A stretch of 64,000 nt of DNA from Patescibacteria group bacterium (GTDB lineage Bacteria; Patescibacteriota; Microgenomatia; UBA1406): contig JBAYJK010000001.1 in NCBI GenBank assembly GCA_041665145.1, positions 99,464-163,463 of the forward strand. The letters run 5' to 3'. Positions 1-64,000 of the stretch are shown piece after piece (the stretch's first letter is position 1; the number at the start of each line of letters is the position of its first letter). The position numbers and the translations under genes are program-made. The notes below the pieces were generated by a model. That model was not told where the DNA came from and did no database searches. It saw only the letters and a list, made by a program, of their open reading frames with translations.

Positions 1-1
1 G

Positions 2-1465
2 GAGAAATTAATATTTACGCGCCCGAAGAACACTATTTTAGCGCCACATTTTGTTTTTTACGTTAAAAGTCTTTTGGAACAGGAATATGGGATAAAACGT
101 GTGCAGGAAGACGGCCTTAATGTGTACACGACGCTTGATTACCCAATTCAGAAAGACGCAGAAACAATTCTCAAAAAAGAGTTGGATGAAGTAGAAACAT
201 ATGATATCGGTAATGGCGCATTGTTGGTAACACGGCCGTCAACGGGAGAAATCTTGACCATGATCGGTTCAAAGGATTTTTTTGACGGACAATACGGGGC
301 ATACAATGTCACTACAGCTCTCAGACAGCCCGGAAGTTCCATAAAACCGCTGAATTTTGCGGTCGGTTTGGAACGCCGGTTAGTAACTCCTGCCACAATG
401 TTCCTGGACATTCCGACATGTTTTGCAGTACCTGACCAGAAAGGTTATTGCCCTCATAATTATGATGGTCAATTTCGCGGACCGGTTCAACTCCGTTTCG
501 CCCTTGCTAACTCATTGAATATTCCTGCAGTAAAAATGTTGGCAATAAACGGTGTGACCGATTTCATTGCTTCTTCTTCAGCAATGGGGATCAGTACCTT
601 TAAAGACCCTTCACAATACGGTTTATCGCTTACATTGGGGGGCGGGGAAATACACATGACTGATATGGCTGTTGCTTTCTCGTCATTTCCCAATCAGGGA
701 GTAGCTAAATCATTAATTGCCATACTGAAGGTAACCGACCGTTTTGGGAATGTTCTATATCAATACAAAGATCCGAATCTGGTGAAGGACGTCAGCAAGC
801 CTCTCGATTATCCAAATTTTCTCCTGATTAACGGTAAACGTGTGTTCAGTAAAGACACTTCATATTTAATCTCTCATATTTTGCTTGATAACGGGGCCCG
901 TTCGGCAGCATTTGGTACTTCCTCATATCTGGTGGTTAACGGGCATCAGGCTGTTTCGGTAAAAACCGGGACAACAGACGATCTTCGTGATAATTGGACC
1001 ATCGGGTACACACCCAATTTTATGACCTTGGTATGGGTAGGAAATAACGACAACAAACCGATGAATCCTTACTTAGTTTCCGGAGTTACGGGTGCTGCGC
1101 CGATTTGGAATAAGGTGATGCAACGGGTATTAAAAAATCAGAAAGATATGTGGCCTCAAAAACCGGACACCATTATTGGCTTAGAGGTTTGTGATGTTAC
1201 CGGACTTAAACCGACCATTAATCCTGACGGCACCAAATCCTGCAGCACGCGCTTTGAGTACTTTGCCAAAGGGACAGAGCCAAGCACCCAAGGAGCTATT
1301 AAGCAGCATGTCTTGATTGACAAATCGACAGGGGACCTCGCAAAACCCGGACAGACCGATAATGTGGAAGACCAGGAGAAAACAGTCGTGAAAGATAATT
1401 TCTCCACTTACTGTGTTGACTGCACTCATGACAGCAAAAACTTCACGACGGTACCGATCAGATAA
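2..1465 (+). CDS. Class A penicillin-binding protein, C-terminal transpeptidase portion (5'-truncated at window edge)
   Basis: The reading frame is open from position 2 with no stop, so the gene begins upstream of the window. SxxK (SSIK), KTG (KTGTTDD) and the surrounding PBP transpeptidase fold sequence are present. Confidence 0.8.
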   Translation, partial: EKLIFTRPKNTILAPHFVFYVKSLLEQEYGIKRVQEDGLNVYTTLDYPIQKDAETILKKELDEVETYDIGNGALLVTRPSTGEILTMIGSKDFFDGQYGAYNVTTALRQPGSSIKPLNFAVGLERRLVTPATMFLDIPTCFAVPDQKGYCPHNYDGQFRGPVQLRFALANSLNIPAVKMLAINGVTDFIASSSAMGISTFKDPSQYGLSLTLGGGEIHMTDMAVAFSSFPNQGVAKSLIAILKVTDRFGNVLYQYKDPNLVKDVSKPLDYPNFLLINGKRVFSKDTSYLISHILLDNGARSAAFGTSSYLVVNGHQAVSVKTGTTDDLRDNWTIGYTPNFMTLVWVGNNDNKPMNPYLVSGVTGAAPIWNKVMQRVLKNQKDMWPQKPDTIIGLEVCDVTGLKPTINPDGTKSCSTRFEYFAKGTEPSTQGAIKQHVLIDKSTGDLAKPGQTDNVEDQEKTVVKDNFSTYCVDCTHDSKNFTTVPIR

Positions 1466-1478
1466 TTAAACAAACCGA

Positions 1479-2708
1479 ATGCTCAATACAACAAACATCC
1501 GTAAAGATTTTCCCATCTTTACTTCATCAAAAAACCTTGTGTATCTCGATTCTGCTGCTACAGCGCTAAAACCGAGAGCAGTTATTGATGCAATGCATGA
1601 TTACTATGAAATGTATTCGGCAAATATCCACCGGGGAATTTATGGGATCTCTGAAAAAGCAACTCAGAATTACGAAGCAGCACGCGATACGGCGGCTCGG
1701 TTTATTCATGCCGCTTCCCGCGACGAAATTGTATTTACTCATGGGACTACGGAAGGGTTAAATTTACTTGCATATACGTTAGGGAGACTCACAGTGGACA
1801 AGAACTCGGAAATAGTTGTTTCTATGGCAGAGCATCATTCTAATTTCGTCCCCTGGCAACAGCTTGTTGCAGAAAACGGCGCTCAATTGAAAGTGATAGA
1901 CACGGATGAAGAGGGAATTGTCCCGCTTGATACGGTGGAGAAGGCAGAGAGGATAATTACCGAAAAAACCAAACTCGTTTGTCTGTATTTTGTTTCCAAT
2001 GTGTTGGGAACGATGAACCCGATACGAAACATCTGTGCGGCGGTTAAAAAAGTGAATCCGAAGACAATAGTAATTATTGATGCGGCACAAGCTGCTCCTT
2101 CACAACCCATTGACGTTCAGGAGTTGGGGTGTGATTTCATGGTATTTTCTTCGCACAAGATGTGCGGTCCGACGGGATTTGGCGTGTTATGGGGAAGAAA
2201 AGCGCTTCTCGAAGAGTTGCCGCCATTTCAATTCGGGGGTGACATGATAGAGCGTGTCACTCTTTCAGAGACTGCTTTTAAAACGGCCCCCGGGAAATTC
2301 GAAGCGGGCACTCCCCATATTGCCGGAGCGATTGGACTTGACGCTGCACTGAAATATTTAGAAACAGTCTCTTTAGCGGAAGTTTTTCAGCATGAATTAC
2401 GTTTGGGAGATGTGCTTCGAAACGAGCTTAAAAAAAATAAATATATTGAACTTATCAGTCCTGCTGAAAGTAAGTATCGTACCGGCATCGTGACATTTAA
2501 TCACAAGAAGGTGCATCCGCACGATCTTGCGTCTGTGCTCGCAAAGAATAACGTTTGCATACGTGCAGGCCACCATTGTGCAATGCCATTGCACGAGAAG
2601 CTCGGTCTTGCTGCCAGCGCGCGGGTTTCGCTATACTTGTATAACAACGAATTTGATATTGAGATGCTGCTTTCGGGAATCTCCCGGGCAGAAAAGATAT
2701 TCCTTTGA
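1479..2708 (+). CDS. sufS: Cysteine desulfurase, SufS/CsdA-type class V aminotransferase
   Basis: PLP-Lys motif SSHKMCGPTGFG and the RAGHHCA persulfide-loop motif are present. The N-terminal FPI...LVYLDSAAT segment is typical of SufS. Confidence 0.85.
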   Translation: MLNTTNIRKDFPIFTSSKNLVYLDSAATALKPRAVIDAMHDYYEMYSANIHRGIYGISEKATQNYEAARDTAARFIHAASRDEIVFTHGTTEGLNLLAYTLGRLTVDKNSEIVVSMAEHHSNFVPWQQLVAENGAQLKVIDTDEEGIVPLDTVEKAERIITEKTKLVCLYFVSNVLGTMNPIRNICAAVKKVNPKTIVIIDAAQAAPSQPIDVQELGCDFMVFSSHKMCGPTGFGVLWGRKALLEELPPFQFGGDMIERVTLSETAFKTAPGKFEAGTPHIAGAIGLDAALKYLETVSLAEVFQHELRLGDVLRNELKKNKYIELISPAESKYRTGIVTFNHKKVHPHDLASVLAKNNVCIRAGHHCAMPLHEKLGLAASARVSLYLYNNEFDIEMLLSGISRAEKIFL

Positions 2709-2720
2709 TACAATAGCCAA

Positions 2721-2987
2721 ATGCCGACACCAAAGAAAACAAACCCCTCAGGACCGACGATGGTGGGTGACTGGAAAGTTACCGTAGACCGTAAGCTTTG
2801 TATTGGTGCTGCAACCTGTGTGGCAATTGCAGAGAAAACATTTGCCCTCGACAGCGAAGCAAAAGCCGTCATTTTGGACACTGCGATTAACGATGCAAAA
2901 GAGGTCATACTTGATGCGGCAATGGCTTGTCCTGTTGCTGCAATAATCATCGAAGACAGTAAAGGTAAAAGAATTTTTCCGAAATAA
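2721..2987 (+). CDS. Single-cluster [4Fe-4S]/[3Fe-4S] ferredoxin-like protein
   Basis: CIGAATCVAIAE ... ACPVAAI cysteine pattern of mono-cluster ferredoxins; 88 aa; lies directly downstream of sufS. Confidence 0.6.
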   Translation: MPTPKKTNPSGPTMVGDWKVTVDRKLCIGAATCVAIAEKTFALDSEAKAVILDTAINDAKEVILDAAMACPVAAIIIEDSKGKRIFPK

Positions 2988-2990
2988 ATA

Positions 2991-3018
2991 TTGACTTTAG
3001 CAAATAGTCTGGTATACT
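2991..3018 (+). promoter_or_regulatory. Sigma70-type promoter upstream of lon (TTGACT -16- TATACT with TGn extended -10)
   Basis: TTGACT at 2991-2996, 16-nt spacer, TG at 3010-3011 and TATACT at 3013-3018, 7 nt before the lon ATG region. Confidence 0.55.
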
Positions 3019-3024
3019 GCTAAC

Positions 3025-5415
3025 ATGGCTACAGAAGCAAAAAAAATAGAAAATTTACTTCCGGTTATTCCCATTCGTGACGGTCTTGTTTTTCCAAAAA
3101 CAGAGTCTCCACTTATTTTTGGGCGACAGAAGACTATCAGCGCATTTGAAGTTGCAACTCAAAAAGATAAGAAGCTTATTCTTGCTTTGCAGAAAGATTC
3201 TCGGTTGAACGACCCTGATTCCGATGACCTGTATACTACGGGTGTGGTTATCTATATTGAGAGATATGCTTCACTTGAGCATGGCGAGCTTCAGGTGCTT
3301 GTTCGCGGAATGTCTAAAGTACGCATCAAAAACTATGTGTCTACGGAGCCATACTTTGTGGCCTCTTATGAGGAGATTGAGGAAATAGAAGATTCCGATG
3401 ATGAAACTAAAGCGATGGTATTACATTTGTCAAATGAGCTTAAAAAGGCCATAAACCTCGGGAAGAATATAGATTTTATGGCGTTGATGAATGTATTTTC
3501 CGAATTGCCGCCCCTTGATTTCTCATATCAAATCGCGGCAGTCTTGGACCTTAAGCCGCAAGAACGCCAAAACCTGTTGGAAGAAACTGTTGTTAAAGAG
3601 AGGTTGCAGAAAAGCGTTGATTATTTGAGTAAGGAAATTAAAGTTCTCGAAATAGAACGTAATATAAGTGCCAAAACCCAAAAGCAATTCGAAAAAGGTG
3701 TTAAAGAAACAGTGTTGCGCGAAAAGATGCGGGCAATTGAAAAGGAGTTGGGCGGAGACAAAGAGGACAAGGATATAACCGAGTACCGAAAGAAAATAAA
3801 GGATGCAAAGATGACGGAGGAAGTCGAAAAGAAGGCTCTGAAAGAACTTGAGCGATTGGCAAAAATGTCGCAATATAATCCGGAGACATCGTATTTACGA
3901 ACGTATATTGATTGGCTGACCGATCTTCCCTGGAATGTTTATTCGCCGAGCGATATCGACATAAAAGAAGCCGAAAAAGTTCTGAACACCGACCACTACG
4001 GTTTAAAGAAAATCAAAGAAAGAATTCTTGAATACCTCGCGGTAATGAAATTAAGAAAGTCTGATGAAAAGAAGGGTATGAAGTCGGTTAACCCTCCCAC
4101 AATTCTCTGTTTTGTCGGACCTCCGGGTGTCGGTAAAACATCTTTAGGCAAATCCATTGCGCGCTCACTGAAGAGAAAATTCATTAAAATTTCCCTGGGA
4201 GGAATTCGGGATGAAGCGGAGATTCGCGGTCACAGGAGAACATATGTTGGAGCACTTCCCGGACGTTTCATACAAGGTATAAAGCAGGCAGGTACGAACA
4301 ATCCGGTATTCATGCTTGATGAAATAGATAAACTGGGGAGAGATTTCCGCGGAGATCCATCAGCCGCCCTTCTTGAGGCGCTTGACCCTGAACAAAATCA
4401 CGCGTTTTCAGATCACTACCTTGAGGTGGATTTTGACTTATCTCAAGTAATGTTTATTACTACCGCAAACGTGCTTGATACTATTCCACCGGCCCTCTTG
4501 GATCGCTTGGAAGTAATACATTTTGCCGGTTATACCGAGGATGAGAAATTTGCAATAGCCAAGGAATATCTCGTTCCGAAGCAAAATGAGGCGCACGGTC
4601 TTTCTGCATATAACTATAAAATGCTGGATAACGCAGTCAGTTTGATAATTAAGCGCTATACAAGAGAAGCAGGTGTTCGCGAACTGGAACGTCAAGTCGC
4701 AACCATCTTCAGAAAGATTGCCCGTAAAGTTGCGGATGGCTCCGAAGCACAAGGTCAATCGGAAGCAAAATCGGCAACAAAAACAATTACAACCGCACAG
4801 GTAACGGAGCTTTTGGGACCATATAAATACAGTTCGCTCTTGGCTGAAAAAGAGGATGAGGTGGGTATGTCAACGGGACTCGCCTGGACTCAGGTGGGAG
4901 GAGAGATACTTTTTATTGAAGTTTCAATAATGCCGGGTAAAGGAAGATTAACGCTGACCGGTCAATTGGGAGACGTCATGAAAGAATCGTGTCAGGCAGC
5001 AGTTTCTTACACGCGCAGTCGTTGGGAGCAATTGGGATTAGATAAGAGTTTCTATGAAAAAATAGATATACATATTCATGTTCCGGAAGGAGCAGTTCCG
5101 AAAGACGGTCCGTCAGCCGGTCTGGCAATAACTACAGCTTTAATATCTGCTCTGACCAAGAATCCGGTAAAGAGGGATGTCGCTATGACTGGCGAGGTTA
5201 CGTTAAGAGGCCGCGCGCTTGAAATAGGCGGTTTGAAGGAAAAAGTTATTGCGGCACACAGTGCGGGTATCAAAACCGTAGTTGTACCTAAAGACAACAA
5301 AAAAGACTTGGTGGAATTTCCCAAAAAGATATTGGATGATTTGAAATTTGTTTTTGTAAGTCATATGGATGACGTTCTCGAAGTTGCATTTAAAAATAAA
5401 ATCAAAAGGAAATAA
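3025..5415 (+). CDS. lon: ATP-dependent Lon protease (LonA)
   Basis: N-terminal LON substrate domain, Walker A GPPGVGKTS, and the catalytic serine motif PKDGPSAGLAITTAL. Confidence 0.95.
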   Translation: MATEAKKIENLLPVIPIRDGLVFPKTESPLIFGRQKTISAFEVATQKDKKLILALQKDSRLNDPDSDDLYTTGVVIYIERYASLEHGELQVLVRGMSKVRIKNYVSTEPYFVASYEEIEEIEDSDDETKAMVLHLSNELKKAINLGKNIDFMALMNVFSELPPLDFSYQIAAVLDLKPQERQNLLEETVVKERLQKSVDYLSKEIKVLEIERNISAKTQKQFEKGVKETVLREKMRAIEKELGGDKEDKDITEYRKKIKDAKMTEEVEKKALKELERLAKMSQYNPETSYLRTYIDWLTDLPWNVYSPSDIDIKEAEKVLNTDHYGLKKIKERILEYLAVMKLRKSDEKKGMKSVNPPTILCFVGPPGVGKTSLGKSIARSLKRKFIKISLGGIRDEAEIRGHRRTYVGALPGRFIQGIKQAGTNNPVFMLDEIDKLGRDFRGDPSAALLEALDPEQNHAFSDHYLEVDFDLSQVMFITTANVLDTIPPALLDRLEVIHFAGYTEDEKFAIAKEYLVPKQNEAHGLSAYNYKMLDNAVSLIIKRYTREAGVRELERQVATIFRKIARKVADGSEAQGQSEAKSATKTITTAQVTELLGPYKYSSLLAEKEDEVGMSTGLAWTQVGGEILFIEVSIMPGKGRLTLTGQLGDVMKESCQAAVSYTRSRWEQLGLDKSFYEKIDIHIHVPEGAVPKDGPSAGLAITTALISALTKNPVKRDVAMTGEVTLRGRALEIGGLKEKVIAAHSAGIKTVVVPKDNKKDLVEFPKKILDDLKFVFVSHMDDVLEVAFKNKIKRK

Positions 5416-5443
5416 AGTTGCTTCCTTGCTATAATCTCCAGAT

Positions 5444-6097
5444 ATGCATATAGACACAATGCTCATTTCACTGATCCAGTATGGGCTGATCTTCGCCTAT
5501 ATAGTTTTATTCTTTATTATCTTTGCAGAATCAGGATTGTTAATCGGTTTTTTCTTGCCGGGAGACAGCTTGTTATTCACTGCAGGATTCCTTGCTTCGC
5601 AAGGATACATGAATATTTATGTTCTGGTCATTGGATTTTTCCTGGCAGCAGTTATTGGGGACAGTGTCGGATATTTATTCGGGCATAAAGTCGGCAAACG
5701 GTTGTTCCAGAGAGAGAACTCGTTACTGTTTCATAAAGACAATTTATTGAAGGCGAAAGCGTTCTACGAAAAACACGGCGGCAAGACGATTATTCTTGCG
5801 CGATTTATTCCCATGGTCAGAACTTTTGCACCGATTATTGCCGGTATCGGCGATATGCATTACCGGACGTTTCTCGCGTATAACGTTATCGGAGGTGTCT
5901 TTTGGGCGATTGGAATTACTCTGGCCGGTTATTTTCTGGGCAGGCTTATTCCGAATGTCGACCGATATTTATTGCCGATAGTTCTTGTCATTATCGTGCT
6001 TTCAGTAGCCCCGACAGCATATCATATTCTCAAGGATCCCGACAGTCGAAAGCAAATTCTGCAACTTATCAAGAAGACTCTTCGAATCACAAAATAG
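5444..6097 (+). CDS. DedA/SNARE-associated (VTT domain) family membrane protein
   Basis: Signature ESGLLIGFFLPGDSLLFTAGFLA and the multi-TM DedA architecture. Confidence 0.8.
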   Translation: MHIDTMLISLIQYGLIFAYIVLFFIIFAESGLLIGFFLPGDSLLFTAGFLASQGYMNIYVLVIGFFLAAVIGDSVGYLFGHKVGKRLFQRENSLLFHKDNLLKAKAFYEKHGGKTIILARFIPMVRTFAPIIAGIGDMHYRTFLAYNVIGGVFWAIGITLAGYFLGRLIPNVDRYLLPIVLVIIVLSVAPTAYHILKDPDSRKQILQLIKKTLRITK

Positions 6098-6165
6098 TCA
6101 TTTTCTTTCGTCAATTACCATTGAAGTTGTTTTGACAATATATTTTGATGTTGTAACATATAGGT

Positions 6166-7812
6166 ATGTTCGGACCACTGCGCCTATTTAAGAGAAACCA
6201 CGTTCTGCTGCTTATTCTGATTTTTGGAATCGGGTTGTTGGTTCGGTTTATCCATTTCAATCATATTACATTCGGGTATGACCAAGCACGGGACGCATTC
6301 ATGGCAATTGATATTATTAAAGGGGACCATTTGAAAATCGTCGGCCCGAATACTGACATTTTCGGATTGAATCACGGTGTTTTATATTGGTACCTCATGG
6401 CGCCGGTTTATTTTCTTTTCGGGGGCAGTGTCTCTGCCGCAAAACTATTCTTGGTATTAGTAAATTTAGGAGGAATTTTTACTACGTATTATGTCGGTTC
6501 AAAAGTCTTTAATAACACGAGAATCGGTCTGCTGTCAGCTTTTTTGTATGCAGTATCATTTGAGGCGGTGCAATACGCGAGGTGGTTGTCTAATCCGTCG
6601 CCGGCCTTAGTGACAACCCTACTTTCATTTTACGGCCTGTGGCTTTTATTGAAATCAAATCAGAAAGGTTTATTGCTTTTCTTTATATTCTGGCCGCTAT
6701 CGGTTCAATTTGAATTTTTTTTGGTTTCTCACATTGTTCTTTTTATGTTTGTATACGGATACATGATAGTGCATGAGAATCTTAAAATAGACTTCAGAAG
6801 ATTGGTTAGCTCAGCAGCGGTTGGTCTGTTGCTGCTTTCGCCGCTTATAATCGAACAGGTCAAATACGGATTTCGGGGAATTGTATCTCTCCTTGCCTTT
6901 CTGGGTACCGATAAATCCATTGTGAGAAGCGCTATGGCGAATTATATTTCTTTTTTGGACAAGATAATTAATACGTTCTATTGGAATATCTCCGGTTTGA
7001 ATTTATTTGTTGCGGGTATTCTGGCTGTATGCTTACTGGTCTATTCGGTAGAAAAAATCAGGAGCAAATCTCAATTGAGCAAACCCCTGATATTTTCCGT
7101 ATTTATTTTGCTCTCGCCAATGATACTGTTCCCGTTTGAGAAACTGACCGCTAATTTTGTGACTTTGGGTAATTTATACGGAGCGATTTTCTTAGTTGCC
7201 TTTGCACTTGATGGATTGCTGGCGAGCAAGAAACTTGTTTATAAATATGCGTTCGTACTGATTATGCTCGTGATTTTCGCAGGTAATTTGTCACTTATTT
7301 CGAGCCAAGGGAAGAAGGGTGAAATCTTGTTTTCTGTTCAAAAAAGTATGACATATAACGATGAAACGGCGCTTATTGATTGGGTTTACAAAGATGCTGC
7401 CGGAAAGGAATTTAGCATAAACACCATTACCAATCCGTTGTTCATAAACACAACATGGGCGTATCTCTTTGACCACTATGGCAGGAACACATATGGATAT
7501 ATGCCGGGGTGGGCGGGCACGACTCAAGTTGATGTGTTTGGAGGAAATATAACCATGGGTTTAACAGATATCTCTGTCGCATATGCTCCGTTGCAGTCAC
7601 CACGCATAGGCAAGCTGCTGTACCTTATTGCCGAGCCGGAGACCGGAATTCCGCTTGAATATTTTGGCGCGTATGAAGCGTTTGAAAATAAGCGTTCGAA
7701 GCTTTTGGAAAGTCATAAATTCGGCACATTTGTAGTAGAAAAGAGAATATATACATCCGATGAGGATGTCACTGCCGAGAAACTCTTCAATATCGCACGA
7801 GGAAAAAAGTAA
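6166..7812 (+). CDS. Polytopic membrane protein, putative GT-C-fold lipid-carrier-dependent glycosyltransferase ('YDQxRD' paralog family)
   Basis: Eleven or more predicted TM helices. A conserved first-loop motif GYDQARDAF...GPNT..G..HGVLYWY is shared with the genes at 19300 and 32964. Confidence 0.5.
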   Translation: MFGPLRLFKRNHVLLLILIFGIGLLVRFIHFNHITFGYDQARDAFMAIDIIKGDHLKIVGPNTDIFGLNHGVLYWYLMAPVYFLFGGSVSAAKLFLVLVNLGGIFTTYYVGSKVFNNTRIGLLSAFLYAVSFEAVQYARWLSNPSPALVTTLLSFYGLWLLLKSNQKGLLLFFIFWPLSVQFEFFLVSHIVLFMFVYGYMIVHENLKIDFRRLVSSAAVGLLLLSPLIIEQVKYGFRGIVSLLAFLGTDKSIVRSAMANYISFLDKIINTFYWNISGLNLFVAGILAVCLLVYSVEKIRSKSQLSKPLIFSVFILLSPMILFPFEKLTANFVTLGNLYGAIFLVAFALDGLLASKKLVYKYAFVLIMLVIFAGNLSLISSQGKKGEILFSVQKSMTYNDETALIDWVYKDAAGKEFSINTITNPLFINTTWAYLFDHYGRNTYGYMPGWAGTTQVDVFGGNITMGLTDISVAYAPLQSPRIGKLLYLIAEPETGIPLEYFGAYEAFENKRSKLLESHKFGTFVVEKRIYTSDEDVTAEKLFNIARGKK

Positions 7813-7830
7813 TCTAAATTATCCGAATGG

Positions 7831-7847
7831 GGTCAGCTGAGCTGACC
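7831..7847. terminator. Perfect 7-bp stem / 3-nt loop hairpin (GGTCAGC-TGA-GCTGACC) between convergent gene and tRNA
   Basis: The inverted repeat is seen directly in the sequence. There is no T-tract, so the terminator role is tentative. Confidence 0.3.
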
Positions 7848-7865
7848 AGTCACCTCGCTGAGCGT

Positions 7866-7929
7866 GGTGGGTCCAGTCCCGATTATATTGGGACAACCAA
7901 TCCGCGACGCAGTCGGGACTGCTCTACTA
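7866..7929 (-). pseudogene. Degenerate partial copy of the 3' two-thirds of tRNA-Lys (integration/duplication scar)
   Basis: It shares GTGGGTCCAG, CAACCAA and CTGCTCTAC blocks with the adjacent tRNA-Lys in the same order and orientation. The anticodon and T arms are replaced by unrelated hairpins, and there is no 5' acceptor strand. Confidence 0.5.
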
Positions 7930-7936
7930 ATCTAAG

Positions 7937-8008
7937 TGGGTCCAGCGGGACTCGAACCCGCAACCAACGGCTTAAAAGGCCGCTGCTCTACCATTGAGCT
8001 ATAGACCC
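7937..8008 (-). tRNA. tRNA-Lys (anticodon UUU)
   Basis: Manual cloverleaf: 7-bp acceptor GGGTCTA/TGGACCC, D-arm GCTC/GAGC with GG, anticodon loop CTTTTAA, T-arm GCGGG-TTCGAGT-CCCGC, discriminator A; 72 nt. Confidence 0.85.
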
Positions 8009-8033
8009 AAATCACTACTCCAAGACAGTACAA

Positions 8034-8042
8034 ATTATAGCA
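8034..8042 (-). promoter_or_regulatory. Extended -10 promoter (TGcTATAAT) for tRNA-Lys
   Basis: The reverse complement reads TGCTATAAT about 25 nt upstream of the mature tRNA 5' end. Confidence 0.45.
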
Positions 8043-8078
8043 CACAGAAGGCGCTTACTCATCTCAACCGTTTTCTGC

Positions 8079-9323
8079 TTATTTCTCAATAACATCTGCC
8101 GCTCCAACAGCGCCGTCCTGAGTGGGGCCCAGTGCGTTGAATCTTCGGATTGCCTGAACGTATTCGGGATAGCGTGCAAAGATGTGTTTGACTGCTGAAA
8201 GAACTTTTTTGGGATCCAGTTTTTTGCCGATATTTTCAATTGTGCCGAAATCCATCGACAGCAAGTCTATGACATTATCGATTCCCAGACGAAGAATGCA
8301 TTGACCCATGCCAAGTTCCTGTGAACGCCATCCATGAATTACCTGATCCGGATTGAACGGAATGGAAACTGCAGGTTTTTCTGCGCAAACAGCCTGCATC
8401 AACGTTCCATAACCCGCATGACATACCACAAGGTCTACTAGTTGAGAGACTTCTTCGCCGTTGAGAAACTTTGCCACAAACAGATTGGGATGTTTCGGGA
8501 AAACACTTGGTTCACAGATCGTTCCTGTTGAAATCACAACACGGTAATTGTTTTTAATCAGGAGGTTTGCGATCTGCACCAATTTTACCGAATCAAAACC
8601 CGTTCCACCAAAGGTTAGATAAATCGTTTTCCCGTCCGGCTTTATCTTTGATAACCATGACGGGGAATATTTTCTGAATCCTGACCAACCCCATGGACCC
8701 ACATAGTAAGCCGTAATCTTTTTGTTCTTTGAAGGCAAATAGAATGAAGATTCGGGAAGAATATATGTGACACTTTTATACCATGCATCCAAGTCCATCG
8801 TGTTACCGAACTTTCGGGAAACTTCAAGAAGCGGTTTAAGAAATGAGTTTTTCAGTCTATTGAATAATAAAAGCGCTATTTTACTCATCGGAGAAAACAT
8901 TATTTTCGGGAAACCCGGATTGGGTATAAATCCGCCATACGGCAGAGCACTGCCTTCGAAGATAGTGTATGTTTTAATGTTTCTTGCAGCGGCAGCACCG
9001 AGTGCGGATATTCGGAAGTCAACGATTATTTTGTGGGGTTTTATTTCATCAATAACCCGCAGTTCATCTTTCATGCGGGAATAGACGAACTCAGATTTCT
9101 TGAAGTCGTCTAAAAAAAGGATTGATTCACCGGTTAAGGTTGTCATCACATCTACGAATGAAACACTGCTTTGTTGAAACAGTTTTTGTTTTTCCTTCGG
9201 AAGGGCGAAAAATACATGGTGACCGCGTCTTTTTAACTCTTCTCCGATGGCCAATGAACGGGTTACGTGTGCTAAACCCACTTCGATCGGGAAAAAAAGA
9301 AACGTCTGTTTGTCGGTTTTCAT
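8079..9323 (-). CDS. GT1-family UDP-glycosyltransferase (MGT/UDP-glucuronosyltransferase-like)
   Basis: N-terminal FFPIEVGLAHVTRSLAIGEEL and a C-terminal donor-binding region CHAGYGTLMQA...PFNPDQ, as in the macrolide-GT/UGT fold. Confidence 0.7.
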   Translation of the reverse strand: MKTDKQTFLFFPIEVGLAHVTRSLAIGEELKRRGHHVFFALPKEKQKLFQQSSVSFVDVMTTLTGESILFLDDFKKSEFVYSRMKDELRVIDEIKPHKIIVDFRISALGAAAARNIKTYTIFEGSALPYGGFIPNPGFPKIMFSPMSKIALLLFNRLKNSFLKPLLEVSRKFGNTMDLDAWYKSVTYILPESSFYLPSKNKKITAYYVGPWGWSGFRKYSPSWLSKIKPDGKTIYLTFGGTGFDSVKLVQIANLLIKNNYRVVISTGTICEPSVFPKHPNLFVAKFLNGEEVSQLVDLVVCHAGYGTLMQAVCAEKPAVSIPFNPDQVIHGWRSQELGMGQCILRLGIDNVIDLLSMDFGTIENIGKKLDPKKVLSAVKHIFARYPEYVQAIRRFNALGPTQDGAVGAADVIEK

Positions 9324-9373
9324 GTTGCTTTTATACCGTAGTAATTAGTTTACTCTTATTATAGAATATCCCT

Positions 9374-10339
9374 ATGAATTTAGAGGCGCCTGTCGTCGGG
9401 CTTTTGGTTGTGTTCATCGGGGGAATATTCGTCTTTTTGCTAGTTCAATATCTCAAACAGATCAGCAAGAATGTCGAAGAAGGAAATCGTCGTCAGGATG
9501 ACTTATACAAAACGTTCATCACAACACTTCAGAAAAACTCTTCAGATCTCAACGCCCGTCTTGATAATGCCGCTCATGTTATTCAAGGTGTTCAGAAAGA
9601 AATCGGTACGATGTCTGAAATAGGAAGGTCCATGAAGGATTTGCAAGAGTACCTGGCCAGTCCCAAACTGCGCGGCAATCTCGGTGAACAAGTACTCTCT
9701 CAAGCTTTGCAACAACTCTTGCCTCACGACTTGTACGAATTGCAATATGCGTTTAAGGGTGGCGAGAAGGTGGATGCAATTGTGCGTTTGAATGACTATA
9801 TCATTCCCATCGATTCCAAGTTTCCGGTAGAAAACTATCGTGCAATGAACAAAGCAGAGCGGGAAGCAGACAAAGAAGAGTATAAAAAACTTTTCACCAA
9901 AGACGTAAAAAAGCATATTGATGACATCGCCAGAAAGTATATTCTTACGGAAGAGAAAACCGTCGATTATGCAATTATGTATATTCCTTCAGAAGGAATA
10001 TATTACGAGATAATCACCAACCAAAAGCTTTTCGATTACAGTAACGCGCAACGGGTTCTTTTGGTTTCTCCGACAAGTTTTTATGCCTATCTGAAAGCGA
10101 TTCTTATGTCGTTTCAAGGGCAAACCATTCAACAAAAAGCCCGTGAAATACTCAATATTCTTACGGCAACGCGGAAAGACTATGAAAAGGTGGAAGAATC
10201 TTTATCTATTCTTGAAAAACACCTCACGAATGCCTATAACCAGATGCAAAATGTCGGAAAATTCTTTGTACGTCTAGGTCAAAAGCTTGAGGGTACAAAA
10301 TTGCTTGAATCTAAAAAAGAAGATACTCATGAAGGGTAA
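9374..10339 (+). CDS. rmuC: DNA recombination protein RmuC
   Basis: N-terminal TM helix, coiled coil, and the conserved RmuC core KLRGNLGEQVL...PIDSKFPVENY...YAIMYIPSEGIYYE. Confidence 0.7.
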   Translation: MNLEAPVVGLLVVFIGGIFVFLLVQYLKQISKNVEEGNRRQDDLYKTFITTLQKNSSDLNARLDNAAHVIQGVQKEIGTMSEIGRSMKDLQEYLASPKLRGNLGEQVLSQALQQLLPHDLYELQYAFKGGEKVDAIVRLNDYIIPIDSKFPVENYRAMNKAEREADKEEYKKLFTKDVKKHIDDIARKYILTEEKTVDYAIMYIPSEGIYYEIITNQKLFDYSNAQRVLLVSPTSFYAYLKAILMSFQGQTIQQKAREILNILTATRKDYEKVEESLSILEKHLTNAYNQMQNVGKFFVRLGQKLEGTKLLESKKEDTHEG

Positions 10340-13277
10340 TGAAGAACAACTCCAAGCAATCAATTATCTGAATGGGCCGGCAATTATTGTGGCCGGCGCA
10401 GGTACGGGGAAGACGTATGTTCTGACCGAAAAGATCAAAAAAATAATCCTTGAAAAGCGTGCAGAACCGCAAGAAGTTCTCGCACTCACATTTACCGAGA
10501 AGTCTGCGCGTGAGATGGAGGAGCGAGTGGATAAGGCGCTGCCGTATGGGTACTTTCAGACCTGGATTATGACGTTTCATTCTTTTGCCGACACGATTTT
10601 AAGGGAGCATGGTGTACATATCGGTATCAGCCCTACATTTAAAATACTTACCCAAGTTGATGCAACTATGTTTTTTCGGAACAATCTGCATTTTTTCAAA
10701 CTTAAGTATTTTTACTCTACCGGCAACCCGACAGGTTTTGTACAGTCTGCACTTACTCATTTTTCCCGATTGAGGGACGAAAATGTAACGTCGGAAATGT
10801 ATTTGAAACTGGCAACACGTAAGAAGGCACAAGCAGAAACGAATGAAGAGGTACAGGAGGCGGAGAAGACTTTGGAGTTAGCGGGTCTTTACCGGGACTA
10901 TGAGCTGCACAAACTGAAACACAATTATTTGGATTTTTCCGACCTTATTTTTTACCTCGTACAGCTTCTTACTAAAAGAAAGAATGTCCTGAAAGTGCTT
11001 CGAAAACAGTTTGCCTACTGTTTAGTTGATGAATTTCAAGATACCAATACTGTTCAATACGATTTGCTGAAATTACTGTTTCCTCCTTCAAAAAAAACTC
11101 ACTTATTTGTTATTGGCGACGATAATCAATCGATTTACAAGTTTCGTGGTGCTTCAGTCTCGAATATTTTGAATTTCAAAAAGGACTACAAAGACGCGAA
11201 AATGTTTGTATTGACCGAAAATTATCGTTCTTATCAAGAGATTCTTGATACTTCGTACCGGTTGATTACCAACAATAACCCTGACACTCTCGAATCTACA
11301 CTTGGAATAAATAAGAAATTGTCCGCGTCGAGAGGTTCGAGTACGATTCAACCCGAATTTATGGCTAGTATCGACGGTGATGAAGAAGGGGAAAAGACTG
11401 CGCTCGAAATACAGAAATTGTGCACGGAAGGAAAGTTTTCTTACAAAGATGTGGCAATTCTGGTGAGGGCAAATGATCATGCTAAGCCGTTTATTCAGGC
11501 ACTTGAACGGTATGAAATTCCTTTTCAATTTTTAGGTCCGGCATTGTTGTATTACAAGAATGAAGTGAGGGATTTGATAGCGTATCTTAAATTTCTGTTC
11601 AACCCGAGTGACTCAACAAGCTTGTATAGGGTTCTTGCAATGCCTATATTTTCACTGGACAGGAAAGACCTTGTATACCTCATAACTTTTGCAAAACGAA
11701 TCAGCAGATCTTTGTTTGAAAGTTTGGACGCACTTTCGCAGATAGCCGCCGGGAGTATTGAAGAAGAATTGAATGGAATGAAAGCCCATATGCCTTTTTT
11801 GAAAGAGGAATCAAAGTCAAAGATTCTTCAGGTATTTACACTACTCGAGTCGCTTCTTACGCGTTCGCAGACAGCAAACGCACTTCAGCTCGTGTATGAT
11901 TTTTTGGAGGGGAGCGGCTATCTTAAGGAATTGTCCCACATCAAAAACCAAAACGAAGAGGAAGGATTGGCGAATATCACCAAGTTTTTTAACCGTTTAA
12001 AAAAAATAGAAGGGGAATATGGAGAACCGACAGTTACAGAGGCAGTTACCGCGATTAATTTGTCCCTTGAACTAGGCGATTCCCCAATGGCTGAAGAGAT
12101 AGATGGTTCAGGCGAAAATGCGGTGAACATACTTACTGTTCACGGTGCAAAAGGCTTAGAATTTCCCGTTGTGTTTTTGGTGAGTCTTTCGGCAGACAGG
12201 TTTCCAACACGAAACAGACAAGATCAACTTTCCATTCCAGATGAGTTGATTAAAGAGATACTTCCTTCCGGCGATGCGCATGTTCAGGAAGAGCGCCGAT
12301 TGTTTTATGTCGGGATGACGCGTGCACGAGACCGCTTGTTTTTAACTTTTGCAAATTATTACGGTAACGCAAAAAGAAAAAAGAAGGTATCTCCGTTTAT
12401 TGTAGAATCTTTGGGCGATAAAGTTATTGCTGTTGCTGTTCAGAAAGAAGATTCCCGCTCTCGACAACTCTCAATTTTTGAATTTGGAAACAGAAGGAAA
12501 CAAAAAAAGCTTCCCGAGAAAAATCAAGAAGCTGTGCCGGGAAAATTTTCCTATTCACAGCTTGAAACGTATGAAACCTGTTCGCTCCAATATAAGTATC
12601 GTTATATGTTAAAGATTCCCGAGCCGGATTCCCCTGCTTTATCCTTCGGATCCAGCATTCATAAGGCTCTCGAATTGTTTTATAAAGACATAAAAGAAGG
12701 GATAGATCAGAACGAAACAGATCTTCTGCAGAAGTTCAGAAGGCACTTTATTCCTCTCGGCTACATGGGAAAGGAACAACGTGAAAATGCGATTTCACAC
12801 GGAAACGAGATTTTGACTAATTTCTTTGAAAAATTCCATAAGGAACATGGGGAGGTGGTTGCTGTGGAACAATTTTTTACCTTGAAACTTCCTCATAATG
12901 ATCAGAATCTTATAATCAGCGGAAAAATAGACAGAATTGACAAAAAGGGATCACTATATGAAATAATCGACTACAAGACGGGAAAAATGCCCAAAGAGTC
13001 GGAACTTAAGAAGTCGTTACAGCTTGGTATATATTCTTTGGCGGCAATGAGTAAGGAGTTGTTGGGAATTTCCCAGGACAAAATACGACTCACTTATTAT
13101 TACCTTGATAAACAGGAAAAATTCAGCGTCTTGGCTGCTGAAAGGAATCTGAACGAAACTAAAGAGCATATAGCTGAAACGATAGGAAATCTGGAAAATG
13201 GTACATTTGAACCAACGGTTGGTAGACACTGTGACTGGTGCCCGTTTAAAATAATCTGCCCCGCGTGGGAAACGTGA
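10329..13277 (+). CDS. UvrD/PcrA-like SF1 helicase fused to C-terminal Fe-S PD-(D/E)XK nuclease (AddB/Cas4-like)
   Basis: Walker A GAGTGKT, UvrD motifs (VDEFQDTN, TVHGAKGLEF, GMTRARD), the C-terminal nuclease motif GKIDRIDK...IIDYKTGK, and Cys cluster C..CDWCPFKIIC. The ATG at 10329 overlaps the rmuC stop (ATGA-type overlap), so 10329 is used instead of the ORF-track start 10287. Confidence 0.8.
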   Translation: MKGNEEQLQAINYLNGPAIIVAGAGTGKTYVLTEKIKKIILEKRAEPQEVLALTFTEKSAREMEERVDKALPYGYFQTWIMTFHSFADTILREHGVHIGISPTFKILTQVDATMFFRNNLHFFKLKYFYSTGNPTGFVQSALTHFSRLRDENVTSEMYLKLATRKKAQAETNEEVQEAEKTLELAGLYRDYELHKLKHNYLDFSDLIFYLVQLLTKRKNVLKVLRKQFAYCLVDEFQDTNTVQYDLLKLLFPPSKKTHLFVIGDDNQSIYKFRGASVSNILNFKKDYKDAKMFVLTENYRSYQEILDTSYRLITNNNPDTLESTLGINKKLSASRGSSTIQPEFMASIDGDEEGEKTALEIQKLCTEGKFSYKDVAILVRANDHAKPFIQALERYEIPFQFLGPALLYYKNEVRDLIAYLKFLFNPSDSTSLYRVLAMPIFSLDRKDLVYLITFAKRISRSLFESLDALSQIAAGSIEEELNGMKAHMPFLKEESKSKILQVFTLLESLLTRSQTANALQLVYDFLEGSGYLKELSHIKNQNEEEGLANITKFFNRLKKIEGEYGEPTVTEAVTAINLSLELGDSPMAEEIDGSGENAVNILTVHGAKGLEFPVVFLVSLSADRFPTRNRQDQLSIPDELIKEILPSGDAHVQEERRLFYVGMTRARDRLFLTFANYYGNAKRKKKVSPFIVESLGDKVIAVAVQKEDSRSRQLSIFEFGNRRKQKKLPEKNQEAVPGKFSYSQLETYETCSLQYKYRYMLKIPEPDSPALSFGSSIHKALELFYKDIKEGIDQNETDLLQKFRRHFIPLGYMGKEQRENAISHGNEILTNFFEKFHKEHGEVVAVEQFFTLKLPHNDQNLIISGKIDRIDKKGSLYEIIDYKTGKMPKESELKKSLQLGIYSLAAMSKELLGISQDKIRLTYYYLDKQEKFSVLAAERNLNETKEHIAETIGNLENGTFEPTVGRHCDWCPFKIICPAWET

Positions 13278-13328
13278 AATAAGTTGTAAGCTGAAAGTTG
13301 TAACTCTAAATAAAGTTTAAAGCAAAAA

Positions 13329-14270
13329 ATGGACATAAAGAAGAAGCTATTAGTCATCGATGGGAGTGCGGTTTTGCACAGGGCGTATCATGCGTTGCCG
13401 CCGTTTACTTCACCCGACGGAACTCCGACAAATGCCTTATACGGGTTTATTAAAATGTTGCTTTCCCTGATTGACCAAGTACAGCCTATGTATTTAGTTG
13501 TGTGTTTCGACAGTCCTATTCCGACGTTCAGAAAAAAGCTTCTTCCGTCCTACCAAGCACAAAGACCAAAAACTCCTGACGAATACAAAGTACAGATACC
13601 TTTAACCCAAAAATATTTGGAAAAGGCTGGTATCGCACAGTATTTTTTACCCGGTTTTGAGGCAGACGATGTTATAGGTACGATTACTGCACTTTCGAAA
13701 CGCGAAGATCCGGATTTGCACGTGTACATAGTGACCGGGGATAAAGACATACTCCAATTGGTAGATGAAAGAACTACTGTGCTTATGCCAAAATCCGGTG
13801 TGGGAAACATTAACTACATGAGGGAGCAACAGGTGAAAGAGCGGTTGGGAGTGATGCCAAAACAGATTATTGATTATAAAGCACTTGTCGGAGACCCATC
13901 TGACAACTATGGTGGAATTCGCGGAATCGGCCCGAAAAAAGCCACCGATTTACTTATGAAGTACGGCAACCTGAAGAATATTTACGAGCATATAGAGGAA
14001 TTGGATCACAAGGTAAAATCCCTACTTGTAGAATGCAAAAAAGATGCAGAGCTATCTCAAACACTGGCAACCATTAAGACAGATTTAGACTTACCGATAC
14101 ATAATAGTGACCTTGATTTCAAAACCCGGACACCATCTCCCGAACTTATCGAGTACCTCGACAGCCTTTCGCTCCAAAGCATCAAACGTCAGTTGCAACA
14201 GATTAAAGCGCGTGAGGAAAAGATGCCGGTGAGTGTCAAAAAAAAAGATAACCAGCTCACTTTTTTTTGA
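13329..14270 (+). CDS. Standalone 5'-3' exonuclease / flap endonuclease (Pol I N-terminal nuclease homolog)
   Basis: LLVIDGSAVLHRAYHALPP, an acidic metal-binding cluster, and the H3TH motif GDPSDNYGGIRGIGPKKA. There is no polymerase domain. Confidence 0.85.
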   Translation: MDIKKKLLVIDGSAVLHRAYHALPPFTSPDGTPTNALYGFIKMLLSLIDQVQPMYLVVCFDSPIPTFRKKLLPSYQAQRPKTPDEYKVQIPLTQKYLEKAGIAQYFLPGFEADDVIGTITALSKREDPDLHVYIVTGDKDILQLVDERTTVLMPKSGVGNINYMREQQVKERLGVMPKQIIDYKALVGDPSDNYGGIRGIGPKKATDLLMKYGNLKNIYEHIEELDHKVKSLLVECKKDAELSQTLATIKTDLDLPIHNSDLDFKTRTPSPELIEYLDSLSLQSIKRQLQQIKAREEKMPVSVKKKDNQLTFF

Positions 14271-14320
14271 TACGAATCCACTATTTGACAAGCAGCGAAA
14301 AACTCCGTATTATAAGTCTA

Positions 14321-15001
14321 ATGTCAGTAAAAGAGAAAGAAGTCCAGAAAGGGAGTCAGATAGAGAGGGTTTTAACTGTTTGGGGTCTAATAGTTGTATT
14401 GTGGAGCATATTCCGTGCTAATTTCGGCGCCCCCTTATGGCTCAGTGAGTTTCTCATAAAACCACTAATTTTTCTCGTTCCGGTTATATTCTTCGTACAG
14501 AAATATATACAGGGAGGGTCGTTACTCAAGAAACTTGGGTTTCCTGAAAAGCGGATAGCAGAAGAACTTTTTCTGTCAGTCAGCTTGTTGTTTGTGGTTT
14601 TTGGAGCAGGAATGGTAATGTTGCTTATGAATAAACAGCCGTTTCTGTTGTTTCTCAACTCAATAAGTTTCGCAAAGGCATCGTATGTCTTCGGATTATC
14701 CATTGCCACCGCTACTGTCGAAGAGGTTGTCGGCCGGGGATTTATGTTCAATTATCTCAATAAATTCTCAAAGAATTTTGTAATGTCCATGTTTGTTTCG
14801 TCAACGCTGTTTTTTGTGTTGTATCTTCCGGGGGCGCTCACGATGCATGTCAGCGGACCGGCGTTATTCGTCAACCTTTTGATGAATTTTCTGCTCAGTT
14901 TTATGGCAGCAACCCTGTTTTACGTGAGACGAAACGTACTCGTTGCCATCGGATTTCATGCGGGTGTTCTCTTATGGTTTGATTTGTTACTCGGAGTATA
15001 A
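14321..15001 (+). CDS. CPBP (CAAX protease/Abi) family intramembrane metalloprotease
   Basis: EEVVGRGF (EExxxR) and FHAGV (FxxxH) motifs in a multi-TM protein. The start is ambiguous: the ORF-track start 14267 overlaps the preceding gene, and M at 14321 is used here. Confidence 0.6.
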   Translation: MSVKEKEVQKGSQIERVLTVWGLIVVLWSIFRANFGAPLWLSEFLIKPLIFLVPVIFFVQKYIQGGSLLKKLGFPEKRIAEELFLSVSLLFVVFGAGMVMLLMNKQPFLLFLNSISFAKASYVFGLSIATATVEEVVGRGFMFNYLNKFSKNFVMSMFVSSTLFFVLYLPGALTMHVSGPALFVNLLMNFLLSFMAATLFYVRRNVLVAIGFHAGVLLWFDLLLGV

Positions 15002-15003
15002 TA

Positions 15004-16617
15004 CTACGGGTTTTCGAATATCCAGAACATTTCCTCGGTCTCGATCTTGATTTTCTTCACGCGATCTTCTGGAACTTTCAGTATTTTACCTCCCTCACCA
15101 GAGAAAACATACACACTTTTTTTAGGGCGCATCTCGCTGTTGTAGGGATCGGTGCTGAAAGTGAACTTGTCAAACCCCGTAACTTGGCCGAACCCAAATT
15201 CATCAGGGAGTGTTAATTGTGCTGTCTTCTGATAGTTTTTGGGTGAATAACGGAGGTAAAAGAGTAGATAAATATAGGGTTGTCCGTTGTCTTTGGTAAT
15301 GTAAAAGTGATCAAACTTTGAGTAATTTTCCTTAATATAATCGGCAAGTTCGCGATAGCCCGCTTGAAGCGAACGTACTGCCACGGCTTTTTTAGGATAA
15401 TGTACGAAGAAATAAAAAGACGAAAGCATGGAACCAAGTATAACGAGCACAACAAGAACGTGTGTCATGTAGTGCAACCGCCGCGATTGTAAGAAACTGG
15501 TAATTCCGTAAGCGGAAAGCGGGATCAGGAGAGCAATAAGCGGATAGACTCTGGTGAGCGCATATTCCTGCCATGTAAGAGCCCCATTAAGTGGGGCAAC
15601 GAGAAGCACCACCCCCAGAACGAGAAACTCTTTTTTCCACTTAAAAACCACAAGAGCAATTCCGATGAGAAAACCCACGTACTCCATCAACGGAACGGGG
15701 GAAATATTTGGGTAACCAAACCTGTTATTTACGTCGCCGTGTTGGGTGAGAAACTCCGGGGAAAAGTAGGAGACATAGCGGCGCGAAATCTCCTGAATAC
15801 CAACGAGCAGTTTACTGCTAAATGGGGAAAATCGTTCTTCAATTTTGGCGCTTTCGGTCTTTATGGAAATGTCGGGGTTATTCAGGATAAAAAGGTTTTT
15901 AACCCGTTCAGCTGGCGTCAGTTTCTCTCCGACCACAAATAATCCAATTCCAGCAACAAATACTACCGCACAGATTATCGCCACTGTTTTTGTTTGAAAG
16001 AGTTTGGTTAGAACCTTCTTTTGCCAGGCGAAATAGAGTGCAATCATAAATACAGTGGGAGCGATGATTTTCCCGGTATGATAGGAAAATAAAATAAACG
16101 GAAGAAGACATATCGTTAGCCAGAAGAATTTTAATTTTGCTGTTTTAGCAAAAAGTGTCAGTGTATAGAGCGAAATTACCATAAATGCTGACGCAAGAAC
16201 TGTTTCATGAGCCTGTCGCGCTATTGTGTGTATCCATGGCGAAAATGCAGCGAAGAGTAGCGCAACCGTGGCTGTATATTCACTCTCAAATAATGCTTTC
16301 GTGAACAAATATATTCCCAACACCAAAACCAGCGCCGCTATACCGGCGACAAGGCGGGTGGAGAACTCGTTCAGACCGAAAACTCCCACCGCAGGTACCG
16401 TGAGATATGAATAAAGAGGAAGCTTGTAATCACCAAAGGATTTGAGGCGAAGAGGGAAAATTGAACCGTATTCATCCCGACCGGTTTTCAGAATGGAATA
16501 TGCGTTGTATCCGAAGGCGGCCTCATCCGCTGTAAAACCCGGCGGCGACTTAACTGGTAAGAAATGCCAGATCAGCGTAATGCTAATTGCAAGAGCGATC
16601 AGCAGTTTTTTTATCAT
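15004..16617 (-). CDS. ArnT/PMT-like GT-C glycosyltransferase (GT39/GT83-like)
   Basis: First-loop motif FTADEAAFGYNAYSIL...DYKLPLYSYL (DE catalytic pair, KPPL-like) and a multi-TM topology. Confidence 0.65.
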   Translation of the reverse strand: MIKKLLIALAISITLIWHFLPVKSPPGFTADEAAFGYNAYSILKTGRDEYGSIFPLRLKSFGDYKLPLYSYLTVPAVGVFGLNEFSTRLVAGIAALVLVLGIYLFTKALFESEYTATVALLFAAFSPWIHTIARQAHETVLASAFMVISLYTLTLFAKTAKLKFFWLTICLLPFILFSYHTGKIIAPTVFMIALYFAWQKKVLTKLFQTKTVAIICAVVFVAGIGLFVVGEKLTPAERVKNLFILNNPDISIKTESAKIEERFSPFSSKLLVGIQEISRRYVSYFSPEFLTQHGDVNNRFGYPNISPVPLMEYVGFLIGIALVVFKWKKEFLVLGVVLLVAPLNGALTWQEYALTRVYPLIALLIPLSAYGITSFLQSRRLHYMTHVLVVLVILGSMLSSFYFFVHYPKKAVAVRSLQAGYRELADYIKENYSKFDHFYITKDNGQPYIYLLFYLRYSPKNYQKTAQLTLPDEFGFGQVTGFDKFTFSTDPYNSEMRPKKSVYVFSGEGGKILKVPEDRVKKIKIETEEMFWIFENP

Positions 16618-17441
16618 AAGTTAGTCAAATACCTTGATAATGCCTGCTTAAATCCGACAATAAATTGCCGGTTTTTCCTCTGCGACCATAACAAAACGGG
16701 TAGTTTGACGATGTGTTCAATCAGATTCTTCCCCCTGATATTTTTCCAGATAAAAATAAACTGATTGCGGTTGGCTATGATACCAATCTCTTGCCTTGAG
16801 AAATAAGAAGATATTGTTGTCTCGTGGTGGTGTTCGACGAGAATCGCGGGATAATAGATGTTGTGGAACCCGGCTTTGCGGGCACGAAAGCCCAAATCCA
16901 CATCTTCCCAGTAAAATGGAGAATAGATTTTATCAAAGCCGTCTAGCCTGTTGAACATCTCCCTGCGGACAATACATGAACCACCCTCCGGCCACAAAAC
17001 TTCACAGGTGACTTCGGATTGTATACCCCGGTGGTGAAACAAACCGTTTTCGAAATAACCTTCATTGGCTCCGACAATTTTTCCGTCCCGTTCCTTCTGA
17101 GCGAAGGAAACAGCAAAGAGCAACGTATCATTATCAAATAATGTGAAAGCCTTCTCAAAAGACGAGTCATTAAGCAGGACATCGCTGTTCAGGAGCATTA
17201 CAAACTCTGTTTTACTTTCAGAAACCCCGCGATTGACTGATTGACCAAACCCGCAATTCTTTTTATTAACAATTACCGTTATATTTCGTGACACCTTTTC
17301 AGCCTCGTCAAGTGATACTTCTGGCGAGTCGTTTACTATAATAATTTTGAAATCCGAAAGAAATTTCTTGTTGTGTTTCAGGGTATTCAAGAGTCCGGAA
17401 AGGTCTTTGTAAAAGGGAATAATTACAGTAAGTCGACGCAT
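16614..17441 (-). CDS. GT2-family glycosyltransferase (GT-A fold)
   Basis: IIPFYKD...VNDS...NSDVLL DxD-like motifs and GT2 layout. Confidence 0.7.
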   Translation of the reverse strand: MRRLTVIIPFYKDLSGLLNTLKHNKKFLSDFKIIIVNDSPEVSLDEAEKVSRNITVIVNKKNCGFGQSVNRGVSESKTEFVMLLNSDVLLNDSSFEKAFTLFDNDTLLFAVSFAQKERDGKIVGANEGYFENGLFHHRGIQSEVTCEVLWPEGGSCIVRREMFNRLDGFDKIYSPFYWEDVDLGFRARKAGFHNIYYPAILVEHHHETTISSYFSRQEIGIIANRNQFIFIWKNIRGKNLIEHIVKLPVLLWSQRKNRQFIVGFKQALSRYLTNL

Positions 17442-17446
17442 ATACT

Positions 17447-18520
17447 CTATTTTACCATTCGCATTACATTCTGCGAAAAAACCTTAAAACTGTATTTCTC
17501 ACGTGCTCGAAGTACGGATTTTTCAGCAAACATTGTACGGAGCTTTGGGTCAGATATAAGTTTCTTTGTGTATGTTACTAATTCTGTTTTTTTGTCATAC
17601 AAATAACCACTATTTCCATGAAGAATTATTTCTTTCGGCCCGCCGCCATTGTAGGCAAGTGGTACACAGCCCGCCGCCATGGATTCGATAATCGAAATGC
17701 CGAAATGTTCCATTTTCTCCGGCTCTAGTAGTTCATTTTCTCCGTATCCGGCAGCATGCCAATAAAACGTGGATTTTGCGTAAAGTTCTTTCAATTCAGC
17801 AAATGATATGTTTTCGAATATCTGAATTTTTGAATTGTCCTGACTTAACTTTTTCAAGCTTTCCAAATATTTGTGGTCCTCCGGCCTGCAGCTTCCGGCA
17901 AGAATCAGTGAGTATTCGCGAAATTCTTTGTGATTCCTCTGAGCTTGACTGAACGCCTTTATGAGAATCTCCTGTTTTTTTGAGTGCAGATGTCCGAAGA
18001 ATCGCCCCACGGAAAGAATCATTTTTTCTTTGTTGTTTTTCGGTAGTGAAAAATATTCATCGCTTACGGCCGGGTTCAGAATATATTGTTTATCAGTCAA
18101 TTTTTTCTTTTCAAAGAAATGTTTGACGAAATTGTCATAGTATACCGGTTTGAATTTTTGTGACTTAAGTTTATTAAACAGTGAGACAGGTAATAAACGG
18201 GCGGTTGGTGCTTGCAGTATCACAAAATTCTTTTTAGCCAAACTGAAAAAGTAACTTCCGTCAGAGTGAAAAAATACTACATCGTACTTTCTGGTTCTTG
18301 CAATTTTTGACAGTAAACTACTCGACTGCCATTCTGTATCGATTCCAATAAAGTCGTATTCTTGACCGAATCGGTCAAGCACGTGTTTTTTTATTTCCAC
18401 ATCATGCCATAGAAATACACAATCGTATTTATTTTCATGAAGCACCCGAGCTATGTCAAAAAGGTATTTTTCACCTCCTCCCAGCGTTTCCAAATAGGGA
18501 GTGTAAAACGCTGCTTTCAT
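17447..18520 (-). CDS. GT4-family glycosyltransferase (GT-B fold)
   Basis: C-terminal EX7E-type motif GISIIESMAAGCVPLAYNGGGPKEII. Confidence 0.75.
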   Translation of the reverse strand: MKAAFYTPYLETLGGGEKYLFDIARVLHENKYDCVFLWHDVEIKKHVLDRFGQEYDFIGIDTEWQSSSLLSKIARTRKYDVVFFHSDGSYFFSLAKKNFVILQAPTARLLPVSLFNKLKSQKFKPVYYDNFVKHFFEKKKLTDKQYILNPAVSDEYFSLPKNNKEKMILSVGRFFGHLHSKKQEILIKAFSQAQRNHKEFREYSLILAGSCRPEDHKYLESLKKLSQDNSKIQIFENISFAELKELYAKSTFYWHAAGYGENELLEPEKMEHFGISIIESMAAGCVPLAYNGGGPKEIILHGNSGYLYDKKTELVTYTKKLISDPKLRTMFAEKSVLRAREKYSFKVFSQNVMRMVK

Positions 18521-19290
18521 GATTGTTTTGTATACTTTTTCTCGAATAGAAGCATCCAGGTAATAGTCTTGCTGTACGCCTGGTACATCGACTCGATAAC
18601 TCCGTATGTTCCGTCGAGGTGTCCCGATTTTTTTATGAGCCTTCGGAACAATTCCCCTAAGAATTTTCTGAAAAACGTGAACGTTCTAACATTTCTTCCT
18701 GCTTCCAGAAGTTGTTGAGCCTCAATTGTTTCGTAAACTATTGTCGACGCAACCATGTTTTCGAGACTGGAGTGAAAGTAATGTAAGAATGGCTCATTAA
18801 GCGTTCCTTCTTTCCCTGAAACGACAGGTTGGGAATGAATATGTTTCGGCCACGATATAAAAGACGGTTTGAACAGCAGCCTGCCGCCCACATAGTCGGG
18901 CCACCAGCCACCATGTTTGAGCCACTGTGTGTTGGCAAAAATATTTTTGCGTGGAATCCGGTAATGAGTGAAGGGGGGATTTTCCTCAGCCGCTATACTC
19001 TTAACCGTTCGGGCAAGTTCTCCGGTCAATTCTTCATCGGCATCAAGAATGAAAACCCATGGACCGGGGGACTTCTGCACATCAAATTCCCGCCCTGGTT
19101 CAACATAGGTTGTTATAGGGTGGGTTAGTACCGTTGCGCCTAATTTGTGAGAGAGAGATGCTGTTTTGTCCGTGCTTCCGGCATCCACAACCACAACATC
19201 GTCAGTAACCAAAAAAGCAGATGTAATACACCGGGAAATAATTTTTTCCGCGTTTCTGGTGTGAATAACTACGGTAATGTGTTTTGACAT
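18517..19290 (-). CDS. GT2-family glycosyltransferase
   Basis: VVIHTRNAEK...VVDAGSTDKT...ILDADEEL, a GT-A DXD-containing fold. Confidence 0.7.
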   Translation of the reverse strand: MSKHITVVIHTRNAEKIISRCITSAFLVTDDVVVVDAGSTDKTASLSHKLGATVLTHPITTYVEPGREFDVQKSPGPWVFILDADEELTGELARTVKSIAAEENPPFTHYRIPRKNIFANTQWLKHGGWWPDYVGGRLLFKPSFISWPKHIHSQPVVSGKEGTLNEPFLHYFHSSLENMVASTIVYETIEAQQLLEAGRNVRTFTFFRKFLGELFRRLIKKSGHLDGTYGVIESMYQAYSKTITWMLLFEKKYTKQS

Positions 19291-19299
19291 TTTTGCTGA

Positions 19300-20832
19300 T
19301 TAACGTATTTCATAGTAGCCGATGTCCGTATCCACAATGGTAATTCCCCGAAGTTTTACGCTTCTGTCAAGACCCTGGTCATTCATCCACTTAGTTCTTC
19401 GCTCTTCGAAGTCGTCGCGCTCAAGAACAAACCAGCATCTGTTATTCACCCACTGTGTTTGTGGTTGGGGCAGACCTTCGGTTAACTTACGGTGCAGGAA
19501 AAGATAATCATATGTGTAAGGAATTACCGGTGGGGTATAAACTTTGACACAATACTCTTTGTTTGAAGATTTTACTTGGCTGCTTATATAATCAACGACT
19601 TTCTCCATTTTTATTAAACCCTCGGTTTCAGGGACACTTTTGAAACTTTTGACAGTACCGGTAAATCCGGTCAACGTCATTACTACAATAAGCGTGGCCG
19701 TCAAAAACTTTTTCACAACACTGTCCGTAGCACGGTACAGCAATATGGACAAAACAACAAGAAACAGAAGATGTATTCCTTCATAGTAATTTGCCCAAAA
19801 ATTATCTTTATAGAAAGTCGATAAGAAAAAAAGCCCTCCGAGTATAAATACGTAGAACTTCAAAGGTGAATTACCGGAATGTTTTTTGAAGGCAGCTACG
19901 ATAAGGTAGATAAGTAAGACCGATAATAGTGCCAAAATCCACGGGTTTGCCGATAAGCCTTCATAGTAGCCCTTGAATAAAACAATTCTGTCCTGTATTA
20001 CATCCCAATAGGGTTTTGGGTTGTAAAGGTGGGGTTTGATAAAAAATCCGATCAGCGTTTTTGTTTGAAGGAATTCATGCCTTATTTCAAAAAAAATTCT
20101 CATGGAAAATGCGATGAAAAGTCCTAATCCGAATAAAATCCCCGGCCGGAATTTCAATAGTGCAGAACGCAGATCTTTAAACAAGAGTGTGCCCATGAAG
20201 AACAAAGGAATCAAGAACATTCCAAAAGACAACTCAAATTCTGCGACAAGTCCCAAAGAGATGCCGAGTGGAAAAAATACCCACAAAGCGGTATTTTTAC
20301 TTTTTTGCTGGTTGTGGAGAATAACGTAGCTCAGCAAAGCAAAAGCGAGCAAAGCAGGCAGCACCATTATGTTATTTCCTATAAAAACAGAAGTCATTTG
20401 AAAATACGGCGATGTGGCTATCAATAGAGCGACCAATGCAGTAGTTGTTTTGTTAAAATACCGCAACAGGAAATAGGCAAGTACAAGAAATACGCCGAAT
20501 TGCAGTGCGAAGTTAAAGAAATAGAATCCAATCGGCGATCCTTTAAAAAGGAGGAATGGCACGACCAGAACATAGTACCACCATGCTCCATGAAACATTC
20601 CCGTAACACCGGTAGTGGGACCAAGAAACGTTGGTTTTTTGTCCAAGATGATTTTTGCTGCCTGTAGCATATCTCTTCCCTGATCATAGGTGTAGGGGAC
20701 CATATGGTTTAACAGCGGTTGGATACGAAGGGCAATAAAGAAAACGACAGACAGTGAAAATACTACCGGAAACCACCATTTACTAAAAACGGCCCGAAAA
20801 TCGGTTTTGTTATTTTTTTTTGCCATGTACAT
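19300..20832 (-). CDS. Polytopic membrane protein, putative GT-C glycosyltransferase ('YDQGRD' paralog family)
   Basis: Motif YTYDQGRDMLQAAKII...GPTTGVTGMFHGAWWYY and more than 10 TM helices. The ORF-track start 21042 overlaps the upstream gene by 233 nt; M at 20832/20826 (MYMAKK...) is the likely start. Confidence 0.5.
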   Translation of the reverse strand: MYMAKKNNKTDFRAVFSKWWFPVVFSLSVVFFIALRIQPLLNHMVPYTYDQGRDMLQAAKIILDKKPTFLGPTTGVTGMFHGAWWYYVLVVPFLLFKGSPIGFYFFNFALQFGVFLVLAYFLLRYFNKTTTALVALLIATSPYFQMTSVFIGNNIMVLPALLAFALLSYVILHNQQKSKNTALWVFFPLGISLGLVAEFELSFGMFLIPLFFMGTLLFKDLRSALLKFRPGILFGLGLFIAFSMRIFFEIRHEFLQTKTLIGFFIKPHLYNPKPYWDVIQDRIVLFKGYYEGLSANPWILALLSVLLIYLIVAAFKKHSGNSPLKFYVFILGGLFFLSTFYKDNFWANYYEGIHLLFLVVLSILLYRATDSVVKKFLTATLIVVMTLTGFTGTVKSFKSVPETEGLIKMEKVVDYISSQVKSSNKEYCVKVYTPPVIPYTYDYLFLHRKLTEGLPQPQTQWVNNRCWFVLERDDFEERRTKWMNDQGLDRSVKLRGITIVDTDIGYYEIR

Positions 20833-21634
20833 ATGATAACAAGTAATTAACGACAAGATGAAGCTTGGTGCGGAAAGGTGCATAAAGAAGCCCGAAGTAT
20901 AATTGGGACCACTTCTGTGTCTTTTGGTGAAATAACGAGCCTGAACCTCCGGTAATTCCCGCGTTCTTATGATAGATAACAACGTCCGGATTATAGTACA
21001 ACCTGAAACCTTTTTTTCTGGCACGTATCGAAAAGTCGGCATCCTCGTAATACAAGAAAAAGTGCTCGTTCCATGGCCCTACTTTTTCCAGGACATCTTT
21101 GTTGAAACATACCATGCACCCGGTTATAAATTCGGTTTCTTCAAAACGGTCATATTGGCCGCTGTCGACTTCGTCCACTCCCCGATGAGTAGCATACATA
21201 TTAGCCCAATCAAACAATCCGCCCGCATACCAAATTACACGCCCAAGTTCGGTTTTTGAATAATTCTTTTTATGAAACTCAAAACCTTTGGCATAGTATA
21301 TTTTCCCGCCAAAAAAATCCGCTGATAAGAACCCTTTACTGACATTCTCAATAAAATTGGGGGACGTGGTTACATCGTAATTAAGTACGCAAAATTGATC
21401 AAAACCGCTTTTCAGTGCCTGTTTAATACATACGTTTATTCCATGACTATAACCTTTATTCGAGCTTTTTACGATTTGTATGGGAAATGGAAACTTGTCT
21501 GTCGGTATATTCAGATTATTCGAGAAGTCGGCAACAAACAACGTGAAATCTTTACCGGTGTTTTTCACGAGCGAAGCAAGAAACTCATCGAGCACATCAG
21601 GCTCGTGTAAATACACAATTATTAATGCCAGCAT
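20810..21634 (-). CDS. GT2-family glycosyltransferase (rhamnosyltransferase-like)
   Basis: LALIIVYLHEP...LFVADFS...YYEDADFSIRARKKGF layout. Confidence 0.7.
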   Translation of the reverse strand: MLALIIVYLHEPDVLDEFLASLVKNTGKDFTLFVADFSNNLNIPTDKFPFPIQIVKSSNKGYSHGINVCIKQALKSGFDQFCVLNYDVTTSPNFIENVSKGFLSADFFGGKIYYAKGFEFHKKNYSKTELGRVIWYAGGLFDWANMYATHRGVDEVDSGQYDRFEETEFITGCMVCFNKDVLEKVGPWNEHFFLYYEDADFSIRARKKGFRLYYNPDVVIYHKNAGITGGSGSLFHQKTQKWSQLYFGLLYAPFRTKLHLVVNYLLSYVHGKKK

Positions 21635-21676
21635 TGCAATAATTTTAGCATAAACTGTGCTACAATAACCCTTGAT

Positions 21677-22609
21677 ATGGACTATTCACTGGTTATCCCG
21701 GTATATAATGAACAAGATAACGTTGAGCAGTTATATGAGCGTACCCGGAAAGTAATGGTTACCCTGAAGAAGAAATTTGAGCTTATTTTCATTAATGACG
21801 GATCGCACGATTCAACACAGGAATTATTAACCAAACTACATGCGGCGGATGACAAGGTTAAGGTAATAAATTTCTCCCGAAACTTCGGTCACCAGGTCGC
21901 AGTAACCGCGGGTTTAAAATTTGCCACTGGAAAGAAAATCGCGATTCTTGATGCTGACCTGCAGGATCCTCCGGAAGTGTTACCAACGTTTTTTGCCAAA
22001 CTGGATGAAGGTTTTGATGTTGTTTACGCTATCAGAAAACATCGGAAAGAAAATTTCGTGAAACGTTTTTCATATTTTGTTTTTTATCGTTTGTTGAAAA
22101 CAATTGCAAGTATCTCCATACCGCTTGACAGCGGTGACTTCTGTGTTATGTCGAGTCGGGTTGTATCACTGCTCAACACGTTACCGGAGCGTAACAGATT
22201 TATCCGCGGATTACGCAGTTGGGTTGGTTTTAAACAGGTCGGTGTTGCATACGACCGGGATAACAGGCATGCAGGAAACAGCAAATATACACTCCATAAA
22301 ATGTTTAAGCTTGCCTTTGACGGAATATTTTCATTTTCATATGTTCCTCTGCAACTCTTAACTTTTGCCGGATTTTTGTTTTTTGTGCTTTCAATAGTCG
22401 GGAGCATTATTACCGTGTACGCTAAATTTTTTACCTCTGTCTATATTCCGCGCGGTTTTCCAACAACCATTATCACGATTCTATTCATAGGGGGAATAAA
22501 TATGCTGGCGCTCGGGATTATGGGTGAGTATATCGGCCGGATCTATGATGAAGTGAAGCATCGGTCTCCTTTTATTATTGAATCAACATTAGGTTTAGGT
22601 GAAAAATAA
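21677..22609 (+). CDS. Polyprenyl-phosphate glycosyltransferase, GtrB/ArnC/Dpm1-like GT2 with C-terminal TM pair
   Basis: SLVIPVYNEQDN, FINDGSHDST, ILDADLQDPPE, and two C-terminal TM helices, as in bactoprenol glucosyltransferase GtrB. Confidence 0.8.
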   Translation: MDYSLVIPVYNEQDNVEQLYERTRKVMVTLKKKFELIFINDGSHDSTQELLTKLHAADDKVKVINFSRNFGHQVAVTAGLKFATGKKIAILDADLQDPPEVLPTFFAKLDEGFDVVYAIRKHRKENFVKRFSYFVFYRLLKTIASISIPLDSGDFCVMSSRVVSLLNTLPERNRFIRGLRSWVGFKQVGVAYDRDNRHAGNSKYTLHKMFKLAFDGIFSFSYVPLQLLTFAGFLFFVLSIVGSIITVYAKFFTSVYIPRGFPTTIITILFIGGINMLALGIMGEYIGRIYDEVKHRSPFIIESTLGLGEK

Positions 22610-23702
22610 ATTAATTCTGGTTCTCTATTTTGTATTGCTCGGTTTGTTTTCTGTTTATTCGTATGCGTTAGTCGATCCCAATTACACTCCGATTACTTCT
22701 CAAATATGGGAGTGGTTTCGCAACATTATGGTGCAGCTCGGGTATTATCAGAGAACATGGTCATTTGTCATCTACGTATTACTGACAAGTGGACTTTTTG
22801 TATTCCAATGGTTAGTGCTGAAGCAACACAAGGTATCCGTTATTAAACTGGCAATCGGAGTCAGTCTTCTCACCCTCGTGGCTTATCCGTTTTTGTCGCA
22901 CGATTTTTTTAATTATTTGTTTGATGCGAAGATAATCACTCACTATCATCAGAGCCCGTATAAGTTTGCGGCGTGGGACTTTACGGGAGATCCTGATTTG
23001 CGGTTTATGCATTGGGTACAGAGAACGTATCCGTACGGTCCGGTGTTTTTGGCTTTGACTGTTATCCCATCCTTTTTATCGTTTGGAAAGTTTCTGCTCA
23101 GTTTTCTATTTTTTAAGATACTGTGGTCGATTTTATTTGTTCTGTCGGGTGCCATATTGGAAAAGGTGAATAAAAAGGCTGCTCTTTTTTATATTACTTC
23201 GCCGCTGATTATAGTTGAGGGTTTAATAAACAGCCATAATGACCTTATCGGCGTGTCTCTTGCTATGTTTGCTTTATATTATGTCGTAAAGAAAAAAAGC
23301 ATTATCAGTCAAGGACTATTTTTTCTTTTGTCTATCGGAATCAAGTACACAACTGCACCGTTTGCGTTTCTTATGGTAAAGCATAAATACACAACACCAC
23401 TTATTATTGCAGGGTTCATTGCAACACTATGTTACAGTTACACAAAGGTGGGAATTCAACAATGGTATTTTTTGAACCTGTTTATTTTATTACCTTTTCT
23501 CATGCCGTATCTTTTAGAGCTGTCCGTACTTAGTGGCTTTCTTTTGGCATCATACTACCCGTATATAGTGTTAGGCGGTTGGGATACGTCCGAAAAAGTA
23601 ATACTTAAGGAACAGATTATTTTCTTAGGAATTGCTGTCACGGTTGCGATTTTTATCTTCAGAAAAATCAAATCTCACTTCAGCGGTCGTAACTCACGGT
23701 AG
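22599..23702 (+). CDS. Polytopic membrane protein (GtrC-like position; putative GT-C transferase)
   Basis: About 10 TM helices with no cytoplasmic domain. It overlaps the stop of the GtrB-like gene, suggesting translational coupling. Confidence 0.4.
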   Translation: MKNKLILVLYFVLLGLFSVYSYALVDPNYTPITSQIWEWFRNIMVQLGYYQRTWSFVIYVLLTSGLFVFQWLVLKQHKVSVIKLAIGVSLLTLVAYPFLSHDFFNYLFDAKIITHYHQSPYKFAAWDFTGDPDLRFMHWVQRTYPYGPVFLALTVIPSFLSFGKFLLSFLFFKILWSILFVLSGAILEKVNKKAALFYITSPLIIVEGLINSHNDLIGVSLAMFALYYVVKKKSIISQGLFFLLSIGIKYTTAPFAFLMVKHKYTTPLIIAGFIATLCYSYTKVGIQQWYFLNLFILLPFLMPYLLELSVLSGFLLASYYPYIVLGGWDTSEKVILKEQIIFLGIAVTVAIFIFRKIKSHFSGRNSR

Positions 23703-26068
23703 ATTACCCTTGCTGATATAAGGAGAGAACACATGAAAAGCAAAATCCCGATTTTAAACACCTTGTCGTCATAGGACATAATTACAGAGTGTGTTCCGGG
23801 AGACAACTGTATTCCCTGAAATGCATAATCGGCCTTCAAAATCTGAGACGTACGTCCGTCTACCGTTGCTCTCCAAGTGGGATAATAGGTACTATTCACG
23901 AAAAAGACACCGTCGTTGTACGTAGTTATTCGAAACTTCTTTGTTTGAGAAGTTAATTCTATTACTTGAACATTCGCCTTCTTCGTCGTGCGTGTTCTTT
24001 CTGTGGTGTGTTTCTGTATTTTATCTGTCGTTATTGTTATTTCATTTTTCGGATCAAATGTATCTGAAAGCAATACTGCCAGCGCTTTGGAATTGTCTCT
24101 TGCAAGTCGGACGTTATTGCTGGGTACGAAATAAAATTGGGAGTTAGCGTCTGTATTATGACGGATTGAGTATATGCCGTCTGACCATATAGGAGGGAAA
24201 ACGGTATCGAATTTCCTGTTCGGATTTCTGTTTTCCCACGGGGATTGGAAGGTTCTGTTCTTATCTACAACATACTTCACACTTAAAATATTCATTATTC
24301 TATCGGAAAAAAGACCTTCGTTTAAGTTGACTGCCGCCCGGTCTTGCACGTCCGGTTTACCTGTTCTGGCTGAGTATAGGAGTTCGCCATATTCCCGTAT
24401 ATAAAGCGGATCGCTTCCGTTGACTGCGGTTCCACCGAGCATCATCGCAAAATTTCCGTCCACATAATTGTAATATTTCTGCCCAAAAAGATTGCTGTGC
24501 ATATATTGAGCAATTGGGGTAGGAGGATAAAAAAACTCCCGCGGAGAAAAAGGTGTGTATTTTTGTGAGAATCGAACTATATCAACAATCTGGACTGAAA
24601 AAAGCAGAACGGTAATTATAAGGACCGCTGTACGGTTCGTGTTTTTCGCTAACAGCACCAACAATGTTATATCGATTGCAATAAAAAGCGTAGGCAGTAT
24701 TAAGTTGCGAATGGCAACGGGAAACCATTGTTGCAAATCGGGAAAGCGCATGACTACAAGAGTGGTGGTCCAGATGAAAACGGTAATCCCGAATAGCACA
24801 CCACATGCTATTATCATTCTTTGAACCCGCAATTTTTGAACGGGAAGATGTTGTAAAAAAAGGCATCCGGCCACGATGGAAGAAAACATGGTGATGCTTA
24901 AATTCCGGGAGAAAGTCGAAGTAGAAAATATCGGTATATTAAGCTTCCACAGTATGAACAGAAGAGGATTCTCAACAGAAAGAATAATGCCGATTAACGA
25001 CAAGCAGACAAAAAATAATAGGTTTTTATCAAGCCTCTCCTTTTTATAAAGTTTGATAATAGTGAAGACAAGTTCGGTGATGAATAAAACAAAGAATAGC
25101 GTCCCGACAAAAGAAACAGTTTCTGCATAATTGTTTTTTCCCCACCAATTACGGGTTACCAGATTTCCAAAAAAATCCGGAGCAAACATGGAAACCAGAT
25201 GGGGGACTTGAATGGATTGATCGCGGTAGAAGCTTTCTCCGGAAACCATATTTCGAGCTGACAAACCGTTCAACTGAAGTGTCGGAAGCAGCTGAGGAGC
25301 GCCCAGACAAAAAAGAAGCATGCCATGGAGCAGAAGCATTTTGATGGATATTTTTTTAAACACAGCGTAAGCATAGAACAACATTATTACGATACATGCC
25401 GTTTGAATGTGCCCGGAAAAAATAGAAACAGAAAGAGGAAGTAGCGAAAGAAAAAAGTATTTCTCGACAAGTAGCAGTGCCCATGGCAACATGGCATATG
25501 CGTATCCGATGGTACCCCACGGCAGCCATACGGTCATATACCCCGAGAACGCAAAGCTTAACCCACCCATAACAGCCACGGTCTTTGTGCAGGATACTTT
25601 ACGGAGAAACAAATACATTCCGATGCATGCGATAATCAGCTGTGTGATTATAAACAGATTATATGCTGAAGCGTACCCGGCTATGAAAAAGAAGATGTTG
25701 AACGGATTGAATACAGACGATTGTGTATTTGCAAGATGAGGTGCTCCGCTCAAAATATGCGGATCCCACAAGGGGATAATCCCTTTTTTCAATGATTCAA
25801 TCGTGTAGTATTTCATGGGGAAAACTACCGAGACAACATCGGACATGAGTATATTTTTCGGTTTTGTATATTGAGCATATAGATCAGGAGTTTTCTCCCA
25901 CGGCAAGTCTTTGTACGGGTGATAGTAATTAACAAGGAAATCAAACGGACCGATAACCAATTTTTTGGTGACGATTGGCCGTGCAAAGTATCCAATGACG
26001 GAAATACAAATTACAAAAGGAATCAGTAAACGGAATATCGCGACTACTTTTTTTTGATTAGTGCCCAT
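23675..26068 (-). CDS. Large (797 aa) polytopic membrane protein, YfhO/GT-C-like
   Basis: An N-terminal block of about 14 TM helices plus a C-terminal extracytoplasmic domain of about 200 aa, an architecture like YfhO-type membrane glycosyltransferases. Confidence 0.4.
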   Translation of the reverse strand: MGTNQKKVVAIFRLLIPFVICISVIGYFARPIVTKKLVIGPFDFLVNYYHPYKDLPWEKTPDLYAQYTKPKNILMSDVVSVVFPMKYYTIESLKKGIIPLWDPHILSGAPHLANTQSSVFNPFNIFFFIAGYASAYNLFIITQLIIACIGMYLFLRKVSCTKTVAVMGGLSFAFSGYMTVWLPWGTIGYAYAMLPWALLLVEKYFFLSLLPLSVSIFSGHIQTACIVIMLFYAYAVFKKISIKMLLLHGMLLFCLGAPQLLPTLQLNGLSARNMVSGESFYRDQSIQVPHLVSMFAPDFFGNLVTRNWWGKNNYAETVSFVGTLFFVLFITELVFTIIKLYKKERLDKNLLFFVCLSLIGIILSVENPLLFILWKLNIPIFSTSTFSRNLSITMFSSIVAGCLFLQHLPVQKLRVQRMIIACGVLFGITVFIWTTTLVVMRFPDLQQWFPVAIRNLILPTLFIAIDITLLVLLAKNTNRTAVLIITVLLFSVQIVDIVRFSQKYTPFSPREFFYPPTPIAQYMHSNLFGQKYYNYVDGNFAMMLGGTAVNGSDPLYIREYGELLYSARTGKPDVQDRAAVNLNEGLFSDRIMNILSVKYVVDKNRTFQSPWENRNPNRKFDTVFPPIWSDGIYSIRHNTDANSQFYFVPSNNVRLARDNSKALAVLLSDTFDPKNEITITTDKIQKHTTERTRTTKKANVQVIELTSQTKKFRITTYNDGVFFVNSTYYPTWRATVDGRTSQILKADYAFQGIQLSPGTHSVIMSYDDKVFKIGILLFMCSLLISARVIYRELRPLK

Positions 26069-27486
26069 ATTTCGTTGATGAATGATCCTTTTGTCATGAA
26101 CATAATAGCTGCCGAGTAACTGATTGCTCCTGCACCGAAAAGAACAACAGACTTCATGTAGTACGAAAAATCAAATCTCTGTATGATAGTCAAAATGACG
26201 GCCATAATTACTGTTGCGACTGCCGGTTTAAAAACGGATTTAATAAATTGAAACGGAATATTCCGTTTTAATTGCCATATAACCAGAACGAATGACGTTG
26301 CGTTAAGTGCAAAAGCAATAGATACACCGACCAAACCGAAGAAATGTATCGACAGGGGAACCATGGTCCAATTCAGGATAATCCATAGAATCATGAATTT
26401 CACGGATATCCTAACTTTTCCTATCGCATTGAACATGTTTATCGCCGGAGTCGTGAAGCTGACCAATAATGATGAGATAAGAAAGAAACTAAACGAGGGA
26501 AGTGCCGTGGTCCATTTTTGATACTTCGGAATAATAGCTACAAAAAGGGGCATCATAAAATATGCTCCGACAAGCACGGGAAAAAGCAATAAGCAATTAT
26601 AAAAAATAATCTTTTCCAAGCTGTGTGCAAGTTTTTCTTTGTCATCCTGCATTTTGGAAAAAACCGGGAAAAGGACCTTGTTTAAGTTATCGATAATAAT
26701 CCGCAGAGGTGCCTCTGCCCATTTTTTTGCCCACCCGACATAACCGATTCCCGATAATCCGAGCACATTTGCCATATACAAATTCAAAAGGTCATCTTTT
26801 ACGAAAGCAAGTAGCACATTTGATTGAAACGGGATGCCGAAACTCAGAATGGCTTTCGCGTGCACTTTATCGAAATACAACCGCGGCCTCCATTTGGTAA
26901 GTCCGTAAATGAGGGTCATTCCGGCAATCGAGCGGATAATGACAGCTATTGCAAGTGCGTAGATTTTGAACCCCGCCAACAGAAAAACAATACTTACAAC
27001 GTAGAACAAAGTGCTTTCAATTGCCTGTGTTGCGACTATCTTTGAATATTCCAACTCGCGTTCCAATCGTGCAGACGGAATAGACTTTAATGAAAGCAAA
27101 AACAAAGAAATCAACATTGCGATGTACAGTGTTATTCCCGACACGGAAAAATGATAAAACGTGCCGATAACCGGAGTAAGCGCGGCACCTATGGCGACGA
27201 TAGTTGTTACGAGTCCTATCTGTATGGTGAAGGCAGTATGATACTCGTTATCGCCCGGATTTTTGTGCTGAATAAGAGAGGCGGCGAGTCCTACGTCGGT
27301 GAAATAGTTGAAGATGGTCATGATCGACAAAACTATGAAATATAAACCGTATTCAGATGGCTGAAGAAAAATAGTGAATACCAGATTGGCAACGAGCCCG
27401 AGAATTGCCGAATATGTACTGTTTCCCAGAAAATACGCTATGCCAAGCAGCCCTTTTCGTTTGATGTCTGGTATTTTGGTGTTCAT
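26044..27486 (-). CDS. Wzx-like oligosaccharide flippase (MOP/polysaccharide biosynthesis protein family)
   Basis: About 12-14 TM helices; the N-terminal GLLGIAYFLGNSTYSAILGLV...LQPSEYGLY is typical of PF01943 flippases. Confidence 0.65.
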   Translation of the reverse strand: MNTKIPDIKRKGLLGIAYFLGNSTYSAILGLVANLVFTIFLQPSEYGLYFIVLSIMTIFNYFTDVGLAASLIQHKNPGDNEYHTAFTIQIGLVTTIVAIGAALTPVIGTFYHFSVSGITLYIAMLISLFLLSLKSIPSARLERELEYSKIVATQAIESTLFYVVSIVFLLAGFKIYALAIAVIIRSIAGMTLIYGLTKWRPRLYFDKVHAKAILSFGIPFQSNVLLAFVKDDLLNLYMANVLGLSGIGYVGWAKKWAEAPLRIIIDNLNKVLFPVFSKMQDDKEKLAHSLEKIIFYNCLLLFPVLVGAYFMMPLFVAIIPKYQKWTTALPSFSFFLISSLLVSFTTPAINMFNAIGKVRISVKFMILWIILNWTMVPLSIHFFGLVGVSIAFALNATSFVLVIWQLKRNIPFQFIKSVFKPAVATVIMAVILTIIQRFDFSYYMKSVVLFGAGAISYSAAIMFMTKGSFINEIWALIKKK

Positions 27487-27504
27487 CTTACTATAATAGC
27501 TTCA

Positions 27505-29235
27505 ATGAAGAGATTATTTCTTTCGGTATTCTTTATAGTAATCGCTTTCTCGATTCTCGTTACCATTTTACCACTTTTGAATTCCCAATATTTCAGCATG
27601 CATGACCGTCAGCACATCGTGAGACTTTTTTTACTTGATACGGCGGTAAAACAGGGGGAATGGTATCCGCGATGGGTGGATGGATTGGGTTTTGGTTTCG
27701 GCTATGCACTGTTCAACTTTTACCCCCCATTAATTTACTATGTTGCCGAAGCATTTCGCCTTGTGGGGTTCGGGTATATCTGGTCAGTGAAATTGATGAT
27801 TATTACCGGATTTCTTGCTTCTTTCGTCGGCATGTATATGTTGCTGAATAAGTTGGTGAAAGACAAACCGATTGCCTTATTAGGAGCCGAGCTTTATCTA
27901 CTGTCACAATATCACGCAGCACTTGTATATGTACGCGGCGCATTTGCGGAGTTTTTTGGTTACAATCTGGTTCCGTGGGTATTCTATGGCTTTTATCTTC
28001 TGGTTACAACAGGAAATATCTATTGGTTTGCAGTATCGTTTGCACTTCTTATACTTGCTCACCCGTTTGTAGCATTTCCATTCGTATTACTTTTTATTGT
28101 TTTTTATGTTGTTTACTCGATTTTCAATACAAAAGAGTTTATTGCAACAACCGCAAAGTTGATTGCGAGCAGTTTACTCGGGTTGGGATTGTCAGCATTT
28201 TTTTGGTTGCCGTCCATGGTTGAGCGTTCATTTACTTTGGTGAACACGGTTCTTACGAAACAGCTTGCGGACTATCGCGTACATTTCGTGTTTATTCGCC
28301 AATTATTTAACTCGGCCTGGGGGTATGGTGGGTCAATACCCGGTCCCGATGACGGTATGTCGTTTGAGATTGGGAAGTTACACATATTGTTGATTGGAAT
28401 GACCTTGATGAGCGTGACCTGGATACTCGTTAGAAAGAAACATGCGGTAAACAGAACCCACCACATTATCATGCCATTTATTTTTCTGATCGTTTTTTCC
28501 GCTTTTATGGTCACCGGAAAGTCTCAATTTATTTGGGATAGCATATCCTTTTTGTGGTATTTGCAGTTTCCGTGGCGTTTCCTGGTGTTCGTATCGTTCT
28601 TCAGTAGTGTAGTCGGTGTCATGTGGTTGTTGTTCATAAGAAAAAACCACCAACCGCTGTTACTACTTATAATATCGCTGTCTGCGTTACTCTTTTACGG
28701 CAGGTTGTTTAAGCCTGAGAAATTGATCAGCGGAAATGACGATGTATATGTGACTCCCCATGAAATTTCCTGGGAACAAAGTCATAGTTCGTATGAATTC
28801 ATGTATAAAGATGTCCAAACAGTTGTTAAAGGTAATTCCAGAAGTTTTGTTTTGACGGAGAAAGAATTGCCGAAGGCGCTGTTTGCTACCGGGAGTATCG
28901 ACGCGCGAGGTAAAACTCTCGGAGATTTATATGAACGTAAATCATTTTCAGTAAGTTCCCGGCAAGGTACGTCATTTACTTTGAACCGTTCTTACTTTCC
29001 CGGATGGAAGGCGTTTATTGATGGGAAACAAACAGAAATTACTCCGATGGGACCGACTCAGGTAATGAATATCCAAGTGCCGCAAGGAATGCATACCGTG
29101 GTATTCAAATTTACGGATACCCCAATACGTAGTGTGGGGTGGGTTGTCACAGCTTTTTCTGTATTACTGCTATTTCAACCCAAAAAGATATACAACATTG
29201 CCACTCGGTCGGGGAAACCGCTGAAGCAGTCGTAG
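27505..29235 (+). CDS. Polytopic membrane protein, YfhO/PTPS-related-like GT-C
   Basis: N-terminal motif MHDRQHIVRL...GEWYPRWVDGLGFGFGYALFNFYPPL followed by many TM helices and a C-terminal beta-rich domain. Confidence 0.45.
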   Translation: MKRLFLSVFFIVIAFSILVTILPLLNSQYFSMHDRQHIVRLFLLDTAVKQGEWYPRWVDGLGFGFGYALFNFYPPLIYYVAEAFRLVGFGYIWSVKLMIITGFLASFVGMYMLLNKLVKDKPIALLGAELYLLSQYHAALVYVRGAFAEFFGYNLVPWVFYGFYLLVTTGNIYWFAVSFALLILAHPFVAFPFVLLFIVFYVVYSIFNTKEFIATTAKLIASSLLGLGLSAFFWLPSMVERSFTLVNTVLTKQLADYRVHFVFIRQLFNSAWGYGGSIPGPDDGMSFEIGKLHILLIGMTLMSVTWILVRKKHAVNRTHHIIMPFIFLIVFSAFMVTGKSQFIWDSISFLWYLQFPWRFLVFVSFFSSVVGVMWLLFIRKNHQPLLLLIISLSALLFYGRLFKPEKLISGNDDVYVTPHEISWEQSHSSYEFMYKDVQTVVKGNSRSFVLTEKELPKALFATGSIDARGKTLGDLYERKSFSVSSRQGTSFTLNRSYFPGWKAFIDGKQTEITPMGPTQVMNIQVPQGMHTVVFKFTDTPIRSVGWVVTAFSVLLLFQPKKIYNIATRSGKPLKQS

Positions 29236-30777
29236 TGGCCATGTACTTGGAAACGCCGTCCGTTCACTGAACACCAGATATACTGTTTTGGTTTTCGATA
29301 GGTTCACCGCATATGTCAGATCTTCATCCTTCATCGGCCATCGTGGTTCATAACGGATGGGCAATCCCGTGTAGTCCGTATAAATATCCAATGAATAAGG
29401 GAGTAAACCAAACGTTCCTTCGGTGAAAACAACAATTTCTTCCCCGGTTTTTGCTTTGTTTACTAGAAAGTTTTTAATGTCACTCATTCCGTGACCGACC
29501 GAATTTCCTTCAATATATTGTCCCCGATCGACCGGTGGGAACGGAATGTTATTTGGGGAAAACAAAATAGAGTAATCAAAATATGCAACGGACAGGAAAT
29601 AAAGAACAATAAGAATTTTGCTGCCGGTTGATTTCAAGAGGTACACAAATCCGATAAGCAGCGGAACGGTAAGAAAGATGAGGTACCTTGGAAATACCAC
29701 GTTTCCGAAAAGCGAGATTGCGGCAAGCGGGACCAAAATTGCGATATATAAGTAAATAGCAAGATAAACAGGATTGAACACATTAATTTCTTTCTGTTCT
29801 TCGGTTTTGATTCTGAACAACCCCAGTATCTTTTTGAAATACAAAGTAATTCTTCCTCTTTGTGTCAACGCAATTTCCTCGTCCCTGACAAGCATGATAA
29901 TAAGTCCCGCAAGCCCCATGATCGGCAGAATGAATGCACTTTCAACGAAAGTGTATACGGGAATAGTGCGCAAATTGTGGAATAGTGGATCAAACGGGTT
30001 TTTAAGAAAATCTGCAAATGACTTAGTAAAAGCCAAATTCTTCTGTTCAATAAAGTGCATGAACGGAGAAAGTCGCTGAATGTTGTAAACAACGAAGGCA
30101 AGGGCTGCGCTTATGCCGAAAAGGAAGTAATAGTTGCAACATTTTTTGACATAGTCCTTTTCTTTCAGATAAAAGAGGAGTGGGGCAAATAACGGGAATA
30201 TAAAGAAAATACGCATTGTCGACTTACTTAATGTGCCGAGTCCCGCCACCAATCCGAATATAATTGCCACATCAAGGCGTCTGTATTTAATAAGTAATAA
30301 AGAGAACAGTAGTGTCCAGATAAAAAACCCGTTGACCGCAGCGTCCACCAGCGCCATGCGTTCATAAAACAGATAATATGGGTTCAGGATATAAATCAAA
30401 GTTCCGAGGTAGGCGTATTTTTTTCCGAAGAGGTAATACAGAAGAATGAAGACTCCGATTATTGCAAACAAACCACTCACCACTCCGAACAGTCTGCCGG
30501 CAAACAGCGGGTCCGAAAACATTTTAAGCAGCGGGATCGTGGCCCAAGTTTGCAGAGGCTGGCGTCCGTCAGTGAGTGAAACGAATCTCCATGTTGCATC
30601 TTTCCAGGCGAGTCGAGCCCAATGTATATAAATGGCTTCATCAGTAAATATCGTTAGTTTGGTTAGGTTCACGATTCGGGTAGACAGGAATGTCAACAGT
30701 AAAGATGCGATGACCAAAAGGTCTTTCTTGTTCCAGGCAGACTTAAGCTTTTTAATTATTTCAAAAATATCAATCAT
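29170..30777 (-). CDS. ArnT/PMT-like GT-C glycosyltransferase
   Basis: IFTDEAIYIHWA...SLTDGRQPLQTW, i.e. the DE motif and a KPPL-like loop. Confidence 0.6.
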   Translation of the reverse strand: MIDIFEIIKKLKSAWNKKDLLVIASLLLTFLSTRIVNLTKLTIFTDEAIYIHWARLAWKDATWRFVSLTDGRQPLQTWATIPLLKMFSDPLFAGRLFGVVSGLFAIIGVFILLYYLFGKKYAYLGTLIYILNPYYLFYERMALVDAAVNGFFIWTLLFSLLLIKYRRLDVAIIFGLVAGLGTLSKSTMRIFFIFPLFAPLLFYLKEKDYVKKCCNYYFLFGISAALAFVVYNIQRLSPFMHFIEQKNLAFTKSFADFLKNPFDPLFHNLRTIPVYTFVESAFILPIMGLAGLIIMLVRDEEIALTQRGRITLYFKKILGLFRIKTEEQKEINVFNPVYLAIYLYIAILVPLAAISLFGNVVFPRYLIFLTVPLLIGFVYLLKSTGSKILIVLYFLSVAYFDYSILFSPNNIPFPPVDRGQYIEGNSVGHGMSDIKNFLVNKAKTGEEIVVFTEGTFGLLPYSLDIYTDYTGLPIRYEPRWPMKDEDLTYAVNLSKTKTVYLVFSERTAFPSTWPLRLLQRFPRPSGNVVYLFGLK

Positions 30778-32251
30778 GTTTAAGTAAACTCATGTCTGAA
30801 TAATGACCGATTCTTGTGAACTTCTTTCCTTTCAGTAATTGTACATCATTATCGTAGATACTTGCACATTCAAATTTCGAAAAAGCTTGGAGAAATTCAC
30901 CGGTATAATAAAAGAACTCAAGCCTCCCTTGAAAATAGAATACCATACTCGGGTGGTCGCCCCACCAATCCGTAGTGGTAATGGTTAAACCAAGTTTTTT
31001 CAGCGTGTTGTACGTATTTCTCGTCGATGGAGAAACAAGTACGGCTAAACTTGAGCACTTATTGTGTGCATCTTTTGAAATAAGTATATGCGGATCATAA
31101 CCGGAATAGTATGTTGTGAAAAAAGCACTTTTCACGAAAGCGACGTAAATAATCGAAGCTGAAAGTATTAGAAAAAATGCTCCAAAAAGAATCCGTTTTT
31201 TTGCAAACACAAATAACGGGTACGCGGCAAAGAAAAAGAATTGAGGAACAACGGGATACAGATACCACGAAATTTTTGTTTTCGTCAGATTCAAGAAAAT
31301 GAACCATGGAACGAATGCCATGCCCAGAAAGTAAGTCTCATCGGATACCTTTTTTTTGAACCACTGAACGGTAAATAAAACAAATCCGATTATTGAAGGG
31401 AAAATAAATACACCTAGTTGCTCTCTGAGTAAGTCGATATAAAAGGTCTTTTGACCGAAATGAGATTCGATGGAGGCGGTAACCCGACGAAAGTGGCTTT
31501 CAATGATATGTGCGTGCCAAAATTTTTGTTTGTACAGAATGAGCATTACTACGTACCACAGAGTAAGCAATGCACCTTGCACGATGAGAATTTTTATTCT
31601 TCTCCTAAATTCCGGTAGGGCTATTTCTTTCTTGAATAACAAAAAGAATAAAAAAAGAGCGTAAATGCCCAGAGGATAGAATCCTAGTAACGATTTGCTT
31701 TGAACACTGAGAAACAGAAACAGTACTGAAACAACGGGGTTATGTATGAACACTAGGTATCCAACCCAACCGAGTAACAAGAATATATCGAGACTAACTA
31801 CCTGGGATCGTTGGAGGAAAATGGGCGAGTAGGCAGTTGCGATGAGGGTAAGCGTTGCTATAAAACTTTTTCTAGTCACTCGGTAATACAGTATGTACAG
31901 CAGAATGAAAATCACTGTAGTTGTCGCTAACACGAGTAATCGGGCGCTGATTTCGGGTTGAACAGGCAGACCAAGTGTGACGATCCCGTAGAAAAGTGAG
32001 GATAGAGGAGGTTTGTCGAACCAGATTTTTCCTTGCCACACAGGGGCGAGAAAAAAATTGTTTTGAACCATTTCTCTACCGACTTGGACATACAACGACT
32101 CATCCCAATCGAAAAAAGGCCTGACAGAGCTGATTAACTTGAATGCTGTTGTTACAAAGAAAAAAGTCAAAAACAGAATGATACTCCAATGCTCAAGAAA
32201 GTATTTTTTTATACGGTTCGTCAGTCGTATTTTTTGGTTATGTCGTTCCAT
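30770..32251 (-). CDS. ArnT/PMT-like GT-C glycosyltransferase (GT39/GT83)
   Basis: FDWDESLYVQVGREM...IWFDKPPL, a textbook DE...KPPL signature. Confidence 0.75.
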   Translation of the reverse strand: MERHNQKIRLTNRIKKYFLEHWSIILFLTFFFVTTAFKLISSVRPFFDWDESLYVQVGREMVQNNFFLAPVWQGKIWFDKPPLSSLFYGIVTLGLPVQPEISARLLVLATTTVIFILLYILYYRVTRKSFIATLTLIATAYSPIFLQRSQVVSLDIFLLLGWVGYLVFIHNPVVSVLFLFLSVQSKSLLGFYPLGIYALFLFFLLFKKEIALPEFRRRIKILIVQGALLTLWYVVMLILYKQKFWHAHIIESHFRRVTASIESHFGQKTFYIDLLREQLGVFIFPSIIGFVLFTVQWFKKKVSDETYFLGMAFVPWFIFLNLTKTKISWYLYPVVPQFFFFAAYPLFVFAKKRILFGAFFLILSASIIYVAFVKSAFFTTYYSGYDPHILISKDAHNKCSSLAVLVSPSTRNTYNTLKKLGLTITTTDWWGDHPSMVFYFQGRLEFFYYTGEFLQAFSKFECASIYDNDVQLLKGKKFTRIGHYSDMSLLKHD

Positions 32252-32967
32252 TTGATCACGATAATATCCCGGAGTGTTTCAAACGTATCTTTTATGAAAT
32301 TAACGTTTTTTGTCTCCACATGCCTCCATACAACCGGGATCTCTGTAATTTTACAGCGGAGTTTTTTTGCTATAAACAAAAATTCAAGGTCGAACCCGGC
32401 GCTTACCGAAGAACCTTTAATTTCTTTTTCCGTGCCGAAAACCCGCATTTTTTTGATTATTGTCAGTGCCTTTTCGCGATTGAATATCTTAAATCCGCAC
32501 TGGGTGTCTCGTATGCCATGTAATCCGATTACAATATTCCGAATAATCATAAATCCCCGTGCCATTATTTTTCTGGTAAGCGGTGCTCCTTCTCTTGTTG
32601 AGCTTCTGGATCCGATAACGATATCCGCTCCACGTTCAGCGGAAGCAATAAGCTTGTCTGCTTCTTCAATGGGAGTTGCGAGATCGATGTCAGAAAACAA
32701 CACGTGAGTACCTTTAGCTTGCTTTATGCCTTCCATTACGGTGAAGGCTTTTCCGGAGTGGACCTTTTGAACAAGCTTCAAAAGTGGGAGCTCCTTAAGA
32801 TAATCTTTTTTAATTACATCAATACTTTGATCGGTTGACCCGTCATCGACGATAAGAATTTCACATATTTCCGGGTGGTGTTTAGCATAGTGAACAACCC
32901 GATCAACAACTCCTTTTTGCAGATTCTTTATTTCATTGTAAATCGGAAGTATCAGCGAAACTTTCAT
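32221..32967 (-). CDS. Dpm1-like polyprenyl-phosphate mannose/glucose synthase (soluble GT2)
   Basis: SLILPIYNEIKNL, LIVDDGSTDQS, FSDIDLATPIEE; no TM segments. Confidence 0.75.
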   Translation of the reverse strand: MKVSLILPIYNEIKNLQKGVVDRVVHYAKHHPEICEILIVDDGSTDQSIDVIKKDYLKELPLLKLVQKVHSGKAFTVMEGIKQAKGTHVLFSDIDLATPIEEADKLIASAERGADIVIGSRSSTREGAPLTRKIMARGFMIIRNIVIGLHGIRDTQCGFKIFNREKALTIIKKMRVFGTEKEIKGSSVSAGFDLEFLFIAKKLRCKITEIPVVWRHVETKNVNFIKDTFETLRDIIVIKWNDITKKYD

Positions 32968-34445
32968 GGTGTATGAATAAGTTTATAAACCTTGATGTCA
33001 TTAATCTGCCATATTGTATCAATTTTTGATTTGCCGAACATAGTGATGTTCCATGAGGGGGAGTTGATGATTCTGCACGGTTCTTTTGCGCAGATAACAA
33101 ACATCTGCTCTGTAATCTCAACTTTCGTTCGATCTGCCGGTCGGAGACCTGCACGTTCGAGAAAGTATACAACCGTATCCTCTTCATATTCTATCGGCCA
33201 GCTGGCGAAATTAAAGGGTTTATTTTTTATTTTTGGAGCAATAAAGTGCGCGATTTTCTCTGCCCGTTCTACCTGTCTACTTCCTTCGGAAAAATATATT
33301 TTGAACTGCCTGAAGTTTGTGTTGGCATATAACCCCGCCACAATCAGAACAGAGAACAATATGAATCTCTTTTTAGTAATCGTCGATACGAGATATCCGA
33401 TTGTTGCATAGAAGGGAATATAAATCGGCGTAAAATAATGCGGGTAGCGCGGACTTTGAATGAGCGCGAACATCAGTAAAAAGCACACAATGCTGAGAAA
33501 GTTGATAGTAAAGAAAATATTTCTGCTCTTCTTGATGTACCATAACGAGCTTCCCAGAAATATGATTAACACAAGTACAGTCAACAAGTAAGGGAGAGGA
33601 ACAACGAATATATGACTGAAAAATGCGATGAGTGTTTCGCGTAAGCGGTCAATATAACTGCTGTGATTTGCAAGCGAACCTTGTTGGAACAAGCCCATGA
33701 AAGCCTTTGAATTAATGAACCCGTGTCTTATATCGAACCAAATGAGCGGGAAAAGAGCTGCAGCAAAACCGACCGTTGCAACTGCATAATTAAGAATTAT
33801 TTCACGTCGTTTTTTTACAAATACTAATTTTGTGAGTAAGACTGTGGCCAGTAATGGAGAAATCATCAGGCTAAGGTAGTGGAGTTGAACCGAAAAACCG
33901 TAGAGGAAAAAAATCGTGAAGACAATTATTTTAGAAGGTTTTTTCCACCATAATGCGGTGAGCCAAACAATCAAAAAGGAAAAAATAGGCAGAGGATTTG
34001 GATTCCATGAAAACCGTGAGAATTCGATATTGACTGCTGAAAATCCGACCATAAACAACATTACCAAGGCTGCTGTTCTATTTTCTTTTACAACAAATAC
34101 ATACGCAAGCAAATATCCGACGATAGAGTAGAACAAGACGCCGTAAGCAAGTCCGACCGGATTAAAATTCCATAATAATAGAAATGGTGCCACCAGATAG
34201 TAATAGAACGGGCCAAGAAATACTGTACCAATGGATGTGGTCGGTCCGATCGCCGGAAAATGTCGAAAAGTGACAATGTCTGCTATTACCCGTGCGTCCC
34301 GCCCTTGATCACCGAGAAACGTGACGTGTTGATCAAAGTTAATGATGCGAAAAAGCAGGGCAATTAACAGTAGTGCCATAGCAAGACGATTCTTTTTTAT
34401 AAAAAGAAGGAGCTTTGCTACAATAGTATTGATGGTTAAGCGCAT
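32964..34445 (-). CDS. Polytopic membrane protein, putative GT-C ('GDQGRD' paralog family)
   Basis: FLGDQGRDARVIADI...GPTTSIGTVFLGPFYYY aligns with the 6166 and 19300 proteins. The start is uncertain (M at 34445, 34379 or 34550) because of a divergent overlap with the next gene. Confidence 0.5.
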   Translation of the reverse strand: MRLTINTIVAKLLLFIKKNRLAMALLLIALLFRIINFDQHVTFLGDQGRDARVIADIVTFRHFPAIGPTTSIGTVFLGPFYYYLVAPFLLLWNFNPVGLAYGVLFYSIVGYLLAYVFVVKENRTAALVMLFMVGFSAVNIEFSRFSWNPNPLPIFSFLIVWLTALWWKKPSKIIVFTIFFLYGFSVQLHYLSLMISPLLATVLLTKLVFVKKRREIILNYAVATVGFAAALFPLIWFDIRHGFINSKAFMGLFQQGSLANHSSYIDRLRETLIAFFSHIFVVPLPYLLTVLVLIIFLGSSLWYIKKSRNIFFTINFLSIVCFLLMFALIQSPRYPHYFTPIYIPFYATIGYLVSTITKKRFILFSVLIVAGLYANTNFRQFKIYFSEGSRQVERAEKIAHFIAPKIKNKPFNFASWPIEYEEDTVVYFLERAGLRPADRTKVEITEQMFVICAKEPCRIINSPSWNITMFGKSKIDTIWQINDIKVYKLIHTP

Positions 34446-35571
34446 ACTTCCATATTGTATTATATCTGCAGTCGTTTTGCTGAGTACCTTTATACTATGG
34501 TTGCCGTTTCTTTTACGCGTCAGCGCGATAGGTTCCATACCTACACCCAATCTTTCGTTTCTTGATGTGTATAAACACTGGGACGGTGTGCTTTACGTAG
34601 TTGTTGCCAAGACATTCTATAATATTCAGAGTCCCTTATTGCAAGACAGTCTATTAGCAATTCCCCTCTCACCGCAATATTTTGCCGCACATTTACCCCT
34701 GTATCCGTTTCTGATATGGTTAGGTAGTGTTGTGATCGGCTACTTGAAAAGTATGGTTCTGTGGCCGGTTATATTTGCCTGTCTGTATGGCGGAGCTGTC
34801 TACAATTTCAGTAAAAAATTGAAGCTTACCGATCATCCGCTTATCTTGGCGATTGTGGCTTTGTTTGTTACTCCCAGATTCTTCATCGTCAGATCTGTCG
34901 GCGCACCGGAAACAATATTCTTATTTTTTGTTGTCATGTCACTGTATTTTTTTCTACAGGAAAAGTATTGGTATGCGGGCTTCATGGGAGCTTTGGCATT
35001 CTTAACGAAAAGCCCGGGGATTTTGCTTTTCATCGGATACTCAATGTACTTTGCTGAAGAGCTCATTAAAACAAGAAAAATAAAGCTATCTTGGCTGGGG
35101 ATTTCGCTCATTCCGTTGGCATTCGTTGGTTTATGTACGTTGTATGCGGTACAAATGAATGATTTTCTTGCCTATTTTCATTCCGGAGATAATATCCACC
35201 TGCTGTTTCCACCTTTTCAGGTTTTTAACAGCAAGGCCAATTGGGTGGGTTCAGCCCGATTGGAAGAAATTCTTTTCATTTTTGTCTTCTATATTCTGGC
35301 TCTCATTACCGTGTGGGGAAACAGAAGACTGCGACCGGTTTTCTATACAATGCTGGTTTTTTTCCTCGCAATCATCAGCGTACAGCATATAGATATTGCT
35401 CGGTACAGTTTGCCGCTCTTGCCTTTTGCTCTGGTTATTTTTGAGAAGTTTTTTACTTCAAGAAAATTTTTGATTGCGCTCGTGGTGTTGCTTCCGGCGG
35501 TGTATATGTATGCCTGGAATTTTATGCTGTACAACCAAGCACCGATCACTCTATGGGGTCCGCTTATGTAA
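34432..35571 (+). CDS. Polytopic membrane protein, PIG-V/GT-C-like mannosyltransferase candidate
   Basis: First-loop motif YKHWDGVLYVVVAKTFY and 9-10 TM helices. The start is taken at MVKR (34432) rather than the ORF-track 34342. Confidence 0.4.
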   Translation: MVKRILPYCIISAVVLLSTFILWLPFLLRVSAIGSIPTPNLSFLDVYKHWDGVLYVVVAKTFYNIQSPLLQDSLLAIPLSPQYFAAHLPLYPFLIWLGSVVIGYLKSMVLWPVIFACLYGGAVYNFSKKLKLTDHPLILAIVALFVTPRFFIVRSVGAPETIFLFFVVMSLYFFLQEKYWYAGFMGALAFLTKSPGILLFIGYSMYFAEELIKTRKIKLSWLGISLIPLAFVGLCTLYAVQMNDFLAYFHSGDNIHLLFPPFQVFNSKANWVGSARLEEILFIFVFYILALITVWGNRRLRPVFYTMLVFFLAIISVQHIDIARYSLPLLPFALVIFEKFFTSRKFLIALVVLLPAVYMYAWNFMLYNQAPITLWGPLM

Positions 35572-36696
35572 CTATTTCTTCTTCCAAATGATCTTGTTGT
35601 ACATGAAGTACGAATAGGGAATGATCAAAAAAGCGATGATACCGATTTTGTAGATAATCCATGTAGGAACTCCCAGAAGCACCGTATCGCCAAGAAGAAG
35701 CAAAGCAACATACATTCCGACCGCCTGAATCAGAATATTGCCGGATGATACGATGTTGAAAAGCAGAAGCTTCGGTACGAATGCCGTCAATCCACCGGTA
35801 ATCTGTTTATGTCTGAAGCTCCAAAAATTATTAAGGAAGAAGTTACAGATAATTGCAAATTCCGAACTTATACCGTTTGCCAGGGGCTTGTTGTCAGTTA
35901 TAAATTTGATGAGTACATATGCAATGCTAAAATCTATGCCGAAGCCGATGAAACCAACAATAACAAATTTAACAAAACCGGAGTTCTGTAAAAGATAACC
36001 GAAGATGTTTGTTATAAACTCGCGGGCATTGATTTTTGAAACTCCTTTTTCTCTGTCAACGAACTTCAGAGGAACTTCCTCGATGATGGCGTTTTTCTTG
36101 ATTGCTTTGTCGAGAAGTGCGATCTGGAAAATATATCCGTTATATTTCTCAAGATCGGTCAACATGTCTTTCACGACCCACGCCCGAATCGCGCGGTAAC
36201 CCGAACTCCAATCATGAACCTTGAGATTCATGAATCCGAACCGAATAAACAGATTGGCAGTTATCGAATAAATTTTTCGGTTCAAACCCCAGTTTGCCGG
36301 TATTCCGCCGCCTTTCATGTACCGTGATCCGATAACAAAATCTGCCCCTTCCTCAATTTTTTTTAGCATTACCGGAATGAGCAGCGGATCGTGTGAAAGA
36401 TCAGCATCCATTTCAAACAGGACAAACGGGTTGAGTTTTTCAAGCGCATTTCGGAAACCGTTTACATATGCTTTTCCGAGTCCTTGTTTCTTGCCGATGA
36501 TAAGATGAAGGTTCTTGGTTCCCCCCATAAGTTTCTTTACTATTTTTCCCGTCCCGTCAGGGGAGGAATCATCGACCACCATAATCTGTATATCCCAGTT
36601 ATGCACCGTTCGAATAATTTTATTGAGAGACTCCAGCATTTTTTCTATATTGCCGGCTTCGTTATAGGTCGGTAATACTACAACAGCTTTTTTCAT
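35572..36696 (-). CDS. Dpm1-like polyprenyl-phosphate glycosyltransferase fused to GtrA-like membrane domain
   Basis: VVLPTYNEAGNIEKM, MVVDDSSPDGT, EMDADLSHDP, then a C-terminal 4-TM GtrA-like region. Confidence 0.8.
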   Translation of the reverse strand: MKKAVVVLPTYNEAGNIEKMLESLNKIIRTVHNWDIQIMVVDDSSPDGTGKIVKKLMGGTKNLHLIIGKKQGLGKAYVNGFRNALEKLNPFVLFEMDADLSHDPLLIPVMLKKIEEGADFVIGSRYMKGGGIPANWGLNRKIYSITANLFIRFGFMNLKVHDWSSGYRAIRAWVVKDMLTDLEKYNGYIFQIALLDKAIKKNAIIEEVPLKFVDREKGVSKINAREFITNIFGYLLQNSGFVKFVIVGFIGFGIDFSIAYVLIKFITDNKPLANGISSEFAIICNFFLNNFWSFRHKQITGGLTAFVPKLLLFNIVSSGNILIQAVGMYVALLLLGDTVLLGVPTWIIYKIGIIAFLIIPYSYFMYNKIIWKKK

Positions 36697-37643
36697 AGTG
36701 AGAATCTGTTTTTGAAATAAGTAATAGTATACTGCAATCCCTGTTCAAGTGAAATAACAGGCTGCCATCCGAGAAGTTTATGAACTTTTTCCATATGTGG
36801 GTTTCTCTTCTTCGGGTCGTCCTGAGGAAGTTTTTTGAAAACTATTTCCGAATCCGATGCGGTAAGCTTTTTTATAAGCAGTGCAATTTCATGTATAGTA
36901 TGTTCCATAGGATTACCGAGGTTCACAACCTCTCCGGGAATGGGTTCTTGTCCTGCTGCGACAAGACCCAAAACGAGATCCTCAACATAACAGAAAGATC
37001 TGGTTTGGGAGCCGTCACCATAAATAGTTATCGGTCTGTCGGTGAGTGACTGGACAATAAAATTTGAAATAACACGACCATCCTCTTTTTCCATGTTCGG
37101 ACCGTATGTATTGAAAATACGGACCGTCCGAGTATCCACTCCATACTTGCTGTGGTAGACATAGCATAGAGTTTCTCCCAAGCGCTTTGACTCGTCATAA
37201 CAGGAACGGGGGCCGCGTGTATTTACATTTCCCCAATACGTTTCCTTTTGTGGATGTTCCAAAGGGTCGCCGTATATTTCTGAAGTTGAAGCGTATACGA
37301 GTCGGGCCTTTTTTTTATGGGCAAGCTCAAGCAAGAAGGATGTTCCCATAGAATTTGCTTTCAATGTTTCAAGGGGAAACCGTGCGTACTGTATTGGGGA
37401 GGCCGGCGAGGCGAGGTGGTAAACGAGATCGATCTCAATGTTCGAGAGAGCCTCAAAACTTTTGTGTGACGTGATGTCAGCATTGATGAACAAAAAGCTC
37501 TTGTTGTCTGAAAACTGTTTGATATTTTCCACGGAACTTGTGATGAGATTATCGATGACGGTTACAGAGTGTCCGGTATTCAGCAAGTGCTTGGTAAGGT
37601 TTGATCCTATAAATCCACAGCCACCCGCTATGAGAATATTCAT
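36693..37643 (-). CDS. uxs: UDP-glucuronate decarboxylase (UDP-xylose synthase)
   Basis: GGCGFIGSNL, YASTSEIYGDP, and the near-diagnostic QKETYWGNVNTRGPRSCYDESKR plus GDGSQTRSFCYV, which is a very close match to the UXS signature. Confidence 0.85.
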   Translation of the reverse strand: MNILIAGGCGFIGSNLTKHLLNTGHSVTVIDNLITSSVENIKQFSDNKSFLFINADITSHKSFEALSNIEIDLVYHLASPASPIQYARFPLETLKANSMGTSFLLELAHKKKARLVYASTSEIYGDPLEHPQKETYWGNVNTRGPRSCYDESKRLGETLCYVYHSKYGVDTRTVRIFNTYGPNMEKEDGRVISNFIVQSLTDRPITIYGDGSQTRSFCYVEDLVLGLVAAGQEPIPGEVVNLGNPMEHTIHEIALLIKKLTASDSEIVFKKLPQDDPKKRNPHMEKVHKLLGWQPVISLEQGLQYTITYFKNRFSL

Positions 37644-38965
37644 ATCTCTGAAATAACCGGCTTTCTGCCGATAGAATAATACATAAATCCCGCTTTGGCC
37701 ATTATCGCGGGCTCATAAATATTTCTTCCGTCAAACACGAGAGGAGTTTTCATGAGTTCTTTGACTTTTTTCAGATCCGCCTGCTTAAATTCGTTCCACT
37801 CGGTGAGAATGCACAATGCGTCTGCATTTTGCAATGCTTCATACGGATCTTCTGCGTAATTCAGAGAGTCGCCGAACGTTCTTCGGATATGTTTTGTAGC
37901 TTCAGGATCATATACTGACAATTGGTAGCCATGGTGTAGAAGTGCTTTTATAATCGATACGGAAGGGGCTTCGCGGATGTCATCGGTATTCGGTTTAAAA
38001 CTTAATCCCCAGATAGCAATGTTCTTTCCGGCGATATGTTCATGCACTTTATCTACAAACTGTTCACGTGCCTGTTTATTGATTTTTTCGACCGACTCCA
38101 AGAGCTCCACATCAAGCTTCAACCCTTTGCCGGAATGAGTAAGAGCCTTAACATCTTTCGGGAAACACGCCCCTCCGTAACCAATTCCAGCATACAAAAA
38201 CATGCGCCCTATTCGTTTGTCAAAACCCACCGCATCCAATACGGTTTCAACGTCAGCTCCGGTTTTTTCACAATAGAAAGATATGAGATTTGCAAACGAA
38301 ATCTTAGTAGCCAACATCGAATTTGAGGTATATTTAATTAACTCTGCGCTCGCAAGGTCGGTAACTACCCGCTTTCCGGGTAATGGCTTGTGGAGCTCGA
38401 GAATAAGGTTGATGGCTTTTTGTGAATGCGACCCGATAACTACGCGATCCGGGTTTAAAGTATCATACAGGCCTGTCCCTTCACGGAGAAATTCGGGACA
38501 TGAAGCAACTGCAAATTGCGCATCCTTCGGTTTGATGTCCGTAATAATTTCTTCAACCCGCTTGTTTGTTCCGACAGGAACGGTGCTTTTACAGGAAACG
38601 ACGGTAAAACCATTCTTGAGATTTTGTCCTATTTTCTGAGCAACATCAAAAACTGTGGAAAGATCAGCATCTCCGTTTGTTTTTGAAGGTGTTCCTACGG
38701 TTATAAACACAATTTCAGATTCCTGAATAGCGGGGTCGTAATCCGTCGTGAAAAACAAACGTTCTGCAGCAATATTCTTTTTCAGCATTTCCTGCAACCC
38801 GGGCTCAAAAATGATCGGATCTCCGTTTTTTAGGCGGTTTATCTTGTCTTGTGTATGTCCGACGACCCACACCTTGTTACCGAAGTCGGCGAAGATACAC
38901 GCCGTCACTAGTCCGACGTAACCGTGTCCAACGAATGTTATTGTCATAGGAGTATATGATACCAA
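37640..38965 (-). CDS. ugd: UDP-glucose 6-dehydrogenase
   Basis: N-terminal Rossmann GHGYVGL and the catalytic GGACFPKDV motif; 441 aa. Confidence 0.85.
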   Translation of the reverse strand: MVSYTPMTITFVGHGYVGLVTACIFADFGNKVWVVGHTQDKINRLKNGDPIIFEPGLQEMLKKNIAAERLFFTTDYDPAIQESEIVFITVGTPSKTNGDADLSTVFDVAQKIGQNLKNGFTVVSCKSTVPVGTNKRVEEIITDIKPKDAQFAVASCPEFLREGTGLYDTLNPDRVVIGSHSQKAINLILELHKPLPGKRVVTDLASAELIKYTSNSMLATKISFANLISFYCEKTGADVETVLDAVGFDKRIGRMFLYAGIGYGGACFPKDVKALTHSGKGLKLDVELLESVEKINKQAREQFVDKVHEHIAGKNIAIWGLSFKPNTDDIREAPSVSIIKALLHHGYQLSVYDPEATKHIRRTFGDSLNYAEDPYEALQNADALCILTEWNEFKQADLKKVKELMKTPLVFDGRNIYEPAIMAKAGFMYYSIGRKPVISEI

Positions 38966-38982
38966 ATATGACCGTGTTTTGC

Positions 38983-39804
38983 TTAAATGGCTTTCAGGCC
39001 ATCTTCAAACGAATGCATCGGAATAAAGGCAATTTTATTGCTTACTATTTTACTCATTTTCGGGCGTAACGCTTTACCTGTAAAATACTCGTCATATGTT
39101 GTCTGAGTTATTGGTGAAGCATCCAACCCGTATTTCTGAGCTATCAGTTTTCCCGCTTCATACGGGGAAAGCGAACTGCTTCCGACGAGGTGGAAAAGGG
39201 AAGGTGAATAATGGTTACATAAGTATGCCAAACCATGCGCGATATCATCGATATACGTGGGGGTAAAAATGCTGTCGGTCACCATAGCGAGTGGAACTTT
39301 TTTGGTGAGCAACGCACGAATACGCTGCACAAAATCGGGTTTTCCGCCATATGGGGCGCGATACGGGTAGCTTATCCGTACTATCATTCCCTTGTTTTTC
39401 ACGATTAACTCTCCTTCATGTTTGGTTTGGCCGTAATAGCCGAGGGGATGCGGCGCGCTGTCTTCGTTATAAAACTGCTCTTTTCCGTCGAAAACAAAAT
39501 CGGTTGAGATGTAGATAAACGGTTTTGATTTTCTTTGTGTTTCAGTAAACAAGTTTCTAGTTCCCGTGACATTTATACCGTAGGCAAGTTCTTTATTGTT
39601 TTCCGCTTGATCAACGTTGGTGTAAGCAGCCAAATGAAGAAGGAGATCATATTCTGTATGTTCAAGTGCCTCGTGAACGGAATCGGGCTTTGTTATATCA
39701 CATAAAGCTTGTGTGAGTGGGATAAGCTCAAATTGTTTTCCAAGTATCTCGACAATACGCGAGCCAACAAGACCAGTAGAGCCGGTTATGACAACTCTCT
39801 TCAT
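38983..39804 (-). CDS. rmlD: dTDP-4-dehydrorhamnose reductase-like (RmlD family) 4-ketoreductase
   Basis: ITGSTGLVGS Rossmann motif and ISTDFVFDGK (RmlD STDYVFDG motif). The protein is short at 273 aa. Confidence 0.7.
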   Translation of the reverse strand: MKRVVITGSTGLVGSRIVEILGKQFELIPLTQALCDITKPDSVHEALEHTEYDLLLHLAAYTNVDQAENNKELAYGINVTGTRNLFTETQRKSKPFIYISTDFVFDGKEQFYNEDSAPHPLGYYGQTKHEGELIVKNKGMIVRISYPYRAPYGGKPDFVQRIRALLTKKVPLAMVTDSIFTPTYIDDIAHGLAYLCNHYSPSLFHLVGSSSLSPYEAGKLIAQKYGLDASPITQTTYDEYFTGKALRPKMSKIVSNKIAFIPMHSFEDGLKAI

Positions 39805-40818
39805 TTATGAATGATACTGCTTTTGGTAATATTGCTGATATTCACCGGATTTTATTTCCTTCCACCAATCAGTATTTTTCCCATACCACGCAATGGTTTT
39901 CTGTAGTGCTGTGTCAAAATCAAACTGAGGTTTCCATCCCAATTCACGGTTGATTTTTGACCAATCCATCGCATATCTCCGATCATGGCCGGGGCGGTCT
40001 TTTACGTAATCAATTATGTCTTCGGTTTTTTGCATGAATTTCAAAATTCGTTTGCTCACTTCAATATTCGGAATGTCTTCGGTCAATCCACCTATGAGAT
40101 ATGTTTCACCGAGGGCACCTTTTTTCAGAATCGCATCAATCGCACTGCAGTGATCCTCTACATATAACCAGTCTCGCACATATTGACCATCTCCGTAAAT
40201 GGGTATCCGTTTCCCCTCCAAAATATTTGTAATGGCAAGAGGTATCAGTTTCTCGGGAAACTGATACGGCCCGAAATTATTTGAGCAATTGGAGATTGTT
40301 ATCGGTAAACCGTACGTGGTAGCGTATGCTCGTACCAGATGATCCGATCCTGCTTTTGATGCGGAATAAGGGCTGTGGGGGTTATAGTTAGTTGTCTCGG
40401 AAAATTTATCTTTGGTTCCAAGTTCCAGTGCCCCGAAAACCTCATCTGTTGATATGTGATGAAAGCGTGCGACTTTATGCTCGAGTGCGGACTGTAAAAG
40501 CACAAATGTTCCTTCTACATTAGTTTTAATAAACGGAGAAGGATCCGAAATAGACCGGTCGACATGCGATTCTGCTGCAAAGTGGACGACAATATCAATT
40601 CCCTGCATAACCCGGTTAACAACTTGGGAATCACAAATATCTCCTTTAACAAACGAGTAACGAGGATCATTTTCGACCGAAGCCAAATTTTTCAAATTGC
40701 CTGCATAAGTTAGTGCGTCGAGATTAACAATTTCGTCTTGAGGATATTTTTGTAGCCAATACTGGATGAAATTGCTTCCGATAAATCCCGCACCGCCGGT
40801 AACAAGCAGCTTGCTCAT
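39805..40818 (-). CDS. rmlB: dTDP-glucose 4,6-dehydratase
   Basis: TGGAGFIGSN, HISTDEVFG, YSASKAGSDHLVRAY (catalytic YxxxK). Confidence 0.9.
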   Translation of the reverse strand: MSKLLVTGGAGFIGSNFIQYWLQKYPQDEIVNLDALTYAGNLKNLASVENDPRYSFVKGDICDSQVVNRVMQGIDIVVHFAAESHVDRSISDPSPFIKTNVEGTFVLLQSALEHKVARFHHISTDEVFGALELGTKDKFSETTNYNPHSPYSASKAGSDHLVRAYATTYGLPITISNCSNNFGPYQFPEKLIPLAITNILEGKRIPIYGDGQYVRDWLYVEDHCSAIDAILKKGALGETYLIGGLTEDIPNIEVSKRILKFMQKTEDIIDYVKDRPGHDRRYAMDWSKINRELGWKPQFDFDTALQKTIAWYGKNTDWWKEIKSGEYQQYYQKQYHS

Positions 40819-41576
40819 GAAAATTTGACGTATTCGAGGAACTTAGTTAACCCCGGCGCATTGGCTTTTTTTGCCCAGTACAGGTTTGCGGTTATGAGTG
40901 TCTCGAACGTTCCTGCATCCAACCAATATCCGTCCAACTCAGCAAAATGCAGTTGTTTCTTTTCTATATACAGATTATTGACGTCGGTTATTTCCATTTC
41001 CCCCCGACCTGACGGTTTACAATCCCTAATGACATCAAAAATATGGTTGTCGTACAGGTAAAGACCGGTGACGGCGAAGTCCGAAGGAGGGTCTTGCGGT
41101 TTCTCTATAATTTCAACAATTGTTTTCCCATCGTCGGAAAAACGGGGAACACCGAAGCGTTTCGGATCCGGTACCTTCTTAAGAAAAATGGTTGCCCCGC
41201 CCGTGAAATCCTTCACCGCCTTACTGATGTTCGCATCAGTCGTATTGTCCCCAAGAATAACCGCTATTGAGTCACCGTCAGCAAACTTCTCAGCAAGCGC
41301 TACCGCGTCTGCAATTCCGCCTTTGGGATTCTCCTGAAAAGCATATTCGACGTGTTTCAATCCGAATTCCTCGCCGTTTTTCAAAACATTCAAAAAATGC
41401 CCGGTGTGCGGTCCTGAAGTAACGATAAGTATTTCGTCGACACCTGCCTGAACCAGCGTCTGTATCGGATAATACACCATCGGTTTGTCATATACCGGCA
41501 ACAAATGTTTATTAGTAGCATACGTCAATGGGTATAGCCGGGTGGCAAGACCTCCTGCGCAAATTACACCTTTCAT
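40815..41576 (-). CDS. rmlA: Glucose-1-phosphate thymidylyltransferase
   Basis: MKGVICAGGLATRLYPLTYATNKHLLPV nucleotidyltransferase signature. The internal M at 41576 is used because the ORF-track N-terminal extension (to 41693) overlaps the upstream gene. Confidence 0.85.
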   Translation of the reverse strand: MKGVICAGGLATRLYPLTYATNKHLLPVYDKPMVYYPIQTLVQAGVDEILIVTSGPHTGHFLNVLKNGEEFGLKHVEYAFQENPKGGIADAVALAEKFADGDSIAVILGDNTTDANISKAVKDFTGGATIFLKKVPDPKRFGVPRFSDDGKTIVEIIEKPQDPPSDFAVTGLYLYDNHIFDVIRDCKPSGRGEMEITDVNNLYIEKKQLHFAELDGYWLDAGTFETLITANLYWAKKANAPGLTKFLEYVKFS

Positions 41577-41836
41577 AATAAAGGAAAGAAAATAACTTGT
41601 AATGTTACGAAACCGAGAATTGTTATCAATAGGTATTCTAGCACAACGCTGAAGGTTATTCTCTTGATTCGAACGTGGTGAAGAACCGCCCATATAAAAT
41701 AATATAGTGCAAACAAAGTCCCGACAATCAATCGCTGTTGTGGATCGTGGCGTACAGAAAGTAGTGCAACGCTCACTAATGCGTATACCAATAAAACAAG
41801 GTAGTCGACAGGATACTTTTTAATATCATTCATCAT
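41573..41836 (-). CDS. Small 2-3 TM membrane protein of unknown function
   Basis: 87 aa and hydrophobic; the stop abuts the rmlA start and the start overlaps the upstream stop, so it is operon-embedded. Confidence 0.4.
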   Translation of the reverse strand: MMNDIKKYPVDYLVLLVYALVSVALLSVRHDPQQRLIVGTLFALYYFIWAVLHHVRIKRITFSVVLEYLLITILGFVTLQVIFFPLL

Positions 41837-42720
41837 AGGATAAGTCCTGAACTCATAGTCAAGATGCCCAAAAGAAAGAAAGCGATGAATATGAAATGCG
41901 CAACGTGTTTTCCAGACAATCTGAATGCCCCCTGTTTTTCCATATAGTACAGGTCGATCGCGAGAACGAAGATAAATCCCATAAGAACTATAAACATAAT
42001 CTGTTTCTGTAATATCCCGATGTCAATGAGCGGTTTTTTGTAAACGGAGCCTGCAACTTGTTGTGTGGTAACAGATTTATTCTTGACAGTTTGTTTCGCG
42101 AGTACCGGTTTAGTCTCAGCGGATGGGTTTGTAGTATCCGATGTCATGAACGAAGGATCTTGTTTTCCGAATAACTGGACCACAAGGACGGTCGGTTGTC
42201 CGAGGAGAGTCCCTTCCTGAATAGAGAAACCTATTTCGGTATACTCAGGTTTAAGGATGTTCTCTCGGTGCTTCGGGGAATTCATCCAGGCGGTGACGAC
42301 CGCTTGACTGTCTGTAAAATCTTTAGCAAGGTTTTCTCCTGCATATAAATAATGATAATTTTCCTTTTCGAAAAAAAACCATGGGGAGGTGCCTGTCGGT
42401 GAAAAATGAGCCCAATAGTTTTCCTGAAACATATCAATGGCTTTGTCATTTGCAGCAAGGTTCAATTTTTGGTTCAAAGTCAATGGTTCCAAGCCATTTT
42501 TTGCCCGTTCTGCATTCGTATCGTTTAATAAAACATCAACAGAAATATTTGTGCTGACTCCTAAAATGTTATTGTTAAAGTTTTTGAAGGCAATCTTGAA
42601 TGTGAGATTCAGAAGTATAAGAACAGCAATCAAACCTGTCAGAAAATCATGGTGCAGATATTTTGCTTTGAAATCATTGCTTTCGTGGGGAACAAATAGA
42701 TGTTGTAAGAACCGGAACAT
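41833..42720 (-). CDS. CAP/SCP (PR-1-like, YkwD-like) domain protein with TM anchors
   Basis: CAP motifs in ANDKAIDMF...NYWAHFSP...HYLYAGENLA...VTAWMNSPKHRENIL...TEIGFSI, with N- and C-terminal hydrophobic segments. Confidence 0.65.
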   Translation of the reverse strand: MFRFLQHLFVPHESNDFKAKYLHHDFLTGLIAVLILLNLTFKIAFKNFNNNILGVSTNISVDVLLNDTNAERAKNGLEPLTLNQKLNLAANDKAIDMFQENYWAHFSPTGTSPWFFFEKENYHYLYAGENLAKDFTDSQAVVTAWMNSPKHRENILKPEYTEIGFSIQEGTLLGQPTVLVVQLFGKQDPSFMTSDTTNPSAETKPVLAKQTVKNKSVTTQQVAGSVYKKPLIDIGILQKQIMFIVLMGFIFVLAIDLYYMEKQGAFRLSGKHVAHFIFIAFFLLGILTMSSGLIL

Positions 42721-42740
42721 AGTAAAAAGTATAGCAGATT

Positions 42741-43952
42741 TTACAGCGACTGTTTAGTGTGCAGGTAGTGCTTCATGGTGAGCAGAGGCAGGGTGAGTGA
42801 CTGCAGCAATATCAGAAGATATATTATTAAAAAATACGAAAGTATATTTTTCAAATCACGGGTTTTGCCGAGGTTGCGATTTGTTGAAACACCGAGAATC
42901 TCTGATCGATCAATAGACAGGTAGTAAGTCTGTTCGTTTATAGTGGGAAATATCTGTAGGGTAGGGTGCGGACTGGGAAGTGTGGTAATTGATGAAACAG
43001 CAAGTGCCGATTCGCTTGTTGTCGCTTGATTAATACACATAGTGTTTACTAAACCATAACTCGGTTCAGTTATACACCAATTACTGTCATCATTGATATC
43101 CTGGTTACTGAAACTCTTTCCCTGCATGCTTGAGTTGTATTCAATAGTGGCAATAACGTTCTTGTTTTGATCTAAAATTCGAATACTGTCATAATCATTG
43201 TTAAACATACTGCTTACAAATTCGATAGTTTGAAATCCGCGAGAAGAGACGGTCAAGGAGAAGGATTTTGGTGCGCTTCCGCTGTCTTCCTGGTCGTCAG
43301 CATACCATGTAGATAAAACTGCTTCTATGGGACAAGAATTGTACAACTCAATCCACTCATGGTTGTCGGGTAGCGGATTAATCATGACTTCAGAGAGATG
43401 AATGCATCCGGTCAGATCGGGGACGGGAGTCGTAGTTGGAGTTTGAGTTGGAATACGTGTAGGCGTTGTTGTCGGTGTAGGTGTCGGAGTTACGACGCAT
43501 GATATGCCCAACGCATTTTGAAAACCAAAACTTGCCGATCCCGTGGCCCATAAACTTCCTCCGTCAGGTAACCTTAGCCAGGAAATATTTATACCCGGAC
43601 TTTTCAGATACGAATAGTTGTCTATCAGTCGGGAGCTTGATGTCGTTGGAAGATCGGTATTATCAAACAGACGGATAGTGTCTCCCGATGATTTATTTAA
43701 GTTAAGGTTTTCGTTGAAAACAACGCAAGAATTAGGATGGAGAAGCGTACCGTGTGGAACAGTGAAAAACGTTGTTCCTCCGGCGTCATCGATAAACCAA
43801 TTTGAAATATCAACTATGCTTGTTGAGTTATTCCACAGTTCTATTCTTTGCTCAGGTTCGACGGAAAACTCGTTAATAACAATTGAACTTTCACCCTGAG
43901 TTATATGAGGATTTAATGCTGCTAAGACGATCAAGATTATGATAAGCCACAC
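42741..43952 (-). CDS. Secreted cell-surface protein with two lamin-tail (LTD) domains, Thr/Pro linker and C-terminal TM anchor
   Basis: VINEFSVEPEQRIELWNNS...DISNW and HLSEVMINPLPDNHEWIELYNSC (LTD INE..P....E[WF]IEL[YW]N motif) appear twice. TPTPTPTTTPTRIPTQTPTTTP linker; C-terminal hydrophobic tail. Confidence 0.6.
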   Translation of the reverse strand: MWLIIILIVLAALNPHITQGESSIVINEFSVEPEQRIELWNNSTSIVDISNWFIDDAGGTTFFTVPHGTLLHPNSCVVFNENLNLNKSSGDTIRLFDNTDLPTTSSSRLIDNYSYLKSPGINISWLRLPDGGSLWATGSASFGFQNALGISCVVTPTPTPTTTPTRIPTQTPTTTPVPDLTGCIHLSEVMINPLPDNHEWIELYNSCPIEAVLSTWYADDQEDSGSAPKSFSLTVSSRGFQTIEFVSSMFNNDYDSIRILDQNKNVIATIEYNSSMQGKSFSNQDINDDSNWCITEPSYGLVNTMCINQATTSESALAVSSITTLPSPHPTLQIFPTINEQTYYLSIDRSEILGVSTNRNLGKTRDLKNILSYFLIIYLLILLQSLTLPLLTMKHYLHTKQSL

Positions 43953-44016
43953 TGAAAATAGTATAACGGCGTAAGGAAGTGATCAACGGTTTATATACAT
44001 CAAATTGAAACAAACA

Positions 44017-45204
44017 TTACTGAACATGGAGGTAATACGACATTATTCCGTTACCATGGTCGATAAACTTGATATTTATTGTTGCACTACCACAGGCTTG
44101 TGAAGAAGAGTACAATACCCCGTCTGCAACGGCTCGAATAACCTGACTCCCTGTGCTATCAAGATCGATTCCTGTATGGACATGCCCGCTATAGGCATAT
44201 CGATATGACCAAGGCGTATTTCCATATCTCTGGTTAACTTGCATTGGATCAGATAATGGCCAATCCCAAGAACCTGATCCTATTACCATATCCTGATAAT
44301 TAGAATCGTCAACGGCAACAGCTAATGTTTTAGGACTTAAATAATTCTCCGCATTGACCCACTGGCCGTTTTGGTGAACCTCAAAATGCAAGTGGGCTCC
44401 TGTTGAGCAATAGGGATAACCACTGTTTCCTACAATTGCAATAGGATCACCTTTTTTGACATCTCCCACCCTGGATCCAGTTGCTGTTGCCTGGTCTATA
44501 GCTTTTCTTTCTGCTAAAGCTTGACTAAGTATGGTTTGATATCTTGCTTCATCATTTCTTGTTGCATCTAGCAGACGTTTCTTTTCTTGTTGTTGTTGTG
44601 CAAGAGTAACTTTGTATTGTTCCAACTTTGCGGTAAGCCGCTTCAGTTCGATTTCTTTTTCTTCACGAAGCTCCTTCTGTTCCTGAAAATTTACCTTGGT
44701 GTCCTGAACCTTAAGTAAAAGATTGCGGTCATTTTTTTGCGATTGCTGCAGGTATTGCATCGAGCGCAAAAGGGCAGGCAAATTGCCCGCATTAAAAAGT
44801 GTGTGAAAGGTGCTGGTATTTTGTTGTTGTTTGTACGTTTCGACGATTTTTTTGTTCACCGCGACCGAAACATTGGTTAGTGTCGTATCAAGCTCTGAAA
44901 TTCTGCTTCCCAGATTTGCAATTTCATCGGTTAACATGCTAACTTCCTTTGTATTTTTACTGATCTCAAGCTCGGTAATATACGCTTGAGTGTCCATATA
45001 TTTAATCTGAGAAGCGAGTGTATCGATCTTTTTGCGCGAGTCGGAAACCTGTCTGTTACAGGCATCTATGACTTGTTGAATTTTTTCCGGTCCGGCAGAG
45101 GAATCAACCTGTACGCAGTCGGAACTCTGGGCAAATGTTGCAGTGTGAAAAAATAGAAATGCGAGAAGGAGGAAGAAAGTAGAAAATCCCAATCGTCTTA
45201 ACAT
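44017..45204 (-). CDS. EnvC-like coiled-coil M23 (LytM) peptidase / murein hydrolase activator
   Basis: Signal peptide, a long coiled coil, M23 motifs HTGIDL and GNSGYPYCSTGAHLHFEV; it sits directly downstream of ftsEX. The start is taken at MLRRLG (45204); ORF-track 45237 is the alternative. Confidence 0.75.
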   Translation of the reverse strand: MLRRLGFSTFFLLLAFLFFHTATFAQSSDCVQVDSSAGPEKIQQVIDACNRQVSDSRKKIDTLASQIKYMDTQAYITELEISKNTKEVSMLTDEIANLGSRISELDTTLTNVSVAVNKKIVETYKQQQNTSTFHTLFNAGNLPALLRSMQYLQQSQKNDRNLLLKVQDTKVNFQEQKELREEKEIELKRLTAKLEQYKVTLAQQQQEKKRLLDATRNDEARYQTILSQALAERKAIDQATATGSRVGDVKKGDPIAIVGNSGYPYCSTGAHLHFEVHQNGQWVNAENYLSPKTLAVAVDDSNYQDMVIGSGSWDWPLSDPMQVNQRYGNTPWSYRYAYSGHVHTGIDLDSTGSQVIRAVADGVLYSSSQACGSATINIKFIDHGNGIMSYYLHVQ

Positions 45205-45237
45205 ATGCTTATTATAAATGATTCTCGGATAATCCAT

Positions 45238-46131
45238 TTACTTGACGTATTTGGAGGCAGCGACAAATGTAGTAAGCCAAATGATGATATAGCCGACAAT
45301 AAACGATATGCTTGCGAGCAATATGAATACATATGCATTCGGCGGCCAGATAGTGATGGCAAATGTACCCTGATTGTAGAGCGATAATGCGGGTATGCCG
45401 ACAAGAAAAGCGGAAAGCTGAGATTGAAAACCGAAGAAAAGTGACATAAAAACAGTAGAGCTTGTAATAGAAGCGGCAAAATTGATAAGCAAATTTTCTG
45501 CAAGAAACGGGCGGATAACAAAATATCTTGATGCTCCCAGAAGCCGCAATATTTCGATCTCTTCTTTGCGGGACATAATTTTGAACGTAATAGTCGCAAA
45601 TATTACAAAAAACACAATCAGAAACTGGGCGGTCAAAAAGGCGATTGCTGACCATTTAATAGTGTTGGTAACTCGTATAAGACTATCGATAATATCCTGC
45701 TGAAAAGATACATCTTCAACTCCCGGTACTTTTTTAGCCTCCTGTGCTACTTCACTCAAAAATTCCGGCTGTTTGGTAAATACCTCGAGGGATGCGGGAA
45801 GCGCGTCCTTGGTTACCATTTCAAGGAGTAGTGGTTCATTTTTATTCAGATCTTTGTAGATTTTGAGCGCTTCTTCTTTCGAGATGTATCGTGCTTCTTT
45901 AACCTTTCCCTGTGTAAGCAGCTCTTCACGGAACTTGAATATTTGTGATTCCGGTGTTGTTTTGAGGAAATAGACAGTTACTTGCGGTTGAGTTTCAATG
46001 TATGAAACAAGCTTTGTTAAAAGAAGTATGGTAAATGAAAACAAAAGAAGCATGAAGAAACTGAATGTCAGTGCAAAAAAAATACTGAGGGATTGATACG
46101 GGTTCCTTCTTAAAGATAAAAGAGCTTTCAT
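45238..46131 (-). CDS. ftsX: Cell division ABC-transporter permease FtsX
   Basis: Four-TM FtsX topology with a large first extracytoplasmic loop; overlaps the ftsE stop. Confidence 0.8.
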   Translation of the reverse strand: MKALLSLRRNPYQSLSIFFALTFSFFMLLLFSFTILLLTKLVSYIETQPQVTVYFLKTTPESQIFKFREELLTQGKVKEARYISKEEALKIYKDLNKNEPLLLEMVTKDALPASLEVFTKQPEFLSEVAQEAKKVPGVEDVSFQQDIIDSLIRVTNTIKWSAIAFLTAQFLIVFFVIFATITFKIMSRKEEIEILRLLGASRYFVIRPFLAENLLINFAASITSSTVFMSLFFGFQSQLSAFLVGIPALSLYNQGTFAITIWPPNAYVFILLASISFIVGYIIIWLTTFVAASKYVK

Positions 46132-46811
46132 GTTTTATCTAAACTATATACCCCCTCATGGGAATCTTTAATTATTTTTCCTTGTTTCAAAACAATCACG
46201 CGTTTACGCAATGTATTTACAATATCATGATTGTGGGTTGCAAAGAGTATCGTTGTATCTTTTGTCTGAATTTTCCTGAATAAACGGATAATTTCCCAAG
46301 TAGTGACCGGATCAAGGTTTCCTGTCGGTTCATCGGCAAGAATTATGTTGCGGCCTCCGGCGACAGCACGCGCAATTGCGAGTCGCTGTAATTCACCTGC
46401 AGAAAGCTGCAGAGGGAAAAACAAACTCTTTTTTTCGAGACCGACCTGTCGCAAATGTGACAAAGCCTCTTCTTTTGCATTCTTTATTTTTAATATTGAG
46501 AGTGCAATCATTACATTTTCCAGAATATTCTTGTCGGAAACAATCTTAAAATCCTGGAAAATCACTCCCATCTTCTTCCTCAATACGTCCGTATGTCTGA
46601 ACCGCCGTTCCGAGATTATTTCATTGTCAACATACACATTTCCTTCAGACGGCAATAATTCTCTCATCAGAAGCTTGAGAAGTGTGGTTTTACCAGAACC
46701 GGACGGCCCAATCAGAAAGACAAACTCGCCTTTTTCGATTTCAAGATTTATATCCTCCAGTGCGAAATTTCCTGCTTGGTAGTTTTTGTAGACGTGCTCA
46801 AACCGAATCAT
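46128..46811 (-). CDS. ftsE: Cell division ATP-binding protein FtsE
   Basis: Walker A GPSGSGKTT, ABC signature LSAGELQRLAIARA, Walker B ILADEPTGNLD. Confidence 0.85.
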   Translation of the reverse strand: MIRFEHVYKNYQAGNFALEDINLEIEKGEFVFLIGPSGSGKTTLLKLLMRELLPSEGNVYVDNEIISERRFRHTDVLRKKMGVIFQDFKIVSDKNILENVMIALSILKIKNAKEEALSHLRQVGLEKKSLFFPLQLSAGELQRLAIARAVAGGRNIILADEPTGNLDPVTTWEIIRLFRKIQTKDTTILFATHNHDIVNTLRKRVIVLKQGKIIKDSHEGVYSLDKT

Positions 46812-46812
46812 A

Positions 46813-47277
46813 TTATTCTACTTCCAGATAACCAATATCCATGAGCCAACCGGCAGTTTGGGCAGCGTACGTCTTTCCCCAGACCTTGACTTTCTTTCCG
46901 ACAACTGCAGTCAGATCGATAGATGATGAAGTGAGATATACGTATTGTGATTTTCCGCCTGGTCGTTCGAGGTGATGTGTTCCTTCACCGTCAATGCCGC
47001 CTGACTTCAGAATTCCTTCCGCAGAATCAGGAAACAGTTTGGTATTTTTGGTGCCGAACGAGTTTCCTCCGGATGTACCGCCAGAGGAGCCGCCTGCGGA
47101 CATTGTCGACGAGCCGGTCCCTTTAGGTCCTACGACTTTTGCCAACACATATCCGGATCCGATACCAAAAATAACAACAAGCGCAATAATCGAAGCTATT
47201 ATAACGGCTTGAGATGGCTGTTTCGCAGCAGTGTTCACGGGCTTTTGTTCAAGTGGGTGAATTAAATTTTCTGTCAT
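46813..47277 (-). CDS. Small single-pass membrane protein with Gly/Ser-rich linker and C-terminal beta domain (unknown function)
   Basis: N-terminal TM VIIASIIALVVIFGIGSGYVLA, a GGSSGGTSGG linker, and a conserved-looking C-terminus. It is wedged between prfB and ftsE on the same strand. Confidence 0.45.
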   Translation of the reverse strand: MTENLIHPLEQKPVNTAAKQPSQAVIIASIIALVVIFGIGSGYVLAKVVGPKGTGSSTMSAGGSSGGTSGGNSFGTKNTKLFPDSAEGILKSGGIDGEGTHHLERPGGKSQYVYLTSSSIDLTAVVGKKVKVWGKTYAAQTAGWLMDIGYLEVE

Positions 47278-47295
47278 AATTACATTCTACTAAAT

Positions 47296-48303
47296 TTATG
47301 AAAATTTTAGCAAATAAGCTTTAATAAACTCGTCAAGCTTTCCGCCGAGCACTTCATCGGGATTATTACTCTCGAAATCAGTCCGCAGATCCTTGATTAG
47401 TTTGTAGGGGTGAAGGACATAGGACCGTATTTGCAGTCCCCAGCTTGCCATTTTACTTGTTCTGAACTGGGCAGTTTCCTGTTTTCTTTTCTCTTCTTCA
47501 ATCTGCCATAGTTTTCCCCGTAGCATTTGTAATGCAAAGGTTCTGTTTTGTTGCTGATATCGCTCTTCCTGGCACGTGACAATTATACCCGTCGGTTTGT
47601 GGGTCAAGCGAACTGCGGTTGCAACCTTATTGACGTTTTGGCCGCCGTGCCCTCCGCTTCTGAAAAATTGCCATTCCAATTCGTCGTCCTTCACCACGAA
47701 TTCCTGTTCGGCAAGAATAGGAAAAACTTCCACGAGAGCAAACGAAGTCTGACGAAGCGCATTGGCGTTGAATGGCGATTGTCTCACTAACCGGTGCACT
47801 CCTGCCTCTGCTTTCATGTTGCCAAATGCAAAGTCCCCATAAACATTCATTACGACGGTTTTCAATCCTGCCTCTTCACCTTCTATCTGATCAACCATTT
47901 CAACTTTCCAGCCTTTATTTTCGAAATATTTGGTGTACATTCTGAAAAGCATGGCTGTCCAATCCATCGCCTCGGTTCCGCCTTGGCCGGCATGAATGGA
48001 GAAGATTACATTAGCATTATCGAATTTGCCGCTGAAAAGCAGCAATGTCTCATATTTTGCCAATTCTTTCTGTAGATTCTCGTAATCCTTATCCTCATAC
48101 AGAAGTTCCATGAGTTCGAAATCGTCAATCTGCTTTTGTAGATTGCTTTGCTCCTTCAACAGGTCTTTTGCGGCGTTAGGGTCTTTCCAGAGGTTTGGTT
48201 TGTTTACTTCGCTTTCGAGAATAAGCAACCGTTGCCGCTTGTTATCAATATCGAATTTATGTCTAAGCTCAAGATATTTTGTGGCTGGGTCTTGTTGGGT
48301 CAT
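47296..48303 (-). CDS. prfB: Peptide chain release factor 2 (no programmed frameshift evident)
   Basis: GGQ motif [11 protein letters not shown] and the RF2-specific SPF motif (RQSPFNAN). There is a single continuous ORF. Confidence 0.85.
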
Positions 48304-48320
48304 GCAAAAAATACTAAGAC

Positions 48321-49790
48321 TTACGGAATCTGTAAGTCGGTGCCGATAATGATGGTCGTTTTCTTGGTATCACTGGTCTTTTCAAACTGGGCATTTTTTC
48401 CTCCTATGGGCGTAAGATCAGCTTTAATAAGCTTGTATGCCTCCTGGCTGCTTGAAATAATGAGCGTCTTCTCATAATCATAATTGTCTGCATTTGTCGC
48501 CGACTCGACTGTGTATTTCTGTTTTTCCAGATAGGACCGGAAGCGTCCCGCAAGTCCGGGTGTTCCGACTCCGTTTTGGATTTCGATAACAAGTTCATCT
48601 TTACTTACTGCCGGCGTCGGTTCTGTGGTCGGTATTGGTTCAGCTGTTGGAGCGGGAGTAGCCGTCGGTTTGAAGAGAGTGATTGAAGGAATCGACGGAA
48701 ATGACTTTACGGAGGCAAGTACACCCCGTAGCAGGAAATAACTTGCAGCAAATGACACGACAACAAGAGCGACTGTTTTTAAGTGATTTGTATACGAGAC
48801 CCCTCTTTTATGCACGGACGGTGTTCCAGGCACCGGAACGGTGTATTGTTTGGTGTTTGTTATCGCGATTTGTCGCGCAGATTTATCTTCCAGTCGTTTG
48901 AGTAATACGAGTTCCCGGCTGTATTCCAGTATTACATCCTGGAAACCATACAATTGCGCAACTTCCGAAATGGAAGAGGTGGGAAGAATCTTTTGCAGGG
49001 GATTTGTCCATACTCCGACATCTTTGGTGAAATTATCCTGACGGACTGCTGTAGATTCAGTGCCGCTCAGAATTAATCGTGCCAACTTGTTCTTTTCTTG
49101 GCTGTTAACTTTTTTTATCTCATCCTTCATGTCTTTTGAGGCAAAAAAGACCGTGCTGTTTGAGCAAAGTCCAATCGCATCAAACAAAAGACCATAACTC
49201 ATAGTGGCGTCGTATTCCAAAAATAATGACGGCTCCTCCTTTGTTTTATTCAAAGTGTGTGAAAACAGATCAAAAATCAGGAGCGACTCGGGGTAAATAT
49301 CCGATATCGTTAACTCGTAGAAAGACAGCAAAGTCTTTATCCGGTCATATATCTCCGGAGTAAGGATATAGGCTTGAGCAAACTTCTTTCCCCTGTTTTC
49401 CATCAAAAAATATTGTATCGTTGCCGATTCCAGATTTTGCGGAAACGTTTCGACAATTTTTGATTTGACATATTGATCAATGGCGCTGTCCTGAATGTCC
49501 GTTGGTATTTCAACCCGGGCAAACTGAAAGAATCTTTGGCCAAGAATAAGCGAAACTTTCTGTGCGGTGAACTTTGTTACCGCAGTTTCGGTAAGGGCTT
49601 TTTTCAGGTACAAAGCCCACGCGTCGATATTGAAGTGTTCAACTTCTCCCGCCGGAATTACTACTTCGGAGTGACTGATCTTCTTTTGACCCATCAAAGG
49701 AGTGTCTATTCGAAGATAGTGGATTGTATCGTGGAGAATACTTAAAATATTCATTACCCTTATTCTGTCACAAATCGTCGTATGCTGCAA
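48321..49790 (-). CDS. Membrane-anchored protein with C-terminal LytR_C domain and uncharacterised ~340-aa N-terminal cytoplasmic domain
   Basis: Single TM ([16 protein letters not shown]). The C-terminal [29 protein letters not shown]...TTIIIGTDL matches the LytR C-terminal domain pattern. Confidence 0.5.
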
Positions 49791-49791
49791 G

Positions 49792-50229
49792 TCAATTATT
49801 GTGGTCTGAAGTGAGAATGTGTGTCGTGGAAAAAGGTTTAATTAGTGGCGTGACAACCGCCAGCTCCGCACCGATGTCCGCAGCCATCTGTCGTTTATTG
49901 TCCTCCTGAGGGTCCTGCTCGGTAATTGCAATAACCGTCGGATGAACGGTTTGAACGAGCTTTTTATACTCCTCCGTTGTGGCAAAAAAGGGAAGAGGTA
50001 TTACTTTATCAACGTATCGCAGAGCCTCGAGAATTATTTTGCGTTCGGCTTGCGTATGAACAGGAATTCGGTGTTTGTGTGTTTTAATAAATTCGTCGCT
50101 TTCGAGTGCTACGATCAGGAAGTTTCCGCGTGCTTTTGCAGCTTTGAGAAACTGAATGTGGCCATAATGCAAGACGTCGAAGCAACCCCCGACAAGTACT
50201 ACTTGTTGTGCCGAATTTTCGTCAGACAT
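49792..50229 (-). CDS. Cytidylyltransferase-like nucleotidyltransferase (TagD / RfaE-domain-II family)
   Basis: GGCFDVLHYGHIQFLKAAK (HxGH motif); 145 aa. Confidence 0.7.
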   Translation of the reverse strand: MSDENSAQQVVLVGGCFDVLHYGHIQFLKAAKARGNFLIVALESDEFIKTHKHRIPVHTQAERKIILEALRYVDKVIPLPFFATTEEYKKLVQTVHPTVIAITEQDPQEDNKRQMAADIGAELAVVTPLIKPFSTTHILTSDHNN

Positions 50230-51154
50230 TTATTTTGTCTTTTAACAGATACTGTGGACGATTCTGAACCTCCCTATAAATTTTTCCGGTGTACTCACCG
50301 ATAATACCTATTGTGACGAGCTGTGCCCCTCCGATAAACAGAACGGCAACAAATAATGCGGTCCAACCGGTCACCCAGTATTGGTGCGGCATGAAAAAAC
50401 GGATGAATAATGCATACAGAATACCGGTAAAACCCAGCAGCGAAGCAAGAAACCCGGTGTAGGTGGCAAGTCTCAGAGGTTTGACGGAAAACGATACAAT
50501 CCCGTCCAATGCGAAATTGATCATTTTAGAGAGCGTGTAATGGGTAGTTCCCGCGAATCTTTTATCTCTATTAAATTCCACAACTTCCTCACGAAAACCG
50601 CCCCACGCGGCGAGGCCTCTATAAAATTTATTGTGTTCCGGCAAATTCTTCAGAAAATCATTCACTTTTTTATCCTGTAATCGATAATCACCCACATCCG
50701 TGGGGATGGGAATGTCCGACAGAAAATTAAGACAACGGTAAAAAATAAATGCTGTGACGCGCTTGAAAATAGAGTCGTCACGTTTCTTCCGTTTGGCATA
50801 GACTAAATCAGCACCTTCCTGCCATTTCTTTATCAGTTCCGGTATTATCTCAGGCGGATCTTGCAGGTCTGCATCTATTGTTACGGTACAATCACCGGTT
50901 GCGTGCGAATATCCGCATGACAAAGCCACCTGATGGCCGAAATTGCGCGTAAACGAAAGGACTTTAATCTGTTTATTTTTGCCTGCCTCCTTTTTGAGGA
51001 GAGCGTAAGTGTTGTCGGTTGATCCGTCATCAATGGTAATTATCTCGTATTGATAGCGGGACAATAGGGGAATGAGTCGTTTGAAAAGCGCTTCAATATT
51101 GTGTTCTTCATTGTGAATCGGTATGACAACTGAAAGAAGGAAGTTGGTTTTCAT
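50222..51154 (-). CDS. Polyprenyl-phosphate glycosyltransferase, GtrB/ArnC-like GT2 with C-terminal TM pair
   Basis: LSVVIPIHNEEHNIE, ITIDDGSTDNT, TIDADLQDPPE, and two C-terminal TM helices; a paralog of the 21677 gene. Confidence 0.8.
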   Translation of the reverse strand: MKTNFLLSVVIPIHNEEHNIEALFKRLIPLLSRYQYEIITIDDGSTDNTYALLKKEAGKNKQIKVLSFTRNFGHQVALSCGYSHATGDCTVTIDADLQDPPEIIPELIKKWQEGADLVYAKRKKRDDSIFKRVTAFIFYRCLNFLSDIPIPTDVGDYRLQDKKVNDFLKNLPEHNKFYRGLAAWGGFREEVVEFNRDKRFAGTTHYTLSKMINFALDGIVSFSVKPLRLATYTGFLASLLGFTGILYALFIRFFMPHQYWVTGWTALFVAVLFIGGAQLVTIGIIGEYTGKIYREVQNRPQYLLKDKINV

Positions 51155-51160
51155 GCTTGT

Positions 51161-51229
51161 GTTGCGGGGCTGGGAGTCGGACCCAGCCTAAAAGGTTATG
51201 AGCCTTTTGTGCACCGTACACTACCCCGC
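51161..51229 (-). tRNA. Atypical initiator-like tRNA-Met (anticodon CAU), 69 nt
   Basis: Manual fold: acceptor TGCGGGG/CCCCGCA plus A (matching the E. coli tRNA-fMet acceptor strand apart from a U1-A72 pair in place of the C1xA72 mismatch; a 3' A also follows CCCCGCA in both), U8, anticodon stem AAAGG/CCTTT with loop CTCATAA (U33, CAU, A37), T-arm CTGGG-TCCGACT-CCCAG. Oddities are a 5-nt D-loop and C55 instead of U55. An extended -10 lies upstream. Confidence 0.5.
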
Positions 51230-51244
51230 ACTAATTTACGAGAT

Positions 51245-51253
51245 AGTATAACA
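51245..51253 (-). promoter_or_regulatory. Extended -10 (TGtTATACT) promoter for the tRNA-Met-like gene
   Basis: The reverse complement reads TGTTATACT, ending 15 nt upstream of the tRNA 5' end. Confidence 0.4.
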
Positions 51254-51284
51254 CATACAGAGCTAATATCGAAGATCAGAAGGA

Positions 51285-51995
51285 TTATTCTTCTACAATA
51301 GTTAGATTCAGAATCTTGTCAGGCTTTACCGGTTGCGAGTCTTCTCCCGACGGACTGGTGGTAACCGGTGCTGTTGCGATTTTATCGACCACATCAAGAC
51401 CGGTAACGACATGCCCGAAAATAACGTAATTTTTTGGCAGTCCGGCGTCTGCATGCATGATAAAAAATTGACTCCCGTTTGTGTTCGGTCCTGCGTTTGC
51501 CATGGCCACCGTTCCTCTCGTGTATTCACCGGTAAATGGTTCGTCATCAAATCGGTATCCTGGTCCGCCGGTACCGTCACCTTTCGGGTCACCGCTCTGA
51601 ATCATAAAGCCGTCAATTATCCGATGAAAAATAACATTATCATAGAACTTCTGACGGGCAAGAAACACAAAATTATTTACGGTCTGTGGTACAGTGTCAG
51701 CAGCAAGTTCTATAACAATCTCTCCCTGCGAAGTTTTCAATGTTGCAGTGTACTTTTTTGCAGAGTCTATGGTTAACTCGGGGGGAGTGTTCCACTGTTT
51801 CTTCGCCGTACTGTTTTTGGTATTTTTTTTCATAGTATCTTCTGTTGGTTCCTCTGTAACTTGTATTAATTGACTGTCCGGCGTTGGGGTGGGTGTTGCT
51901 GAAATTGTCGGTGTGCCACCGTTTGTCACAATAAAATAAACTACGACTACGAGAGTTGCAGCTACGGCGATGAGGTAATAGATTTCTTTTTTCAT
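51285..51995 (-). CDS. ppiB: Secreted cyclophilin-type peptidyl-prolyl cis-trans isomerase
   Basis: FHRIIDGFMIQSGDP, GGPGYRFDDE, AMANAGPNTNGSQFFI; N-terminal TM/signal plus a TPTPTP linker. The start is at MKKE (51995); 52010 is the alternative. Confidence 0.85.
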   Translation of the reverse strand: MKKEIYYLIAVAATLVVVVYFIVTNGGTPTISATPTPTPDSQLIQVTEEPTEDTMKKNTKNSTAKKQWNTPPELTIDSAKKYTATLKTSQGEIVIELAADTVPQTVNNFVFLARQKFYDNVIFHRIIDGFMIQSGDPKGDGTGGPGYRFDDEPFTGEYTRGTVAMANAGPNTNGSQFFIMHADAGLPKNYVIFGHVVTGLDVVDKIATAPVTTSPSGEDSQPVKPDKILNLTIVEE

Positions 51996-52017
51996 GTTGT
52001 GAGCATACAAAAAAATA

Positions 52018-52827
52018 TTAATTTTGTCTAATTGTATATTGTTTATCCGATAGAATAATAAGACCGTCTTCGATGAGCTTGTCTAAAATTGCATTTCCCC
52101 GTAGCATGTCCGTGGACTGTAAGAGTTCCTTTTTCGTCCGGTGACCATGCTTCAAAAGTTCTCTAATTATCTGTCCGCGAAGTTGACGTGCTGATCCGGA
52201 AAATACGGACTGTTTTGAATAATGAGCGCTTTCGCGACCGGGATTTTTGTATGTCTTTTTGATAAAAGTTCCATAGTCCATTAACGCCCAGTACCACTCG
52301 CGGGGATTCTTGAGATCGATTGTTTTTTTAATTAATGGGATTATTTCACGATCGTGAATCCCGGGTTTATTGGGGAAAAAGTGATGTAAATATACGGATC
52401 TGATATTTGTTTCAATAAATAGTGCCGGTATATTGAACGCGTATGCAAGAATTGCTCCGGCAGTATTCGGACCGATGCCGGGAAGACTTTGTAAAATCTT
52501 TTTATCGGTGGGAAAAACTCCCTGCAATTTGCCCGAAACAATTACTGCTGTTTGTTTCAGGTATAGCGCACGACGGTTGTATCCCAATCCCTGCCATTTC
52601 GCAAGAATGGCGTTCAATGGCGCTCGGGCAAGCGCATAAATATTGGGAAAAGCCGCTATAAAAGACAGGTATTTATCAATTACCCGATTTACCTGCGTCT
52701 GTTGCAACATTATTTCGGAAACGAAAATACGATAGGGGTCGTCTGTTTCTCTCCAAGGAAACTTACGGTTATTTGTTACGTAATAGGACCGGACAGTTTC
52801 TCTGAATAACGAGAATCGCATGTGCAA
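52018..52827 (-). CDS. HhH-GPD superfamily DNA glycosylase (Nth/MutY-like) lacking the C-terminal 4Cys Fe-S loop
   Basis: Helix-hairpin-helix LPGIGPNTAGAIL followed by a conserved Asp region, and no CX6CX2CX5C cluster. Confidence 0.6.
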   Translation of the reverse strand: MHMRFSLFRETVRSYYVTNNRKFPWRETDDPYRIFVSEIMLQQTQVNRVIDKYLSFIAAFPNIYALARAPLNAILAKWQGLGYNRRALYLKQTAVIVSGKLQGVFPTDKKILQSLPGIGPNTAGAILAYAFNIPALFIETNIRSVYLHHFFPNKPGIHDREIIPLIKKTIDLKNPREWYWALMDYGTFIKKTYKNPGRESAHYSKQSVFSGSARQLRGQIIRELLKHGHRTKKELLQSTDMLRGNAILDKLIEDGLIILSDKQYTIRQN

Positions 52828-52835
52828 AAGTTTAT

Positions 52836-53834
52836 CTACTTGCTGTTACTGCTAATTGTTTCGTAAACAATGCGTGAAATTCCGGAGATTACTTCGGGAA
52901 GGATTCCTTTTGTGTCGGATCGTGTCATGATGCAGATAAGGTAGGGCATTGAAGGATAATAGACAATTCCACAGTCGTGTAATTGGGAAATGTTCTCATC
53001 GCCCACCTGACGTTCACCGAATTTGTGTGCTACAACGGTTCCTTTTTTAACGCCTGCAATTAAACCGTCTTTAAAAACAGATCTTGTCAATAAATCCAAA
53101 GCTTGCTCAGAAGACTGTTTGTTTAAGTAGGAGCTGTTGTAAAGTATTCGGAAAAAAGAAGCATATTCACGGACGCTGATAACAGCATCTTCATGCCCAG
53201 TAGGAGTGGGCATCTGCAAACCGAGCTCGTGGTAAGTTTGTTCAATCTTGCCGCTGGGCAAATAGCTGAATAACGATGCGGTAGCATCGTTATCGGAATA
53301 TGTGATCATGCGGTACAGTAATTCATCGATAGAGTAATTTTTGGTTGGATCAAGTTGTCGATCGGGCTTAATTGTCTGTTGAATCATTGTCGGCGCTGCG
53401 GTAACCGGAAGCAGCGTTTTCAGTAACGTGGGGTTTGTCTCCGATTCTTTGAGATATGAAATAAGCAACGGTACTTTGAGCAAACTTGCCGGAGAAAATT
53501 TTTCAGTAGCGTTAATGCCGATCCATGGCCCGTTATTTAAGTCTCTGAAGTAAACAGAGACATTCAAAACATCTGACTTGGCAGTTTCTTCTTCGATAAA
53601 ATCGTTAATTCTACTCCGCAATGAGTTGTATTTGATGACCCCTATCTCTTGAGAATCGTCACACTCTAATAACGGACTAATGTATTTGTAGCCGCTCTGA
53701 TGCTTCTCCTGAAAAGTGCTTTCAGCAGTAATTGCGTCGTTCTGAATGAATAGAAGCGAAAAAACGACACCCAAAAAAAAGGTAAGCAATAATGCAAATA
53801 GACCGGAGTATTTACGATACGGTAGGGTTATCAT
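52836..53834 (-). CDS. Class A beta-lactamase-like / PBP-fold serine hydrolase, membrane-anchored
   Basis: SxxK (PASLLK), SDN (YSDNDA), and a KFG element in place of KTG; N-terminal TM. Confidence 0.55.
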   Translation of the reverse strand: MITLPYRKYSGLFALLLTFFLGVVFSLLFIQNDAITAESTFQEKHQSGYKYISPLLECDDSQEIGVIKYNSLRSRINDFIEEETAKSDVLNVSVYFRDLNNGPWIGINATEKFSPASLLKVPLLISYLKESETNPTLLKTLLPVTAAPTMIQQTIKPDRQLDPTKNYSIDELLYRMITYSDNDATASLFSYLPSGKIEQTYHELGLQMPTPTGHEDAVISVREYASFFRILYNSSYLNKQSSEQALDLLTRSVFKDGLIAGVKKGTVVAHKFGERQVGDENISQLHDCGIVYYPSMPYLICIMTRSDTKGILPEVISGISRIVYETISSNSK

Positions 53835-53853
53835 GTATTAGAATAGGATTATA

Positions 53854-54510
53854 TCATGCTTCCAGAATATTCTTTACGGTCTTAAACGTTTCTTCTGCGG
53901 TTAAGATTCTGGTGTGCCCGACAACATTGATTTTGATGTTAGTTGCCTGTGGTAGCTGAAGGTTTCTGTTAGGTAATACGTGATTATCAAACTCAGGGTA
54001 GAGGGCAAAGATCTTGCCGTTATTCTCCGTACACTGCATACATTTCCGTATTGCCGCGCTGTTGGGGATAAGTTCAGATAATGAATTAATATAAAGATAC
54101 CCGAACACAGATCCTTGGTAGGGAGTGGAGAGCGATACGGACAGTTTTATCCGCTGGTTAATCTCCGGGAAATTATCCATAAGATATTTGGCGACAACTC
54201 CGCCCTTGCTGTGCGAAATGCACACGATGTTGTCCAACTTATTTTCCATGATGAAGTTTGCATAAGTGTCCGCGAGATCCTTGATTTTATTGAACGTATT
54301 TAATAATGAAGGGACATAAATAGGATGTCCGAGTTTGTGTATGAAGTTTGCGAGTTGTAGCAAGGAAACAAAGGTTTCCGACAACCCGGGAAAAAGTAAA
54401 ACCGGATTCTTTTTTCCTTCTTTCCACGCAAGTGGAGGGGTTTTGATTTTGAGAGCACGGGCGTGCAGTTGAGCGATTAATACATACTCTTTTAGTAAAT
54501 CGATGAACAT
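53854..54510 (-). CDS. Alpha/beta-hydrolase fold esterase/lipase-like protein
   Basis: Nucleophile-elbow-like ISHSKGG and the typical VLLFPGL...H order. The start is at MFIDLL (54510) to avoid a divergent overlap with the nudix gene; ORF-track 54561 is the alternative. Confidence 0.45.
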   Translation of the reverse strand: MFIDLLKEYVLIAQLHARALKIKTPPLAWKEGKKNPVLLFPGLSETFVSLLQLANFIHKLGHPIYVPSLLNTFNKIKDLADTYANFIMENKLDNIVCISHSKGGVVAKYLMDNFPEINQRIKLSVSLSTPYQGSVFGYLYINSLSELIPNSAAIRKCMQCTENNGKIFALYPEFDNHVLPNRNLQLPQATNIKINVVGHTRILTAEETFKTVKNILEA

Positions 54511-54546
54511 CAAGAAGATTATACCAATGTTTGTTACACTGCTCAG

Positions 54547-54972
54547 ATGGAGAGGGAACACTTAGGTGTATGTGTGATTGTTCTTGACGCTACTAAAACA
54601 AAAGTATTACTGGGGAAGCGGAAAAATAGTTACCGTTCTGGAACATTCGGTTTGCCAGGAGGCAGGTTAGAACTTAAAGAATCATTACAAGATTGTGGTA
54701 CAAGAGAGCTTATTGAAGAAACAGGTTTGCGCTCAAAAACATTACGTTATGTGGGTGTGGTTCGAGAACTGCAGGAGAAATTCAATTTTATTCATTTTGT
54801 CTTTCTGTGCGACTCATATGAGGGAAGTCCTTCGTTGACGGAACCTGAAAAGTGTGAGGGCTGGGAGTGGTTCTTGCTAGAAAACTTGCCGGAAAATATT
54901 TTACCAGGGCACAAAGCTGCTCTTGATTTTTTAATCAACAAGAATAAAAAGACGATTCGAGATTTAATCTAA
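54547..54972 (+). CDS. NUDIX hydrolase
   Basis: Nudix box GGRLELKESLQDCGTRELIEETGL (GX5EX7REUXEEXGU). Confidence 0.85.
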   Translation: MEREHLGVCVIVLDATKTKVLLGKRKNSYRSGTFGLPGGRLELKESLQDCGTRELIEETGLRSKTLRYVGVVRELQEKFNFIHFVFLCDSYEGSPSLTEPEKCEGWEWFLLENLPENILPGHKAALDFLINKNKKTIRDLI

Positions 54973-55508
54973 ACAAGTAATTGGAGTGCTTCCAAAGCTC
55001 TGTCCTCAAATATGTGAACTATCTCAAGTTTCTCCTCAAGCGAGTCAGTATCATTATACCGAGTACCTGTGAGCAGCTCTTTGGTAATCCTTCCTCTCTG
55101 ATGAAGCGCATTAGCTAATTCTTGATAGGTGTCTGCTCTTACACAGCCGGCCAAGTCGTTTATCCCCGCATTAACTAACCCCAATCTTCCACGCCTAAGC
55201 TGATTCGTTCTATAATAAATGTCCAAAAATGCATCTCCAAATTTTCTGTACATTTCTGCTCGCCAAACCCTTCTTGCAGAGTGATTTTTCCCAAAGTTAT
55301 CGCCGACAGCTTGGGCACGTAAAAATCTTTGGAGATCATCAACACTGCTTAAAACCAAATCTGCGTCTTCAGGTTTGAATCTTGTTAAATATTTCTCTGC
55401 TTCGAGCTGAGGCAGTACTAGCAATCTTCTGGGGAAAAAAATCACTCCATATTCACTGGTAAGAATATCTCGCAGAGGTGTCTCATGGTCCTGATCAGTT
55501 TGTTTCAT
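54969..55508 (-). CDS. Hypothetical protein (179 aa, Arg-rich, no recognised domain)
   Basis: A clean ORF whose stop overlaps the nudix stop region, located upstream of the tRNA-Pro promoter. No motif was recognised. Confidence 0.4.
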   Translation of the reverse strand: MKQTDQDHETPLRDILTSEYGVIFFPRRLLVLPQLEAEKYLTRFKPEDADLVLSSVDDLQRFLRAQAVGDNFGKNHSARRVWRAEMYRKFGDAFLDIYYRTNQLRRGRLGLVNAGINDLAGCVRADTYQELANALHQRGRITKELLTGTRYNDTDSLEEKLEIVHIFEDRALEALQLLV

Positions 55509-55563
55509 ACATATAGTATATCAATTTGCCTTGCCTCCACAACATATTAACGTTTTGTAACTA

Positions 55564-55596
55564 TTGACTAGTATCGTAGTGTATTTGTTATATAAT
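55564..55596 (+). promoter_or_regulatory. Promoter for tRNA-Pro (TATAAT -10 at 55591-55596; possible TTGACT -35 at 55564-55569 with long 21-nt spacer)
   Basis: Consensus hexamers are seen directly; the -10 lies 10 nt upstream of the tRNA 5' end. Confidence 0.45.
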
Positions 55597-55606
55597 GGTG
55601 CACAAT

Positions 55607-55680
55607 CGGGGTGTAGTTCAGATGGCTAGAACGTACGCATGGGGTGCGTAAGGTCGCCGGTTCAAGTCCGGCCACCCCGA
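55607..55680 (+). tRNA. tRNA-Pro (anticodon GGG)
   Basis: Manual fold: C1-G72 acceptor CGGGGTG/CACCCCG (C1:G72 is typical of bacterial tRNA-Pro), U8, D-arm GTTC/GAAC with GG, anticodon loop ATGGGGT, T-arm GCCGG-TTCAAGT-CCGGC, discriminator A; 74 nt. Confidence 0.8.
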
Positions 55681-55684
55681 CAGC

Positions 55685-55713
55685 GGCCTTCCGAAGCTTT
55701 AGCGAAGGAGGCC
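55685..55713. terminator. GC-rich hairpin (GGCCTTCCG ... CGAAGGaGGCC) shared by tRNA-Pro and the convergent small gene
   Basis: A stem of about 9 bp with a one-nucleotide bulge and a 9-nt loop; a T-run (CTTTTT) lies about 20 nt downstream. Confidence 0.4.
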
Positions 55714-55756
55714 ATTAGAACTCTTGCAACAACTTTTTAGCAGAGCGAAGGGGGAC

Positions 55757-55984
55757 TCAGTTTTCCGTATGTTCAACCTTCAGAATTATGTTGGGTTTAA
55801 CCTGCGCAATAGCCGGCAATAAGTGATTTAAAACTTGTTCGGCAGTCATTCTGAATTTTTTACCCTTGGCTGAAATTTTTAGCCACCCATCTTTGTCCTT
55901 GTAATACTTTTCAGTAAAATTCTTTGTCCCGAGGTATATTACATAACTGCTATTTTTAAGATCCATTATTAATGATAATAACAC
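55757..55984 (-). CDS. Small hypothetical protein (75 aa)
   Basis: A compact ORF with good coding character, convergent on the tRNA-Pro terminator hairpin; no domain was recognised. Confidence 0.35.
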   Translation of the reverse strand: MLLSLIMDLKNSSYVIYLGTKNFTEKYYKDKDGWLKISAKGKKFRMTAEQVLNHLLPAIAQVKPNIILKVEHTEN

Positions 55985-56024
55985 GTCTTCATAAGCTAGT
56001 GTGTGTATTTGTTATACTATTTTC

Positions 56025-56357
56025 ATGACAGATATACTCTTGGTTTATATCACGTGCGAAAGTGTCGAGCAGGCGAAGTCGATCGGAAAGCATTTAATGA
56101 ATAAAAGACTATGTGCTTGCGTAAATATTTTTCCGGATATGCACCCTATGTTTTTCTGGCCGCCGAAAGAAAACAAAATTGATGAAAGTAAAGAAGTGGT
56201 GTTAATTGCCAAAACAACCGAAAGCAAATATCAAGCATTGGAAGACGAGGTTCATAAAGTACACACATATGATGTTCCGTGTGTTATTGCTATCCCCACT
56301 GCACATGTCTCCAAAAAATATTATGACTGGTTAGTCGGGGAGATAAACGAACCGTAG
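56025..56357 (+). CDS. cutA: Divalent-cation tolerance protein CutA
   Basis: Conserved CutA1 blocks LCACVNIFP..MHPMFFWP, KTTESKYQAL, HTYDVPCVIAIP, YYDWL. The start may instead be 56001. Confidence 0.75.
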   Translation: MTDILLVYITCESVEQAKSIGKHLMNKRLCACVNIFPDMHPMFFWPPKENKIDESKEVVLIAKTTESKYQALEDEVHKVHTYDVPCVIAIPTAHVSKKYYDWLVGEINEP

Positions 56358-56367
56358 AGTTGAACTT

Positions 56368-57396
56368 ATGGATAAGCTATATATTCAACATGAAGGTCGA
56401 GTAATTACCACAGACAGTCAACATACTCATGTAATGGCTCTTGCCCTTGACCAGAAAAACAATTACCAACAAGGAATTGTGCGATGTATTACTGACAGAA
56501 TTGGGGATGTAAGGGTTAAGGGTTATGTTGATCGAAGTGAATTGTATAGGGTCGACGGTAATTCTCTAGAGTACTTTAAAATCGGTAAGAAACTTCAAAT
56601 GAAAAACGAGTCGAAAATATTGAATAGATTGGTTGCTAAAGATGAAGATTTTATTGGTTTTGAAGATCCGGATATCTGGCACGATGAAAAATTGAACCAG
56701 ATGCATGTTTATTTTACCGTACCGATTATACCTAAGGATAAAACTAAAAAGATTAAAATCCACCTTGGTCATGCGGTTGGCGAGAATCTTGACTCTCTTG
56801 AAATGACGATGCCAGTTCTTAATGGCTTTGCGGATAAAAGCGCGAAAGAGTTAGCTATAGCACCCGTAAACAAGAAAGGTTTCCGGTTTAACTTAATCGA
56901 ATCCCGTGATCGCTCGAACGGAACAACGTATTCGGTAGTGATGACGGCAATAGCTAAAGATATGAATGGCCCATGGCAGTATGGCAAAATAGTTTGTCAC
57001 CCAGGGATGCTCAATATCCCATGGATCGGTGGCCACGCCTCCCCGGGACCTCTCTTCTCTCAGAACTTTATTAATGTCGGGGAAGGTAAAGTAATAGGGT
57101 TGATGAATGGACGTGAAGCAGATAAGGTTGTTGGAGAAACTACAACGTATGGTATGTTTTCTATAGGACTATTTCTCTACGACTATGAAAACGGGATTAT
57201 TGATTGGATATCCCCCGAGCCATTTATAAGGGACGACGAAGCGCAGACGATCACCTTTGCCAGTCAATTCATCGAAACAGGTAGGGGTGAAGGAATTTTG
57301 TATGCACATGTGGACGACTCATTTGTCAGGGCCTACACATTGAAAGCGAATCTAATAAAAAGATTACTTCCTAGTACGAAAGTAGTACAATATTGA
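56368..57396 (+). CDS. Beta-propeller glycosidase-like protein (GH130/DUF377-like)
   Basis: An FEDPDIW element resembling the GH130 EDPR motif and predicted all-beta repeats; the assignment is tentative. Confidence 0.35.
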   Translation: MDKLYIQHEGRVITTDSQHTHVMALALDQKNNYQQGIVRCITDRIGDVRVKGYVDRSELYRVDGNSLEYFKIGKKLQMKNESKILNRLVAKDEDFIGFEDPDIWHDEKLNQMHVYFTVPIIPKDKTKKIKIHLGHAVGENLDSLEMTMPVLNGFADKSAKELAIAPVNKKGFRFNLIESRDRSNGTTYSVVMTAIAKDMNGPWQYGKIVCHPGMLNIPWIGGHASPGPLFSQNFINVGEGKVIGLMNGREADKVVGETTTYGMFSIGLFLYDYENGIIDWISPEPFIRDDEAQTITFASQFIETGRGEGILYAHVDDSFVRAYTLKANLIKRLLPSTKVVQY

Positions 57397-57399
57397 GCA

Positions 57400-58578
57400 A
57401 TGTCAACCTCCACTATTGTTTGCCCCCATTGTCACGAACCCATTGAATTAACAGATGCGCTGTCGCACCAAATACGAGAGGGTGTGGTTAAGGAATTTGA
57501 AGACAAACTGAAAGCAAAAGACGTAGAGGTTGAAAAACAGAAGCGTGCCATGTGGGAAAAAGCACAGGTAGAGGCAAAAAAGAAAATAGAAGCAGCACAA
57601 AAAGAACAGATGAAGGAATTGGAAGAAGAATTGGTTGAGAAAACTAAGAAATTGGACGAAGCGCGGAAAGTGGAACTCGAGATCCGTAAACAGCAGCGCC
57701 AACTCGAAGAAGACAGAAAAGATCTTGAATTGCAGGTTGCCCGAAAACTGGATGAAGAACGGAAAAAGGTTACCGAAGATGTTTTGAAAAAATCCCAGGA
57801 GGAACATGCTCTCAAAGACCGGGAAAAAGAAAAAGTAATTCAGGATCTTCAGAAATCTCTTGAAGATGCGCAACGTAAAGCGGCACAAGGTTCGCAGCAA
57901 ACACAAGGCGAAGTTCAGGAACTTGCGCTTGAAGAACTGTTAAAATCCGAGTTTCCATATGACGAAATTTTGGAAGTTGCCAAAGGTGTCCGCGGAGCGG
58001 ACGCAATACAAAAAGTGCGGGACCAGCGGGGCAGGGAATGCGGAACAATCGTATGGGAATCGAAACGGACAAAAGCCTGGACTGATGGGTGGATTCCTAA
58101 ATTAAAAGAAGACCAGCGCGCGTCGCATGCAGATGTCGCGGTTTTAGTGACGGAAGCGTTGCCGAAAGATATTACGAATTTCGGATACAAGAGCAATGTG
58201 TGGATAACCAACTACCCGTCTTTAATCGGTGTGGTTACTGTTTTGCGAACAATGCTCATACAACTCTCGAGCATCAAACAATCACAAACGGGTAAGGATG
58301 AAAAAATGGAAGCGTTGTATAACTACTTAATCGGTACGGAGTTCCGTCAGAAAATAGAAGCCATCGTCGACGGATTCACCACGATGAGAGATGACTTGCA
58401 ACGTGAAAAAGATGCATTCAGAAAGTTGTGGGCAAAACGCGAAAAACAGATCCAACAGGTTCTTGAAAATACCATCGACATGCATGGAAGTCTGCAGGGA
58501 CTGATCGGGAAGTCTTTGCCGGAGATAGGTAGTCTCGAGTTGCCCGCAGCTGAAGATACGCAAGATACTCTGCTTTGA
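57400..58578 (+). CDS. DUF2130-like protein: N-terminal CxxC zinc-ribbon, ~200-aa K/E-rich coiled coil, conserved C-terminal domain
   Basis: CPHCHEPIEL at the N-terminus, a long EEKLK-type heptad region, and the C-terminal block VRGADAIQKV...GTIVWESKRTKAWTDGWIPKLKED...VAVLVTEALP. Confidence 0.45.
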   Translation: MSTSTIVCPHCHEPIELTDALSHQIREGVVKEFEDKLKAKDVEVEKQKRAMWEKAQVEAKKKIEAAQKEQMKELEEELVEKTKKLDEARKVELEIRKQQRQLEEDRKDLELQVARKLDEERKKVTEDVLKKSQEEHALKDREKEKVIQDLQKSLEDAQRKAAQGSQQTQGEVQELALEELLKSEFPYDEILEVAKGVRGADAIQKVRDQRGRECGTIVWESKRTKAWTDGWIPKLKEDQRASHADVAVLVTEALPKDITNFGYKSNVWITNYPSLIGVVTVLRTMLIQLSSIKQSQTGKDEKMEALYNYLIGTEFRQKIEAIVDGFTTMRDDLQREKDAFRKLWAKREKQIQQVLENTIDMHGSLQGLIGKSLPEIGSLELPAAEDTQDTLL

Positions 58579-58608
58579 GAATTTTACTGCTTATATTCCA
58601 AATCTTGC

Positions 58609-58636
58609 TTGACAAATTTCTGTTACCTGGTATCCT
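58609..58636 (+). promoter_or_regulatory. Sigma70-type promoter of the copper operon (TTGACA -16- TGgTATCCT)
   Basis: TTGACA at 58609-58614, TG at 58628-58629, -10 TATCCT at 58631-58636. Confidence 0.5.
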
Positions 58637-58649
58637 GGGGGGGAGGATA
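58631..58649. promoter_or_regulatory. Putative CsoR/RcnR-family operator: TATCCT-GGGGGGG-AGGATA inverted repeat flanking a G7 tract
   Basis: A perfect 6-bp inverted repeat around G7, overlapping the -10 element. It has the same architecture as known RcnR/CsoR sites (AT-rich inverted repeat flanking a G/C tract). Confidence 0.55.
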
Positions 58650-58666
58650 GGAGAGGGGGAGATAGT

Positions 58667-58719
58667 TTTCAATTTTCAATTTACAGTTTTCAATAAATTA
58701 ACAAGTTTCAATTTTCAAT
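58667..58719 (+). repeat. Five copies of TTTCAAT (two tandem pairs) in the csoR 5' leader, last copy abutting the ATG
   Basis: TTTCAAT at 58667, 58674, 58688, 58706 and 58713; there is no Shine-Dalgarno sequence. Confidence 0.6.
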
Positions 58720-58983
58720 ATGAATAACTACCAGGAAAAACTTTTGCATCGGCTCAAAATAATTCGGGGACACCTGGATAAAGTTATCAAGATGGTTGAA
58801 GCGGATGAATATTGTATGGATATTATGCAGCAAACTACGGCCGTCGGGTCCGCATTAAAGGAAGCGGAAAATATGATTTTGGAGAATCACCTGAAAACAT
58901 GCGTAACCGAATCCATCGTCAATCATCGCGGCGTCGAGAAGAAAGTAGACGAAGTAATAAAAGTTTTCAGGGCGAGGAAATAA
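58720..58983 (+). CDS. csoR: CsoR-family copper-sensing transcriptional repressor (DUF156)
   Basis: LKIIRGHLDKVIKMVEADEYCMDIMQQTTAVGSALKEAENMILENHLKTCV: a C...H...C ligand fingerprint (x-C-H-C, Cu(I)-type) in the conserved helix pattern. Confidence 0.8.
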   Translation: MNNYQEKLLHRLKIIRGHLDKVIKMVEADEYCMDIMQQTTAVGSALKEAENMILENHLKTCVTESIVNHRGVEKKVDEVIKVFRARK

Positions 58984-58986
58984 TAT

Positions 58987-59343
58987 ATGGAAAAAATTAT
59001 TGTTACTCTATTCGGGATCATAGGAATTGCTGTAACGTATTGGTTTTTCTTTAAGAAGGAAGAACGGCAAGTTGAAGCGCATGGAACTATTCATATTACG
59101 GTTGATGGTGGTTATGTTCCGCAAGTTATCTCCATAAAAAATAATTCCAAAACAAAAATCATATTTACCAGGAAAGATCCAAACCCGTGCCTTGAAGATG
59201 TTCTTATTCCTGATTTCAAAATTAAACGCGCACTGCCGTTAAAAATACCCGTTTCAGTAACTCTCGAACCTCACAAAATCGGAGAATACCAGTTGTCGTG
59301 CGGCATGCACATGTTCCACGGCAAAATAATTGTCCATGAGTAA
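58987..59343 (+). CDS. Membrane-anchored cupredoxin-like copper-binding protein
   Basis: N-terminal TM; the C-terminal [18 protein letters not shown] matches the Cupredoxin_1 C-x-M-H-M-x-x-G motif of copper-resistance operon proteins. Confidence 0.7.
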
Positions 59344-61615
59344 AACAAAACAAGTGATCAAAATCAAGGGTATGCATTGCGCGTCTTGTGTATACACACT
59401 CGAGAAAGCGCTGAAAAATGTAAACGGTGTAGTGAATGCAAATGTTAATCTCGCAACTGAGCAGGCGCATGTTGAGTATGACTCCTCTGTTGCTCGTGAG
59501 CAAGATCTTAGTGATGCGGTGCAGGGGGCGGGGTATCAAACACAAATAGCATTAGAAGATGAAGTGCGCGAAAAGGAACAGGCAAAATCTGAAAAGAAAA
59601 AAGAGCTTAACGCGTTGCGCATTAAAGTTGTAGTCAGTTTAATTTTAGGAGGACTTATTGTATGGGGTAGCTTTCCTGGACTTGTTGCTACGTCACCACT
59701 GTTTTTACGCAACGGGATACTGCAGCTAGTTTTAGCGACTATTATCCAGTTCTGGGCGGGTCTGGATTTTTATCGTGCAACGATTCCTGCACTTAAACAC
59801 AGAACCGCAAATATGGACACCCTTGTTGCGGTGGGAACAAGTGTTGCATACATCTATTCCGTTGTTGTTACTTTTTTCCCGGGAATTGTTGCACAAACAG
59901 GGATAGAAGTAATGTCTTACTTTGACGTCTCGACGGTTGTTATTGCACTTATTCTGCTCGGGCGGTATTTTGAAGCGAAAGCGAAATCGGGAACATCGGA
60001 GGCAATAACTAAGTTGATAGGTCTTCAAGCAAAAACTGCACGTGTTTTGAGAAACGGAAAAGAAATTGATATTCCGCTTTCAGAAGTTGTGGTTGGTGAC
60101 ATTATTCGGGTACGACCGGGGGAAAAAATACCCGTTGATGGAGTTATTACCGAAGGAAGTTCATCTGTTGATGAATCTATGGTTACGGGAGAAAGTATGC
60201 CCACAGATAAAATAAAAGGAAGTCCTGTTATCGGAGCTACCATAAACAAAAATGGATCATTTCTCTATAAAGCAACCAAAATAGGATCTGAAACCGTGCT
60301 ATCTCAAATAATCAAACTTGTGCAGGAAGCACAAGGCAGTAAGGCGCCCATACAACGTTTAGCTGACGTGGTGTCGTCATATTTTGTTCCCATTGTGATT
60401 ATGCTCGCGTTGGCAACATTTGTTGTATGGTTTGACTTTGGCGGACAATCAGCGTTTATTTTTGCCATGCTTAATATGGTCGCGGTTCTGGTGATTGCGT
60501 GTCCGTGTGCAATGGGTCTTGCGACCCCAACGGCAATCATGGTCGGAACCGGAATAGGTGCTGAACATGGCATTCTCATTAAAGATGCGCAGGCACTGGA
60601 AACTGCACATAAAATCAATACGATTGTTTTTGATAAAACAGGAACGCTAACGAACGGAAAGCCGGTAATAACTGATATTATTGAAATTCAAAATCCTGCC
60701 TCGCCGGCAGGCGGGTCAAATGACAAACATCAAATGAAACCCAAAATTCAAAAGGAAGAAATTTTGAGGATAGCTGCGTCGTTGGAGAAGAATTCGGAAC
60801 ATCCGTTGGCAGAAGCTATTGTCAAAGAGTCGGAACATAGAAAAATTACGTTGGAAAAAGTCACCTCTTTCAAAGCTATTCCCGGTCACGGCGTTCAAGG
60901 TGCAATTGGTAAAAAGAACTATGTATTGGGCAAACCGTCTTTCATTAAAAATGCGCACAAAGTATCGGAAATTGAAGAATTGGAACGTGCCGGAAAAACG
61001 GTTATGGTTTTGGCACAGAACGAAACAGTAATTGGTGCGATCGCGGTTGCCGACACCGTGAAAGACACGGCCAAGAATGCAGTTTTAACGCTGCAGAGAA
61101 TGGGAATCGAGGTTCTCATGATTACCGGTGATAATGAAAGAACTGCACAAACGATCGGTAAGGAGATCGGGGTAGACAGGGTGCTTGCGGAAGTGCTTCC
61201 CGGCGAGAAGGAAACCGAAATCCGTAAATTGCAAAAAGACAACAAAGTTGTTGCGATGGTCGGTGACGGAATAAATGATGCTCCGGCACTCGCTGCGGCT
61301 GACGTTGGAATAGCTGTCGGAACTGGAACAGATGTAGCGATCGAAACCGCGGATATTATTCTGGTTAACAAAAACTTATTTACAGTTGTCTCGGCAATTC
61401 AACTTTCCAAGTCTACCATGAGGACCATTAAAACAAATCTCTTTTGGGCTTTCGGCTACAATATTGTTCTTATTCCTGTCGCAATGGGAGTGTTGTATCC
61501 GTTGTTTAACATCTTATTGAGTCCGATTTTTGCTTCAGCTGCTATGGCACTGTCAAGCATTTCAGTGGTTACGAATTCCTTATTATTAAAAAAAATTAAA
61601 CTTCAGAATGCTTAA
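59330..61615 (+). CDS. copA: Copper-translocating P1B-type ATPase
   Basis: N-terminal [18 protein letters not shown], the TM CPC motif ([12 protein letters not shown]), [15 protein letters not shown], and SEHPLA. Confidence 0.95.
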
Positions 61616-62966
61616 AAAAACAACGCTACATGTTCAGGGCATGCACTGTCCGTCATGCGAAATTCTTGTTACGGACAAATTTAAAGAAGTCGGTGGGGTG
61701 AAAAACGTGAAAGCAAATTTCAGAAATTGTGAAGCAGAAGTTACGTATTCGGGAGACCTTAATCTTAATAAACTGAACAGAAAAATCGAGAACTTCGGAT
61801 ACAAGGTCGTTCACGGGCCGATTCAAGAAGAGATTCAGGAACCGTTATTAAGTAGATTAATGGATGTATCGATAATTTCATTGGTTTTACTTTTCGTATA
61901 TTTTATCGCTCAGAAGTTAGATCTCATTCCGACAATAGGGGGATCGGCTGGTTTGACAGTAATAACGGCGGTTCTTTTGGGTTTGGTTGCTTCTGTTTCC
62001 ACCTGTATGGCTACTTCAGGAGCGCTGTTTTTGTCTACAATAGGGACGTTAACAACCAACAGTAAAGAGTTGATAGTTGATAGTCGATGGTCAACACACA
62101 AACTCATTCCGGCGATCAGTTTCAGTTTAGGAAGAATTATTTCATACGCGGTTGTCGGCTTTATAGCAGGGTATGTAGGAAACACGCTTACAAACAACCT
62201 GCAACTGGGGGCGCTGTTAACATTAGTCGTCTCGATTTTTATGATTCTGGTCGGTCTTGATATGGCTAAAATAATTTCCCTACAAAAGTATATGGCACAA
62301 ACTTTCTCAAAAGGGATATTCGAGAAATTGTCCGGTAAATTACGAGAAAACCCCCGAAGAACCGCCTTGTTTTTGGGTATGGTGACGGTATTACTGCCGT
62401 GCGGATTTACACAAACAGTTCTGGTTTACAGCATCGGTTTAGCAGACCCCGTACAAAGCATGTTGATGATGGCAGCGTTTGCTGTTGGCACAGTGCCGAC
62501 GCTTATAGTTATCGGGTTTGTGAATTCGTTTACCACATCGAGCTGGTACCCGATTTTGCAAAAAATTATGGGAGTGGTGGTTTTGTTTATCGGTGTCACC
62601 TATGTCATGAATTTCCTCTCATTGGCGGGTGTTTCTTTCCCGAATCTAGCCGTGCCATCTGCCAGACAACAGGAAGTGACAAATGAACCCGTGGTGAAAA
62701 ACGGCGTTCAGGAAATTGTCATGACGGTAGACGGACGCGGTTACTCACCGAGTTTTTTCAAAGTCAAGAAGGGAGTTCCTGTCCGATGGATAATTAAGGG
62801 AGAAAATGTTTACGGTTGTCAGGGATATTTAGTTGCTCCGAGAATGAATGTGCAGCAGGCGCTGAAACCGGGAGATAATGTTATCGAATTTACTCCAACG
62901 GAAAATGGAACATTACCTTTTTCGTGCGGTATGGGAATGTATCGCGGACAATTTCAGGTCGAGTAA
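61608..62966 (+). CDS. Tri-domain protein: N-terminal HMA (CxxC) domain + polytopic Cys-containing membrane domain (DsbD/CcdA- or TauE-like) + C-terminal cupredoxin-like domain
   Basis: [14 protein letters not shown] (HMA); 8-10 TM helices with intramembrane Cys ([18 protein letters not shown]); C-terminal [13 protein letters not shown] (Cupredoxin_1-like). The start overlaps the copA stop. Confidence 0.6.
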
Positions 62967-62982
62967 GCACGTGTCGTAAATT

Positions 62983-63831
62983 GTGCTATTATTTTTGATA
63001 ATGGATATTTCGGTTACCAAAGCAAACGGGCTCACTGAAGCATACAAAACGGAAAAGGTGCGAGCATCAATGACCCGCGCCGGTGTTCCCGAAGAATTTC
63101 AACCCCGATTGTTGTCAAAAATAGAAGGAGAACTGTACGACAAAATTTCCACGGCAAAAATTCTGGATATCATTATCGGCAGTCTGAAACAGATATACCC
63201 CCAAGGTCAGACGCGGTACCAACTGAAACGCGCAATTATGGAAATGGGACCAAGCGGGTTTCCGTTCGAGAAATTTGTCGCCCGTCTTCTGCACGAGTAT
63301 GGTTATTCGGTTACCACAGACGTTGTTTTGTGGGGAGAATGTGTCAGTCATGAAGTAGATGTGCTGGCAACAAAAGACATTCGGGAGTATTTTGTCGAAT
63401 GTAAATATCACAATCAACCGGGAAGCAGATCAGATGTTAAAACAGCCCTTTATGTGAAATCTCGCGGTGATGACTTGGCAGCGAAGATGAGACAGGACCC
63501 GAAAAATGCTGGGACACAATACGGTCCGTGGGTATTCACGAACACCAAATTTTCTTCTGATGCCATCACGTACGCCGAATGCAAGAACATCCGTCTGACG
63601 GGATGGAGTTATCCGCAGAAGGGTAATCTGCAGGAGATGGTTGAAACTAAACATTTGTATCCGATAACCTGCCTTACCTCTCTGACGCATGACGAAAAAA
63701 TGAAACTTTTGGACAGAAATATCGTTCTCATTAGCGAGTTGTACAAAGACACGGCACTTATCGACAGTTTTAATTTAACAGAAGAGCAACGCGATGCTTT
63801 GGAATACGAACACAAGTATTTATCCGACTAG
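62983..63831 (+). CDS. ATP-cone domain fused to Mrr-cat-like PD-(D/E)XK restriction-endonuclease-fold domain
   Basis: An N-terminal ATP-cone-like segment of about 90 aa (VTKANGLTEAYKTEKVRASM...KILDIIIGSL), followed by FEKFVARLLHEYGY...HEVDVLAT...YFVECKYH (D ... E-C-K nuclease motif). Confidence 0.55.
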   Translation: MLLFLIMDISVTKANGLTEAYKTEKVRASMTRAGVPEEFQPRLLSKIEGELYDKISTAKILDIIIGSLKQIYPQGQTRYQLKRAIMEMGPSGFPFEKFVARLLHEYGYSVTTDVVLWGECVSHEVDVLATKDIREYFVECKYHNQPGSRSDVKTALYVKSRGDDLAAKMRQDPKNAGTQYGPWVFTNTKFSSDAITYAECKNIRLTGWSYPQKGNLQEMVETKHLYPITCLTSLTHDEKMKLLDRNIVLISELYKDTALIDSFNLTEEQRDALEYEHKYLSD

Positions 63832-64000
63832 AATAAGCTAATTAACCCCCGCTTTTTTGCTACCTCGAACGACCGTTTCATGTAGATAATGACGAGAAAA
63901 AGATAAAAAAAGTTCAATCCGAAACTGATCAACAGGTCGGATATCTGAACCTGACCGGTACGAACAAACTGTCGTGTACTTTCAAAAATGTAGCTTGGCG
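63830..64000 (-). CDS. Partial CDS (C-terminal ~56 aa of a hydrophobic protein; 5' end outside window)
   Basis: The minus-strand frame is open from the window edge down to a stop at 63830-63832, which overlaps the convergent stop of the upstream gene; it carries no start codon within the window. Confidence 0.3.

What the first reader, a model, noticed from the sequence alone, without database searches (positions are those of the whole stretch)
62983..63831. ATP-cone domain fused to an Mrr-like PD-(D/E)XK nuclease
The N-terminal segment of about 90 aa resembles the allosteric ATP-cone of NrdR and ribonucleotide reductases. The C-terminal half carries an Mrr-cat-type motif set (HEVDVLA ... YFVECKYH). 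A nucleotide (ATP/dATP)-sensing module coupled to a restriction-endonuclease fold suggests a nucleotide-pool-regulated DNase, possibly a defence or stress effector. It sits immediately downstream of the copper operon and is convergent with a partial membrane-protein gene.
Basis: partly seen in the sequence, partly recalled or inferred. Interest (0 to 1): 0.55.

Follow-up and report, generated by a model that had tools for sequence, protein, structure and literature searches.

The report
ATP-cone-gated nuclease ending a copper operon
This gene encodes a real but never-studied enzyme that joins an ATP/dATP-sensing "ATP-cone" to a DNA-cutting domain and a DNA-binding tail; it belongs to a large family that sits in metal-efflux and low-energy stress gene clusters, not in phage-defence islands.

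Summary
The ORF is real; its likely start is ATG 63001 (276 aa), not GTG 62983.

It has three domains:
- An N-terminal ATP-cone (aa ~3-80).
- A Mrr_cat PD-(D/E)XK nuclease core (aa ~85-205) with the tetrad E90/D120/E133/K135.
- A C-terminal AF1548-like, helix-hairpin-helix-like domain (aa ~222-276).

All three are supported by HMMs, by a profile search of solved structures, and by a pLDDT 92.8 model that matches PDB 1Y88 and NrdR/NrdA ATP-cones. Catalytic and nucleotide-contact residues are kept in 148-150 of 150 diverse representatives.

The architecture is fixed across at least 1,000 clusters at 50% identity and at least 595 species, mainly Patescibacteria and Bacteroidota. Databases name it only "ATP cone domain-containing protein", and I found no paper on it.

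The defence reading is not supported: no phage copies, 2 of 72,556 plasmids, no recurrent defence neighbours, and lineage-stable synteny.

In this clade the gene is the last gene of a CsoR/CopA copper operon. In Bacteroidota and Chlamydiota it heads an operon with a β-CASP hydrolase, a thymidine-phosphorylase-family gene and a PRPP-synthetase-like gene; in Bradyrhizobium, adjacent genes carrying those three annotations are microoxia-induced.

Most likely it is an adenine-nucleotide-gated stress nuclease. A co-varying Cys pair (C114/C194) hints at redox control.

The parts
63001..63831 (+). Coding sequence of the ATP-cone / PD-(D/E)XK / AF1548-like_C protein (276 aa plus stop). The GTG at 62983 is a less likely alternative start.
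   Evidence: ORF; identical 276-aa NCBI protein P0001; homolog N-termini align to MDISVTK.
63007..63240 (+). ATP-cone domain (aa ~3-80): a beta-hairpin (aa 4-14) followed by helices. Conserved K7, G10, K19, T51, Y73, K76.
   Evidence: Pfam; profile against the PDB hits NrdR/NrdA; model and Foldseek; conservation.
63223..63273 (+). Near-invariant coupling segment LKRAIMELGPSGFPFEKF (aa 75-91). It joins the last ATP-cone helix to nuclease helix alpha-1, which carries E90.
   Evidence: Alignment A1 (L75, K76, M80, G83, P84, G86, P88, F89, E90 invariant); pLDDT dips to 77 for residues 81-90.
63253..63615 (+). Mrr_cat-type PD-(D/E)XK nuclease core (aa ~85-205). Catalytic codons: E90 63268-63270, D120 63358-63360, E133 63397-63399, K135 63403-63405. 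Coupled Cys pair: C114 63340-63342 and C194 63580-63582.
   Evidence: Pfam Mrr_cat above cut-off; 1Y88 match; residue conservation; Cys co-variation; codons read directly from the sequence.
63664..63828 (+). AF1548-like C-terminal helical domain (aa ~222-276), probably a helix-hairpin-helix DNA-binding module.
   Evidence: The profile hits 1Y88 residues 131-195 at E 3.7e-6. PF22357 is found in 73 of 150 family members and HHH_5 in one. Weak Foldseek neighbours are HhH modules: Pol beta, BAF, a RAD51 paralog, RNAP alpha-CTD.
58720..62966 (+). Upstream copper operon on the same strand: csoR 58720-58983, cupredoxin 58987-59343, copA (P1B ATPase) 59330-61615, HMA-DsbD_2-cupredoxin 61608-62966. Gaps between genes are -14 to +3 nt, then 34 nt before ATG 63001.
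   Evidence: ORFs; Pfam; no terminator-like site between 62966 and 63001; the same order occurs in relatives.
58609..58649 (+). Candidate operon promoter (TTGACA-16-TATCCT, 10 of 12 matches) overlapping the palindrome TATCCT-G7-AGGATA (58631-58649), a possible CsoR operator.
   Evidence: Promoter scan; sequence; the only match in the window, with chance expectation 0.18. Suggestive only.
63828..64000 (-). 3' end of a convergent ABC-2-type permease gene. Its stop codon overlaps the last 4 nt of the nuclease gene.
   Evidence: Translation and BLASTP against the L081/L084 ABC-2 permeases (47% identity, E 6e-16); the same convergent arrangement appears.

Best explanation
The gene encodes a cytoplasmic, three-domain, adenine-nucleotide-gated nuclease.

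Shown here:
- It has an NrdR/RNR-type ATP-cone that keeps the triphosphate-contact residues.
- It has an intact Mrr-type PD-(D/E)XK active site, E90...D120...E133-x-K135.
- It has an AF1548-like C-terminal helical domain, and this architecture is fixed across the whole family.
- It has conserved positions inside metal-efflux and stress gene clusters.

Inferred:
- ATP or dATP binding to the cone changes the oligomeric or conformational state, as it does in RNR and NrdR.
- That change is passed through the near-invariant LKRAIMELGPxGxPFE segment to helix alpha-1, which carries catalytic E90, and so switches metal-dependent (probably Mg2+) cleavage of DNA on or off. The HhH-like tail would hold the DNA.
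- In this Patescibacteria genome the gene is transcribed as the last gene of the CsoR-controlled csoR-cupredoxin-copA-HMA/DsbD operon, so the enzyme is made during copper or thiol stress.
- In Bacteroidota and Chlamydiota it heads an operon with a beta-CASP hydrolase, a thymidine-phosphorylase-family enzyme and a PRPP-synthetase-like enzyme. There it plausibly starts nucleic-acid turnover or repair when energy charge falls.
- A co-varying Cys pair (C114/C194) may add redox control.

It is not a restriction or phage-defence enzyme.
For: Domains.

Residue conservation in 150 representatives that are at most 50% identical to each other:
- D120 and K135 in 150/150; E90 and E133 in 149/150.
- K7 in 149/150; K19 in 148/150; T/S51 in 148/150; Y/F73 in 150/150; K/R76 in 149/150.
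- K7, G10, K19 and T51 align with NrdA K9, G12, K21 and T55 in the alignment.

Fixed architecture: all 150 representatives align over all three regions, and lengths are 265-300 aa for almost all.

Operon membership here: gene spacing and no terminator-like site. The same HMA-DsbD-cupredoxin-then-nuclease order holds at 77% and 54% protein identity, with 4-bp overlaps in L081 and L084. P0010 sits in an operon headed by a CsoR-family repressor.

Cross-phylum link to metal pumps: P-type ATPases lie within 8 kb in 22 of 83 loci. Thirteen loci carry CPC/CPH heavy-metal types and 7 carry PEGL P2 types. CusB-like and RND efflux genes also recur.

Partner module: the order ATP-cone protein, MBL/beta-CASP, thymidine-phosphorylase family, ribose-phosphate pyrophosphokinase is found, with overlapping genes, in 7 Bacteroidota chromosomal loci and on a Pontibacter plasmid and a Criblamydia plasmid. 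In Bradyrhizobium diazoefficiens, adjacent genes with the same three partner annotations (bll3115-3117) belong to the measured core microoxic proteome (PMC6515984); their homology to the partners here was not tested.

Design precedent: Can2/Cdn1 (CARF plus PD-(D/E)XK) are among the structural neighbours.
Against: - No biochemical data exist for any family member. Nucleotide binding, nuclease activity and substrate are all inferred.
- This protein's own ATP-cone score is below Pfam's cut-off, and the Arg next to the hairpin Lys (NrdA R10) is Ala or Ser in this family.
- There is no universal partner gene. Contexts differ by lineage: copper operon, MnmA/MgtC, DUF2079/DinB, or the beta-CASP module. 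The stress link could therefore reflect co-residence in flexible genome regions. The two plasmid copies lie near an IS element or an integrase.
- Co-transcription with the copper operon rests on spacing and a crude terminator scan only.
- The candidate CsoR operator is not statistically strong and does not recur in relatives.
- The Bradyrhizobium cluster is not reported to include an ATP-cone protein.
Confidence: 0.5

Rival explanations
1. Anti-phage or abortive-infection effector. The ATP-cone detects the nucleotide-pool disturbance caused by infection (ATP loss or a dATP surge) and releases a non-specific DNase.
For: Mrr_cat is the catalytic domain of type IV restriction enzymes. There are weak PADLOC hits to Mrr-like parts of ZorD and to a CARF-PD-(D/E)XK protein. 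Sensor-plus-PD-(D/E)XK is a common defence design, and Can2/Cdn1 are among the structural neighbours. The family is patchily distributed, and two copies are on plasmids.
Against: No recurrent defence neighbour occurs among 117 flanking genes; the commonest PADLOC family matches only 4. No methyltransferase or other defence partner recurs among the clustered neighbours. Synteny with housekeeping genes is stable within lineages. There are no phage homologs and no full-length viral structural analog. Conservation is unusually high for a defence gene: 25% mean column identity over representatives at most 50% identical, with many invariant positions. The gene sits inside metabolic and efflux operons with overlapping reading frames.
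Confidence: 0.12
2. Structure-specific DNA-repair or recombination nuclease (NucS/EndoMS-like or Hjc-like). Its activity is tied to the dNTP/ATP state so that damage caused by copper or oxidative stress is processed only when repair synthesis is possible.
For: NucS/EndoMS (2vld, 5gke) and Hjc-type models are among the structural and HMM neighbours. A Y-family polymerase (DinB/IMS) is a conserved neighbour (mostly convergent) in 10 Levybacteria-type loci. The HhH-like tail suggests sequence-independent DNA binding. The copper operon context links to oxidative damage.
Against: The DinB neighbour is confined to one lineage and is mostly convergent, so it is not co-transcribed. No other repair genes recur. 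The similarity to NucS and Hjc is only at the level of the common PD-(D/E)XK core (TM about 0.3).
Confidence: 0.18
3. Catabolic or salvage nuclease. When ATP is low it degrades nucleic acid to feed the downstream beta-CASP nuclease, an NMP/nucleoside phosphorylase and a PRPP-synthetase-like enzyme, for nucleotide recycling or pentose-derived ATP.
For: The four-gene overlapping module is conserved in Bacteroidota and Chlamydiota. In Criblamydia it is flanked by phosphoketolase, glycogen phosphorylase and acetate kinase. In Bradyrhizobium, adjacent genes annotated like the three partner genes are microoxia-induced. The thymidine-phosphorylase-family partner is about 500 aa with an N-terminal extension of about 100 aa; from my own recollection, not tested here, this resembles archaeal AMP phosphorylase.
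Against: This module is absent from the present window and from the CPR loci. A single-genome cell degrading its own DNA needs tight control that has not been demonstrated. The substrate is unknown, and the partner enzymes' activities are inferred from family names only.
Confidence: 0.15
4. Non-catalytic, NrdR-like nucleotide-responsive DNA-binding regulator that uses the nuclease fold and the HhH tail only to bind DNA.
For: NrdR is the best ATP-cone match. The protein carries probable DNA-binding modules.
Against: The full catalytic tetrad is retained in 149-150 of 150 representatives; inactivated PD-(D/E)XK domains normally lose these residues. The gene lies at the 3' end of operons. It has no Zn-ribbon.
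Confidence: 0.05

Closest known systems
AF1548 of Archaeoglobus fulgidus (PDB 1Y88; structural-genomics protein of unknown function; Pfam Mrr_cat plus AF1548-like_C)
   Same: It shares the nuclease core and the C-terminal helical domain. Evidence: phmmer E 2.8e-32 over aa 91-226, C-terminal profile E 3.7e-6, and Foldseek TM 0.80 at 33% identity. It has the same D/E/K triad, which was predicted catalytic in PMC1821046 and PMC1874628.
   Different: The crystallised 199-residue chain has only about 21 residues before the nuclease core, so it has no ATP-cone. It has Gln where this family has His117. No function or ligand is known.
NrdR (ATP-cone transcriptional repressor of ribonucleotide reductase genes)
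   Same: It is the best-matching ATP-cone (profile E 9.2e-5; rmsd 2.1 A over 82 columns). It is likewise an ATP-cone fused to a nucleic-acid-binding output. From the literature as I recall it, ATP/dATP-dependent oligomerisation sets its activity.
   Different: NrdR's output is an N-terminal Zn-ribbon, whereas here the output is a C-terminal nuclease plus an HhH-like domain. Domain order is reversed, and there is no nrd gene context here.
Class Ia/III ribonucleotide reductase N-terminal ATP-cone (E. coli NrdA, Prevotella copri NrdD)
   Same: It has the same fold and an N-terminal position. The hairpin Lys/Gly, K21 and T55 equivalents are conserved.
   Different: The regulated catalytic domain is a radical reductase, not a nuclease. 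NrdA R10 is Ala or Ser here.
Mrr and other type IV restriction endonucleases with Mrr_cat
   Same: It belongs to the same Pfam catalytic family, scoring above the cut-off.
   Different: Mrr has an N-terminal winged-helix reader of modified DNA and acts in defence. Here the N-terminus is an ATP-cone and the genomic context is not defence.
CARF-nuclease effectors Can2 / Card1 / Cdn1 of type III CRISPR systems
   Same: They share the design logic: an N-terminal nucleotide-ligand sensor fused to a PD-(D/E)XK nuclease. They are structural neighbours of the nuclease half, and 5 of 150 family members hit Card1_endonuc.
   Different: Their sensor is a CARF domain that binds cyclic oligoadenylates, and they need a CRISPR context. 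Neither is present here.

Membership tests
ATP-cone domain (PF03477) | HMM match at or above Pfam's gathering score | tested here: inconclusive
   The window protein scores 21.2 bits against a cut-off of 25.8. Close homologs score 30.6 and 33.2 bits, and 128 of 150 representatives match at E<=1e-3. The feature is met for the family and marginal for this single sequence.
ATP-cone domain (PF03477) | Fold: N-terminal beta-hairpin lid over a helical bundle, superposable on solved ATP-cones | tested here: met
   The model has strands at aa 4-6 and 12-14 and then helices, with pLDDT 88-95. Foldseek matches NrdR 9gex at rmsd 2.1 A over 82 columns and NrdA at probability 1.0. The profile's credible PDB hits are all NrdR or RNR cones.
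ATP-cone domain (PF03477) | Conserved nucleotide-contact residues (NrdA K9, K21, T55 equivalents) | tested here: met
   K7 in 149/150, K19 in 148/150 and T/S51 in 148/150. They align to NrdA/NrdR. The R10 equivalent is not conserved (Ala or Ser). The identity of the NrdA contact residues comes from my own recollection of the literature.
ATP-cone domain (PF03477) | Binds ATP/dATP and changes activity or oligomeric state | not testable with these tools
   This needs ITC, SEC-MALS or mass photometry on purified protein.
Mrr_cat / PD-(D/E)XK nuclease (PF04471) | HMM match above the gathering score | tested here: met
   30.1 bits against a cut-off of 21; 139 of 150 representatives match.
Mrr_cat / PD-(D/E)XK nuclease (PF04471) | Alpha-beta-beta-beta-alpha-beta core carrying E...D...(D/E)xK | tested here: met
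   Secondary structure runs H87-99, E103-111, E116-125, E128-135, H146-164, E173-180. E90, D120, E133 and K135 are present in 149-150 of 150. Foldseek matches 1Y88, MspJI, NucS and Can2.
Mrr_cat / PD-(D/E)XK nuclease (PF04471) | Metal-dependent phosphodiester cleavage | not testable with these tools
   This needs an in vitro nuclease assay with D120A and K135A controls.
Type IV restriction enzyme Mrr (functional class) | N-terminal modified-DNA reader (Mrr_N winged helix) and a defence or mobile-element context | tested here: not met
   The N-terminus is an ATP-cone. No defence neighbours recur, there are no phage homologs and only 2 plasmid homologs.
AF1548-like family (PDB 1Y88; PF04471 plus PF22357) | Nuclease core plus the AF1548-like_C helical domain, alignable end to end | tested here: met
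   PF22357 is found in 73 of 150 representatives. This protein's own C-terminus gave no Pfam hit, but it aligns with the family.
NrdR | N-terminal Zn-ribbon (two CxxC) preceding the ATP-cone; binds NrdR boxes upstream of nrd genes | tested here: not met
   The protein starts directly with the ATP-cone hairpin at aa 3. There is no CxxC pair, and the adjacent genes in the window are copper-operon and ABC-2 permease genes, not nrd genes.
CARF/SAVED-nuclease effectors (Can2, Card1, Cap4) | CARF or SAVED sensor domain; cyclic-oligonucleotide signalling partner (Cas10 or CD-NTase) nearby | tested here: not met
   The sensor is an ATP-cone, not CARF. Only 2 of 117 neighbours hit a CRISPR-associated model (Csa3), and there is no recurrent CRISPR or CBASS gene.

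The most novel reading that the evidence does not exclude
This would be the first ATP-cone that controls a nuclease rather than ribonucleotide reduction. The enzyme would be gated both by adenylate pools and by the redox state of a Cys114-Cys194 pair. It would be a conserved output of copper/heavy-metal and low-oxygen/low-energy stress regulons across Patescibacteria, Bacteroidota and Chlamydiota. In the Bacteroidota/Chlamydiota operon it would start controlled nucleic-acid breakdown that feeds a beta-CASP nuclease, an NMP/nucleoside phosphorylase and a PRPP-synthetase-like enzyme.
Probability: 0.25. Interest if true: 0.75.

Novelty: new variant of a known kind. Interest (0 to 1): 0.52.

Why it matters
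All solved ATP-cone structures recovered here are from ribonucleotide reductases or their repressor NrdR. A large, sharply conserved family in which the same sensor sits directly on a nuclease active site would extend ATP/dATP allostery to DNA cleavage. It would also give a compact 276-aa model for studying how the cone transmits its signal.

The family is common in tiny Patescibacteria genomes and in cultivable Bacteroidota (Pontibacter, Cyclobacterium, Chitinophaga), so it can be studied by genetics.

Its repeated placement in copper/heavy-metal efflux operons, and at the head of an operon whose partner gene types are microoxia-induced in Bradyrhizobium, points to an unrecognised link between metal or energy stress and nucleic-acid processing. 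It also cautions against reading every sensor-plus-restriction-fold protein as phage defence.

Tried and rejected
1. Extending the contig. Exact-sequence look-ups of the 276-aa and 282-aa forms found nothing on record, so context came from homologs instead.

2. Literature. Searches combining ATP-cone or "ATP cone" with Mrr, restriction endonuclease, endonuclease, nuclease or defense, and searches for AF1548 and 1Y88, found no description of this fusion. They returned only the 2007 predictions that AF1548 is a PD-(D/E)XK enzyme, and its listing under Mrr_cat/COG1787 in the 2012 superfamily survey.

3. Defence island. Rejected after the PADLOC scan of this protein and of 117 neighbours, the phage and plasmid searches and the viral fold search (domain-level hits only).

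4. A Cys2His2-type metal site (C114, H117, C134, H137, C194). Not supported as a single unit: C134 is Ala in 20 of 150, and H117 and H137 vary independently. Only C114 and C194 co-vary (10 joint losses, none single). The distance between them could not be measured because model coordinates are not exposed.

5. A conserved CsoR operator. TATCCT-G7-AGGATA is unique in the window, but its chance expectation is 0.18, and it is absent from the heads of the related loci.

6. NCBIfam has no model for the family.

7. The Bacteroidota partner genes (beta-CASP, thymidine-phosphorylase family, PRPP-synthetase-like, Usp), DinB and MnmA are not in this window.
Full report
**Observation.** The + strand ORF 62983..63831 exists and contains the quoted motifs (...SHEVDVLATKDIREYFVECKYHNQ...). 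The likely start is ATG 63001, giving 276 aa. An identical 276-aa protein is deposited at NCBI as [quoted passage not shown] (P0001), and the N-termini of homologs align to MDISVTK. The window therefore comes from a Patescibacteria (CPR) genome.

**Domains.**
- Pfam gives Mrr_cat at 30.1 bits (cut-off 21; aa 85-199). It gives ATP-cone at 21.2 bits, below the cut-off of 25.8 (E 4.4e-4; aa 4-63).
- Three independent tests settle the weak ATP-cone call.
  - Close homologs pass the cut-off (30.6 and 33.2 bits), and 128 of 150 diverse family representatives match at E<=1e-3.
  - A profile of the N-terminal 84 residues, searched against all PDB sequences, has as its credible hits only NrdR (E 9.2e-5) and RNR ATP-cones (E. 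coli NrdA 2e-3, NrdD 0.019). The alignment places K7, G10, K19 and T51 on NrdA K9, G12, K21 and T55.
  - An AlphaFold model (pLDDT 92.8, pTM 0.87) superposes on NrdR (rmsd 2.1 A over 82 columns) and on NrdA cones (probability 1.0).
- The nuclease half matches PDB 1Y88 (A. fulgidus AF1548, function unknown) at E 2.8e-32 by sequence and at TM 0.80 by structure.
  - Modelled alone (pLDDT 79.6), its structural neighbours are individually weak (E>0.1).
  - Most of those neighbours are helix-hairpin-helix DNA-binding modules: Pol beta, BAF, a RAD51 paralog, the Pol kappa thumb and RNAP alpha-CTD.
  - One family member hits HHH_5 directly.

**Family.**
- The exhaustive search of 1.84 billion representatives found 1,020 clusters at 50% identity with E<=1e-3, and 418 with E<=1e-30. 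Almost all are 265-300 aa and align from residue ~3.
These are mainly Bacteroidota (including cultured Pontibacter, Cyclobacterium, Chitinophaga, Nibribacter and Taibaiella) and Patescibacteria, plus Balneolaceae, Nitrospiraceae and Parachlamydiales.
- In 150 representatives that are at most 50% identical to each other, all three regions are present in all 150.
  - Catalytic residues: D120, K135, R155, D158 and N181 are 150/150; E90 and E133 are 149/150; E118 is 148/150.
  - ATP-cone residues: K7 149, K19 148, T/S51 148, Y/F73 150, K/R76 149.
- The segment that links the cone's last helix to nuclease helix alpha-1, LKRAIMELGPSGFPFEKF (aa 75-91, ending at catalytic E90), is nearly invariant. 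It is the only part of the model where confidence dips. I read this as the allosteric coupling element; that is an inference.

**An unexpected detail.** C114, in the beta1-beta2 turn just before E118/D120, and C194 are present together in 140 representatives and absent together in 10, never singly. H117, C134 and H137 vary independently. This is the signature of a directly interacting Cys pair, either a disulfide or redox switch or a shared ligand. I could not measure the distance because model coordinates are not exposed.

**Context in this window and its clade.**
- Upstream on the same strand, with gaps of -14 to +3 nt, lie four genes:
  - csoR, a metal-sensitive repressor;
  - a cupredoxin;
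  - copA (HMA plus P-type ATPase);
  - an HMA-DsbD_2-cupredoxin membrane protein.
- The nuclease gene follows after 34 nt, with no terminator-like site in between.
- The best promoter-like site lies before csoR and overlaps a TATCCT-G7-AGGATA palindrome. The palindrome is unique in the window but not statistically strong.
- The convergent partial gene at the window end is an ABC-2 permease whose stop overlaps the nuclease gene's end.
- The arrangement recurs in relatives.
  - The relatives at 77%, 54% and 54% identity (P0002, P0007, P0009) all show the order HMA-DsbD-cupredoxin, nuclease, convergent gene. That gene is an ABC-2 permease in the P0007 and P0009 contigs and was not identified in the short P0002 contig. 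The P0007 and P0009 contigs also show 4-bp start/stop overlaps.
  - P0010 ends a different operon headed by a CsoR-family repressor.
  - P0012 lies a few kb from cupredoxin, DsbD and thioredoxin genes.
- So the copper operon is conserved synteny, not an accident of position.

**Context across phyla.** I called genes crudely in 80 species loci, clustered the four genes on each side of the target (77 usable loci), and named the recurrent clusters with Pfam. No neighbour is universal.
- Levybacteria-type CPR have DUF2079 upstream (11-12 loci) and a DinB gene downstream, mostly convergent (10 loci).
- Saccharibacteria and Parcubacteria have MnmA upstream (7-8 loci) and MgtC downstream.
- Bacteroidota have a beta-CASP MBL hydrolase immediately downstream, often overlapping (15 loci).
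  - In 7 of them it is followed by a ~500-aa thymidine-phosphorylase-family gene and a PRPP-synthetase-like gene.
  - Usp genes, 2-hydroxyacid dehydrogenase, CusB-like adaptors and RND pumps surround the cluster.
- P-type ATPases lie within 8 kb in 22 of 83 loci. Thirteen loci carry CPC/CPH (P1B heavy-metal) motifs and 7 carry PEGL (P2).
  - The arrangements differ: in a Saccharibacteria locus (L018) the ATPase overlaps the nuclease gene by 8 bp and a CsoR homolog is present, and a Microgenomates locus is another case.
  - With only a few P-type ATPases per genome, I would expect a few percent by chance. That is my estimate, not a computed control.
- RefSeq annotation of the only two plasmid copies confirms the module in curated names: [quoted passage not shown].
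  - One copy is on a Pontibacter plasmid, behind a 2-hydroxyacid dehydrogenase.
  - The other is on a Criblamydia (Chlamydiota) plasmid. It sits between TolC/RND-adaptor/CusA-CzcA, a P-type ATPase, phosphoketolase and glycogen phosphorylase on one side, and acetate kinase on the other.
- In Bradyrhizobium diazoefficiens, three adjacent genes with the same annotations as the partner genes (bll3115 MBL hydrolase, bll3116 ribose-phosphate pyrophosphokinase, bll3117 thymidine-phosphorylase family) belong to the measured core microoxic proteome. Protein log2 fold-changes are 2.9, 4.4 and 2.1, and transcript fold-changes are 15.4, 7.7 and 5.1. Phosphoketolase, a CusA/CzcA pump and the copper ATPase FixI are also induced (PMC6515984). 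No ATP-cone protein is mentioned there, and I did not test sequence homology between those genes and the partners found here.

**Defence tested and not supported.**
- PADLOC gives only weak Mrr-core hits for the protein itself.
- Among 117 immediate neighbours, the commonest PADLOC family matches 4; this is "QueC", which I take to be a cross-hit from MnmA-type PP-loop ATPases. Nothing recurs.
- There is no homolog in 50,697 phage records and only 2 in 72,556 plasmids.
- The viral structure library returns only separate Mrr-like or RNR-cone matches.

**Mechanism (my commitment).**
- Shown here are the three-domain anatomy, the intact active site and cone contact residues, the fixed architecture, the conserved operon positions and the non-defence context.
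- I infer that adenine nucleotides bound by the cone set the oligomeric or conformational state, as in RNR and NrdR (my reading of the established literature).
- I also infer that this state, passed through the invariant linker to E90, gates metal-dependent cleavage of DNA held by the HhH-like tail.
- I further infer that the enzyme is produced with copper-efflux genes here, and with low-oxygen/low-energy genes elsewhere.
- The C114-C194 pair may add a redox input.
- Whether the substrate is damaged DNA (repair) or bulk nucleic acid (turnover or salvage) cannot be decided from these data. I list both as rivals, alongside defence and a non-catalytic regulator.

**Comparison with known systems.**
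- It is a member of the AF1548-like branch of Mrr_cat (COG1787 in the 2012 PD-(D/E)XK survey), and it carries a genuine ATP-cone.
- It is not an Mrr-type restriction enzyme (no modified-DNA reader, no defence context), not NrdR (no Zn-ribbon) and not a CARF nuclease (different sensor).
- It works like the last two in design: a nucleotide sensor controlling a nucleic-acid-directed output.
- The crystallised AF1548 chain lacks the cone, which suggests that the sensor was added to a pre-existing nuclease-plus-HhH core.

**Novelty and score.** The architecture is already catalogued in Pfam domain annotations and in NCBI names. I found no paper that describes, predicts a role for, or tests it. I rate it a new variant of a known kind: a ligand-gated PD-(D/E)XK nuclease with an ATP-cone as sensor. 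I score interest at about 0.5. The fusion is real, widespread and testable, and it comes with an unexplained cross-phylum link to metal and energy stress and a possible redox switch. However, it is a database-known family, and every functional step is still inference.

Noticed in passing
window 63340-63342 (C114) and 63580-63582 (C194): The two cysteines co-vary perfectly across 150 diverse family members: both are present in 140, both absent in 10, and neither is ever lost alone. This suggests a disulfide/redox pair or a shared ligand next to the active site. H117, C134 and H137 are also highly conserved but vary independently.
   Followed up: partly
L086 1972-6597 (Pontibacter plasmid); L087 12001-16608 (Criblamydia plasmid); also L009, L014, L035, L040, L067, L074, L079: A four-gene overlapping module is conserved across Bacteroidota and Chlamydiota: ATP-cone nuclease, MBL/beta-CASP hydrolase, thymidine-phosphorylase-family protein (~500 aa, with an N-terminal extension), and a PRPP-synthetase-like protein. 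In Bradyrhizobium, adjacent genes with the same three partner annotations (bll3115-3117) are microoxia-induced (PMC6515984). The module's biochemistry appears uncharacterised.
   Followed up: partly
window 58631-58649: The perfect palindrome TATCCT-GGGGGGG-AGGATA overlaps the -10 of the best promoter-like site just upstream of csoR. It is a possible CsoR operator. It is the only match in the window, but chance expectation is 0.18, and it was not found at the heads of related loci.
   Followed up: partly
window 61608-62966: An unusual fused copper-handling membrane protein, HMA + DsbD_2 transmembrane region + C-terminal cupredoxin. It is conserved directly upstream of the nuclease gene in the CPR relatives (L081, L084, P0002 contig), and a second copy occurs in L084.
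   Followed up: no
window 63828-63831: The nuclease gene and the convergent ABC-2 permease gene overlap at their 3' ends by 4 nt. The same tail-to-tail overlap (about 14 nt) occurs in L081 and L084.
   Followed up: partly
window 56368-58578: A 342-aa ORF with no Pfam match is followed, 3 nt later, by a DUF2130 protein with a long N-terminal coiled-coil-like Lys/Glu-rich region. Both lie just upstream of the copper operon, and their function is unknown.
   Followed up: no
L017 and L019; also L011, L016, L025, L034, L055: L017 (Terrimonas MAG) and L019 (labelled 'uncultured Citrobacter') have identical gene maps. Several loci labelled 'uncultured Gammaproteobacteria' carry the Levybacteria-type DUF2079-nuclease-DinB synteny. 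These MAG taxonomic labels are probably wrong.
   Followed up: no
L018 5726-8750: In a Saccharibacteria MAG, a 756-aa P-type ATPase overlaps the start of the nuclease gene by 8 bp, and a CsoR homolog is present in the same locus. This is an independent second case of the metal-pump/nuclease operon in another CPR lineage.
   Followed up: partly
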